Source of the DNA: Eledone cirrhosa
Taxonomy: Eukaryota
Assembly: GCA_964016885.1 (NCBI GenBank)
Contig: OZ024759.1
Location: 3,844,001 to 3,908,000, forward strand
Reading direction: 5' to 3'
Length of the DNA stretch: 64,000 bases
The notes beneath the pieces were generated by a model that made no database searches, had not been told where the DNA came from, and saw only the letters and a list, made by a program, of their open reading frames with translations. Made by a program: the position numbers and the translations under genes. Shown here one piece after another: positions 1 to 64,000 of this stretch; the first letter of the stretch is position 1; each line of letters opens with the position of its first letter.

Positions 1-1656
1 ACAGTGTCTGTGTCTACAGTGTCTGTGTGTCTACAATGTCTGTGTCTACAGTGTCTGTATGTCTACAGTGTCTGTGTGTCTACAGTGTGTGTGTGTCTAC
101 AGTGTCTGTGTGTCTACAGTGTCTGTGTGCCTACAATGTCTGTGTGTCTACAGTGTCTGTGTCTACAGTGTCTGTGTGTCTACAATGTCTGTGTGTCTAC
201 AGTGTGTGTGTCTACAGTGTCTGTGTGTCTACAGTGTCTGTGTGTCTACAGTGTCTGTGTCTACAGTGTCTGTGTCTACAGTGTCTGTGTGTCTACAGTG
301 TCTGTGTGTCTACAGTGTCTGTGTGCCTACAATGTCTGTGTGTCTACAGTGTCTGTGTCTACAGTGTCTGTGTCTACAGTGTCTGTGTGTCTACAATGTC
401 TGTGTGTCTACAATGTCTGTGTGTCTACAGTGTCTGTGTGTCTACAGTGTCTGTGTGTCTACAGTTTCTGTGTCTACAGTGTCTGAGTCTACAGTGCCTG
501 TGTCTACAGTGTCTGTGTGTCTACAGTGTCTGTGTCTACAGTGTCTGAGTCTACAATGTCTGTGTGTCTACAATGCCTGTGTCTACAGTGTCCGTGTGTC
601 TGTGTCTACAGTGTCTGAGTCTACAATGCATGTGTGTCTACAGTGTCTGTGCCTACAATGCCTGTGTCTACAGTGTCTGTGTGTCTACAGTGTCTGTGTC
701 TACAGTGTCTGTGTCTACAGTGTCTGAGTCTACAATGTCTGTGTGTCTACAGTGTCTGTGTCTACAATGTCTGTGTCTACAGTGTCCGTGTGTCTGTCTA
801 CAGTGTCTGTGTGTCTACAGTGTCTGTGTCCACAGTGACTGTGTGTCTACAGTGTCTGTGTGTCTACAATATGTGTCTACAGTGTCCGTGTGTCTGTCTA
901 CAGTGTCTGTTTGTCTACAGTGTCTGTGTCTACAGTGTCTGTGTCTACAGTGTCTGTGTCTCTACATTGTCTGTGTGTCTACAATGTCTGTGTCTACAGT
1001 GTCTGGGTGTCTACAGTGTCTGTGTGGCTACAATGTCTGTGTGTCTACAGTGTCTGTGGTTCTACAGTGTCTGTGTGTCTGTGTGGCTACAATGTCTGTG
1101 TGTCTACAGTGTCTTAGTCAACAGTTTCTGTGTCAACAGTGTCTGTGTGTCTACAATGTCTGTGTCTACAGTGTCTGTATGTCTACAGTGTCTGTGTGTC
1201 TACAGTGTGTGTGTGTCTACAGTGTCTGTGTGTCTACAGTGTCTGTGTGCCTACAATGTCTGTGTGTCTACAGTGTCTGTGTCTACAGTGTCTGTGTGTC
1301 TACAATGTCTGTGTGTCTACAGTGTGTGTGTCTACAGTGTCTGTGTGTCTACAGTGTCTGTGTGTCTACAGTGTCTGTGTCTACAGTGTCTGTGTCTACA
1401 GTGTCTGTGTGTCTACAGTGTCTGTGTGTCTACAGTGTCTGTGTGCCTACAATGTCTGTGTGTCTACAGTGTCTGTGTCTACAGTGTCTGTGTCTACAGT
1501 GTCTGTGTCTACAGTGTCTGTGTGTCTACAATGTCTGTGTGTCTACAATGTCTGTGTGTCTACAGTGTCTGTGTGTCTACAGTGTCTGTGTGTCTACAGT
1601 GTCTGTGTGTCTACAGTTTCTGTGTCTACAGTGTCAGTGTCTACAGTGTCTGTGTC
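1..1656. repeat. Minisatellite, 14-16 bp unit GTCTACAGTGTCT(GT)1-2, with a higher-order block duplication (~1-480 repeated at ~1136-1630)
   Basis: Direct reading; the ORFs 4..1778 are repeat translations. Confidence 0.95.
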
Positions 1657-2700
1657 CCACTGTCCCTCTATATTGTCCGACTCTAAATGCTCTTCCTTAC
1701 TGTCGAAAGCATCAAGTAATATGCTTTGAAATTTATTTCTGGCTGTGGGGTCCTTTAGCTTCCATATTTTTCTCTTGAGGATAGTCCTCTTCTGCTGTCG
1801 AGTACGTCTCGTCCTGACTATGAGGTCGCTAATTATCAGTCTATGTTGGGAGGTGCTTTCTTCATGGGGGAGGGATTTAGTGTTTACAACAGACACTCTG
1901 TCACGTCTTCTGGTAAGGATATAATCTACCTGGCTGGTATGTTCCCCTGATCTGTAGATGATCAAGCGATTGTCTCGTTTTTTGAAGTTAGTGTTACAGA
2001 TAGTTAGCCTATTTGCGTCACAGAATTCCAGGGTTCTGGAGCCTTCCTCATTTCTAGTACCAAACCCATAGCCTCCGTGGATTCCGTCATAACCGTCACA
2101 ATGTTGTCCAATGTGACCATTTAGGTCGCCAGCAATAGTTATATAGTCACTGTCGGTTATTTGGGAGGTAGTGAGCATCAGTGTCTCATAGAATCTGTCT
2201 TTTATAGCGCCAGGCAGTCCGGATTGGGGCGCGTACGCAGATATTACTGTCACAGTAGTACTATTTTGAACAAGTCTTATTTTAATTATTCTGTCATTCA
2301 CTCTATTTACGTCTATTATCTTATCCACCCATTTTTCTGCTAACATGATTCCTACCCCACCCAGCCCATTGTCATTTCCCAGCCAGAAAAGCTTATAGCA
2401 TCGTTTTTACCCACAATGAATCTAGCAGACCCGCCCCTCCACCTGATCTCTTGGATACAGCAAACATCAACCTCCTTACGTTCAAGCATTTCTACAACCT
2501 CGTTAGAGCGGCCTTTTAAGGTGCCTACATTCATGGTACCAACTCTGAAGTTTTGGATTGCGTTTGGTGGGTAGAGCGCAGGGAGGGGTGAGGGGGATGG
2601 GGTTGGGGTTATGTTGGCCATCCGCGGCCGCAACAAAGAGGAGGAGGCCTTGCCCTTTCGTCCGGCAGCATGACGTGAATTTGTCGTTATCTTTGGCATT
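1657..2700 (-). mobile_element. RTE-clade LINE 5' fragment (APE endonuclease, frameshifted)
   Basis: ORFs 2352..2699 and 1594..2346 contain RVGTMNVGTL, CCIQE, SAYAPQ, AGDLNGH, QVDYIL, SQHRL; homologous to 36428..37717. Confidence 0.93.
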
Positions 2701-3024
2701 GTCTTCGAGTGTCCAGATTCTTCAGACTCTCCAGAAATTACTTAGTCCATCCATCATATCGAAAAGTAACCAGAAGTGATAGCATAGGCCGTTGACTTGT
2801 GATTGGTCCAAATAATAAAGGTGGAGAGTGGGGGAGGGAGGGGTATGGGGTAGTTAGCGAGGAGAAGATTATTTAGAACAGTCAGACAGAATTATAGAAT
2901 AGCAATTATGAAGTAGGATTTGGATTCTGGGCGATTATAGATATATGGATGAATGAACTGAAGGGTGGGAGACAAGAAGAAAATGTTATTTATACATTAC
3001 ATTTCATATGTATATTTATATATT

Positions 3025-3066
<42 letters not shown>

Positions 3067-3067
<1 letters not shown>

Positions 3068-3545
3068 GGAAAAGATGAAACGATATTTCATTTCCCACTC
3101 TTAGTACGGCTGTTACTTAAATATAAGTATGTACACGTACACACATATATGCATACCGACGTACAGTAGTATGTATATATATATATACATACATGCACAC
3201 ATATATATATGCACATATGGATTCACCGAATATTTATTATAATGCTCGGTGTGTTTGTAAACAAACATCCCGTATTAAGCCGTAGTGTCTAGCAACCACC
3301 GTTGCTCGTTTGTAGCCCGTTAATATGCATAAGGTAAGTATATACGTTCAACAATCTGGCAGGAAGGTATACGTTGCTGACGATAGCTAACAAGCTTGAA
3401 ACTAGTACAGCGTTCCTTTGTCAGTGTTGAACAAACGAGCAACGGTGGTTGCTAGACACTACGGCTTAATACGGGATGTTTGTTTACAAACATTATAATA
3501 AATATTATAATAAATATTCGGTGAATCCATACGTGCATATATATA
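3067..3545. mobile_element. Non-autonomous hammerhead-bearing repeat (Penelope pLTR-like) with internal inverted repeat
   Basis: Left end shared with 10645-11050 and 36118-36260; arms ~3215-3312 and ~3431-3535 are inverted copies. Confidence 0.6.
3372..3412 (+). ncRNA. Minimal type I hammerhead ribozyme
   Basis: CGTTG-CTGACGA-tAGCT aaca AGCTt-GAAAC TA GTA-CAGCG; stem I CGTTG/CAGCG, palindromic stem III ACTAGT, GUA triplet. Confidence 0.85.
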
Positions 3546-4103
3546 TTAATCTGTTATTTTAATAAATATTTTCTCTACAGTTCTTATATATTTGATATAT
3601 ATTTATCCTTATTGAGCCCTCTTTGGATTTTAGTCTTCAATTTTATTATTATTACTATATATATATATATATATACACATATAATTGTGTATTCACACAT
3701 TATCTTAGTAATGATATAATAATTTTAGTAAATTGTTCAAAATTCTTCATTAACCATTTTGGTAGAAACCCAGCCAAAATAGGTTCTCGTTATATGGAAA
3801 TGGTTCCTATCTAAATTAAAGTCTTCCAACGAAATTCTATATAACAACCATATGTTATGTTACTATGTTAGTAATTAACTAACAATTGTGATAAATAGCC
3901 CAAATTATTCATAATTAATTGAAATACGAGGTTCATAATTATAATAAAATCTTCGAACAGGCTACGAAGCCGGTAAACCTTAAAGGTACGCAACACACAC
4001 ATCGCTATAGCGTTTCACCAGCCAATTCATTCCTCAATCATTACATAGATGTGTGTGCATGTAATAAATATTTTGTATTGTGTCTATTTATGAATATGTA
4101 TGA

Positions 4104-5457
4104 GTAGATGTGTGTGTGTGTGTAACACAGTAGATGTGTGTGTGTGTGTAACACAGTAGATGTGTGTGTATATAACACAGTAGATGTGTGTATATCACAC
4201 AGTACATGTGTGTGTATGTAACTCAGTAGATGTGTGTGTATGTAACCCAGTAGATGTATGTGTATGTAACTCAGTAGATGTGTGTGTATGTAATACAGTA
4301 GATGTGGGTATGTAACACAGTAGATGTGTGTATGTAACATAGTAGATGTGTGTATGTAACACAGTAGATGTGTGTGTATATAACACAGTAGATGTTTGTG
4401 TATGTAACACAGTAGATGTGTGTAACACAGTAGATGTGTGTGTATGTAACACAATAGATGTGTGTGTATGTAACACAGTAGATGTGTGTGTATGTAACAC
4501 AGTAGATGTGTGTGTATGTAACATAGTAGATGTGTGTATGTAACACAGTAGATGTGTGTATTGTAACACAATAGATGTGTGTGTATGTAACACTGTAGAT
4601 CTCTGTATATGTAACACAGTAGATGTGTGTATGTAACACAGTAGATGTGTGTGTATGTAATACAGTAGGTGTGTGTGTATGTAACACAGTAGATGTGTGT
4701 GTATGTAACACAGTAGATGTGTGTGTATGTAACACAGTAGATGTGTGTGTATGTAACACAGTAGATGTGAGTGTATGTAACTCAGTAGATGTGAGTGTAT
4801 GTAACCCAGTAGATGTGTGTAACACAATAGATGTGTGTGTATATAACACAATAGATGTGTGTGTATGTAACACAGTAGATGTGTGTGTATGTAACACAGT
4901 AGATGTGTTTGTATGTAACACAGTAGATGTGTGTGTATGTAACACATTAGATGTGTGTGTCTGTAACACAGTAGATGTGTGTGTATGTAACACAATAGAT
5001 GTGTGTGTATATAACACAGTAGAAACGTGTGTTTATGTAACACAGTAGATGTGTGTGTATGTAACCCAGTAGATGTGTGCGTATATAACCCAGTAGATGT
5101 GTGTATGTAACACAGTAGATGTATGTGTATGTAACACAGTAGATGTATGTGTATGTAACCCAGTAGATGTGTGTATGTAAGACAGTAGATGTGTGTGTAT
5201 CTAAGACAGTAGATGTGTGCATGTAACACAGTAGATGTGTGTGTATGTAACACAGTAGATGTGTGTGTATGTAACACAATAGATGTGTGTGTATGTAACA
5301 CTGTAGATCTCTGTATATGTAACACAGTAGATGTGTGTATGTAACACAGTAGATGTGTGTGTATGTAACACAGTAGGTGTGTGTGTATGTAACACAGTAG
5401 ATGTGTGTGTATGTAAGACAGTAGATGTGTGTGTATGTAACACAGTAGATGTATATA
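4104..5457. repeat. Minisatellite, ~18-24 bp unit TAACACAGTAGAT(GT)nATG
   Basis: Direct reading; same unit and flanks as 59052-63912. Confidence 0.95.
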
Positions 5458-6296
5458 TAACTAAAGTGTAACGTAAGTTAAAATGGACGACAAAATGACT
5501 TTAACTTGTTTTTTAACAATTGATGGTGGAAAAGATTTTAAATTGTCTTAACTCAGACCATAAAGGGCTGCAACACATGGTGTTTGACACTCTTACCGGC
5601 TACATAGCCAGGGATTCTATTTTACGGGGTCCGGTTACATAGCTTCTTCTTAAAAATCTTCCAACATAATTTTATACAAGAACCACATGTTAAGTTACTA
5701 ATAAAATAATTAATAATTAAAAACTTCAGTAAATCCTTCAAATGATATCTCAGTAATGAAATAATTAATAATTGTTATAAATACCTCAAAATTCCTCATT
5801 AATTAAACCCCAGACAGGTAAAAACTCCAGAGTCTTTCAGTCGGACATGAAACAAATTCATTTCTAATGGAAAAAGTAAAGATTGTAAAGTCAGCCAAGG
5901 GAGATCACTCTCAGCGACTTATTGTAAATCTTGTTCGTGAATTAATCCGGATTAAATTATTCTGGTGTATTTTGTGTGGAGGAAACCGGGTTTACGCGGT
6001 GATAGCGCGTAATTCAAGAACGTATGGTTCGTGAGACCGGGTAGTCTGTGCGTTGGCCCCTTGAACAAAACATTTCTCCCAGCTGGCAAAACTAATAAGT
6101 TGTACCAGTAATTATAGGGTAACGTTGTTACATAGAATTGTCACACTGAATCTCTCTGAGAACAATGTCAACGATACACGTGTCAATGAAATACCCAGAC
6201 GCATTATAATATAAGATGGATTCTATATGTATTTAAAAAGGAAGGCATGTCACACGTTTTGTCTCGCTGAATCTCCCTGTGAACTATGTAAATACT

Positions 6297-7242
6297 AGTG
6301 ACTATCAGACATAGTGTATCTCGGACTACATTATCTAATGTACAGTACAGTAGTTAGTATTAGTGGTTATCAGACATAGTATATCTAGGACTACATTATC
6401 TAATGTACAGTACAGTAGTCAGTATTACTGGCTATCAGACATAGTGTATCTAGGACTACATTATCTAATGTACAGTACAGTAGTTAGTATTAGTGACTAT
6501 CAGACATAGTGTATCTAGGACTACATTATCTAATGTACAATACAGTAGTTAGTATCAGTGGCTATCAGACATAGTGTATCTAGGACTACATTATCTAATG
6601 TACAGTACAGTAGTTAGTATTAGTGGCTATCAGACATAGTGTATCTAGGACTACATTATCTAATGTACAGTACAGTAGTTAGTATTAGTGGCTATCAGAC
6701 ATAGTATATCTAGGACTACATTATCTAATGTACAGTACAGTAGTTAGTATTAGTGGCTATCAGACAGTGTATCTAGGACTACATTACCTAATGTACAGTA
6801 CAGTAGTTAGTATTAGTGGCTATCAGACATAGTGTATCTAAGACTACCTTATCTAATGTACAATATAGTAGTTAGTATTACTGGCTATCAGACATAGTGT
6901 ATCTAGGAATACATTATCTAATGTACAATATAGTAGTTAGTATTACTGGCTATCAGGCATAGTGTATCTAGGAATACATTACCTATTGTACAGTGTAGTA
7001 GTTAGTATTAGTGGCTACCAGACATAGTGTATCTAGGACTACATTACATAATGTACAGTACAGTAATCAGTATTAGAGGCTATCAGAGATAGTGTATCTA
7101 GGACTACATTATCTAATGTACAGTACAGTAGTTAGTATTAGTGGCTATCAGGCATAGTGTATCTAGGACTACATTATCTAATATACAGTACAGTAGTTAG
7201 TATTAGTGGCTATCAGGCATAGTGTATCTAAGACTACATTAT
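6297..7242. repeat. 65-bp tandem repeat, ~14.5 copies
   Basis: Unit TAGTGGCTATCAGACATAGTGTATCTAGGACTACATTATCTAATGTACAGTACAGTAGTTAGTAT. Confidence 0.93.
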
Positions 7243-7757
7243 CTTAACTGCACATAGCATCCAACCCTGACAGTATGGTGTCCTGGAAATATGTACATTC
7301 AAAGCAGAGACCTCACTCTTCAGTTGGTCCTCTTCACAATCTCCACACAAGCCAGGTTACTGACGACCCAAGAAATGCACAGAATTCATTGTTGAAAGAA
7401 ATGGAGGCATTTTCACTGTTGAAGACCAAAATGTACCATCTCCACCACCTCTGACATCAGATTCTATTACAACTATGGAATTTAGACCTGCAATGCCACC
7501 TTACAAAACCTCTACGTAGTCTTTCTAACTGCTAGAAATAGCAGCGATATTATCCATTACAACTTCGTTTTTTTGTTTAAAATATCCAAAGTTTAGTTAT
7601 GAAATCAACAGCAAGTCCTTTGCACAGACTTCGGAATAAACTCGAAGACCGTCAAAATATCATTCTCCTTCTCTCTCTCTTTAAACAAAGAATAGCTGCT
7701 TTCAACCTTAACGGGATCTTCTGAAACTCATTATTTTAATCAATAGTTGCTCTACGG

Positions 7758-7809
<52 letters not shown>

Positions 7810-7867
7810 GTAATTCCGTCGGAAAAGTGCAGGAAAAAAGAGTGCTCTATGTAGGCAACAGAGCTTA

Positions 7868-8107
7868 ATTATTATTATGTAATAAACAACATAAGGCAAT
7901 TATTCCATTTACCAGTGGTTTCTTAAAAGCAAAAGGTTTTGCTTTCAATCCTCAGAATGAAAAAATCCTGGTTTGTTTATTGAATTTGGATTTTAAAAAA
8001 CAAAAATGCAAACTATATGAAAGTGAGGCTGGAGAAGGGAGAAGGAAAGGAAAAATAAAATAAAACTACACATGCAAACACACACACAAAAACACAAAAG
8101 CATACAT

Positions 8108-8178
<71 letters not shown>

Positions 8179-8426
8179 CACATATATATAAAAAAAAACA
8201 TTGACACTCCTATGATAAATCAACCGCCTTGAAATCCTTCCCTGCTCTTTACTTCTGCTACGGTTTTTATTTTGCTGATTCTACGTTCTGTACTCTTGTA
8301 TATTTACTTATTTTTTTCTCCCTTACCTCCCCTTATATTTTACCTTTTCTTATGCCCCCCCCCCATATATTCTGTTTGCCTTGCCCTTCACATACCTATG
8401 TGTATGTGTATGTATATTTGTGTGTA

Positions 8427-8495
<69 letters not shown>

Positions 8496-9005
8496 GTGTG
8501 TGTATGTGTATGTGTGTATATATATGTATATATTTGTGTGTGTGTATGTATATGTGGATAAACCAGGGTTTTTTTCATTCTGAAGATTGAAGGAAAAATT
8601 TTTTGCTTTTAAGAAACCACTGGTGAATGGAATAATTGCCTTATGTTGCTTTATTACTTTACTACTATATATACGTATATGTAAGGTTCATATGAATTAT
8701 CTAAGACTGAGTCTTACACATACACACATGTATGTGTGTGTGTATGTGTATGCATGTGTATATATATGTATGTATATGTATGTATGTATATATATATATA
8801 TATATATGTGTATATATATATATGTATATATATATGTGTATATGTATGCGTGTGTATGTATATATGTATGTGTCTGTGTTTGTGTTTGTATTTGGTTGTG
8901 CGTGTTTATGATATGTACGTATTTGTATGTGTATAATTGTTTAGCTATGTATGTATATGTGTGTGTATGTATACGTATGTGTGTGTGTGTGCGTTTATAT
9001 TTATG

Positions 9006-9076
<71 letters not shown>

Positions 9077-9486
9077 ATATAATTACATATACATATGTGT
9101 GTGTATATATTGTATACGTGTGCGTATTTGTGCATGTATGTGCATGTATGTGTTTATGTATTTGTATATGTATATTTATGTGTGAGAGTGTGTGTATGTG
9201 TTTACGATTTCGTACGTATGTATACGTGCATTTGTGTGTATTACTTACCACGCGTGTCTGTCCAGTTAGCTGCCTTATGTAATGGTGTCAAAAAATTTTT
9301 TTAATATATATATATATTTTTTCTTATATTTATTTGCGTGTGTGAATATGTAGAGGAGTGCATTTATGTATGTGTATGTACGTATGTATATATGTATGAT
9401 TGTGTGAATGTATGTATGTATATATGTGTGTGTGTATGGCTATGTTTGTGTATGTGTATGCTTGTACACACATATATATATATGTA

Positions 9487-9539
<53 letters not shown>

Positions 9540-9648
9540 ATATGTGTGTGTGTATGTGTATGTATGCGTGTATGTATGTGTATATGTGTATGTATGTGCA
9601 TGTGTATATTTGTGTATGTATATATATATATGTGTATATGTATATATG

Positions 9649-9679
<31 letters not shown>

Positions 9680-9920
9680 ATGTATGCTTTTGTGTTTTTT
9701 TGTGTGTGTGTTTGCATGTGTAGTTTTATTTTATTTTTCCTTTCCTTCTTCCTTCTCCAGCCTCACTTTCATATAGATTGCATTTTTGTTTTTTAAAATC
9801 CAAATTCAATAAACAAACCAGGATTTTTTCATTCTGAGGATTGAAAGCAAAACCTTTTGCTTTTAAGAAACCACTGGTAAATGGAATAATTGCCTTATCT
9901 TGTTTATTACATAATAATAT
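7868..9920. mobile_element. Element bounded by ~260-bp inverted repeats around (TA)/(TG) microsatellites; third partial copy at 8558-8660
   Basis: 7868-8130 is the reverse complement of ~9660-9919. Confidence 0.7.
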
Positions 9921-10757
9921 TTTACATGGTAGACATTATTTGAATTTTGAAAATGTGAGACCAGAGAAATTGCTTCATGTGACACTGTAAGAAAACATTA
10001 AAAAATGAAATGTATATCTTCTTCTTTATCATTAAGTATGTCAGCAGCAGCAGCACCACACACACACACACATATATATATACAGAGAGAGAGAGAGAGA
10101 AGAGAGAGAGTAGTTAATAATAAATACAAAGACCAAAATCTAGAGAGGGCTCAATAAGATAAGAGTTTTATGTATATATATATATATACATATATATGTA
10201 TCATCATCATCATCATCATCATTTTACGTCCACTTTTCCCTGCTTGCGAGGGTGGGACGGAAACTGATTCTGGTTTGATTTCTACAGCTGGATGCCCTTC
10301 CTACCACCAACCTTATTTACAGTGAGTGCTGGGTGCTTTTTTGCTGTGGCACCTCCACGACCACTTTGCAGTGGAATGATAGAGGCCCAAGTCCCTATCA
10401 TCTCATTTCTACAGCTGAGTAAACTGGAGCAATGTGAAATAAAGTGTCTTGCTCAAGGAAACAACACATCACCCGGTTTGAGAATTGAACTCACAACCTT
10501 TCGATTGCAAGGCCAATGCTCTAACCACTAAGCCATAGAGAGAGAGAGAAGTGAGAGAGTAGTTAATAATAAATAGAAACACCAAAATCTGGAGAGGGCT
10601 CAATAAGATAAGAGTTATATATATATATATGTATATATATAAGTTGAAAAAAATGAAAACGAAATTTCATTTCTCACTCTTAGTATGGCACTTACTTAAA
10701 TGTAAGTATGTATGTATACGTACATACATATATGTATACGGACGTACAGTAGCATGC

Positions 10758-10790
<33 letters not shown>

Positions 10791-10943
10791 TACAGGTACA
10801 CATACATATATGCACGCATCAGTTTAGCGGACGCTTATTATAACGCCGCTTTGTTCGTTTGTCAACAAACTGAACAGCCTGAATTTATGCCATACGGTGT
10901 TAAGGTAACCACGTCACCTTTTTGTTCAACACTGACACAGGAA

Positions 10944-10984
10944 CGATGTACTAGTTTCAAGCTTGTTAGCTATCATCAGCACCG
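10944..10984 (-). ncRNA. Minimal type I hammerhead ribozyme (same family as 3372-3412)
   Basis: Minus strand CGGTG-CTGATGA-tAGCT aaca AGCTt-GAAAC TA GTA-CATCG; stem I differs from the first copy but still pairs. Confidence 0.85.
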
Positions 10985-11095
10985 TTTACCTATCTGCCAG
11001 ATAGTTGAACGTTCGAAAGTATATTCTTTCCTTATCAAAATTAACGGCTGAGCAGCCTAATTTGCATATTGAGTGAGTTAAATCGGTCAGGCATC

Positions 11096-11735
11096 AAATT
11101 TGTGTTCTTTTATTTTGTTTTTGATATGCTACCAAGGATTGGGGGTTAGAGTTGTGTTTGCATTCCTGTCCAGTTGTTATATGGTTTGGATGGCTATTCT
11201 AGTAGGCAGATATGAAGCAGGAGGTGCTATTGTTGCTGACATACTAGGGATGGTAAGTAGGTTAAGGTATCAAATTACCAGAGGGGTCAGTCATCACCCC
11301 ACCCCCCGTTCATATATGTTAAAGAATTTGTTCGAATAATCTACTTATTTTTTTGTTTATTTGAACTTTGTTTATTTGTTTGAACTACATAGCTATATAT
11401 CCAGGCTGTGTATTATTAGAGAAGGTGATTCTTGTGTAACTATGTAAGGATGCATTAAATGTATAGATTTAGTCATTATGTTCAGCTCTAGGTGGAAGTT
11501 AGCATGGAATGTGTTAACTATCTAATCTAAGGAAAGTTTTAGATATTTTATGCATACAAGTATTAACTCTTTAGCATTTACATTACTCTGTAATGTATTT
11601 TCTCTGTAAAGTCTTTACCTCACATAATAATCTCACATAATATCAAATCAACAAGATTTTGATATTATTTATTTTGAGAACAATACCTTAACATAAGTAT
11701 GAGCAGCCAGTTACGGCTGGTTTGAACAGAAAAAG
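11096..11735. repeat. Near-identical ~640-bp duplicate of 17339-17978
   Basis: ORFs 11100..11339 and 17344..17583 differ by one residue; DNA matches almost throughout. Confidence 0.9.
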
Positions 11736-11783
11736 GTGAGAGAATTCTGGCCGGATATGGCCGGTTTAAATGCTAAAGGTTAA
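11563..11783. mobile_element. TTAA-flanked MITE (piggyBac-like), TIR CCCTTTAGCATTTA
   Basis: TTAACTCTTTAGCATTTA ... TAAATGCTAAAGGTTAA. Confidence 0.7.
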
Positions 11784-12662
11784 AGTGGTCAGAGCCTTTG
11801 TTAATTACTTCCTGTCTCCTATTAATAATGTGTTGAGCTTCCGTTGTACAGAGATCACAGCCACATGAAAAAGGATTCGCATAAATATGGAAATGCATTT
11901 GTGAGAATACGCCAAGAAAACGAGTACTGTACCTGGTTCTGTTTTAGCCTCCTTATGATTTAGCATAATTTCAGATAGCGCTGTGCTTCTTCTTCTGTCT
12001 ATTCAGTTAAATGAGTGCTGATTGTACCATTTAACATACATACATATGTACATGGTGGCTGCCAACTCGTTTTCGAGTACGGCCACTACTTTATATCCAT
12101 GTAGGAGAACCCCTACCGATGCGCTGAACAATAGTGACTTTTTAGTCCAGCCAGCGACTTGAAAATTCCTGTACAGAGAGATCTCCAGATACAAAGCAAT
12201 GCCTGTGCCGTGAAGCTTTTATAGTGAGCAAAGGCACTGCACAAAGCCAGTCCCACTCTCTTAACTAAGATGATATTTACCAAAAGGAAGAACAAGTCAA
12301 CATCATTGGATACCATCAGGGTTGCAGGTGTAATATTAGAGTTTTCCTTCTCCTAGAATTCTGCCTTGAGAAAGGCTAAGGGGTCATCTCTCCCGGTGAT
12401 TTTGGATGGCCATTGACACTTAAAAGCTCCGTTGCCCTTTCACAGGTTTTGTTTTTAGTCCTGCAGGATGTCCAAAGTCACCCTCCTCACCAAGAAACCT
12501 TGGTGGGGTTACCATTTCAGTCGCTAACGACCCGACCATGAGACAGGTTGTACTGGGATACATGTTACCAGTAGCACCAACTGGTGACCTGACATATGTA
12601 CATATGTACATATATACATACATACATAACCACTTTAAACTAAACAATTTTGTACCCTAGAA

Positions 12663-12981
12663 CAGGGGTGTGCAACATATTCCATTGGCGGGCCACTTTT
12701 GAACATTGGAACAATTATTAGGGCTATTATTATTTATTAAGCACTATTCCGAAGATTCACCACAACTTCTTTCCATAACATGGAACTGGGAAAGTATAAC
12801 ACACATAACCCTATCAGTGAAGCCCTTTAGTATAGGTCAACTAACAGAAAATTGTATTACGGTTATGAAAAAAATTGTAAATAGGCCTACAAGGTAAACA
12901 TTTAAAATGGTCACCGCGGGCCACTTTGACTGGTCTGGCAGGGCGGATTGTGGCCCACGGGCCGCCTGCTACATGCCCCTG
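12663..12981. mobile_element. hAT (Charlie-like) MITE
   Basis: CAGGGG...CCCCTG termini; perfect 8-bp TSD CCCTAGAA on both sides. Confidence 0.88.
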
Positions 12982-13116
12982 CCCTAGAAGCAGGGGCAGT
13001 CTTATGTGGTTTGATGTAAAAAAAATTAAGGACTCATTGATTCTCAACATTTAAGCAGTGTTGTTGTATGAAGGGATGGTTGTGTAAACAACGCTATCTG
13101 GTGGTAGGTTACTAAC

Positions 13117-13254
13117 CTGTCTGGCAGTTACTTCCCTTGTAACCAACTGCACATCCTCCACTTGAACATATCCCTGACACTATATTACATTTACTGTTGT
13201 CTGCACAGTGGCACATATACTTGCAGTTAGGACCAAATGAACCAGATGCACACA
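13117..13254 (-). CDS. EGF-like exon (8th visible) of the EGF/F-lectin gene
   Basis: AG..GT, 138 bp, phase 1-1: VCASGSFGPNCKYMCHCADNSKCNIVSGICSSGGCAVGYKGSNCQT. Confidence 0.9.
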
Positions 13255-13339
13255 CTGCAATGGAATAAAGCAACAACAACAGAAAACATGAGGATGAAGA
13301 AGAAAAAGAGACAATTATACAGACAGATGCACATGCATA

Positions 13340-13590
13340 GTGGAGGTGTGTGGCCTAGTGGTAAGGGTGTTGGACTTGCAATCATAATGTCATGGGTTCG
13401 ATTCCTGGGCTGAGTTGTGCGTTGTATTCTTGAGCAAAACACTTCATTTCACGCTGCTCCAGTATACTCAGCTGAAAACGAGTACCAGCAATAGCTGGGG
13501 TTTTGACCCCACGATGGATTGGCGTCCTGTCCAGGGAGGAGTCTTGTACTCTCAGTCATTTCACACCATAAAAATGGGATAAGCACCTAC
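13340..13590 (+). mobile_element. tRNA-derived CORE-type SINE; related copies at ~10405-10537(-), 19808-19920, 20120-20372(-), 20610-20880, 29823-30390, 31868-32165, 44764-44940
   Basis: A box TGGCCTAGTGG, B box GGTTCGATTCC, CORE-like TTCTTGAGCAAAACACTT. Confidence 0.8.
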
Positions 13591-13645
13591 TATTGTCTTG
13601 ACACAATATATTATGTTACAAAAAAAGCTATACTACACCACTTAC

Positions 13646-13783
13646 CTGTCTGACAGTTGCTACCTTCATAACCAGCAGCACATCCTCCACTTGAACACAC
13701 ACCTGTCTGTTTGTTACACCTGCTGTTGTCAGCACAGGGGCATGTGTTGCCACAGTTTGGTCCAAATTTCCCCTCTGGACATT
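13646..13783 (-). CDS. EGF-like exon (7th visible)
   Basis: AG..GT, 138 bp, phase 1-1: CPEGKFGPNCGNTCPCADNSRCNKQTGVCSSGGCAAGYEGSNCQT. Confidence 0.9.
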
Positions 13784-13889
13784 CTACAATGAAAGATCAT
13801 GAGAAAACCTCTGCTCTTTTATCTCACTAAACATTTGTAAAAAAAATGAGGTTCAACTGAGTAAGAATACAAAGGATTAATAGGATTAA

Positions 13890-14110
13890 TCAACCCTTAC
13901 AATACTAAGGACCTTTGTTAAGTTATGTTCCAAATACCATCTTAACCGTTTTGATACCAAACTGCCAGATGTGGACCTTGTTCTTACAATACTAACAACC
14001 TTTGTTAAGTTATGTTCCAAATACCATCTTAACCCTTTTGATACCAAACTGCCAGATGTGGACCTTGTTCTTACAATACTAACAACCTTTGTTAAGTTAT
14101 GTTCCAAGCA
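13890..14110. repeat. 87-bp tandem repeat, ~2.5 copies
   Basis: 29-aa periodicity in ORF 13886..14107. Confidence 0.85.
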
Positions 14111-14164
14111 CCATCTGAGACCACTCTTGGCAGGTCTGTTGGATGTTGGCTTACCTGGGGCTAA

Positions 14165-14490
14165 ACAACATCAACAATACCTACTACAATATGCAATACC
14201 ACCACCACTACCACTATCACCAGCAGCAGCAGCACCACCAACACCACCACCACACCAACAACAACAAAACCAGCATCCTCCTCCTCACCACCACCACAAC
14301 TACCTCCACTCCACCACCACCATCACCACCTACACTCCACTCCCACTATAACCACGACAGCCACCTACACTCCACCAACACCACCACCACCACCACCACC
14401 ACCATCACCACCACCACCACCATCATCATCATCACCATCACCACCACCACCACCACCACCAGTACCACCATCATCATCACCACCACCATC
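14165..14490. repeat. (CAC/CAT/CAA)n low-complexity tract
   Basis: Direct reading. Confidence 0.85.
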
Positions 14491-15755
14491 TGGGAGATCC
14501 AAAATACTGTTGTGGTCCCATTCCATTACTTCACCAATCTTGTAGACCCTAAATATTGTAATGGTCACTGTCCTTTCTCTTCCACCAACCTGAGAGACCC
14601 TAAATACTGTTGTGGTCCATGTCCCTTCTCTTCCACCAATCTGGGAGTCCCTAAATACTGTCATGGTTCCTGTTCCTCCCTCCAGTAATCTTGGAGACCC
14701 TAAATACTGTTGTAGTACCTTCCCATTCCTTCCACTAATTTTGGAGACCCTAAATATTGCAATGGTTACTGTCCCTTCCTTCCTTCAATCTAGGGGACCC
14801 TAAATACTGTTCTGGTCCCTGTTCCTTCTCTTCCACCAATCAGTGAGTCCCTAAATACTGTCATGGTTCCTGTCCCTTACTTCTCTTCCACCAATCAGTG
14901 AGTCCCTTAATACTGCCGTAGTCCCTGTCTCTTCTCTTCCACCAATCAGTGAGTCTCTTAATACTGTTGTGGTCCCTGTCTCTTCTCTTCCACCAATCAG
15001 TGAGTCCCTAAATACTGTCGTGGTCCCTGTCTCTTCTCTTCCACCAATCAGTGAGTCTCTTAATACTGTTGTGGTCCCTGTCTCTTCTCTTCCACCAATC
15101 AGTGAGCCCCTAAATACTGCCGTAGTCCCTGTCTCTTCTCTTCCACCAATCAGTGAGTCCCTTAATACTGTCGTGGTCCCTGTCTCTTCTCTTCCACCAA
15201 TCAGTGAGTCCCTTAATACTGTTGTGGTCCCTGTCTCTTCTCTTCCACCAATCAGTGAGTCCCTAAATACTATCATGGTCCCTGTCTCTTCTCTTCCACC
15301 AATCAGTGAGTCTCTTAATATTGTCGTGGTCCCTGTCTCTTCTCTTCCACCAATCAGTGAGTCCCTAAATACTGTTGTGGTCCCTGTCTCTTCTCTTCCA
15401 CCAATCAGTGAGTCCCTAAATACTGTTGTGGTCCCTGTCTCTTCTCTTCCACCAATCAGTGAGTCCCTTAATACTGTCGTGGTCCATGTCTCTTCTCTTC
15501 CACCAATCAGTGAGTCCCTTAATACTGTTGTGGTCCCTGTCTCTTCTCTTCCACCAATCAGTGAGTCCCTAAATACTATCATGGTCCCTGTCTCTTCTCT
15601 TCCACCAATCAGTGAGTCCCTAAATACTGTCGTGGTCCCTGTCTCTTCTCTTCCACCAATCAGTGAGTCCCTAAATACTGTCGTGGTCCCTGTCTCTTCT
15701 CTTCCACCAATCAGTGAGTCCCTAAATACTGTCGTGGTCCCTGTCTCTTCCCTCT
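14490..15755. repeat. 51-bp intronic tandem repeat, homogeneous near the exon and degenerate toward 14490
   Basis: 17-aa periodicity in ORFs 14851..15906 and 14969..15766. Confidence 0.92.
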
Positions 15756-15782
15756 CTAAAGGGTAAACAGATAAAAACTTAC

Positions 15783-15920
15783 TTGACTGGCAGCTGTGTC
15801 CCCTGTAACCAGGTGAGCACCTTCCATTGATGCAGATACCATTGTCAGAGTAACATTTGCCATTATTCAGACAGTGGCACTTCTTCACACAGTTGACACC
15901 AAACATGCCATGGGCACATC
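15783..15920 (-). CDS. EGF-like exon (6th visible)
   Basis: AG..GTAAGT, 138 bp: GCAHGMFGVNCVKKCHCLNNGKCYSDNGICINGRCSPGYRGHSCQS. Confidence 0.9.
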
Positions 15921-15946
15921 CTGAGAAAACAACTTCAATATGTAAT

Positions 15947-16521
15947 TACTGTATTTCCTGACGCCGAAGACACTTCGTCCTCGAGGACACACCCTAATTC
16001 TGACAACCAAAAATTTGAAAAAAAATAATTGTTTCTACTTTTGGCACAAGGCCAGCAATTATCCCAATGTATTACTGGTACTTTATTTTATCGACCCCGT
16101 AAGGATGAATGGCAAAGTTAACCTCGGCGGGATTTGAACTCAGACCATAAAGGGACGTAACTCTTTGCTGCAAAGCATGGCGTCAGACCGATACTGCCAA
16201 TCCACCGCTCTTTGAATTTGAAGAAAAATAATTGTTTCTACTATTGGCACAAGGCCAGCAATCACCCAGTACATTACTGGTACTTTATTTTATCGACTCC
16301 GTAAAGATGAAAGGCAAAGTTAACCTTGGCAGGATTTGAACTCAGAATGGCAAGTGCTGTAACTCTATGCGTCAAAGCATGGCGTCCGACCCTCTACCGA
16401 TACTGCCAATTCACCGCCCTTTGAAGAAAAATAATAAACAACTTTCGGCCTCCAGGATGCATGGTAGATTTTTGAGACTTATTTTAGTAAAAGTAGCGTC
16501 TTTGACGCCGGGAAATACGGT
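15947..16521. mobile_element. Tc1/mariner-superfamily (pogo/Tc2-like) MITE holding two tandem minus-strand Meta-domain SINEs (~16025-16420)
   Basis: TIRs TACTGTATTTCCTGACGCCGAAGAC / GTCTTTGACGCCGGGAAATACGGT; copy without SINEs at 51001-51137. Confidence 0.7.
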
Positions 16522-16689
16522 GAGTTTAATTAATTCAAATTTCAGAGTTGTTATCTTTCATCCTTTGAGTGTATCCCATTTACAATAGTAACTCTATAAC
16601 CCTGCATGTTGTAGAAAGAGCCTAAAATAGTTTGGCATCAAGAAGGGCATCCAGCAGCAAAATAATGCCTCAATACTATATATCATCAT

Positions 16690-17090
16690 CATCATTGGAT
16701 GCGCAATGTCAATGTGCATGAATGAGCAAGCATAGACGAGTTGAGAAAGAAATTGTGTATAATAGGGATAAGCTGTAGTGTGTGGGAGAGAAGACTGCGT
16801 TGGTATAGACATATGATGTGCATGGAGGATGACTGCTGGGTAAAGAAGTGCCAAGAAATCCCAGGAGAAAGAAGATGCAGTAGAGGAAGACCACGAAAAT
16901 CATGGACGAAGGTGGTGAGATCTGACCTCAGATTGCTGAAGCTCATGGAGGAGATGACGAAAGACTGTGATGAATGGAGAGATGCTGTGCTGTATAGGAC
17001 CCATCCCACCCTTGCAAGCAGGGAAAAGCGGACGTAAAATGATGATGATGATCATCATCATGGTTATCATCATCATCATCATCATCATTG
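16690..17090 (+). mobile_element. RTE LINE 3' fragment with (GAT)n tail
   Basis: ORF 16741..17037 RRLRWYRHM...RGRPRKSW. Confidence 0.85.
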
Positions 17091-17269
17091 TTTAACATCC
17101 ATCTTCCACACTAGTCTGGATTAGATGGTTTTGTTCCACTTGAGGTGAGATTGGTCTGGAGACTGTGTCTTGCTTGTACAGAACTGTCTTTGGTAGGTTT
17201 TTTACCCCTGGAGGCCCTTCCTAACACCAACCACATTTACAGTGTACATCTTCTGTTTATTACATAATT

Positions 17270-17335
17270 CTGTTATACGTATTTCGAAGATGTCAGAGTG
17301 GTTGCATAACTTTCTGACATGTTCTCTTCAGACAA
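17270..17335 (-). ncRNA. Type I hammerhead ribozyme with long stem II, intronic and sense to the host gene
   Basis: Minus strand TTGT-CTGAAGA-GAAcATGTCAGA[loop]TCTGACATcTTC-GAAAT ACGT ATA-ACAG. Confidence 0.8.
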
Positions 17336-18114
17336 GTTGAAATTTGTGTTCTTTTATTTTGTTTTTGATATGCTACCAAGGAGTGGGGGTTAGAGTTGTG
17401 TTTGCATTCCTGTCCAGTTGTTATATGGTTTGGATGGCTATTCTAGTAGGCAGATATGAAGCAGGAGGTGCTATTGTTGCTGACATACTAGGGATGGTAA
17501 GTAGGTTAAGGTATCAAATTACCAGAGGGGTAAGTCATCACCCCACCCCCCGTTCATATATGTTAAAGAATTTGTTCGAATAATCTACTTATTTTTTTGT
17601 TTATTTGAACTTTGTTTATTTGTTTGAACTACATAGCTATATATCCAGGCTGTGTATTATTAGAGAAGGTGATTCTTGTGTAACTATGTAAGGATGCATT
17701 AAATGTATAGATTTAGTCATTATGTTCAGCTCTAGGTGGAAGTTAGCATGGAACGTGTTAACTATCTAATCTAAGGAAAGTTTTAGATATTTTATGCATA
17801 CAAGTATTAACTCTTTAGCATTTACATTACTCTGTAATGTATTTTCTCTGTAAAGTCTTTACCTCACATAATAATCTCACATAATATCAAATCCACAAGA
17901 TTTTGATATTATTTATTTTGAGAACAATACCTTAACAAAAGTATGAGCAGCCAGTTACGGCTGGTTTGAACAGAAAAAGCACCACCTACACTCCACTCCC
18001 ACTATAACCATGACAGCCACCTCCACTCCACTCCCACTATAACCACGACAGCCACCAACACTCCACTCCCACTATAACCATGACAACCACCTACACTCCA
18101 CCACCACCACTCAC

Positions 18115-18249
18115 CTTTACAAGTGTTATTCACATCAATATATCCATCTTTACATCCAGTCACACATTTGCCAGTCAATTGATCACATGTCTTTCTGCAG
18201 TTGTTGCACTCTTCTTTACAATTTCTTCCATAGAATCCAGGGAGACATT
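18115..18249 (-). CDS. EGF-like exon (5th visible)
   Basis: AG..GTGAGT, 135 bp: CLPGFYGRNCKEECNNCRKTCDQLTGKCVTGCKDGYIDVNNTCK. Confidence 0.9.
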
Positions 18250-18286
18250 CTAGAAAGACAAACAATCTTAGTCATTATTTCAATCT

Positions 18287-18670
18287 AGGGCAGTGGATTG
18301 GCAGAATCGGTGGAGCATCGAACACCATGCTTTGCGGCATAAAGTTATGGCCCTTTATGATCTGAGTTCCAATCCCGCCGAGGGTAACTTTGCTTTTCAT
18401 CCTTACGGGGTCTTGTGCCTATATAAGGAACCATTATTTTAATCAAGGGCGGTGGATTGGCAGTATCGTTAGAGTGTCGAACACCATGCTTTGCGGTATT
18501 GAGTTACGACCCTTTCCATTCTGAGTTCAAAACCCGCCAAAGTTAGCTTGGCCTTTCATCCTTACGGGGTCGATAAAATAAAGTACCAGTCACACAATGG
18601 GGTCATTTAAATCGACTTTCCCCCTTCCCTTCAAATTACTGGCCTTGTGCCAACAGTAGAAACAATTATT
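18287..18670 (+). mobile_element. Two tandem Meta-domain tRNA SINEs; further copies at 21573-21790, 30783-30950(-), 32560-33120(-), 33145-33460
   Basis: GCCTTTCATCCTTACGGGGTCGATAAAATAAAGTACCAG central domain; B box GAGTTCAAAACC. Confidence 0.75.
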
Positions 18671-18700
18671 TCAATCTACACTTTGACAATGCTGTTTATT

Positions 18701-19346
18701 TTAACCCTTTAGCATTTACATTACCCTGTATTTACTATTGTATTTTCATGGTAAAGGCTTTACCTCACATAATTATCTCATAACATTTACATTACTCTGT
18801 ATTTACTATTGTATTTTCATGGTAAAGGCTTTACCTCACATAATATCTCACATAACATTTACATTACTCTGTATTTACTATTGTACTTTCATGGTAAAGG
18901 CTTTACCTCACATAATTATCTCACATAACATTTACATTACCCTGTATTTACTATTGTATTTTCATGGTAAAGGCTTTACCTCACATAATATCTCACATAA
19001 CATTTACATTACTCTGTATTTACTATTGTATTTTCATGGTAAAGGCTTTACCTCACATAATTATCTCAAATAACATTTACATTACTCTGTATTTACTAAT
19101 GTATTTTCATGGTAAAGGCTTTACCTCACATAATTATCTCACATAACATTTACCTTACTCTGTATTTACTATTGTATTTTCATGGTAAAGGCTTTACCTC
19201 ACATAATGTTGAATCTACAAGATTTTAATATTATTTATTTTGAGAACAAAACCTTAACATCAGTATGAGTGACCAGTTGCAGCTGATTTGAACAGAGGTT
19301 AGAGATTTCTGGCCGGATATGGCCAGTTTAAATGCTAAAGGGTTAA
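18701..19346. mobile_element. TTAA-flanked MITE with ~6-7 internal 72-75 bp tandem units
   Basis: TTAACCCTTTAGCATTTA ... TAAATGCTAAAGGGTTAA. Confidence 0.82.
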
Positions 19347-20990
19347 ACTGTTTACATTCCATTATAATTTCATGTAAGAACCTTTGTTAAGTTACATTCC
19401 AAACCACCTGAAACTGCCCCAGGTTCTATGCTACAAAATTGTTTATTCCAAAGCCTTTATATTATCTAAAAATCTTCCATCTAATTTCATGTAAGAACCT
19501 TTGTTAAGTTACATTCCAAACCACCTGAAACTGCCCTTATTCCACTTTAAGTTTACGGTTCATTTCTTTTTCATTTAGAATTGTCTCCTGCAAGAACATA
19601 GATGAAAATGGATGAAAATGCACAAAAATTCAAACTGGTTATAATCAACAAGTAAAATCTTATTCATTTTTTTTTTTTTGGCATGGCATTGGAAAAGCAT
19701 CACACTGTCTAAAAAAGTCTGTCTTAAACCAGAAGGCTTGTTAGGCCAATGCTTATCTCGGTTTCATGGCATGAAGCAACTTGAAGTACAAGACACCTTG
19801 CTGTGAAGGCACATGTCTTAGTGGTTAGAGCATTGGGCTTGCAATCGAAAGGTTGTGAGTTCAATTCTTGAGCAAGACACTTTATTTCACATTGCTCCAG
19901 TTTACTCAGCTGTAGAAATGAAATGATAGGACTGGGGTCCCTATCATTAAATTACTCTAGACACCTCCAACGAGATATACCTTGGAGGAGGCCAGCTAAA
20001 CCTGCATATGTGTGAGCTGTAACAACAACAACCTCGCTGGACAGGACACCAGTCCATCACAGGGTTAAACCTCCAGCTATTACTGGTACTCATTTTCAGC
20101 TATATAATACAATATATTTTTCGTTAGGCTGGTGCTTATCTCTGTTTCATGGCGTGAAGCGACTGGGAGTACAAGATTCCCCCCTGGACAGGACACCAGT
20201 CCATCACAGGGTTAAACTTCCAGCTATTACTGGTACTCATTTTCAGCTGAGTATACTGGAGCAATGTGAAGTGAAGTGTTTTGCTCAAGAACACAACATG
20301 TAACCCAGCCCAGGAATTGAACCCATGACATTATGATTCTAAGTCCAACACCCTTACCACTAGGCAATGCACCAAACTGTGCAACTCCTAAATATTTTTG
20401 TATCTCCTCGTGTTTGTGTTTTTGTAGTTTTTATGTCAAATGAATTCAGAGCATAATCGACATGTGATGATTTCAACTAAAACCTGTTTCCCTATAAATA
20501 TGAAACACCCTAATATATATGTATATATGTTAAAGGTATATTATAAAGAGAAAGGACCTGCTGGCTGAGCTCTTGCTCTTTATAAAATAGCCATGCTCTA
20601 CTACCGCGGGCTTTGTGTTGTGTTCTTGAGCAAGACACTTTATTTCACGTTGCTCCAGTTCACTCAGCTGTGGAAATAGGTTGCGATGTCACTGGTGCCA
20701 AGCTGTATCGGCCATTGCCTTTCCCTTGGACAATATCAGTGGCATAGAGAGGGGAGGCTGTTATGCATGGGCTACTGCTGGTCTTCCACAAAACAACCTT
20801 GCCCAGACTTGTGCCTTGGAGGGGAACTTTCTAGACTCAAATTCTATGGTCATTCGTGACCGAAGGATCTCTTTACCTTTTACCCTTACTAACCCATGTA
20901 TCGAATACTCTGTTCAGTAATGGTCTAACTAGTTTTAAACTGGTTCTATCCTGATTTATGTTAAAGGTATAAAGGTATCTATATACTTAT

Positions 20991-21179
20991 GAAAGACCTC
21001 CACTTCACACATGCTAAGGCTAGGTCCTGACAGCAGAATTATTGTGATTTTGTTGCCCTTAACAGGACTAGAACATTGCACATCAATAACTTTTGTCTTC
21101 TCTAGATTGGAAATCTTCTCACATATTCTGTGTTTTTTGTCTTTTGATACCAACACTATTATTGAGAATTTATTTTGTG
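20991..21179 (-). CDS. C-terminal half of the F-type lectin-like domain (4th visible exon), non-canonical AT donor
   Basis: 189 bp: QNKFSIIVLVSKDKKHRICEKISNLEKTKVIDVQCSSPVKGNKITIILLSGPSLSMCEVEVF; ends in the FTP-like (L)CEVEV motif; donor reads C|ATAAGT. Confidence 0.82.
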
Positions 21180-23384
21180 CTGCAGAAAAACATGGTAAGA
21201 AAGTTAAAACAAAAAACAAATAGCAATGGTATTTGGTGGTGATGGTGGTGAGGAGGAGGGAGATTTGGGTGAAGTTTAGTCAAAAACTGATTGGCAAACA
21301 TGGGCTTGGACCAGTGCAAGATTTAGGGCACATGAAGCCCTGTGCTAGTTATGTTATGAGGCCTCTTACTCGTAAAAAATTCATCATAAAAAATTGTGCC
21401 AAATTTAGAATTAACCCTTTAGCATTTAAACCGGTTGTATTCGGCCAGAATTTTCTCAACTCTTTCTATTCAAACTGGCTGTAACTGGACACTCATACTT
21501 ATATTAAGGTATTGTTCTCAAAATAAATAACATCAAAATCTCATAGATTCGATATTATGTGAGATAATTATGAGGGCGGTGGATTGGCAGTATCGGTAGA
21601 GGGTCGGACGCCATGCTTTGCTGCATAGAGTTACGGCCCTTTATGATTTGAGTTCAATCCTGCCGATGTTAACTTTGCATTTCATCCTTATGGGGTTGAT
21701 AAAATAAAGTACCAGTCACTCACTGGGGTTGATTTAATCGACGTTCCCCCTACCCCAAAATTGCTGGCCTTGTGCCTATATAAAAAACCATTATGTGAGA
21801 TAATTATGAGGTAAAGCCTTTACTGTGACAATACAATAGTATATATAGAGTAATGTAAATGTTGTGTGAGATATTATGTGAGGTAAAGCCTTTACTGTGA
21901 CAATACAATAGTATATATAGAGTAATGTAAATGTTATGTGAGGTATTATGTGAGGTAAAGCCTTTACTGTGACAATACAATAGTATATATAGAGTAAAGT
22001 AAATGTTATGTGAGATATTATGTGAGGTAAAGCCTCTACTGTGACAATACAATAGTATATATAGAGTAATGTAAATGTTATGTGAGGTATTATGTGAGGT
22101 AAAGCCTTTACTGTGACAATACAATAGTATATATAGAGTAATGTAAATGTTATGTGAGATATTATGTGAGGTAAAGCCTTTACTGTGACAATACAATAGT
22201 ATATATAGAGTAATGTAAATGTTATGTGAGATATTATGTGAGGTAAAGCCTCTACTGTGACAATACAATAGTATATATAGAGTAATGTAAATGTTATGTG
22301 AGATATTATGTGAGGTAAAGCCTCTACTGTGACAATACAATAGTATATATAGAGTAATGTAAATGTTATGTGAGGTATTATGTGAGGTAAAGCCTTTACT
22401 GTGACAATACAATAGTATATATAGAGTAATGTAAATGTTATGTGAGATATTATGTGAGGTAAAGCCTTTACTGTGACAATACAATAGTATATATAGAGTA
22501 ATGTAAATGTTATGTGAGATATTATGTGAGGTAAAGCCTCTACTGTGACAATACAATAGTATATATAGAGTAATGTAAATGTTATGTGAGGTATTATGTG
22601 AGGTAAAGCCTTTACTGTGACAATACAATAGTATATATAGAGTAATCTAAATGTTATGTGAGGTATTATGTGAGGTAAAGCCTTTACTGTGACAATACAA
22701 TAGTATATATAGAGTAATCTAAATGTTATGTGAGGTATTATGTGAGGTAAAGCCTTTACTGTGACAATACAATAGTATATATAGAGTAATCTAAATGTTA
22801 TGTGAGGTATTATGTGAGGTAAAGCCTCTACTGTGACAATACAATAGTATATATAGAGTAATGTAAATGTTATGTGAGATATTATGTGAGGTAAAGCCTT
22901 TACTGTGAAAATACAATAGTATATATAGAGTAATGTAAATGTTATGTGAGATATTATGTGAGGTAAAGCCTTTACTGTGACAATACAATAGTATATATAG
23001 AGTAATGTAAATGTTATGTGAGGTATTATGTGAGGTAAAGCCTTTACTGTGACAATACAATAGTATATATAGAGTAATCTAAATGTTATGTGAGGTATTA
23101 TGTGAGGTAAAGCCTTTACTGTGAAAATACAATAGTATATATAGAGTGGTTTCTTTATTTGCCACTAGGGCACAAAAGGTAGGGACAGATACAAGGGGGG
23201 AAGTTTACATATAATTAACGAGTACAAAAATATAACAATGAAATAACAACAACAAACGAAGTCCTCAATAGGGAGGGGGCATTAACATGGGTCGCACACA
23301 CCCCGGAAAAAATGTGCAACCCTTCTCCTCAGGAGCACAAAGAGTAGGTGCTTCCCTCGTCTCCTCTTTTTCCTGTTCTTTCAC

Positions 23385-26300
23385 CTACAGGCTGATATAG
23401 AGAGAAGACCCATTCACTCTGGCCATTCTCCCTACTTTCACCCACCTTTCATAAAACTTGCTGGGGTAGAGCACCTCTCTCTCCATTCTGATCCTTCTTT
23501 TAAAATGGTATTTGAAAAAGAGGACCAGTTGTTGGCCGGAGAGAAAGGTGTCTGACCTCAGCCCTTTCAGCCTCGTCCACCATACAACTTCTTTAGCCAT
23601 GGCTATCACACAGAGAAAAACCGCCTCTCCTTCGTTTTTGAAAGGGGGAGGCGCTTTGATCGTGACAATGGACTCGGTGGTCAACCGGATTGGTTCCACC
23701 CTCAACAGTAGTCGTTCCACATAGCCCCACAGGTCAGCAATGCCTGGGCAGTGTACGAATGCGTGCGCAACGGTTTCGTCATCATGCACGCATCTCGGAC
23801 AGATCTTATTCAAAGGATCTCTACCTAGGCTCCCATGCCTGTGGAGCTTGTCTCGAACGGGTAGAGCCCCTCGGTAGCACTGCCAAGCCAGGGACTTTTG
23901 GAAGTTGTCCATCGGTCCAGGGCCAAACGTCCTACCGAACAGACTGGCCAGTTCATCTTCCTCTATGCCTAGAGCTTCTCCGAGAGCATCGTCGCACCTG
24001 CTGCGTACCAACCCTCTATAGAATGTCGAGGTGGAGTCTCCACTGATTGCCGGGTCCGCTTTCCAGAGGGCCGTGAGCGCCTGGGCACATTCAATGTGCC
24101 AGTCGCCCACTTTTCTCGGTCTTTGCTTGACCCAGGATTGCAGCTCGGTGAGCGAGACGAGTCTGGGAAAGGCTCGCCTCACAAACGGGGCCCACACCGG
24201 TTGACCGGTGAGGAATACCTGGAGGTGCCGTAGCCTTAATGCGTATTTACGCATCTGTAGCCACGGCATCCCCAGCCCTCCTTTCGAAGGGTGTTGACAG
24301 CAGATGGATCTCCTCACCAAAGGGGTCCGCTTGTTCCAAAGAAATTGGAACAGCGCGCACTCCATTTTGGCGAGTCTTTTCACTGGGCAAGGCACGACGG
24401 TCAAGCGGTAGTAGATGACGGATGCTATATAAGTATTCGCCACCTCCGCTCGACCTTTCAGGGATAGTTTGCACTGGGCCCACTTCTGGGTGAGTGCAAA
24501 CAGCCTGGCCGTTACCTCGTTCCAGTTTTTCTCCACCTGGAGGTCTGGTCCGAACCAGACCCCAAGCAGCTTCACCGGGCCCTCCGTCCAGCGTCCGAGG
24601 ACGTCGTTGGAGGGCATCGGTTTGCCTCTCCATGTTCCGAGTTGCAAACCGACGGACTTGTCCCGGTTCAGCTTGGCTCCTGTAAACCTTTCATATTCCT
24701 CCAGTAAGGTGCCGATCTCACCGATTTGCGAGGTTTTCGACACCATTACTGTCACGTCATCGGCGTAGGCCGACGCCGCTTTCTGCAATCCCGGTTCCAA
24801 AGGGATGCCCTGCAACCGCTCCAACTTCCGCAGTAGTGGCTCAAGAGCCAGCACATACAGTAGGGAGGAGAGAGGGTATCCCTGTTGGATGGATCGCATG
24901 ATTTGGAATGGCTCCGAGAGGTGGCCGTTCACCTTGACCCTTGAGCAGACGTTGCTGCTGTGCATCGCAGCAATCCAACCCCTGAAAACGGGTCCGAAGC
25001 CTGCCGCCGCGAGCACCGCATCCAGGTAACGATGGTCAACCCTATCGAAAGCTTTAGATTGATCCAAGTTGATCAGGGCCCCACCCCAAAGCCGGTTTCA
25101 TTCCCTACCCTCTCTATGATGTATCGCATAAGGTGGAGATTGTCGTGAATGGACCTGGACGGGATTGTGCATGTCTGCGCTTCTCCCACCAGGTTTCCAA
25201 CGACAAGCGCCAACCTCTTCGCTAACACCTTGGCCAAAATCTTTAACTCTGTATTTAGCAGAGTTATGGGCCTGAAGTTATTTATGTCATCCCCCTTGTT
25301 CTCATCCTTCCTCACCAGCGTAACTACGCCCTTGGTCACAGAACTGGGAATTCTCCCGTTCTGCTGCCAGTTGCAGTAGACAGCTTCGAAGATATCGGAG
25401 AACAAGTCCGGCATCGCTACATATAGCTCGTATGGTAGACCATCGAGACCCGGGGATTTGCGTTTGCTGCATTGGCTCAGCGCCGCCCCTATCTCAGCAG
25501 CTGAAATCGTCCTTTCGCAGGACTTCGCCTCCGCGTCCGAGAGGCGCGGCAGACCGTCGAGGTATGGATTGAAATCCATAGTCTCACCCGGCGCGCCGCC
25601 CCTCTCGAACAGTCATGCAAAGTGCCACTGAAAGGCCGCACACATCTGCCCAGGTTCAAGGATCACACGCCCATCCTGGTCCTTCAAAGACCGAATCGTG
25701 GACTTGTTACCACTTTTTGCCTCTGTCACTCGGGCCCAGCTCACAGCTTTGGCTCCCTCATTACCCAGAGCACGTATTTTACTCCTGACAACGCAGCCTT
25801 CATGCTTCACCTCAAAGAACTGGTCTAAGGCCATTCTTGATGCCAGCACGCCGGCTACATTGCCACTCCTAATCGCCTCATCTACTCTATCTACTAATTC
25901 CCTTTCCGTCTTGTTCCTATCCCTTGCTAATTCCTGACTAAAACCTATCGATTCTATTCTAATTGCTCTCTTAAGAGAGATTCACCACCTGTTGTTGACA
26001 ATTGCCCCTGTCAAACTCTGCTTAACTAACGTGCTAATCCGTTTACTGTAAGCTTTGCTTCTCGGTAAGGACAAGTTCAGCTTCCAGTAACCGGGTCCCT
26101 GTCTATGGGTTCTATCAAGGTTGGCTATGCAGGTCACTAACTTGTGATCCGAATAGTCAACCATGAACATTTTTGGACAGCTAAATGTGTCCCTATCCTT
26201 CTCTCTAACTAGGACCCTATCTAGGTACGACCTAGATGTTCCACTGCGATTGGTCCACGTCCATAGTGGTACAGTCGGAAAATCTAGTCGATATCTATCG

Positions 26301-26829
26301 GCCAGGTCAAATCGGCCGATTAACCTTTTGAGGCTTTTACACCCCCCTCTATTGGCACATGCCCCTACATAGTCCCAACGTGCATCCAGGATACCATTCC
26401 AGTCCCCCACTAAAAGCAAGGAGCGGGACGTTCCCAGAAAAGTTTCCAGACGTTGGAAGTATTCCGGCCGCGCTGCCCAAAAAGGGGCGTACACAGCTAT
26501 TAGTCTAAGGGCTCCACTTTCACTACTGCCGACGTCTAAAACCACCAGTCGACCCTCCGGGTCCAGGTGCACCTTCTGTATGGCGAGGCCCAGGTGTTTT
26601 CGCAGCAGAACAACAACTCCACCCCCACCCCCCCACCCGGTTGACAGAGAGATGCGAAGATCTCAAAGTCGTCGAAGAGGGGCGCCAGTTGGTGCTCGCT
26701 GCTGATCCTGGACTCGCAAATAGCCATTACATCCATTCTATGCGACCTGAGATCGTTTAAAAGTTTGCCTTGTTTCCAAGACAGTCCCAGGCCGCGTACA
26801 TTCAGACACCCAACTCTTATATCAGCCAT
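23385..26829 (-). pseudogene. Tx1/L1 ORF2 (APE endonuclease + RT) with 2 frameshifts and 2 in-frame TGA
   Basis: CLNVRGL, VGDWN, YLDRV, SDH, KSPGLDGL, FRPITLLN, DQSKAFDRV, QGYPLS, AYADD, CPRC...H...C. Confidence 0.92.
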
Positions 26830-26850
26830 GTTGGTTAAAAGAGGAAGGAC

Positions 26851-28562
26851 CTACCTGTTCGGCTCCTGAGGAGCAGGTTGCACAATATCCATGGGCGTAT
26901 TGGAGGGGTTGTTTGGTGGGGTGTTGTTCTGTGGTGGAGTGGGGGTGTTTGGTGAGGTGTGGGTGGGGAAACGTTTCAAGAGGACGCGGTTATAGGGTCG
27001 AGTACATGTTTTCCCCACGTCCTCAGGAAAGTTCTCTCTTAGTTTTGCATAGGTGTCCATTGGGAGTCTTATCATTTTTAAATGCGGTTTGTTGGCCGCG
27101 CTTGCAAAGAATTGCCCTTCAGTTTCCACCGAAGGGTCTTTGTGTATTGTTTTTACTAGTTCTTTGTTATTTGTGTTAATGTATGTATACTGTTTTATTT
27201 GTGTTGTGTTTGTTTGTTGTTCTTGTGTGTGCTTACGTTTTGTTGTATGTGTTATGTTTTGGGGTGGGGCGGATTTTGTTTGTTCTGTTTGTTTTGTTTT
27301 TGTTGGTGGTTGTGTGTTTGTTTCGTTTATGTTCGAGTGGTGCTTTCTTTTTTTCCTTTTTACAGGTTGGAAGGGTTCCTCTTCTTCGTCACTAGGTGCC
27401 GTTTCAGCTGGGTCCTCGTCCGTGTTGTCGGGTAGTGGTGTATTTTGGGGTTTTGTTGTATTTGTGTGTGTTTTGGGAGTTGTTTTGGGTGGGGCCGTGT
27501 CTTGTGTTATTTTTCCGTGTTGTTTTTGTTGTTGTTGTGGTGGTGGCGGTGGTGGTGTGTGGGGTGTAGGCAAAAGAGCCTTTTTTTTGTCAATTGAGGA
27601 CAAGCAGCCCTTAGATGACCCCTGCTTGAACAGTAGTAACATATGGGCCTCCTACCCTCGGCTGAAATGTATATAAATGTTTCTCCATCGAGGGACACCC
27701 TCTGTGGTATTCTAGCTATTCGTTCTGATCTCATTTGGACCAGAACCTCCACGCTCAAACCGCCGAAAACGTCTGTGGTGACTTCTCCTACTGAGAGGAT
27801 TCCGTCCTCGTCTTCTAAAAATCCTGTTAGTACCCAGGAAATGCATGCATTTGGCCGGATTCCGGAGACCCTTATCTTCTGCGTTCTTTTCCCTAAATAT
27901 GTGGGGAAAAATGTATGTAGCTTGGAAACAATTGGCGCCACAGAGTATTTCCTGGCCGTCAATTGATCCTTCATTAGGACCGTTATATTCCCATAGAGTG
28001 GCCCTTTTTGTATGAACGATATATCACTCCACACATTTTTTAGGACCAGCTCAATCTCTTTTTGGGATAATTGAGCTGGTTTCCTTGTTATGTTGGAAAT
28101 TGTTCTGAAAGATATCGTTCTTAGCGTCGTGTCTCTTTTGATTTCTTGTGGGGAGGTGATTGTGAAGTCTCCTCCTTCTTTGAAAGTTACATACTGTTTC
28201 GCTTCCTTCATCTTTTCTCTCAGAGTTGTAATGTCCAGTTGCTTGCAGGTTTGTGTTTTCCGGACCGCCTGTGCAAAGGAGGCACCAGTAGTGGGTTCGC
28301 TTTGTTTGGTGTTATCGTTATTTTTTCCTTGGTTGGTGTTGTGACTATTGCTGTTATTGTCGTTGTTGTTTTTGTCTGCGTTTATGTGACTTTCTGGGTT
28401 TTCACCCATTTTTACAAATTTTTCTTTTAATTCCGTGTTCCATGTTTCTTTTGCAGAAGTGAGGAGGGAAGACTTAGAGCCTTGTGGTTCTAGCTTCTCT
28501 GTATCACCTTTCTTAGGGGGCGTGGCTTTCACGTTAGGATGAGATGTGAAAATTCCGTCCAT
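26851..28562 (-). pseudogene. Tx1/L1 ORF1 (zinc knuckle), frameshift in A9 run near 27585
   Basis: MDGIFTSHP start; CYYCSSRGHLRAAC; continues in ORF 26851..27642 (KKKALLPTP). Confidence 0.82.
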
Positions 28563-30045
28563 TTCTATTAGTTTGCACACGTCAACACACGTCTCTCGTA
28601 TACGAGATGTTATGTGAGATAAAGCCTTTACTGTGAAAATACAATAGTATATATAGAGTAATGTAAATGTTATGTGAGATATTATGTGAGGTAAAGCCTT
28701 TACTGTGACAATACAATAGTATATATAGAGTAATGTAAATGTTACGTGAGATATTATGTGAGGTAAAGCCTTTACCACAAAAATACAATAGTATATATAG
28801 AGTAATGTAAATGTTATGTGAGATATTATGTGAGGTAAAGCCTTTACTGTGAAAATACAATAGTATATATAGAGTAATGTAAATGTTATGTGAGATATTA
28901 TGTGAGGTAAAGCCTCTACTGTGAAAATACAATAGTATATAAAGAGTAATGTAAATGTTATGTGAGATATTATGTGAAGTAAAGCCTTTACTGTGACAAT
29001 ACAATAGTATATATAGAGTAATGTAAATGTTATGTGAGGTATCATGTGAGGAAAAGCCTCTACTGTGACAATACAATAGTATATATAGAGTCATGTAAAT
29101 GTTATGTGAGATATTATGTGAGGTAATGCCTTTACCACAAAAATACAATAATATATATAGAGTAATGTAAATGTTGTATGAGGCATTATGTGAGGTAAAG
29201 CCTTTACTGTGAAAATACAATAGTATATATAGAGTCATGTAAATGTTATGTGAGATATTATGTGAGGTAAAGCCTTTACTACAAAAATACAATAGTATAT
29301 ATAGAGTAATGTAAATGTTACGTGAGATATTACGTGAGGTAAAGCCTTTACTGTGAAAATACAATAGTATATATAGAGTCATGTAAATGTTATATGAGGT
29401 ATTATGTGAGGTAAAGCCTCTACTGTGAAAATACAATAGTATATATAGAGTCATGTAAATGTTATATGAGGTATTATGTGAGGTAAAGCCTCTACTGTGA
29501 CAATACAATAGTATATATAGAATAATGTAAATGTTATGTGAGGTATTATTTGAGGTAAAGCCTTTACTGTGACAATACAATAGTATATATAGAGTAATGT
29601 AAATGTTATGTGAGATATTATGTGAGGTAAAGCCTTTACTGTGACAATACAATAGTATATATAGAGTAATGTAAATGTTATGTGAGATATTATGTGAGGT
29701 AAAGCCTTTACTGTGAAAATACAATAGTATATATAGAGTAATGTAAATGCTAAAGAGTTAAAACATAACTTAACAAATGTTCTTACATAAAGTTAGGATA
29801 GAAGGTTTTAAGATAGTTATAAACATTTTATCATAAACTAAGATGCGTGGCTCTGTGTTTAGAGTATTCGCCTCACAATCGTAAGGTCATGAGTTTGTTT
29901 ACCAGCGGAGTGTTGTGTCCTTGAGCAAGACACTTTATTTCATATTGTTCCAGTTCACTCAGCTGGCAAAAATGAGTTGTACCTGTAATTCAAAGGGTCA
30001 GCCTTGTCACACTCTGTGACATGCTGAATCTCCCCGAGAGCTATG

Positions 30046-30274
30046 TTAACCCTTTAGCATTTAAACTGGCCATATCCGGCCAGAATTCTCTCACCTCTTT
30101 CTGTTCAAACCAGCCATAACTGGCTGCTCATACTTATGTGAAGGTATTGTTCTCAAAATATATAATATCAAAATCTCATAGATTTGATATTATGTGAGAT
30201 AATTATGTAAGATAAAGCCTTTACCACAAAAATGTAATATTAGATATGGAGTAATGTAAATGCTAAAGGGCTAA
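30046..30274. mobile_element. TTAA MITE with a single internal unit, inserted into a SINE
   Basis: Same TIRs as 18701-19346. Confidence 0.78.
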
Positions 30275-30501
30275 GGGTATGCATGTCTGTGGAATACTAA
30301 GCCACTTGCACGTTAATTTCATGAGCAGGCTGTTCCAGTAATAGTGTCAACTGGAACACTCATTGTTGTAACCGACAGTGCCAGTTCAAGTTCAAGGGGT
30401 AGAGTTGATTCAGACAGTTTGGTATCCAAACAGTTAAACAATTAGGAACATGTGTGTTTCATGCCATTTATAAATAAATGTCTTTAGGTGACATTCTAGA
30501 A

Positions 30502-31382
30502 CAGAAGTTCTCAAACTTTTTGGGGCCATCGCCCCCCACAGGGCCTTGTAATACCCTCTAAAACGCCACACCTATTTCCAGAGAGACCTACCTACAAGCA
30601 AATTGTAAATAATATAAAAAAAAGGAACGATGGACTTTCGTCAAATCGGACCGAGGAAACAATGTTTCCGTTGGTCTTTCCAATTGCTAATACTATCTAT
30701 CGGTCGCAACTCCAGGTAGAAGGAGCAACGTGAAATAAAGTAAATAATATATAATACATAAAATGGTTGATATATAATAAATAATTCTTTCTACTTTTGG
30801 CACAAGGCCAGCAATTACTCCAGTATATTACTGGTACTGTATTTTATCGACCAAGTAAAGGTGAAAGCAAAATTAACCTAGGAGGGATTTAAAGTCAGAT
30901 CATAAGGGGCCGTAACTCTATGCTGCAAAGCATGGTGTCCTACCTTCTATAATATATCGACAGTCGATCAACTTCCATCAAATTGGACCACGGAATCAAT
31001 GCTTCCATTGGTCTTTCCAATTGCTTGGCAGTTCTTTACCCAGCTGTCATCCACCATGCGCATCACATGTCCATACCAACACAGTCTTCTCTCCCACACA
31101 CTACAACTTATCCCTCTTATACACAGTTTCTCTCTCAACTCGTCTATACTTTGTCGTTCACATACATTGACATCACACATGCAACAGCATATACTTGCTT
31201 CATTTCTATCCACTATATAATATATACTATGTATCAATAAATATCATATACTTTTTTATTTTACTATATTTATATATAAAATTTATCATTTGATATTTGA
31301 TATACTATTATATCCTCTCCACCCCCATCCTTAAGCCCCAGCACCCCTCTTGGGGCAGTAGCACCCACTTTGAGAACCTCTG
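30502..31382. mobile_element. hAT (Charlie-like) element with nested SINE and RTE fragment (30985-31210, minus)
   Basis: TIR CAGAAGTTCTCAAA / TTTGAGAACCTCTG; TSD TTCTAGAA/TTCTAGAG. Confidence 0.8.
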
Positions 31383-31461
31383 TTCTAGAGGGAAGTGAAA
31401 TTGTAAAGTGTAACAGGCAAGAAGACAACATTTTTCCAAACAAACAAAAAAACCAACTTAC

Positions 31462-31719
31462 TATCAATATAGTTATAATATATCCTTAGTTGGGAAATAT
31501 CGTATGTTTGTCTGAGTTCAAGAGTCCACAATGATCTTGGAGAGCTCATTGTATGAGAACAAGATCTGTGTTGTGGGTTTTGATCGAAGTTACCATCTTC
31601 AGCCAGGTTAGCTGACATTGAGTACATTTCATTGCGACAAACATTGTTTTTCATTAGAATTACACTGCTTGTTTTGTCTGTCGTGGTTTGTGTAGCTACT
31701 TTACCAATAGCTATATTTC
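31462..31719 (-). CDS. N-terminal half of the F-type lectin-like domain (3rd visible exon)
   Basis: AG..GTAAGT, 258 bp: NIAIGKVATQTT...ANLAEDGNFDQNPQHRSCSHTMSSPRSLWTLELRQTYDISQLRIYYNYID; matches FTP pattern NxAxGKxAxQ, AxDGN, SCSHT, WxxDL. Confidence 0.88.
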
Positions 31720-32347
31720 CTGAAAAAGAATGAAAGAAAATTTAATGAAAGTCAATTACTATGAAATGAAATGGATCTCAGTCAGTTGAAACGATGATTG
31801 ATCCAGTGGGAAAAGACAAATTGTTTTCTATATACTAAACTTTTGAAATATCTTTTACGTTATCTCTAAATTATTCCATATTTCCAGTAGAGGCATGTGG
31901 CCTAGTGTTAAGTGTGTTGGACTTACCATCATAATGTCATGGGTTCGATTTCTGGGGTGGGTTGTGTGTTGTGTTCTTGAGCAAAACACTTCATTTCACG
32001 TTGCTCCAGTATACTCTGCTGAAAATGAGCACCAACAATAGCTGTGGAGGGTGTAACCCTGCAATGGACTGATGTCCTGTCCAGGAGGAAGTCTTGTACT
32101 CACAGTCGCTTTATGCCATGAAACCAGGATAAGCATTGGCCTAATGAGCCTTCAGGCTTGAGACAGTATAGTCCTATACGAACGAGACACGGTCACCCGA
32201 CCAATCTTGCCTCAATTGGGACAACTCCCGACTAACCCATGCTAGCATGGAAGATAGATGTAAACGATGATGATGATGATGATATAGCAACCTCAGCCTC
32301 AACAGTGACAGCAACAACAACGGCATGATAATTAGAAATCTACTTAC

Positions 32348-32491
32348 TATAGGTTTTTACTTGGCAATCCGGTCCGGTCCATCCTTCTTCACAGCCATAT
32401 GGGCAAGCCCCAGTTTGTTGATGGCAGTCAGCATCGTTTAAACAATGGCATTGCTTGTTACAAGTATATCCATACCATTGAGATGCACAAC
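32348..32491 (-). CDS. EGF-like exon (2nd visible)
   Basis: AG..GTAAGT, 144 bp: GCASQWYGYTCNKQCHCLNDADCHQQTGACPYGCEEGWTGPDCQVKTY. Confidence 0.9.
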
Positions 32492-33614
32492 CTATGTTAA
32501 AAGTTAGAATTTATCACACTGATGGACTACATTTCCACAGTTCTCTCTCATCTACAGTTAATTGTTTCTACTATTTGGCACAAGGTACCAGTAATACACA
32601 GGGGTAATTGCTGAATTACCTCAGTGCATTACTGGTGCTTTATTTTATTGACCCCCCCCCCCCCATAAGAATGAAAGGCAAACCTTGGCGGGTTTGAAAG
32701 CAAAACGTAAAGGGCCATAACTCTATGCTGCAAAGCATGGTGTCTGACACTCTACGGATTACTGCCAATCCAATAATAATAATTGTTTCTACTTTTGGCA
32801 CAAGGCCAGTCAGCAATTACCTCCAGTGCATTACTGGTACTTTATTTTATCGACCTCCGTAAGAATGAAAGGCAAAGCTAACTTCAGCAGGATTTGAACT
32901 CAGAACGTAAAGGGCCATAATTCTATGCTGCAAAACATGGTGTCTGATGCTCTACGGATTACTGCCAGTCCAATCCAGCAATTACCCCAGTGCATTACTG
33001 GTACTTTATTTTATCGACCCCTGTAAGGATGAAAGGCAAAGTTAACCTCGGCGGGATTTGAACTCAGAACATAAAGGGCCGTAAACATGATGTCTGACAC
33101 TCTACCGATTACTGCCAGTCTCACATAATTATCTCACCTAATATTATGGTCTGAGTTCAAATCCCGTCGAGGATAACTTTGCCATTCATCCTTACGGGGG
33201 TCGATAAAATAAAGTACCAGTAATACACTGGGGTAATTGCTGGCCTTGTGCCCCCAAAAGTAGAAACATAATATTGAATATATTAGATTTTGATATTATC
33301 TATTTTGAGAACATTATCTTAACATTAATAAGGGCGGTGGGTTGGCAGTATCGGTGGAGGGTCGGACGCCATGCTTTCCAGCATAGAGTTACGGCCCTTT
33401 ACGATCTGAGTAATGCACTGGGTAATTGCTGGCCTTGTGCCTAAAGTAGAAACAATTATCTTAACATGAATATGAACGGCTGGTTACAGCCAGTTTGAAC
33501 AGAAAGAGGTGAGAGAATTCTGGCCAGATACAGTCGCTTTAAATGCTAAAGGGTTAACAGTCACAGTTTGTAGAGATTAACAACTAAAGTTTGAATGAAT
33601 AAAGATCAACAGAC

Positions 33615-33764
33615 CTGATAATGATAATGTTTCGATACAGGTACCCTCTCCTTTTATAGAAATAGACCAAGCGTTTACATCCCCTGAACAGCTCAAAGGT
33701 CTGGTTGTACATATTGATGTACAAAAGGGTTCCTTATTTTTGCCAAAAAATACTGAAACTGTCT
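33615..33764 (-). CDS. Probable upstream exon of the same gene (1st visible)
   Basis: Pyrimidine-rich TTTCAG acceptor, CAG|GTCTGT donor, 150 bp, phase 1-1, open and in frame with the next exon: TVSVFFGKNKEPFCTSICTTRPLSCSGDVNAWSISIKGEGTCIETLSLS. Confidence 0.62.
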
Positions 33765-33779
33765 CTGAAATGAGAAGTG

Positions 33780-33829
<50 letters not shown>

Positions 33830-36095
33830 ACGGAGGAAATGTGGTAAGGAACCAGGTGGACCATAATGCACCAAAGTACTCAATACTTAGGGTAGTAGAG
33901 TGGGTAATAGGAACGAGTAGGACCCCGACGGCTGAGCTCAAGCCGTTTCGACGGCTAATTCTGGACTAAATGAACATTTTTATCCTGGTATTTGAATAGC
34001 CGAGCTTCTAAAGGGGTAATTCCATATATGGTAAAAGTGATTGTCACGAGGATTGGTCAAAAGTTTGTTGTTGAGACATAATAATTCTATGATGGCAATT
34101 TGTGGAGGGAAGGGGTAGCTGAACCTGCCAGTAGGAGAAAGAGGGAGAGGAGGTGGAGGAGACCCAGTCATGCGTTGATAGTGCCGACTACAGCTGGGCA
34201 TGAGGTCAAAGAGGATACTAGGGAGGGGGAGGGGGAGGAAGTCGAAACAATTAGTAAAACAATTAGTAAAACAATATGGGGTAAATATATAGAAAAATAC
34301 CGAGAGTGTTAAAAAGCAATTAAATGTAAAAAAAAAAAAAATAAACAATTTCTGGTTACTACGACCTAAGTCTCTCACTGGCACTGCTAGGCTAAAGAAA
34401 GGTTTACTAGGTGGGACGGAATTATAATGAGACCCTTTTAAGAGGTATAAGTAATAAACCAAGTATATCTTACGGTGACGGGTCAACAAGTGAGGGGTCA
34501 AAATACTAAAGAAACTACCACGAAATAATAAATAAAGGTTTCTACCCCAGGCACAAGGCCAGCAACCACCCAGTGCAAAAAGTAAACTAATACGAAATAA
34601 TAATTCAGAGTCCTGAAAAAGAATACTAATACTATCTCTAAGGGTGCCGCCACGATACAAAAGTTCTAGTGCAAACTACATAAAAGCTCGTACGAAGTAA
34701 AATTTGATACGGAAAATTAGTTCAGAATCCCCCCCCCCCCCCCAAAAAAAAATACTGATATATGAGAAATTAAAGCAAAGATACCACTAAGAAATATAGA
34801 AAGCACGGAAAAGGGGCAGCGGTCGGATAAGGAGGCAAGTATCCGGGGTCTAACACATCTGCTATAAAAAGCGGAGTCGGCCAAATCTATCATAGAATAG
34901 GGGTAGGGGGTGGGGGTAGTGAAACTACAAAGGACCGAGGGGCTGCCTCGGGTGGGCGAGAAAATGAAAAGGACGACAACAAAGAAAGAGGACTGGGGTG
35001 GAAGGACTAGGGAGGGATGGGGGGAAGAAGGAAATATAGAGGAAGCGATAAAAAGATATAAAAGATCTTACGTCTACCGTACCTTTGCAAGCAGGGGTTA
35101 CCCATTACAAAATCGGCAAGTGGGGTGTTATAGCCCTAGTCTCCCCTCCCCGGGTCATTATGGGGTTTGAGGGCGAGGTAAGTCCTACGCAATCTATGTT
35201 TACATGCAGTAACCAGTCCATCTTTCATTTGTAAAGTTTCCTCCGAGCATAAATTGCACGGACGGCGTCCTCCCGTGTAAGAGTTGGCTCTGGACAGTAA
35301 GCTCCAAGTGAGATCATAGGTAATGTTGTTATCCTTGAGGTCCCATATGTGGCCCGAAAGTGTAGTGGCGTGACGCCGGGCCGGGTTTCGGAAGGTATTC
35401 CTGTGTTGGTATAGCCGGGTCTTGCGGTTAATCCTATATAAGCTTTGTTGGAGGTGTCCGTCCTCACGTTGCACTGGTAGATCACATTACGATCTCTGCA
35501 TCTGTTGTCGAGGGGGAAAATGGATCCATCAGGACAGTTGCACCTCCTGGTCAGCTCTCCACTGCTATTTAGGTTATTTTTTCCATAGGGGTTGAGTTTT
35601 TTGTTGTTAGAGGAGACGATATTTTGTGCAAAGTTTGGTGTGGTGCTGTAAGAGAGTTTAATGGTATTTTTGTTAATTACGTTGTGGTAGCGGTGTTGTA
35701 GTGGGAAGTGTTTTTCAATGAGCCTAAAGAAGATTTTCCCGATAGGAGTTGTCACCTCGGCGTTGTGGGGAGGATTGAACTGGTTACTGCATGTAAACAC
35801 AGATTGCGTAGGACTTACCTCGCCCTAAAACCCCATAATGACCCGTGGGGTAGACTAGGGCTATAACACCCCACTTGCCGATTTTGTAATGGGTAACCCC
35901 TGCTTGCAAAGGTAGACGTAAGATCTTTTATATCTTTTTATCGCTTCCTCTATATTTCCTTCTTCTCCCCATCCCTCCCTAGTCCTTCCACCCCAGTCCT
36001 CTTTCTTTGTCGTCGTCCTTTTCATTTTCTCGCCCACCCGAGGCAGCCCCTCGGTCCTTTGTAGCTTCAGTAGCCCCACCCCCTTCCCCTATTCT
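33830..36095 (-). mobile_element. 5'-truncated Penelope-like element (GIY-YIG endonuclease) with inverted partial pLTR
   Basis: ORFs 35225..35800 and 35136..35474: FNPPH, IKLSYS, CNC, VIYQ...YIGLT, LSGHIWDLK, CNLC; ~34900-35216 inverted at ~35779-36095. Confidence 0.9.
33922..34017 (-). ncRNA. Hammerhead ribozyme variant (U3-A8) in the Penelope pLTR; G5 replaced by U, probably inactive
   Basis: Minus strand ACCCC-TTTAGAA-GctCGGCTA...TAGCCGtC-GAAACGGCT[tgagctc]AGCCGTC-GGGGT. Confidence 0.65.
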
Positions 36096-36259
36096 ATATA
36101 TATATATATATATGTGTGGAAAAAATGAAACAAAATTTCATTTCTCACTCTTAGTGCGGCTGTTACTTAAATATAAAGTATGTATACATACATACATATA
36201 TGTATACAGACGTACAGTAGTATATATACATGCACACATATATATATGTACGTATGGCA

Positions 36260-39200
36260 CTCAATGACAATGTCACAGATTAAGACAAATTCACCTCCTG
36301 CTGCAAGACGAGAATACAAGGACCCCTCTTTATTTCAGACACAGATGACCAACAAAATCCCGTCTCCCACACCCCTCCCTGCCCCTCCAACCCATCCATC
36401 CCACCCTCCCAACTTAGAGTTGGTACCATGAACGTAGGCACATTGAAAGGTCGCTCAAATGAGGTTGTAGAGATGCTTGAACGTAAAGAAATTGATGTTT
36501 GTTGTATTCAAGAGACTAGGTGGAGAGGGGGATCTGCCAGATTCATCGTGGGTAAAAAACGATGCTATAAACTTTTCTGGGTGGGAAATGACAACGGACA
36601 GGGTAGTGTAGGAATTATGTTAGCTGAAAAATGGGTAGATAAGGTAATTGACGTAAATATAGTGAATGACAGAATAATTAAATTAAGACTAGTTCTAAAT
36701 AGAATTACTGTGACAATAATATCTGCTTATGCACCCCAATCTGGTCTCCCTGATGTTATAAAGGACAGGTTCTATGAGATGCTAATGCACACTACCTCCC
36801 AAATAACCGACAGCGACTACTTAATTATTGCTAGCGATCTAAACAGTCACGTTGGACAACATAGTGATGGCTATGATGGAATTCATGGAGGCTATGGGGT
36901 TGGAAATAGAAATGAGAAGGGTTTCAGAATCCTGGAATTCTGTGATGCAAATAGCCTAACTATATGTAACACAAACTTCAAAAAACGTGAAAACCACTTG
37001 ATCACCTATAGATCAGGGGAACACGCCAGCCAGATAGATTATATCCTTACTAGAAGACGGGACAAAATGTCTGTTGTAAACTCTAAATCCCTCCCCCGTG
37101 AAGAATGCCCCTCCCAACATCGCCTAGTAGTTAGTGACCTCATAGCCAGGAATAGACGTACTCGACGACAGAGGAGGCCTACCTTGAGGAGAAGAATATG
37201 GAAGTTGAAGGACCCCATAGCCAGTGACAAATTTAAAAGCTTATTATTTGTTGCCTTTGACAATAAGGAAGAGCAATTAGAGACGTGCAATAGAGAGGAA
37301 CAGTGGCAATCCTTGAAAGTGAACCTGCTGAAAGCAACGGATGAAATCTGTGGCTGGAGCAGACCTATTGGCAGGAGGAGAGTAACTTGGTGGTGGAACA
37401 GTGAGGTGGAAGAGACAATCAAGGGCAAAAAGCAGGCTTGGAAAGAATGGCAGGATGGGGGGCGTAGAGAGCACTATCAAGTGGCCAGGAGAGAAGCTAG
37501 GAGACAAGTGTACCTTGCAAAAAGGGTAGCAGAGGATAGAAAGTTCAAGCATGTTCTGCAACGTGAGGACCAAAAACGTGAGGTGTTCAGGATTGCTAGA
37601 CAATGTGTCAAGGAAAACCGTGATATTGTCGGGGAGAAGTGTGTCCGTAATGATAATGGTGTACTTGCGCTCACTGATACTGATAAGCCTGGAAGAGGCA
37701 CTACGAGAGACTATTAAATGAGAAGAATAAATGGGAAAAAGATAGTCTGCCCCAAATCGATCCAATGGTGCAAGGTAAAGGTAGTATAATAAGTAAGGCA
37801 ATCAAAGATATGAAGACAGGCAAGGCAGCTGGGCCTTTGGAGGTAGTTGCTGAGATGCCTTCAACATCTGGTATGGCGGGACACACTATGGTCACACGTA
37901 TAGTTAACCAAGTAATACAGAATGGAGTCATACCGAAAGACTGGCGTAGCAGCATCATCATTAACTGCTACAAGGGTAAAGGGGATGCTCTAGATAGGGG
38001 AAACTATAGAGGCATTAAGTTAGTTGACCAGGTCATGAAGGTCACAGAAAGAGTAATAGCGCAACTAATCAGAGAGCGAATTGATCTAGATGAAATGCAG
38101 TTTGGGTTTGTGTCAGGTAAAAGTACCACAGACGCTCTTTTCCTTGTACAACTACAAGAGAAGTACCTAGCTAAAAGTAAACCCCTCTACTTAGCTTTTG
38201 TAGACCTGGAGAAAACTTTTGACAGAGTCCCCCGCTCCATTATCTGGTGGGCTCTTAGAAAACTAGATGTAGATGAATGGCTGGTGAGAGCTATACAAGC
38301 TATGTATAATGAAACAGTCAGTAAGGTTAGAATTAACAATGAATATTGTGAAGAATTTAGTGTAAAAGTTGGCGTTCATCAAGGCTCTGTCCTTAGCCCC
38401 CTCTTATTTATTATTGCCCTTCAGGCTATAACAGAGGAGTTCAAGACCCGCTGCCCATGAGAACTCCTATACGCAGATGATCTAACGCTCATAGTTGAAT
38501 CAATGGCTGAACTAGAGAAGAAATTCGAAACATGGAAGCATGGCCTAGAATCAAAAGGCCTTAAAGTTAACTTGTCTAAGACTAAAGTTCTAGTTTGTAG
38601 AAAGGAAAATAGGGCACAGGTGCCCTCAAGGAAATGGCTATGCTCAGTGTGTAGGAAAGGAGTAGGCAGAAATTCCATTTTATGTCCCAAATGCAAAGTA
38701 TGGGTACATAAAAGATGTAGTGGGATCACAGGTAAACTATCTCAGAACGTAGACTTTATATGTGGCCAATGCTCAGGTGCAATAAGTAGCAAGTGTCCAA
38801 AGGATACTAGCTCCTTCCATTGCCCAGATGGTTCTATAGAAATAGTAGACACTTTCCGTTACCTGGGTGACGAAATCAACAGTGGTGGAGGGTGTTCTGA
38901 AAGTACAGTAGCCAGAGTCAGAACGGGATGGAAAAAGTTCAGAGAGCTTATACCGTTGTTGGCCACAAAAGGTTTCTCTCTAAAAATGAAAGGCAGATTG
39001 TATGATGCCTGTTTCTCTCTAAAAATGAAAGGCAGATTGGTATGGCCATGTGATGCGCATTAAAGACGACAGTTGTATAAAAAAAGTGCAGGGCGATCAA
39101 AATTGATGGTAGTTACGGAGTAGGTAAACCCAGAAAAACCTGGGATGATCTGATAAATTCCGACCTTACATACTTACATCTCTCTAAGACAATGTCTCTG

Positions 39201-39618
39201 GACCGAGATCTTTGGTGCTATGCAGTAATACAGAAGACCCGCCTTGCCTATGTACAAAACGAAACCTACAGTCAGTAGGCACCTCTTAACCAAATATACA
39301 CCCCAATCTACTACCCCTACCCTATCCTCCCACTCCCACCAACAGCATGAGAAAATGAAATCGAGTTTGTGTAGGTGTCACGGGAAAGAAAAAAAAAACA
39401 CACAGTCCACGCTGTAATGTGGTCGTGTAGGTAACATGGTAAAAAGTTCCCAGTTCCACACTGTAAATGTGGTTGGTGTTAGGAAGGGCATCCAGCCGTA
39501 GAAAACCTGCCAGATAGTTCTATATGAGTGAGACACGGTCACCCGACCAGCCTTGCCTCAACTCCCGTCTAACCCATGCTAGCGTGGAAAATGGACGTTA
39601 AACGAAGATGATGATGAT
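36260..39618 (+). mobile_element. Near full-length but disrupted RTE LINE (APE, RT, Cys-rich finger, (GAT)n tail)
   Basis: ORFs 36428..37717, 37765..38460, 38503..39063; QFGF, DLEKTFDRV, QGSVLSP, ELLYADD after a TGA. Confidence 0.93.
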
Positions 39619-39624
39619 ATATAT

Positions 39625-40078
39625 AGGAAAATGTATGACCTCGACAGTAGAGCTCAAGCCGTTTCGACGGCTATTTCTGGACTAAATCAGAATTTTTAGC
39701 CTGGTAAATAAATAGCCGAACTTTTCAAGGGGTACTTCCTTATATGGGAAGATTGTAGCTGTCAAGAGGATTGGTCAAAAATTCCTGGTAAACACAATTA
39801 AGTCTATCATGGCAGTGGGTGGGAGGTGGGGATGGCTGAACTTGCCTGTAGAGCAAAGAGGGAGTGGGTGGAGCCGGTCAAGCGTTGAAAGTGAAATCTA
39901 AACAGCAAATTCTAAGGATTGTGTAAGAAAGTAGGCCAACTTTCATACTTTCCACCATAGCGATTAAACTGCATACCCTGCTTTCCAGGTTACCCTTTGC
40001 CACTGATATATATATATTTATATATTGAGTACTCTGGTGCATTATGGTCCTTCTGGTTCCTTACCACACCTCCTTTGT
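39625..40078. mobile_element. Penelope pLTR remnants (39630-39900 direct and 40022-40075 inverted relative to 33830-34190)
   Basis: Sequence homology read directly. Confidence 0.75.
39638..39733 (-). ncRNA. Hammerhead ribozyme variant with U3-A8 core
   Basis: Minus strand ACCCC-TTGAAAA-GttCGGCTA...TAGCCGtC-GAAACGG...CTGTC-GAGGT. Confidence 0.68.
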
Positions 40079-40149
40079 TATATATATACAACGGCGGCGA
40101 AGATTGGAAACCGAATCTGAGCTTTCCCACCTCTGGGACAAGCCATGGT

Positions 40150-43100
40150 AAGTTGTTTACGCTCAAGAGACTAACCCCCTGGGGGATGCTAAACACAGGT
40201 CAGAGGTGTTTAAGCCTGACAGAAAATAGGTCAGAGGATATATCCATCTTTCTGAGTTGTTTACGCTTGGCAAACTAATCCCTTGGGAGACTCTAACCAA
40301 AGTTCAGAGGATATATCTATCCTTCTAACTTCAACTCTTATAAATACAGGGGTTGTTTACGCCCCGACAGAAAAGAAGTGATATACAGACAAGACAAGTG
40401 GCCTTTACAAGCTCTCGTCACGAAATACCAGTCCGTCACTAATTTCCTCTCCTGCCTGGCTGATCGATACAACCACATATTCCGTTACAACTGGTGACCC
40501 CGTAAAACAGACACACAACTTCTGATCATCCACTACAAACGATGTCTCTAGCACACGACGATTCATCTACGGCAGAAATGGCAGTGAGGGGGGCATTTAC
40601 ATTAAGAATTCCACCATTCTGGGTGCACGATCTAACACTGTGGTTCGCGCACATCCAAGCGCAGTTCGCATAATAACACACGACCCACCTGTCGCTGCAC
40701 GACCTAGAAGGCTACCACCAGACCGGCTGAAGTCCGTCAAACAAGAATTTCAGCACATGCTGGATCTCGGCATCATACGTCTGTCCTCACCCATACACTG
40801 TGTACCCAAGAAGTCGTCGAACGACTGGCGAATCTGTGGCGACTACCGTGCACTAAACAACTGCACCGTTCCTAACTCTTATCCAGTACCTCATCTACAG
40901 GACTTCTCTAGCTCGCTGCACGGGGCTCGCATATTTTCGAAGATCGATCTTGTCGAGCTTAACAATCAGATACCCGTTGAGCCCGCAGATATTCCAAAGA
41001 CCGCAGTCACAACACCCTTTGGAATGTTCGAATTTCTGCGTATGCCTTTCGGTTTGCGAAATGCAGCGCAAACATTCCAGCGATTCATCGATACAGTCAC
41101 CAGGGGTCTACCTTTTGTATACGCATACATTGACGACTTACTGGTGGCCAGCAGCTCCGACGAAGGACATGAGAAACACCTGGATCTCCTATTCACACGT
41201 TTGCGTGAATATGGAATTGTTATCAACCCCAGCAAATGTGAGTTCGGAGTTGCGTCCCTTCATTTTCTGGGACACATCATTGACAAAGATGGTATTTGCC
41301 CACTTAAGGAGAAAGTCAAATCCATCATTGATTTTCCACAACCTATATCTCTCCGCAAACTGCGAGAATTTCTTGGCCTGGTAAACTTCTACAGAAGATT
41401 TATACCCCACTGTGCAGAGACAGCCCAACCACTCACAGATTTGCTGCGGCAGCGTACAACCAAAAACGCAAACATCAAGCTTCGCTGAGTTGAAGAAAAT
41501 GTTGTCCGAGGCTACAATGCTGAGTTACCCCAAACCTGACGCCCCAATGTGTTTATTGACTGATGCATCCGATTTCGGAGTTGGAGGTGTGCTTCAACAA
41601 CTCTCTGGCGATATTTGGCGACCTGTATCTTTTTTCTCTAAGCGATTAAAACCCGCCGAAACTAAGTACAGCACATTCAGTCGTGAATTATTGGCAGCAT
41701 ACCTTGCTGTCAAGCATTTTCGACACATGCTAGAAGGTCGTGTGTTCTCTATATACACCGACCACAAACCACTAGTGTACGCGTTCAATGCCAAGCCTGA
41801 CCGACACTCACCCAGGGAGGTCCGACATCTGGACTTCATTTCTCAGTACACTACTGATATTCGGTACATTAAGGGTGCCACCAACTCAGCAGCTGATGCC
41901 CTATCGCGCATGGAGCTTAAGGCAATCCACACCACTGCCACTATCGACCTCCAGAAGATTGCAGCGGATCAACAGAATGACGAGGAACTGCTGCAACTCC
42001 GGAAATCATCCTTGAAATTGAAGGAATGCCTGCTGCCCTCTTCTTCGGGTTATATTTGGTGTGACATCTCCACAGGCCGCGAGCGCCCATACGTGCCCCG
42101 GAAACATCGACGCGACGTTTTCTCGACACAGCATTCTCTGGCACATCCTGGCGTCTGCGCCACGCAGAAACTGATGGTTGCCCGCTTTGTGTGGCCCAAC
42201 ATCAACAAGGACACCCGCGAATGGGCTAGGAACTGCATCGCGTGCCAGAAGGCGAAAATTCACCGGCACATCAAAGCCCCGATCGCTTCTTTCGCAACAC
42301 CTGATGCACGGTTCCAACATGTGCATATAGACATAGTTGGACCTTTGCCTCCTTCTCAAAACTACACTCATCTTCTCACCTGTGTCGACCGATTTTCTCG
42401 CTGGCCAGAAGCTTTTCCCCTGATGGATATTACTGCGGAAACTGTTGCCAAAACGTTAGTGTTTCACTGGGTTTCGCGTTTCGGCACACCCGTGACCATC
42501 ACTACGGATAGAGGACGTCAGTTCGATTCGAACCTATTTACCGAGCTGCCTCGTCTCCTCGGGTGCAAACACATCCATACAACAGCGTATCACCCTGCCG
42601 CTAACGGCATGGTAGAACGCTTACACCGCCAGCTAAAATCATCTATCAAGGCTTACGAAGACTCCACTAACTAGTTCGAATACCTCCCACTCATTCTTCT
42701 TGGTATTTGTTCCACTGTTAAAGAGGGAGTCGGACATTCTCCGGCTGAAATCGTGTATGGCACCGTACTCACTCTACCCGGACAAATGATCACTCCTGTT
42801 TCGCCACAAGAACTTCCAGACCCTACAAAATATGTGCACCGTTTACGGTCATCAATGTCGCATCTGTCTCCTTCAGCCCCTAAACAACAGCACGTTACTT
42901 CACACATACCAAAAGACATCGATACATGTTTTCGTTAGAAATGACGATATTCCATCGCAACTTCGTCCACCGTATTCCGTCCGGGCCCTACAAGGTGATA
43001 CAGAAATGCCCTAAGTATTTCGTCCTCGACTTGAACGGGAAGCGAAATACCGTCTCCATTGATCGTTTAAAAAAAGCGTTCATAGAACAGGAATTGCCAC

Positions 43101-44261
43101 CAGTACCCACCGTTTCTCCAGACTCACCAACAACTTTGCCCGACACAAACACGGCAAATATTGCACACCAAATCCGGAAGAACAGTCCGATGGCCCACGC
43201 CATGGGATACGTACAAGTTTATCGGGTAAGTACAAATTATGCATCTGGTCGACATTTCGGCTAATTTGTACATTTCAACGAATCGGCCAATTTCTGTGGT
43301 CATGAACTACACACAAATCAATTAACTCTGTGCATCACCCACATCAAAAGAACAGACAAAAGAACATTTTTCTGTTTCTATGAAATGAACAAACTTTTAA
43401 TCAACAAACTTTTCGTACGAACATTTTCAATATTATGTAACATCACAGTACATTTTCCTGAATGTAAATTTCTTTTGCTTTGCATGTTTTCTTCCATGTC
43501 TCCTGTTTGTAAATGACTTTCATGTGTTTTTTTATTTTTACTGATTTTCTTCAACAACACACCTAGTCATACCTATCTTCATTTCACATGCACCTAGATC
43601 GTTCAATCTTAACTTGTTTACGCTCAAGAGACTAACCCCTTGGGAGAGGCTAAACGCAGGTCAGAGGTGTTTACGCCTGACAGAAAATAGGTCAGAGGAT
43701 ATATCCATCTTTATGACTTGTTTACGCTTGGCAAACTAATCCTTGGGAGACTAACCAAAGTTTAGACGATATATCTATCCTTCTAAATTCTACTCTTATA
43801 AAGACAGGGATTGTTTACGCCAAAAACAGAAAACAAGTGGGATACAGACAAGACAAGACGTTTTACAAGCTCTCGTCACGAAAAACCAGTCTATCACTTA
43901 TTCTCACCTTCCTGGCTGATCGCTGACTCCTGCAATACAAATAAGTAAATATACTGATACGCCGCACACACGCATTCATAGTGAGTCCAGCATTTGTACA
44001 CGTATCATTCATTTCTGTTTACACGTATTATAATCGTATTCTGTGATATTTGAATTTACGTGGCTCGAAGAGCCACCAAATTATTGTATGAATATTTTGT
44101 GTCAATTATTTTATCATTCAATATTCAAATTGAATATTGTTGTAATAAAATAAACTTTGTAACAACACTCCTGGTATTTTTCTTTACACCGAAACCACCA
44201 TACCAACAGTTACATCCATCCATCCACTTGTCGTTACAACCACACATAATATTCCGTTACA
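40150..44261 (+). mobile_element. Gypsy/Ty3 LTR retrotransposon, internally deleted
   Basis: LTRs ~40150-40489 and ~43612-44261, both ending TTCCGTTACA; PBS TGGTGACCCCG (matches tRNA-Trp 3' end); domain order RT-RNaseH-IN. Confidence 0.92.
40542..43100 (+). pseudogene. Gypsy gag N-terminal stub joined to RT, RNase H and integrase, with frameshifts and stops
   Basis: LRIPPFW..WF..IQAQF gag motif; [40 protein letters not shown]/Cxx[25 protein letters not shown]. Confidence 0.9.
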
Positions 44262-44398
44262 CCTCCGTCTATATTTCAACCACTGGAACAACCTCACACA
44301 AGAAACAGTTGTCGCACCCTCAGTCAACATTTTAATGTCAAACATCGAAATAAATGTTATGAGTGTATATAGATAGATGTATATTGTGTGTGTATATA

Positions 44399-44560
44399 TA
44401 CAGTAATCCCCCGCTATATTGCGGTTCACTTTTCACAGTCCCGTTACATCGCGGATATTTCTTTGGAACGTATCTAATTTCCTATCGCGGTAATCCTCGC
44501 CACATCGCGGATTATTCGTTAGAACATATCTATTTTCTTATCGCGGTACGTCTGAGTAAA
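44399..44560 (+). mobile_element. Tigger/pogo-like MITE end
   Basis: TA-CAGTAATCCCCCGCTATATTGCGG terminus with repeated ATCGCGG subterminal motifs; other end not found. Confidence 0.5.
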
Positions 44561-44984
44561 AAGTGTTTAAAATTTAAACTTATTAAATAAGTTTCGATGT
44601 TATTAAAGAGTATATCGTAAGGAAGGGACATCTTAAGGCTTTAATTATGAACAAATTTTTATATTTTCATTCCATTATTGTTTTACTGATTGTGTTTTGC
44701 TCTAATCTACTACAAACCCTTCATAGATTGGTCTCTCTGTAACATGGTTGTTTCTGGAACGTATCATGGCTTAGTGGTTAAAGCATTGGGCTTGCAATCT
44801 AAAGGTTGTGAGTTCGATTCTCGGACAGGGTGTTGTGTTGTGTCCTTGAGCAAGACACTTTATTTCACGTTACTCCAGTTTACTCAGCTGTAGAAATGAG
44901 TTGTGCCAAGCTATATCAGTCATAACCTTTCTCTTGGACATATATATAGTGTATATATACTGTACACAGTGTATATATATCTAT

Positions 44985-46520
44985 ATCATCATCACTGTTT
45001 TACGTCCCTTCTTCCATGGTAGTATGGGTTAGACAGGTTGTCCTGTTGTGGGCAGTGCCAGATAGGGTGACCTTGTCTTGCTCAGATGGGAACCGATTTA
45101 GGCTTGATTTCCACAGCTGGATGCCCTTCCTAACACCAACCTCACAGTGAGTGATGGGTGTTTTTTTGTTGTGACACCTCCACGGCCACTTTACAGTGGG
45201 AGGGGGTGGGGCATATTGTCTATGTGCTTCAGCTTGTACCCAGGGGCTACAACACAACCTCCTCTGCTGCACACAGCATTTGATTCCTCTTATGTTCAGT
45301 CTCTCTCTCAATTTGTTAATGCTTTACCGTTCGCGTATATTACTATTACACGTCCATCGGAGCATGCAAGCTTCGTTTCTTTCTAATCTACGCAAGTCTT
45401 CTACAGACAGTGCCCAGGTCTCACTACCATGTAGCATTGCTGTTCGTATGCACGTATCATACTGTCTGCCTTTCATTTTGAGGGAAAAGCCTTTTGCAGC
45501 TAGCAGTGGCAGTAGCTCCCTAAACTTCTTCAATCCTGTTACTGTACTTTCAGAACACCCACCTCCGCTGCTCCTTTCGCCACCTAGGTAGCAAAAGCTG
45601 TCTACTGTTTCTACAGATCTCTCCCAGAGTTTGGTGGTGCTTGTTTCTTTAGTTCTGCCATAGATTCAGCTATAAGTGTAAGATCATCCGCATATAGGAG
45701 TTCCTATGGGCATCAGGTCTTAAACTCCTCTGTTATAGCCTGCAATACTATTATAAACAGAAGAAGGTTAAGAACAGAGCCCTGGTGGACACCGACCTGT
45801 ATGCTAGATTCCTCGCTATAGTAATTGTTAACTCTAACTTTGCTGACTGCTCCCCTATACATGGCTTGTACAGCTTTCACAAGCCACTAATCTACTCTTA
45901 GTTTTCTAAGAGCCCACCAGATTATAGCACGGAGCACTCTGTTGAAGAATTTTTCCATATCGACAAGAGCCAGGTAGAGCGGCTTGCTTTTAGCTAGGTA
46001 CTTTACCTGTAACTGCCTCACAAGGAAGAGAGCATCAGTGGTGCTTTTTCCTGGCACAAGCCCAAACTGCATCTCACCTAGTTTTACCCACTCCCTGATC
46101 AACTGTGCTATGACTCTTTCGATTACTTTCATGACCTGGTCCATCAGCTTTATATCTCTATAGTTTATTCTATCTAGTGCATCTACTTTACCCTTGTAGC
46201 AGTTGACGATGATGCTGCTGCACCAATCCTTTGGTATGACACCCTCTAGTATTACCTGGTTAACAATATGTGTGGTTATTACTTTATCTACCCATTTGTC
46301 AGCTAATAGTATACCTACACCACCCATCCCATTGTCATTTCCCACCCGGAAAAATTTATAGCACTAACTTTTGCCTACAAGGACTCTAGCGAACTCTCCT
46401 CTCCACCTAGTCTCTTGCACACAGCATACGTCAATATCCTTTCACTCTAGCATGTCTATAATTTCTCCTTCCCTTCCTTTCATTGTGCTTATGTTGATGC
46501 TGCCAACTCAGAGTTTTGAA
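44985..46520 (-). mobile_element. Multiply deleted RTE LINE
   Basis: APE, RT and C-terminal pieces joined across deletions (ORFs 45887..46345, 45324..45533); tail at ~44985. Confidence 0.88.
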
Positions 46521-46706
46521 CATTTGCCATCATTTGTGGGAAAAGGTGAATTTTTGCAGGGGAGTGTGTATGCTTCCTGTCTCTGAATTAAAGCTTTGCA
46601 TGGGTGCTTGGTAACTCGCAGATTCATATTCATTTATTTATTCGGGGTTGTTCCATTTATCCTTCGCTCCTCCATACATAACGGTGAACAAGAATTCTTT
46701 GGTGCA

Positions 46707-47150
46707 GGGCTAGAAGGACAGTAGTAGTAATGGCAGAGTTTGTTGGGGCTGGTAAGGGCTAGAAGGACAGTAGTAGTAATGGCAGTGTTTGTTGGGGCTG
46801 GTAAGGGCTAGAAGGACAGTAGTAGTAATGACAGAGTTTGTTGGGGCTGGTAAGGGCTAGAAGGACAGTAGTAGTAATGACAGAGTTTGTTGGGGCTGGT
46901 AAGGGCTAGAAGGACAGTAGTAGTAATGGCAGAGTTTGTTGGGGCTGGTAACGGCTAGAAGCACAGTAGTAGTAATGACAGAGTTTGTTGGGGGCTGGTA
47001 ACGGCTAGAAGGACAGTAGTAGTAATGGCAGAGTTTGTTGGGGCTGGTAACGGCTAGAAGGACAGTAGTAGTAATGGCAGAGTTTGTTGGGGCTGGTAAC
47101 GGCTAGAAGGACAGTAGTAGTAATGGCAGAGTTTGTTGGGGCTGGTAATG
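46707..47150. repeat. 49-bp tandem repeat, ~9 copies
   Basis: Unit GGCTAGAAGGACAGTAGTAGTAATGGCAGAGTTTGTTGGGGCTGGTAAG. Confidence 0.92.
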
Positions 47151-48046
47151 GGTAAGGACATGTTGCTGTGGTTTGATTGGTCAAATAGCCAATGGTAGTG
47201 AGTGGGAAATTGTGAGATAGGTAGCCATCATGACATATATCATCACAGGAGATTCGGGGGAAATAAGCAGATATAAGTAGGCTTATTAGACAAGGCAAGT
47301 ATGCAAGAATTTCGAAGATTGTCACCTAGCTTTGAGAGAAAGGAGAGGTAATTGCAGGGGTTAGGGATGAGTTTGTAGAGAAAGACACAATGTCCAACAT
47401 AGTTTATATCAAAAACAAGGTCGAAGTATATACATTGTGGAAACAAGTCAATGATAATAATAATAATAATGTAAACAGAACATTTTGAAATTGGGGAAGA
47501 GAGATAGCTGTAGAATAGAAATAATCTATGAAAGTCTGGGATATAAGTTATATATATATGTTGTGATGTCACTTGTGCCAAGCTGTATCAGCCATTGCCT
47601 TTCCCTTGGACAACATATATAGCGTATAATATATATTGTACACATCGTATATATACTATATATATTGTGTATATATACTGTAGACAGTGTATATATGATA
47701 TATATATAGTATATATATATGTAGTGATGTAACTGGTACCAAGCTGTATCAGCCATTACCTTTCCCTTGGACAACATCGGTGGCGTGGAGAGGGTAGACT
47801 GGTATACTTGGGTGACTGCTGGTCTTCCTCAAACAACTGGACTTGTGCCTCAGAAGGGAACTTTCTAGTTGCAAATCACATGGTCATTCTTGACCGACAG
47901 AGGTCTTCGATATGTTAGGTGTGTATATATAGATGTGTATTGATGTCCATGTGGGAGTCATTGATACCAATGCTAGGGATGGCTGGTCTTCTATATTACT
48001 GTATAACACAAAGATCTCGATCCTGTGTCATTGTCTTAGAGAAGTG

Positions 48047-49635
48047 CAATTGTGTGAGGTCAGCTGTTATCACCTCATCCCAGATCTTCCTACTTCATAT
48101 CTTCCATCAATTGTGTGAAGTCAGCTTTTATCACCTCATCCCAGGTCTTCCTACTCCATAGCTTCCATCAATTGTGTCAGGTCAGCTATTATCACCTCAT
48201 CCTAGGTCTTCCTACTTCATAGCTTCCATCAATTGTGTGAGGTCAGCTTTTATCACCTCATCCCAGGTCTTCCTACTTCATAGCTTCCATCAATTGTGTC
48301 AGGTCAGCTGTTATCAACCCATCCCAGGTCTTCCTTCTCTATAGCTTCCATCAATTGTGTCAGGTCAGCTTTTATCACCTCATCCCAGGTCTTCCTACTT
48401 CATAGCTTCCATCAATTGTGTCAGGTCAGCTTTTATCACCTCATCCCAGGTCTTCCTACTTCATAGCTTCCATCAATTGTGTCAGGTCAGCTATTATCAC
48501 CTCATCCCAGGTCTTCCTACTTCATAGCTTCCATCAATTGTGTCAGGTCAGCTTTTATCACCTCATCCCAGGTCTTCCTACTTCATAGCTTCCATCAATT
48601 GTGTCAGGTCAGCTTTTATCACCTCATCCCAGGTCTTCCTACTTCATAGCTTCCATCAATTGTGTCAGGTCAGCTTTTATCACCTCATCCCACGTCTTCC
48701 TACTTCATAGCTTCCATCAATTGTGTCAGGTCAGCTTTTATCACCTCATCCCAGGTCTTCCTACTTCATAGCTTCCATCAATTGTGTCAGGTCAGCTATT
48801 ATCACCTCATCCCAGGTCTTCCTACTTCGTAGCTTCCATCAATTGTGTCAGGTCAGCTTTTATCACCTCATCCCAGGTCTTCCTACTTCATAGCTTCCAT
48901 CAATTGTGTAAGGTCAGCTTTTATCACCTCATCCCAGGTCTTCCTACTTCATAGCTTCCATCAATTGTGTCAGGTCAGCTTTTATCACCTCATCCCAGGT
49001 CTTCCTACTCTATAGCTTCCATCAATTGTGTAAAGTCAGCTTTTATCACCTCATCCCAGGTCTTCCTACTTCATAGCTTCCATCAATTGTGTGAAGTCAG
49101 CTTTTATCACCTCAGACTAGGTCTTCGTACTCTATAGCTTCCATCAATTGTGTCAGGTCAGCTTTTATCACCTCAAACTAGGTCTTCCTACTCCATAGCT
49201 TCCATCAATTGTGTGAGGTCAGCTTTTATCACCTCAAACCAGGTCTTTTTACTCCATAGGTTCCATCAATTGTGTAAGGTCAGCTTTTATCACCTCATCC
49301 CAAGTCTTCCTACTTCATTGCTTCCATCAATTGTGTCAGGTCAGCTTTTATCACCTCATCCCAGGTCTTCCTACTTCATAGCTTCCATCAATTGTGTCAG
49401 GTCAGCTATTATCACCTCATCCCAGGTCTTCCTACTTCATAGCTTCCATCAATTGTGTCAGGTCAGCTATTATCACCTCATCCCAGGTCTTCCTACTTCA
49501 TAGCTTCCATCAATTGTGTCAGGTCAGCTATTATCACCTCATCCCAGGTCTTCCTACTTCATAGCTTCCATCAATTGTGTCAGGTCAGCTATTATCACCT
49601 CATCCCAGGTCTTCCTACTTCATAGCTTCCATCAA
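48047..49635. repeat. 61-bp tandem repeat, ~26 copies, derived from RTE 3' coding sequence
   Basis: Unit CAATTGTGTCAGGTCAGCTTTTATCACCTCATCCCAGGTCTTCCTACTTCATAGCTTCCAT matches 53770-53837. Confidence 0.9.
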
Positions 49636-49734
49636 TTTTATAAAATGCTTGAAAACAACTTAGAAAAAATGTTACTCAAAATCAAAATTTAATCCCAAAG
49701 AGAGGAAATTGGAACATTATCCACTGAAAGTTGC

Positions 49735-50211
49735 TTAACCCTTTAGTGTCCAAACCAGCCAAAACTGGCCAGAATTCTCTACCTCTTTCTGTTGAAACTG
49801 GCTGTAACTGGTCGCTCAGACTGATGTTAAGGTATTGTTCTCAAAATAAATACTTTCAAAATCTGATAGATTCAATATTATGTGAGATAAAGCCTTTACC
49901 ATGAAAATATAATAGTATATATAAAATAATGTGAATGCTAAAGGGTTAACCCTTTAACATTTAAACCGGCAATAACTGGCCAGAGTTCTGTCCTCTTTTT
50001 CTTTTTAAACCACTCGTAACTGGCCACTCATACTGATGTTAAAGTATTGTTCTCAATATAAATAATATCAGATTCGATATTATGTGAGGTAAAGACTTTA
50101 CCATGGAAATATAATAGTATATATAGAGTAATGTAAATGTTATGTGAGATAAAGACATTACCATGGAAATATAATAGTATATATAGAATAATGTAAATGT
50201 TAAAGGCTTAA
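49735..50211. mobile_element. Two tandem TTAA MITEs sharing a central TTAA (49946-49949)
   Basis: GCTAAAGGG-TTAA-CCCTTTAAC junction. Confidence 0.78.
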
Positions 50212-51689
50212 ACCCTGAAGAAAGGACTTTTAGGTCCCGAAATATTGGACAGATAAAAGAACAACAACAAAAAAACAAAACAAAGATTACCAGGTAACTT
50301 TTACTTTTCCTTACCTCATCTTATTGTCCATTTTGCATTGTTTAGCCTTCTATCTCTTTCAACGTTATATTTTATATAGAATGCTTCAAACAAACTACAA
50401 CATTTAATTATATATCATCATCATCATCTTCAATTAACGTCCATCTTCCACACTAGCATGTGTTAGACGGGTCCCATTTAGAGGCAAGTGTGGGCTGGAT
50501 GCTTTTTTGCTGTCTTCTACACGTTCAGTGTGGGTGAGATATATATATATGTGTATGTATATATCATCACCATTTAGCGTCCATTTTTCCATTCTTGCAT
50601 GGGTTAGACGGGTCATTCACACCAGGAGGCAAGTCTGGCCAGGGTTGGCCATGTGTCGCACCTTGCTCAGGTGAGGTCTGTAAATTTGGTGGGGTATTTT
50701 ACAGCTGGATTCCCTTCCTAACATCAACCATGTTTACAGTGTGGAACTGGATGGCTCTGTTATGAGGAGGGACAGGCCAGTTGGCTGCACTGAACTCATC
50801 TCACAGTGGAACTATAATTTTGGGGGGGCCTGGTACTGGGTGGCACCATTGAGGAGGGGGTAGCCAGTCAGCTGCTCCAAACTCATCTCACGAGGTTACC
50901 ACAGTTTTGGGGCCCCTGTACTAGGGGCTATAGTGATGGTGTAGCTAGTTTATATGAATAAGTAAATCTGACGCAGGTATATTTCTACAGTTTACCAATG
51001 TACCGTACTTACTGGCGCCAATGACGACCAATTTTTGAAAAAAAATAATAATCAACCTTCGGCCTCCAGGACATATGGTAGATATTTTGGACTTATATTA
51101 GGGAAAAAGTAATGTCTTTGATGCTAGGAAATATGGTGAAAATTTAAAATTTCCACTGTTAAATCTATCCCTGCATTTTAAGTATTCTCTATTATCTCAT
51201 ACTGTTACTTTCTTATAAGTCCTATAAGAATGCAATTTTTGCTAAACTACCATAGAGCAGACCTCTGAAGTGATAGAAGGATATAATTTATAGAGCATGC
51301 TGGAATACCACTGCTTACATTGGAGAGAATTTCTCTGGACAGAATGTTGATATCTACAGTTTACCAATATAGAAATATAACATTTCCACTGTTAAATCTA
51401 TCTCTGCTTCTAAAGTATTCTCTATTATCTCATACTGTTTCTTTCTTATTTCAGAATATCAGATGACATTGGGATAAATTATTATTTTCAATCTTGGATA
51501 CATCATCTCTATTTATCATCATTTGAAGACTAAAACCTTCTAAACAGAACTTATATAACACTGTTTATATAAATCTATAGTTCAATTACTGTGAAATATT
51601 TCCTCAAAACTGAGTTTATTTTCTTCACTATAAGATGGTTTTGTATTTTAACTAAACTTGGATGAAACAGAAGTTTGTATTATCTTCAG

Positions 51690-52560
51690 ATATTAACTGA
51701 AATCACAGTTGAGGGAAATATAGAAGAATATTTTATAAGAAATATAATATAAAAAATATTACAAGAAAAACATCTGTATATTCTGTTGAAGAAGAAATCA
51801 TTATGCCAAATAAATTGACAAAGAAGATTAAATGTGTAACACAATCTAAAGTGTTTAGTATTGCTGGTGAGATGACAAAGGTTAGAGAAGAGAAGCCATA
51901 TCACTGTGATATCTGTGATAAATCATTCTCTCAAAGTGGTACCTTAACTACTCACAAACGTATACATACAGGAGACAAGCCATATCACTGTGATATCTGT
52001 GGTATATCATTCTCTGGGAAAAGTAGCCTAACTACTCACAAATGTATACATCATCATCATCATCATCATTTTACGTCCGCTTTTCCCTGCTTGCAGAAGA
52101 GAAATCATAATGCATTGACATCAGTGATAAATCCTTCTCTCAAATTTGTGAATTAATGAGAATACAAATACATATCATTGTAACATCTTAGGGAAATCCT
52201 TCTCTTTGAATGTTACATTAACTATACACACACATATACATACAGCTGGGAAGCCATATCACTTTGATATATTTGGTACATCATTCTCTAAATGTTGTGG
52301 CTTCACTAGACACCAACATCTACAGGAGAGGAACCATATCACTGTGATGTCTGTGATAAATCCTTCTCTAAATGTTGTGGTTTCACTAGACACCAACATA
52401 TACATACAGGAGAGGAACCATATCACTGTGATGTCTGTGATAAATCCTTCTCTAAATGTTGTGGTTTAATTAGACACTAACATATACAGGAGAGGAACTA
52501 TATCACTGTGATGTCTGTGGTACATCTTTCTCTTATAAAGATTACTTAATGCAACACAAT
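51690..52560 (+). pseudogene. Degenerate tandem C2H2 zinc-finger gene relic, interrupted by an RTE 3' tail (~52050-52095)
   Basis: [36 protein letters not shown]; later fingers frameshifted. Confidence 0.85.
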
Positions 52561-52654
52561 TAGATAAAAAGCATGTCACTCACCTAAAATAGTGCCATCA
52601 CAATGTTGTTAATATTTTGAATAAACCTGTTTTACTAAGAAATTCTCCTTTCAT

Positions 52655-53030
52655 TTTATGTCTGTACAATCACAGTCTTCTCTCTTACACACCACTTCAG
52701 CTCACTCTTAAACCCAGCTTCTTCTTGAACTTGTCCAAGCTCTCCCTTTCTCTCACACTTACACAACATATCCTACAAAGCATGGTTGTTTCATATCTCT
52801 CCAGTCTACATAACCTCTGCAGTCACAGCCCTTATTTCGTTACCATGCATCATTGCATATCACCCACATGTGTCATACAGTTGTCCTTTTGTACAGAGAG
52901 AGAGAAACTTTTTGTGGTCAACTGTTGCAGTAGCTCTCTAAACTTTTTCCATCCTATCCTTATTCTAGCTATACAACTTTCAGAGCAGCCCCCTCCACTT
53001 CTAATTAACTCACCTAGATTGCAAAATATA
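52655..53030 (-). mobile_element. Old RTE fragment
   Basis: GGGCSESCIARIRIGWKKFRELL. Confidence 0.75.
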
Positions 53031-53371
53031 TTTGTCAGCATACTTTATGAAGGGTCTGTTTGGAAGTGCCTCGCCTAATAAACAATGGTGCCATAACTGG
53101 ACTCAGAAACCAATGGTCACACATACATGGTAAGTTAGCTAAGAACGTAGGTTTTACATTGGTTCACTGCGCTGGAGAAGTAAGCAGCAATCACGTTTAG
53201 GAGACAAGCTCTATCAAATATTTAAAGGGTTCCATAGAAGCAGTTGACAGTTTCTGTTACCTGGGGTATCAAATAAGCAGTGGAGGTAGGTGTTCTGAAA
53301 GTACAGTAACAAGAGTAAGAACAAGATGGCAGAGGTTTAGGGTGTTACTACTGCTGCTAGCTACAAAAGGT

Positions 53372-54615
53372 TCATCATCATCATCATCATCACCGTTTTA
53401 CGTCCGTTCTTCCACGCTAGCATGGGTTAGACGGGTTGTCCTGTTGTGGGCAGTGTCTGGTCGGCTGACCATGCCTTGCTCATACAGGAACTGATCTGGC
53501 TTGATTTCTACAGCTGGATGCCCTTCCTAACACCAACCTCATTTACAGTGAGTGCTGGGTGCTTTTTCGTGGCGCCTACACGTCCACTTTACAGTGTGGG
53601 CTGGGTGCTTTTTTGCCGTGGCACCTCCACGACCACCTTGCGGTGGGGGGGGGGGGGGCATATTGTTTATATGCTTCAGCATGTACCCATGGGAGGTCGG
53701 GTACCCTGTATTACTGCGTGACGCCAGAAGTCACGGTCGTGTGTCATTGACTTTGAGAGGTGTAGTTGGGTAAGGTCGGCTTTTATCACCTCATCCCAAG
53801 TCATCTTGGGTCTCCCCACTCCGCGGTTTCCATCAACTTCTAGTGCTCTGCACCTTTTTATGCAGCTGTCATCCTTCATACGCATCACATGTCCATACCA
53901 GCGTAACCGCCTCTCCTGCACGCAGCATTTGATTCCTCTTATGCTCAGTCTCTCTCTCAATTCATTTATGCTTTGTCGTTCACGTATATTACTGTTACAC
54001 ATCCATCGGAGCATGCAGGCTTCGTTTCTCTCTAATCTACGTAAGTCTTCCACCTTCAGCGCCCAGGTCTCACTACCATGCAACATCGCTGTTCGGATAC
54101 ACGCATCATACAGTCTGCCTTTCATTCTGAGGGAGAAGCCTTTTGCAGCTAGCAGTGGTAGTAGTTCCCTAAACTTCTTCCATCCCGTTCTTACCCTAGT
54201 TATTGTACTTTCTGAGCACCCACCTCCGTTGCTAATTCGGTCACCTAGGTAGCAGAAGCTGTCTACTGTTTCTACAGGGCCCTCCCAGAGATTGGTGGTA
54301 CTTGTTTCCTGTGGCTGTTTGCTTGCTGTTTCAGCACAGCTGCTGCATGTGAATCCTACATTCTTAATTAAGCTTCCTGAGATCCCGCTACATCTCTTGT
54401 GTACCCATTGTTTGCATTTGGGGCAAAGAATGGAGTTCCTACCTACACCTTTCCTACATACTGAGCAAGGCCATTTCCCTGAGGGGATCTGGGTTCTGTT
54501 TTCTCGTCTACTTATAAGGACCTTAGTCTTTGTCATGTTGACTTTGAGGCCCTTTCTCTCTAGTCCCTGCTTCCAGGTTTGGAATTTATTCTCTAGTTCT
54601 ACCATAGATTCAGTT
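53372..54615 (-). mobile_element. Young 5'-truncated RTE LINE inserted into an older plus-strand RTE (53215-53371 and ~54618-55030)
   Basis: Open ORF 53676..54650; (TGA)n tail; the two flanks join into continuous ATKGF...TAMLH sequence. Confidence 0.88.
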
Positions 54616-56580
54616 GTTTCGCCAAATTGATGTGTGCATATAAACAGCAATGCTGCATTGCAGTGAGGACCCCAGAAGATTGGATAGAAATGAAGCTTGA
54701 ATTCTCCGATGGATGTGTAATATTAATATACATGAAGGGGAAAGTGTTAATAACCTGAGAGAGAACCTGGGCATGAGAGGGAAAAGATACAGTATGCAGG
54801 AGAGGAGATTGCTGTGGTATGGACATGTGATGTGTATGAAGGTAGAGATGCTGTATAAAAGGTTGACCACTTGAAATTGATGGAAGAGGAAGACCTAGGA
54901 ATGCTTGGGATGTGGAGGTAAAAACTGACCTGACACCATTGTACCTCTCAAAGGTGATGACACAGGATTGAAATCTCTGGCGTTATACAGTACTGCAGGA
55001 GACCTGCATTCCCATGTGCACGGGTTGACACAACATTTAGTGGTTTGAAGTATGCTCCAATTTTCCTCCCCTTCACATCTTAACACTCCACCCCCTTACC
55101 AGCTAAGTACACCACCCTGACCTACCTCTCCAATCCCCACTCTACATACACACAACCCCACCCCCACTTTCACATCTGATACACCTCTCTTGACCAACCC
55201 ATGTATACAAGTAAGGAAAGCTTAACATTATCTCCTCCAATGCTGCTGAAATGGCTAAAAGCCCTCAGGCAACCCTGTAAGGTGGTCATGCAAGTGTCAT
55301 GACAAAAGAGCACCAAGTCCTCTCTGTTAGGTAACATGACAAAAGAACACCTAACCCTCCCTGCAAGGTAGTCATGCTGATGACATGACAAATAAGCACC
55401 CAGTCCACCCTGTGAGGTAGACATGACAGAAGGCCCCTAGCCCACTCTGTAAAGTAGTCATGCTAGTGGCAAGACTGAAGGGACCCGAAGCACCCTTCAA
55501 AGTGATCAAATTGGTGACATGACTTGACACCATTTTTTAGTTTACTTCTAAAATATCTCATTTTTATTTTACTTCTAAAATATCTCATATATTTAAAAAT
55601 TACTTATTTTAAAAAATTATTATTTATTTCTTAAAAAAATTACTTTTTAAAGATTATTTAAAATTTTTTTATATTTTTTAATATTTTTTAAATATTTTTA
55701 AACATTTTAAATAGTTTAAGTACTTTTTAAGTATTTTATTTTGTTAAAAGGGTTTTTTGAGTATCTTCTGAGATTAAAAAAATTTTTTTTTTTATTTTTC
55801 CAGAAATGTTTTCCAGAACTTTTAATATTTTAATATTTTAAATATTTTTTAATTATTTAATATTAGAGTTATAACCAATAACTAATTCTGGCTATATATA
55901 TCTTTCAACATTTATATCTTCGTCAAAATGGTCTCTTACTAACTAATAAATAAACAAAGCTGGGTTTTTCAGTATCTTCCTAATTTAAAACATTAAAAAC
56001 ATATAAATAATCTTATTAACTCAGTTAATTTAATTACTTACACTAAATATAAACCAGTATCCCTCATAACTTATTAAAACAATTATCTATAACATGATAT
56101 AGCCATTTATCCACTCATATATCTATTCTTCTATCTATTGATTCTCCTATTTTCTACTTTATATCTATTTATTTTCAATTTATTATTCAATGTCTTTATA
56201 TATATTTATTTTTTCTATATATCTATTTTTCTATATACTTATAATAGTAAATATTATATTGTATTATATTAGAATTCTAACAATAATTAGTAAATATACG
56301 TAACATTAATATAAACGTAATACTTATTTACGTTACATGAGTTCATCCTCTATAAATGTCTTTCTTCTCTCTATCTCTCTATCTATCTCATAACAGTAAT
56401 TTTTTTCTCTCTCTTTCTTCTCTTTCTTCCCTATCTTTCCCCAGCGTAATTTAAATAAACGGTTGTTTTTTCAATTTTTCATACATTCATTTGCATATTC
56501 ACACATAACTTTGAATTACCCCTAATAAGTTTCCCCTATCCAGCGAATTTCCGACCGTTATTTATAAAACAAATTTTGTA

Positions 56581-56641
56581 TTTTATCTGATGAAAGAGCA
56601 CCAAGATTGACTTGGTCGCCCTTGAAATATATATAATAAAA
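56581..56641 (+). ncRNA. Type I hammerhead ribozyme
   Basis: TTTTAT-CTGATGA-AAGaGC ACCAAG attga CTTGGT cGCcCTT-GAAAT ATAT ATA-ATAAAA. Confidence 0.8.
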
Positions 56642-57742
56642 TAAATATGCAAAAGTTCTATTTAAATTGTTGGGATACAACAAGCAAATATGTTTATAAC
56701 TGATATAAAGCACTCAACAAGTATTTGGAATAAACATACGATATTAACAATCCTTTTGTATTTTATGTACTCAATTATACGATGTACTATATTGATTTAT
56801 ACTTCTCTCTATATGTGAGTATATATGTATATGTGTATATTGACATACATGTACATGTGTTCTATGCATTTTTATGAATATATGTCTGTCTGTATGTATG
56901 CATGCGTGACGCGAATCTACCAATTTGCCGAGGATGCACACACATGTATATATATGTATATGTAAGAATTGTGTGTGTACATGTACATGTATACCCATAC
57001 AATTTGATTGCAGATAGACATAACTAACAGCCATAAATGCATAACAGCTAATCTTATATATTTATATATATATATTAAAAAAAATTTGTTATAAAAAATA
57101 TTTTATTTAATAACACAAAGGATGGATAACATTAAATTAAAAATTCATTTATGCTTTGTATGTATATATTATATACGTGGTTAGATATGGTGTGTATTTT
57201 GTGAGTGTGTGTATATATATATATTTATGTGTATTTTTGCGTGTGTGTACGTGTTATATGATATGTAGTTCTCTAGCAATATATAGATTTCTTAATGTTT
57301 AGATTCCAATTTTTAATATATTGATCTCAATTTTTAAACTAAATATCTAATCATAGTTAAACAATGATTAATTTCTCATATTATGTATGTATATTCCATT
57401 CATGATTATTAATATTTCTAATTTTATTTATTCATTTCATCTCAATTGTTAAGTTAACTTAATATGACATGACTTAATGTGTTCATTCTTTCCCCCTCTC
57501 TCTATCTCTATATTTTTGTCTCTGTCTGGTGTTTTGATATATCTCTCTCGTTTTTCTCTCCTTTTTCTTTCTTTCTTTCTCCCTTTTCTCTCTCTCCGTC
57601 TTTTTCCTTATCTGTAACACTACGACTTATTTTAAAAATACTAATATAAGTAAACAACTCCACTATCCCTGAGTCTTCCAAAAGTAACGGTTGCATTTTG
57701 TAAGGGTATGTCAATATTTATTTATAAAACTGTTATATATTG

Positions 57743-57807
57743 TATTTTGTCTGATGAAAGCATACCATAATTTAACATGGTATCCTTGAAATATGTATAA
57801 TGAAATA
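57743..57807 (+). ncRNA. Type I hammerhead ribozyme (paralog of 56581)
   Basis: TATTTTGT-CTGATGA-AAGcATACCAT[loop]ATGGTATcCTT-GAAAT ATGT ATA-ATGAAATA. Confidence 0.8.
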
Positions 57808-57874
57808 GATATGGTTTTATAAATATAGTTTCCATTTGTTAATATCGTATAATAAAATAAATATAGTTTTATAA

Positions 57875-58255
57875 ATCATCATCACCGTTTTACGTCCGTT
57901 CTTCCATGCTAGCATGGGTTAGACGGGTTGTCCTGTTGTGGGCAGTGTCTGGTCGGCTGACCATGCCTTGCTCATACAGGAACTGATTTTGGCTTTTCTA
58001 TAGCCGGATGCCCTTCCTAACACCAACCTCATTTACAGTGAGTGTTGCGTGCTTTTTTCCGTGGCACCTATGCGTCCACTTTACAGTGTGGGCTGGGTGC
58101 TTTTTTTGTGTGGCACCTCCACGACCACTTTGCAGTGGGAGGGTGTGGGGGCATATTGTCTATATGCTTCAGCTTGAACCCATGGGAGGTCGGGTACTCT
58201 GTATTACTGCGTGATGCCAGAGGTCACGGTCGTGTGTCATCGCCTTTGAGAGGTG
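57875..58255 (-). mobile_element. RTE LINE 3' end
   Basis: Homologous to 53385-53762. Confidence 0.85.
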
Positions 58256-58517
58256 TGTGTTTATATATATATATATATACAAATAAATTATCGAGAATCG
58301 GAATCTCGGCCCATGAAATAATGAAACACAATCAAAGTGCTCAATAGTTTGGATAAACCAGAGCTATAACTAACGTTTAAATACCAACACACTGAGATAA
58401 TGCTTAAAATCATTCGCACAGCCGAAAAAAACGACCAAGAAAATTCGGGTCAGACAAATAATAAATATATATATATATATTTTTTCTTTTAACATATATG
58501 TGTATATAAAATATATA

Positions 58518-58592
58518 CAGGGTCTCCCCAAAAATGTATACACACTTCAACTACAGTCTATGTAAGTGTGTATACATTTTGGGGGGACACTG
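58518..58592. mobile_element. 75-bp Tc1/mariner MITE
   Basis: TA-CAGGGTCTCCCCAAAAATGTATACACACTT ... AAGTGTGTATACATTTTGGGGGGACACTG-TA. Confidence 0.85.
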
Positions 58593-59051
58593 TAATATAC
58601 ATATCATTAAACGTATCTCCTACATGTGTATAAATAAATATACATGTATTTAATTAACAATTTTCTGTAGAATCTGTTAAACATGGAAGAAAATGTGGAG
58701 ACTAAATAAAATTAACGTGTTGGTCACATTAACTTAATAATATAACTATATATTAATGAAATATGTCGAAATAAAAGTTGTAATTGTGACAAAAATATTG
58801 AGTTGGTAGTTTATTATGACCAAGACTACTCATTATCCCACTACATATTTTGTATACTATATATATACTGTATATATACAGTTTATATATATATACACAC
58901 ACACATATAATTGCGTATTCACACATTATCTTAGTAATGAAATAATAATTTTAGTAAATTGTTCACCAGGCAATTCCTTCCTCAATCATTACATAGATGT
59001 GTGTATGCAATAAATATTTTGTATTGTGTGTCTATTTAGAAATATGTATGT

Positions 59052-62000
59052 GTAGATGTGTGTGTGTGTGTAACACAGTAGATGTGTGTGTATGTAACAC
59101 AATAGATGTGTGTGTATGTAACCCAGTAGATGTGTGTGTATGTAACTCAGCAGATGTGTGTGTGTAACACAGTAGATGTGTGTGTATGTAACTCAGCAGA
59201 TGTGTGTGTATGTAACACAGTAGATGTGTGTGTGTGTGTAACACAGTATATGTATGTGTATGTAACACACTAGATGTGTGTGTATATATAACACAGTAGA
59301 TGTGTATGTAACACAGTAGATGTGTATATATAACACAGTAGATGTGTGTATATGTAACACAGTAGATGTGTATATATAACACAGTAGATGTGTATGTAAC
59401 ACAGATATGTATATATAACACAGTAGATGTGTGTGTATGTAACACAGATGTGTGTGTATGTAACAAGTAGATGTGTGTATGTAACACAGTAGATGTGTAT
59501 ATATAACATAGTAGATGTGTGTGTATGTAACACAGATGTGTGTATGTAACTCAGCAGATGTGTGTGTGTAACACAGTAGATGTGTGTGTATGTAACTCAG
59601 CAGATGTGTGTGTATGTAACACAGTAGATGTGTGTGTATGTAACACAGTAGATGTGTGTGTAACACAGTATGTGTATGTAACACACTAGATGTATGTGTA
59701 TATATAACACAGTAGATGTGTATGTAACACAGTAGATGTGTATATATAACACAGTAGATGTGTGTATATGTAACACAGTAGATGTGTATATATAACACAG
59801 TAGATGTGTATGTAACACAGTAGATGTGTATATATAACACAGTAGATGTGTGTATGTAACACAGTAGATGTTTATGTAACACAGTAGATGTGTATATATA
59901 CCATAGTAGATGTGTGTGTATGTAACACAGATGTGTGTATGTAACTCAGCTGATGTGTGTGTAACACAGTAGATGTGTGTGTATGTAACTCAGCAGATGT
60001 GTGTGTAACTCAGCAGATGTATGTGTATGTAACACAGTAGATGTGTGTGTGTGTAACACAGTATGTGTATGTAACACACTAGATATGTGTGTATATATAA
60101 CACAGTAGATGTGTATGTAACACAGTAGATGTGTATATATAACACAGTAGATGTGTGTATATGTAACACAGTAGATGTGTATGTAACACAGTAGATGTGT
60201 ATATATAACACAGTAGATGTGTGTGTATGTAACAAGTAGATGTGTGTATGTAACACAGTAGATGTGTATGTGTAACACAGTAGATGTGTATATATAACAC
60301 AGTAGATGTGTGTGTATGTAACACAGATGTGTGTGTATGTAACAAGTAGATGTGTGTATGTAACACAGCAGATGTGTGTGTGTAACACAGTAGATGTGTG
60401 TGTATGTAACTCAGCAGATGTGTGTGTATGTAACAAGTAGATGTGTGTATGTAACACTGTAGATGTGTATGTAACACAGTAGATGTGTATATATAACATA
60501 GTAGATGTGTGTGTATGTAACACAGATGTGTGTATGTAACTCAGCAGATGTGTGTGTGTAACACAGTAGATGTGTGTGTATGTAACTCAGCAGATGTGTG
60601 TGTATGTAACACAGATGTGTGTGTGTGTGTGTGTAACACAGTATGTGTATGTAACACACTAGATGTGTGTGTATATATAACACAGTAGATGTGTGTGTAT
60701 ATATAACACAGTAGATGTGTATGTAACACAGTAGATGTGTATATATAACACAGTAGATGTGTGTATATATAACACAGTAGATGTGTATGTAACACAGTAG
60801 ATGTGTATATATAACACAGTAGATGTGTGTATATGTAACACAGTAGATGTGTATATATAACACAGTAGATGTGTATATATAACACAGTAGATGTGTGTAT
60901 ATGTAACACAGTAGATGTGTATATATAACACAGTAGATGTGTATGTAACACAGTAGATGTGTATATATAACACAGTAGATGTGTGTATATGTAACACAGT
61001 AGATGTGTATATATAACACAGTAGATGTGTATGTAACACAGTAGATGTGTATATATAACACAGTAGATGTGTGTATGTAACACAGTAGATGTGTATGTAA
61101 CACAGTAGATGTGTATATATACCATAGTAGATGTGTGTGTATGTAACACAGATGTGTGTATGTAACTCAGCAGATGTGTGTGTGTAACACAGATGTGTGT
61201 GTATGTAACTCAGCAGATGTGTGTGTATGTAACTCAGCAGATGTATGTGTATGTAACACAGTAGATGTGTGTGTGTGTAACACAGTATGTGTATGTAACA
61301 CACTAGATATGTGTGTATATATAACACAGTAGATGTGTATGTAACACAGTAGATGTGTATATGTAACACAGTAGATGTGTGTATATGTAACACAGTAGAT
61401 GTGTATATATAACACAGTAGATGTGTATGTAACACAGTAGATGTGTATATATAACACAGTAGATGTGTGTGTATGTAACACAGATGTGTGTGTATGTAAC
61501 AAGTAGATGTGTGTATGTAACACAGTAGATGTGTATGTGTAACACAGTAGATGTGTATATATAACACAGTAGATGTGTGTGTATGTAACACAGATGTGTG
61601 TGTATGTAACAAGTAGATGTGTGTATGTAACACAGCAGATGTGTGTGTAACACAGTAGATGTGTGTGTATGTAACTCAGCAGATGTGTGTGTATGTAACA
61701 AGTAGATGTGTGTATGTAACACTGTAGATGTGTATGTAACACAGTAGATGTGTATATATAACATAGTAGATGTGTGTATGTAACTCAGCAGATGTGTGTG
61801 TGTAACACAGTAGATGTGTGTGTATGTAACTCAGCAGATGTGTGTGTATGTAACACAGTAGATGTGTGTGTGTAACACAGTATCAGTATGTAACACACTA
61901 GATGTGTGTGTATATATAACACAGTAGATGTGTGTGTATATATAACACAGTAGATTTGTGTGTGTGTGTAACACAGTATGTGTATGTAACACACTAGATG

Positions 62001-63912
62001 TGTGTGTATATATAACACAGTAGATGTGTATGTAACACAGTAGATGTGTATATATAACACAGTAGATGTGTGTATATATAACACAGTAGATGTGTATGTA
62101 ACACAGTAGATGTGTATATATAACACAGTAGATGTGTGTATATGTAACACAGTAGATGTGTATATATAACACAGTAGATGTGTATGTAACACAGTAGATG
62201 TGTATATATAACACAGTAGATGTGTGTGTATGTAACACAGATGTGTGTGTATGTAACAAGTAGATGTGTGTATGTAACACAGTAGATGTGTATGTAACAC
62301 AGTAGATGTGTATATATACCATAGTAGATGTGTGTGTATGTAACACAGATGTGTGTATGTAACTCAGCAGATGTGTGTGTGTAATACAGTAGATGTGTGT
62401 GTATGTAACTCAGCAGATGTGTGTGTATGTAACTCAGCAGATGTGTGTGTATGTAACACAGTAGATGTGTGTGTGTGTGTAACACAGTATGTGTATGTAA
62501 CACACTAGATGTGTGTGTATATATAACACAGTAGATGTGTATGTAACACAGTAGATGTGTATATATAACACAGTAGATGTGTGTATATGTAACACAGTAG
62601 ATGTGTATATATAACACAGTAGATGTGTATGTAACACAGTAGATGTGTATATATAACACAGTAGATGTGTGTGTATGTAACACAGATGTGTGTGTATGTA
62701 ACAAGTAGATGTGTGTATGTAACACAGTAGATGTGTATGTGTAACACAGTAGATGTGTATATATAACACAGTAGATGTGTGTGTATGTAACACAGATGTG
62801 TGTGTATGTAACAAGTAGATGTGTGTATGTAACACAGCAGATGTGTGTGTGTAACACAGTAGATGTGTGTGTATCAACTCAGCAGATGTGTGTGTATGTA
62901 ACAAGTAGATGTGTGTATGTAACACAGTAGATGTGTATGTAACACAGTAGATGTGTATATATAACATAGTAGATGTGTGTGTATGTAACACAGATGTGTG
63001 TATGTAACTCAGCAGATGTGTGTGTGTAACACAGTAGATGTGTGTGTATGTAACTCAGCAGATGTGTGTGTATGTAACACAGATGTGTGTATGTAACTCA
63101 GCAGATGTGTGTGTGTAACACACTAGATGTGTGTGTATATATAACACAGTAGATGTGTGTGTATATATAACACAGTAGATGTGTGTGTGTGTGTAACACA
63201 GTATGTGTATGTAACACACTAGATGTGTGTGTATATATAACACAGTAGATGTGTATGTAACACAGTAGATGTGTATATATAACACAGTAGATGTGTGTAT
63301 ATGTAACACAGTAGATGTGTGTATGTAACACAGTAGATGTGTATGTAACACAGTAGATGTGTATATATAACATAGTAGATGTGTGTGTATGTAACACAGA
63401 TGTGTGTATGTAACTCAGCAGATGTGTGTATGTAACACAGTAGATGTGTGTGTATGTAACTCAGCAGATGTGTGTGTATGTAACACAGTAGATGTGTGTG
63501 TGTGTAACACAGTATGTGTATGTAACACACTAGATGTGTGTGTATATATAACACAGTAGATGTGTATATATAACACATTAGATGTGTGTATATGTAACAC
63601 AGTAGATGTGTATATATAACACAGTAGATGTGTGTATGTAACAGATGTGTGTGTATGTAACACAGTACATGTGTGTATGTAACACAGTAGATGTGTATGT
63701 AACACAGTAGATGTGTATATATAACACAGTAGATGTGTGTATATATAACACAGTAGATGTGTGTGTATGTAACACAGTAGATGTGTGTATGTAACAGTAT
63801 ATGTATGTGTATGTAACACACTAGATGTGTGTGTATATGTAACACAGTAGATCTGTGTGTATGTAACACAGTAGATGTATGTATGTAACACAGTAGATGT
63901 GTGTGTATGTAA
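59052..63912. repeat. Large minisatellite (TAACACAGTAGAT(GT)n family) with higher-order blocks
   Basis: Direct reading; flanks homologous to those of 4104-5457. Confidence 0.95.
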
Positions 63913-64000
63913 CTAAAGTGTAACGTACGTTACGAATGGACAACTAAAAGATTTTAACTTGTTTTTTAACAATTCATGGTGGAAAAAAATTTTAGTTGTC

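What the first reader, a model, noticed from the sequence alone, without database searches (positions are those of the whole stretch)
33922..39733. Penelope pLTR carries hammerheads with a covariant U3-A8 core and a long stem II
Seen: two homologous 96-nt minus-strand segments (33922-34017 and 39638-39733) have stem I ACCCC/GGGGT (GAGGT in the second), stem II CGGCTA/TAGCCG around a long loop, GAAA, a true hairpin stem III and a GUC triplet. The core reads UUGAAAA (39.7 kb) or UUUAGAA (34.0 kb) instead of CUGANGA. Established: C3-G8 is a tertiary Watson-Crick pair that can covary to U3-A8, and Penelope pLTRs carry hammerheads. Inference: this is a family-specific variant that a canonical motif search would miss. 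An alternative hairpin, AGCCGT-CGAA-ACGGCT, can sequester the GAAA and could act as a conformational switch.
Basis: partly seen in the sequence, partly recalled or inferred. Interest (0 to 1): 0.75.

Follow-up and report, generated by a model that had tools for sequence, protein, structure and literature searches.

The report
Retroelement hammerhead with drifting core pair
These are two decayed copies of a hammerhead (self-cutting RNA) motif at the end of a very abundant Penelope-like jumping gene; its U3-A8 core is an already published variant, but the family kept spreading through a long phase with that pair mismatched while the rest of the fold stayed conserved, so the ribozyme is likely weak or conditional rather than essential, and the proposed switch is not supported.

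Summary
Both segments are type I hammerhead motifs at the pLTR end of a Hydra-clade Penelope-like element (5,463 full motifs, 50,843 3' halves genome-wide). The family core is UUGANAA with N7 free. The 34.0-kb copy has a private G5U change, the 39.7-kb copy broken stems; both are likely dead. Core and stems are conserved across subfamilies, and stem II shows compensatory changes.

U3-A8 in Penelope hammerheads is published (PMC4209133). Within this family positions 3 and 8 do not covary: U3-A8 4,129, C3-A8 1,119, C3-G8 5. The C3-A8 copies form a long grade between older and younger U3-A8 subfamilies, with the ORF under purifying selection and core plus stems unchanged (0 of 44 sites against 18 of 149 background). 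Insertions end 20 or about 99 nt past the cut site, so templates were uncut or re-ligated. Most copies are head-to-head stubs starting inside stem/loop II, likely the RNA's 5' end. The alternative hairpin can form but shows no covariation.

Cleavage and expression are untested. The scan noted these features before on other DNA of this genome.

The parts
33922..34017 (-). Hammerhead motif, copy A: stem I 34017-34013 / 33926-33922; core U3 34012, A8 34007, A9 34006; G10.1 34005 with C11.1 33950; stem II 34002-33997 / 33957-33952; GAAA 33949-33946; stem III 33946-33941 / 33933-33928 with palindromic GAGCUC loop; C17 33927
34010..34010 (-). Private G5U change in the core of copy A (family has G5); likely inactivating
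33941..33956 (-). Alternative hairpin (stem II 3' arm pairing with stem III 5' arm, burying GAAA); can form, no covariation
33960..33974 (-). Equivalent of the zone (-33 to -47 from C17) where most genomic stub arms begin; inferred RNA 5' end
33830..33921 (-). 3' extension of the element past the hammerhead: short insertion end at +20 (33907), long end at about +99 (33830), followed by (TA)n at 33783-33829
34018..35138 (-). 3' UTR / pLTR of the Penelope-like element between ORF end and hammerhead
35139..35779 (-). C-terminal fragment of the element's ORF (linker CxCx5C, GIY-YIG-type endonuclease), 85-95% identical to P0001, frameshifted near 35423; 5'-truncated at about 35780
35776..36097 (+). 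Inverted partial copy of 34892-35220 (5' inversion typical of PLE insertions)
39638..39733 (-). Hammerhead motif, copy B (older subfamily): U3 39728, G5 39726, A8 39723, GAAA from 39665, C17 39643; mismatches in stems III and I
39623..39938 (-). 5'-truncated pLTR copy carrying hammerhead B, ending at the short (+20) end
40023..40088 (+). Tail-only piece of the same family (long end), head-to-head with copy B, between TA repeats

Best explanation
The two segments are decayed copies of a type I hammerhead motif with a U3-A8 core at the pLTR end of a high-copy Hydra-clade Penelope-like retrotransposon; the fold is conserved by selection and likely cleaves only weakly or conditionally, so that the element likely transposes from uncut RNA. 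Shown: the identity of the element, copy numbers, conservation of core and stems, compensatory change in stem II, an amplified C3-A8 phase of the lineage, insertion ends at +20 and about +99 past the cut site, and stub arms starting at -33 to -47. Inferred: the RNA starts inside stem/loop II of the 5' pLTR, so the 5' copy is only a half-hammerhead; the element's RT starts at the two internal sites and extends both ends of a cut (TA)n; copying from the 5' copy runs off the RNA end and gives head-to-head stubs, copying from the 3' copy gives long insertions; the full hammerhead trims read-through or tandem RNA at GUC at a low rate, perhaps helped by the element's protein or by pairing of two copies through the palindromic loop III.
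For: Element: tandem pLTR-ORF-pLTR copy L095 with a 719-aa ORF carrying Hydra-clade motifs; nearest Atlas clusters at 0.99, with GIY-YIG and RVT_1 families further down. Core selected without bias: in the first 100 of 5,463 stem-anchored copies U4-G5-A6 is intact in 99, A8 in 99, N7 takes all four bases (my count). Across 7 subfamily majorities, variable sites: core 1 of 14, stems 3 of 30, background 78 of 121 (Fisher p 6e-11; without the oldest subfamily 2 of 44 against 56 of 148, p 4e-6). Stem II has three pairs with change on both sides, covariation above 500 of 500 shuffles (few independent events). Not essential at full speed: 1,119 C3-A8 copies form a grade between U3-A8 groups in both the pLTR and ORF trees (one clade rejected, p-AU 0.001), with pN/pS 0.21 across the interval. 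Insertion ends cluster at +15 to +19 and +96 to +101 (first ATATAT), none at C17. 72 of 90 arms begin at -33 to -47; 14 of 19 short and 33 of 44 long inverted pairs combine one short and one long end. Published parallels: PAc starts RT internally at two sites, extends both strands, needs protein for hammerhead cleavage, and inserts normally with dead hammerheads (PMC11167929).
Against: No cleavage or expression data: no RNA holder was listed. Core and stems stayed unchanged even in the C3-A8 interval (0 of 44 against 18 of 149, p 0.007; core alone p 0.18), which could mean that the fold serves a non-catalytic role, or that C3-A8 is more active than assumed. I read no measurement of a C3-A8 hammerhead; its weakness is inferred from G8C and C3G data and recalled knowledge. 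The ORF tree roots inside the C3-A8 grade on a long outgroup branch, so the order of events rests on the pLTR tree and on copy divergence (4.7% oldest, 0.5% youngest; small groups of 3-8). The stub zone could be an RT stall, not an RNA end. Arms ending at the cut site are few (3 of 12 partner ends downstream of -24; 4 of 193 arms) and a similar cluster lies at +48 to +52.
Confidence: 0.62

Rival explanations
1. The fold is kept for a non-catalytic job (binding site for the element's RT/endonuclease, promoter or template-start structure) and no longer cuts at all.
For: The lineage amplified with an unpaired 3-8 position while the stems stayed fixed; all insertions keep sequence on both sides of the cut site; the 3' half overlaps the inferred RNA start and lies next to the two RT start sites.
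Against: The unpaired catalytic residues U4, G5, A6, A9, G12-A14 and C17 never change across subfamilies while N7 does, the hammerhead-specific pattern; the pair was restored to U3-A8 in the younger subfamilies; a few arms end exactly at the cut site.
Confidence: 0.17
2. The C3 lineage stayed catalytically active through a shifted register: C3 pairs with the G at position 7 (core CUGA-GA-A, no N7, one extra A before G10.1), so the 'mismatch' is a second compensated core.
For: C3 and G7 entered together: C3 without G7 has only 47 copies, U3 with G7 in the older background only 15, while U3 subfamilies use all four N7 bases; core and stems unchanged in that interval; an extra nucleotide between 9 and 10.1 is common in PLE hammerheads (PMC4209133).
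Against: One lineage event only, seen after the fact; no N7-less hammerhead found in print (0 papers for 'hammerhead' with 'CUGAGA'); C3 also stabilises the non-hammerhead fold in prediction (P(alt) 0.65-0.91).
Confidence: 0.12
3. One reading: an efficient U3-A8 ribozyme whose activity is regulated by a conserved conformational switch (alternative hairpin sequestering GAAA).
For: The hairpin is within about 1 kcal/mol of the hammerhead fold in the copy-A subfamily and dominates some nascent or 5'-shortened RNAs in prediction.
Against: No covariation (351 of 500 shuffles as high); the changes that are compensated in stem II leave a U-G wobble and two mismatches in the alternative fold; predicted occupancy ranges from 0.0 to 0.91 between subfamilies; it follows from stems II and III sharing the same arm sequence.
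Confidence: 0.09

Closest known systems
U3-A8 minimal hammerheads of Schistosoma mansoni Cercyon PLEs (Cervera and de la Pena 2014, PMC4209133; parts 1-2 of 4 read, supplement not seen)
   Same: Type I hammerhead in the pLTR; U3-A8 core (about 1,300 hits there); short helix I, enlarged helix II; G10.1-C11.1; palindromic loop 3.
   Different: Here stem III is a real 5-6 bp hairpin, stem II is extended around a roughly 30-39 nt insert, there is no extra nucleotide between 9 and 10.1, and a fifth of the copies carry C3-A8.
Hydra clade of C-terminal EN+ PLEs, including Hydra-1_Obim (Craig et al. 2021, PMC8557442; passages, section 11, supplement parts 1-2 and search hits read)
   Same: RW(K/R), DKT, CxCx5C linker, CxxC and CxH around the conserved E and N, (TA)n insertion, 3' hammerhead.
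   Different: All Hydra hammerheads in their File S2 have a C3-G8 core and loop 2 of 3-10 nt; Hydra-1_Obim has different stems, so this is another family; unit length about 3.1-3.5 kb.
PAc (Poseidon of Anolis carolinensis; Frangieh et al. 2024, PMC11167929; parts 1-2 of 4 read)
   Same: Two internal RT start sites downstream of the hammerhead that define a tail; both DNA strands extended; AT-rich targets; uncut RNA as template.
   Different: PAc has a C3-G8 minimal hammerhead overlapping the ORF start and a 30-40 nt tail; here the tail is about 80 nt and the ATG lies 190 nt past the cut site.
Natural U3-A8 hammerheads (Perreault et al. 2011, PMC3088659; passages read)
   Same: The 3-8 pair covaries to U3-A8 in nature, and such cores are reported active in vitro.
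   Different: Rare single examples; no amplified unpaired C3-A8 lineage described in the passages read.

Membership tests
Type I hammerhead ribozyme | Three-way junction, stems I-III, ends in stem I | tested here: met
   90% of cells paired, slides 27-55%
Type I hammerhead ribozyme | Core U4 G5 A6 N7 A9, G12 A13 A14, A15.1-U16.1, H17 | tested here: met
   Invariant across 7 subfamily majorities with N7 free; window copy A itself fails at G5
Type I hammerhead ribozyme | Watson-Crick 3-8 pair | tested here: inconclusive
   Met in 4,134 of 5,274 copies (U-A, C-G); 1,119 C-A and 21 U-G
Type I hammerhead ribozyme | Self-cleavage at NUH | not testable with these tools
   No RNA data; weak hint from arm ends at the cut site
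Type I hammerhead ribozyme | Loop I / loop II tertiary contact | not tested
   No candidate contact was searched for
Rfam hammerhead families | Match to a covariance model | tested here: not met
   No hammerhead family among 101 hits at E up to 5
Metazoan PLE minimal hammerhead (min-HHR) | Absent or 1-2 bp helix III | tested here: not met
   5-6 bp stem III
Metazoan PLE minimal hammerhead (min-HHR) | Extra nucleotide between 9 and 10.1 | tested here: not met
   G10.1 follows A9 and pairs with C11.1 in 29 of 29 rows
Metazoan PLE minimal hammerhead (min-HHR) | Palindromic loop 3 allowing a dimer | tested here: met
   GAGCUC in all 7 subfamilies; predicted duplex -26 to -31 against -10 to -14 kcal/mol for two hairpins
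Hydra-clade PLE | RWK motif and DKT instead of DKG | tested here: met
   RWR and DKT in P0001
Hydra-clade PLE | CxCx5C linker; CxxC and CxH in a C-terminal GIY-YIG domain; no CCHH | tested here: met
   Read from P0001 and compared by eye with the paper's alignment; Pfam gave no hit
Hydra-clade PLE | Insertion in (TA)n, pLTRs, tandem and inverted structures, tail | tested here: met
Hydra-clade PLE | Placement in an RT phylogeny with the published Hydra elements | not tested
   Published sequences could be read but not loaded into the tools

The most novel reading that the evidence does not exclude
The element splits its hammerhead across the two ends of its RNA: the transcript starts inside stem/loop II, so its 5' end is a bare substrate strand that is cut only when the 5' half of the hammerhead in the 3' pLTR pairs with it, and the lineage ran for a long time on an undescribed core (C3 paired with G7, no N7) before returning to U3-A8. 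The subfamily series is then a fossil record of ribozyme tuning in a living retroelement.
Probability: 0.13. Interest if true: 0.78.

Novelty: new variant of a known kind. Interest (0 to 1): 0.42.

Why it matters
What hammerheads do in Penelope-like elements is an open question (PMC8557442 calls their function unclear and asks whether they merely parasitise the elements). This family offers a dated natural series of cores (U3-A8, C3-A8, U3-A8 again) in one autonomous lineage with thousands of copies, and tens of thousands of stubs that likely mark the RNA's start and the two RT start sites. Measuring a handful of natural RNAs would show how much cleavage an element needs. The U3-A8 core alone is ordinary, and the two window copies are likely dead.

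Tried and rejected
Rfam scan: no hammerhead hit. Pfam on the full ORF: no family; clade assigned by motifs. Sequencing runs: no RNA holder listed, which says nothing about expression; contigs of three runs of unrecorded kind confirmed ends and the C3 and G5 states only. Single-sequence folding: no unusual stability. Alternative hairpin as a conserved switch: rejected on covariation. Within-family 3-8 covariation: rejected. C3-A8 as scattered decay or one dead side branch: rejected by subfamily structure, trees and pN/pS. That the RTE-type and LTR-type ORFs between and beside the two copies belong to the element: rejected. First conservation test was inflated by poor upstream alignment and was redone with gap columns dropped. 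The pLTR tree dropped 57 of 170 rows with short or unalignable upstream DNA; the ORF tree used 55 of 229 copies. Papers not held: Luense et al. 2017 and Przybilski and Hammann 2007, known here only through citing papers; they, and the unseen supplement of PMC4209133, may already describe long-stem or mismatched cores. Searches for prior description. A genome-wide count of arms ending exactly at the cut site, by subfamily, was not made.
Full report
OBSERVATION. Both segments are present as described and are 81 of 96 identical. Homology extends over 279 nt at 77%. Rfam gives no hammerhead hit among 101 matches at E up to 5. The window lies in a 3.0-Gb animal genome, inside a segmentally duplicated unit. 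A 20-nt pattern for the 5' half has 6,831 exact matches and a stems-only pattern 5,463, each with 0 for the reversed control. Copy A's core UUUAGAA is private: the 13 loci that carry it are duplicates of this locus, and 17 of 17 other loci read UUGAGAA (confirmed in unassembled contigs). Copy B has mismatches in stems III and I, and some of its own duplicates still have the intact stem I. G5 is an invariant core residue (established knowledge), so both window copies are likely inactive.

THE ELEMENT. Copy A ends a 5'-truncated element (33830-35780, minus) with an inverted piece at 35776-36097 and a (TA)n target. Its ORF fragment is 85-95% identical to the C-terminus of a full ORF found in L095. 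L095 has the tandem layout pLTR-ORF-pLTR, hammerheads 3,118 nt apart, first ATG 190 nt after the cut site. The protein has RWR, DKT, a CxCx5C linker and CxxC/CxH around the endonuclease E and N, the motifs given for the Hydra clade (PMC8557442 section 11; alignment in its supplement). Pfam finds nothing; the Atlas gives eukaryotic clusters at 0.99 and GIY-YIG/RVT_1 clusters at 0.96-0.97. The Hydra hammerheads in that paper's File S2 all have C3-G8 and short loops 2, so this is a different family.

IS IT A HAMMERHEAD? In the first 100 of 5,463 copies chosen on stems only, U4-G5-A6 is intact in 99, A8 in 99, GAAA in about 93, and N7 takes all four bases (my counts). An older subfamily (171 exact matches) has a G-C to A-U change in stem II and a longer helix. 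Across 7 subfamily majorities the core varies at 1 of 14 sites and the stems at 3 of 30, against 78 of 121 in flanks and loop II (p 6e-11); without the oldest subfamily 2 of 44 against 56 of 148 (p 4e-6). On 29 distinct rows, three stem II pairs change on both sides and the covariation score exceeds all 500 shuffles; these are few independent events. Loop III holds a GAGCUC palindrome in all subfamilies, and a predicted two-molecule duplex is much more stable than two hairpins, as in the dimer model for PLE hammerheads (PMC4209133; PMC6765202).

THE 3-8 PAIR. With identical anchors: U3-A8 4,129, C3-A8 1,119, U3-G8 21 and C3-G8 5. So there is no covariation inside the family; it exists only against the canonical core and between families. 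U3-A8 in PLE hammerheads was reported in 2014 (about 1,300 hits in Schistosoma) and in other natural hammerheads in 2011. The C3-A8 copies are not random decay. In a tree of upstream pLTR DNA (113 of 170 rows kept) and in a tree of the ORF end (55 of 229 copies) they form a grade between older U3-A8 (copy-B-like) and younger U3-A8 (copy-A-like) groups; one clade is rejected (p-AU 0.001). The ORF tree's root falls within the grade on a long branch, so direction rests on the pLTR tree and on copy divergence (4.7%, 4.0%, 2.2-2.7%, 0.5%; groups of 3-8). Across the interval the ORF shows 21 synonymous and 16 non-synonymous changes (pN/pS 0.21), and core plus stems show 0 of 44 changes against 18 of 149 (p 0.007; core alone p 0.18). 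C3 arrived together with G7: intermediates number only 47 and 15. Single 3-8 mismatches abolish or strongly cut activity where measured (G8C, C3G); I read no measurement for C3-A8.

THE SWITCH. The alternative hairpin exists because stems II and III share an arm sequence. Predicted occupancy is 0.64 in the copy-A subfamily, 0.65-0.91 in C3-A8, 0.31 in the youngest, 0.01-0.02 in two others and 0.0 in the oldest. It has no covariation (351 of 500 shuffles as high), and the changes compensated in stem II damage it. It may damp cleavage in some subfamilies, but it is not a conserved switch.

WHAT THE INSERTIONS RECORD. Among 229 full copies, 3' ends cluster at +15 to +19 and +96 to +101 nt after C17 (first ATATAT) and none at C17, so the copied RNAs were uncut or re-ligated there. 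The 3' half of the motif has 50,843 exact matches. Of 90 arms taken from the first 100 listed hits (about 9 hits, mostly full-length, were not fetched), 72 begin at -33 to -47, 10 at -25 to -29, and 6 are full; 79 of 84 short arms have an inverted partner, and 14 of 19 short and 33 of 44 long pairs join one short with one long end. This fits PAc, which starts reverse transcription at two internal sites, extends both strands, and inserts normally with dead hammerheads. The main stub zone lies beyond the core of stem II, which fits an RNA 5' end better than a stall at the helix base; Drosophila Penelope has an internal TATA-less promoter (PMC2377424 passages). This is inference. Ends at the cut site occur (3 of 12 partner ends downstream of -24; 4 of 193 arms) but microhomology blurs them and another cluster lies at +48 to +52, so they are only a hint of cutting in vivo. 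A split complex of the 5' half with an RNA starting at -40 is favourable in prediction but takes the hammerhead shape in only some copies.

MECHANISM AND VERDICT. Most likely (0.62): a weak or conditional hammerhead, kept by selection, trims read-through or tandem RNA, while transposition uses uncut RNA. Rivals: non-catalytic fold (0.17), shifted C3-G7 register (0.12), regulated switch (0.09). No RNA run was listed, so expression and cleavage are open. What is less ordinary is the long mismatched phase with a conserved fold and the stub record of the RNA's ends; I did not find these in the papers searched, but two key papers and one supplement were not available. Earlier notes of this scan reached the same readings on other DNA of this genome; they are not independent support. 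New variant of a known kind; interest 0.42.

Noticed in passing
whole window (G000:C20:3844001-3908000): The window lies in a roughly 100-kb unit that is repeated many times on C20 and also on C27, C23, C16; both hammerhead loci recur at 98-100% identity.
   Followed up: partly
G000 genome-wide; L271-L340: 50,843 exact matches to the 3' half of the motif against 5,463 full motifs; most are head-to-head stubs pairing one short and one long end.
   Followed up: yes
L132, L137, L142, L150 and others: A small subfamily with a U3-G8 wobble core near the base of the tree; the oldest subfamily also has several U3-G8 copies.
   Followed up: partly
L151, L153, L156, L159, L160, L166, L173: Other hammerhead families with long stem II and short palindromic stem III, some C3-G8 and some U3-A8, so the pair does covary between families in this genome.
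   Followed up: no
L277, L278, L306, L308: A second small cluster of arm ends at +48 to +52 inside the tail, possibly a structure-caused stop.
   Followed up: no
L288:1500-1600: An arm with a deletion between the two 8-nt direct repeats that form the 3' arms of stems II and III (template slippage).
   Followed up: no
window 36284-39063 (+): Broken RTE-type LINE (endonuclease, RT, PHD-like finger) between the two hammerhead copies; fragments of the same family at 1657-2711, 45.2-46.5 kb and 53.7-54.8 kb.
   Followed up: partly
window 40149-43922: LTR retrotransposon (RT, RNase H, integrase; frameshifted pol) with 319-nt direct repeats at 40149-40466 and 43610-43922.
   Followed up: no
window 23385-27651 (-): LINE with endonuclease, RT and zf-RVT domains, flanked on both sides by arrays of a 72-nt satellite (21791-23147, 28604-29749).
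   Followed up: no
window 44767-44824 (+), 10478-10535 (-): tRNA-like heads of a repeated SINE-like element.
   Followed up: no
window 51889-52533: 80-84 nt repeats that look like degenerate C2H2 zinc-finger coding units.
   Followed up: no
run X5 (organism B): A second organism holds pieces of the same element, including both halves of the hammerhead region.
   Followed up: partly
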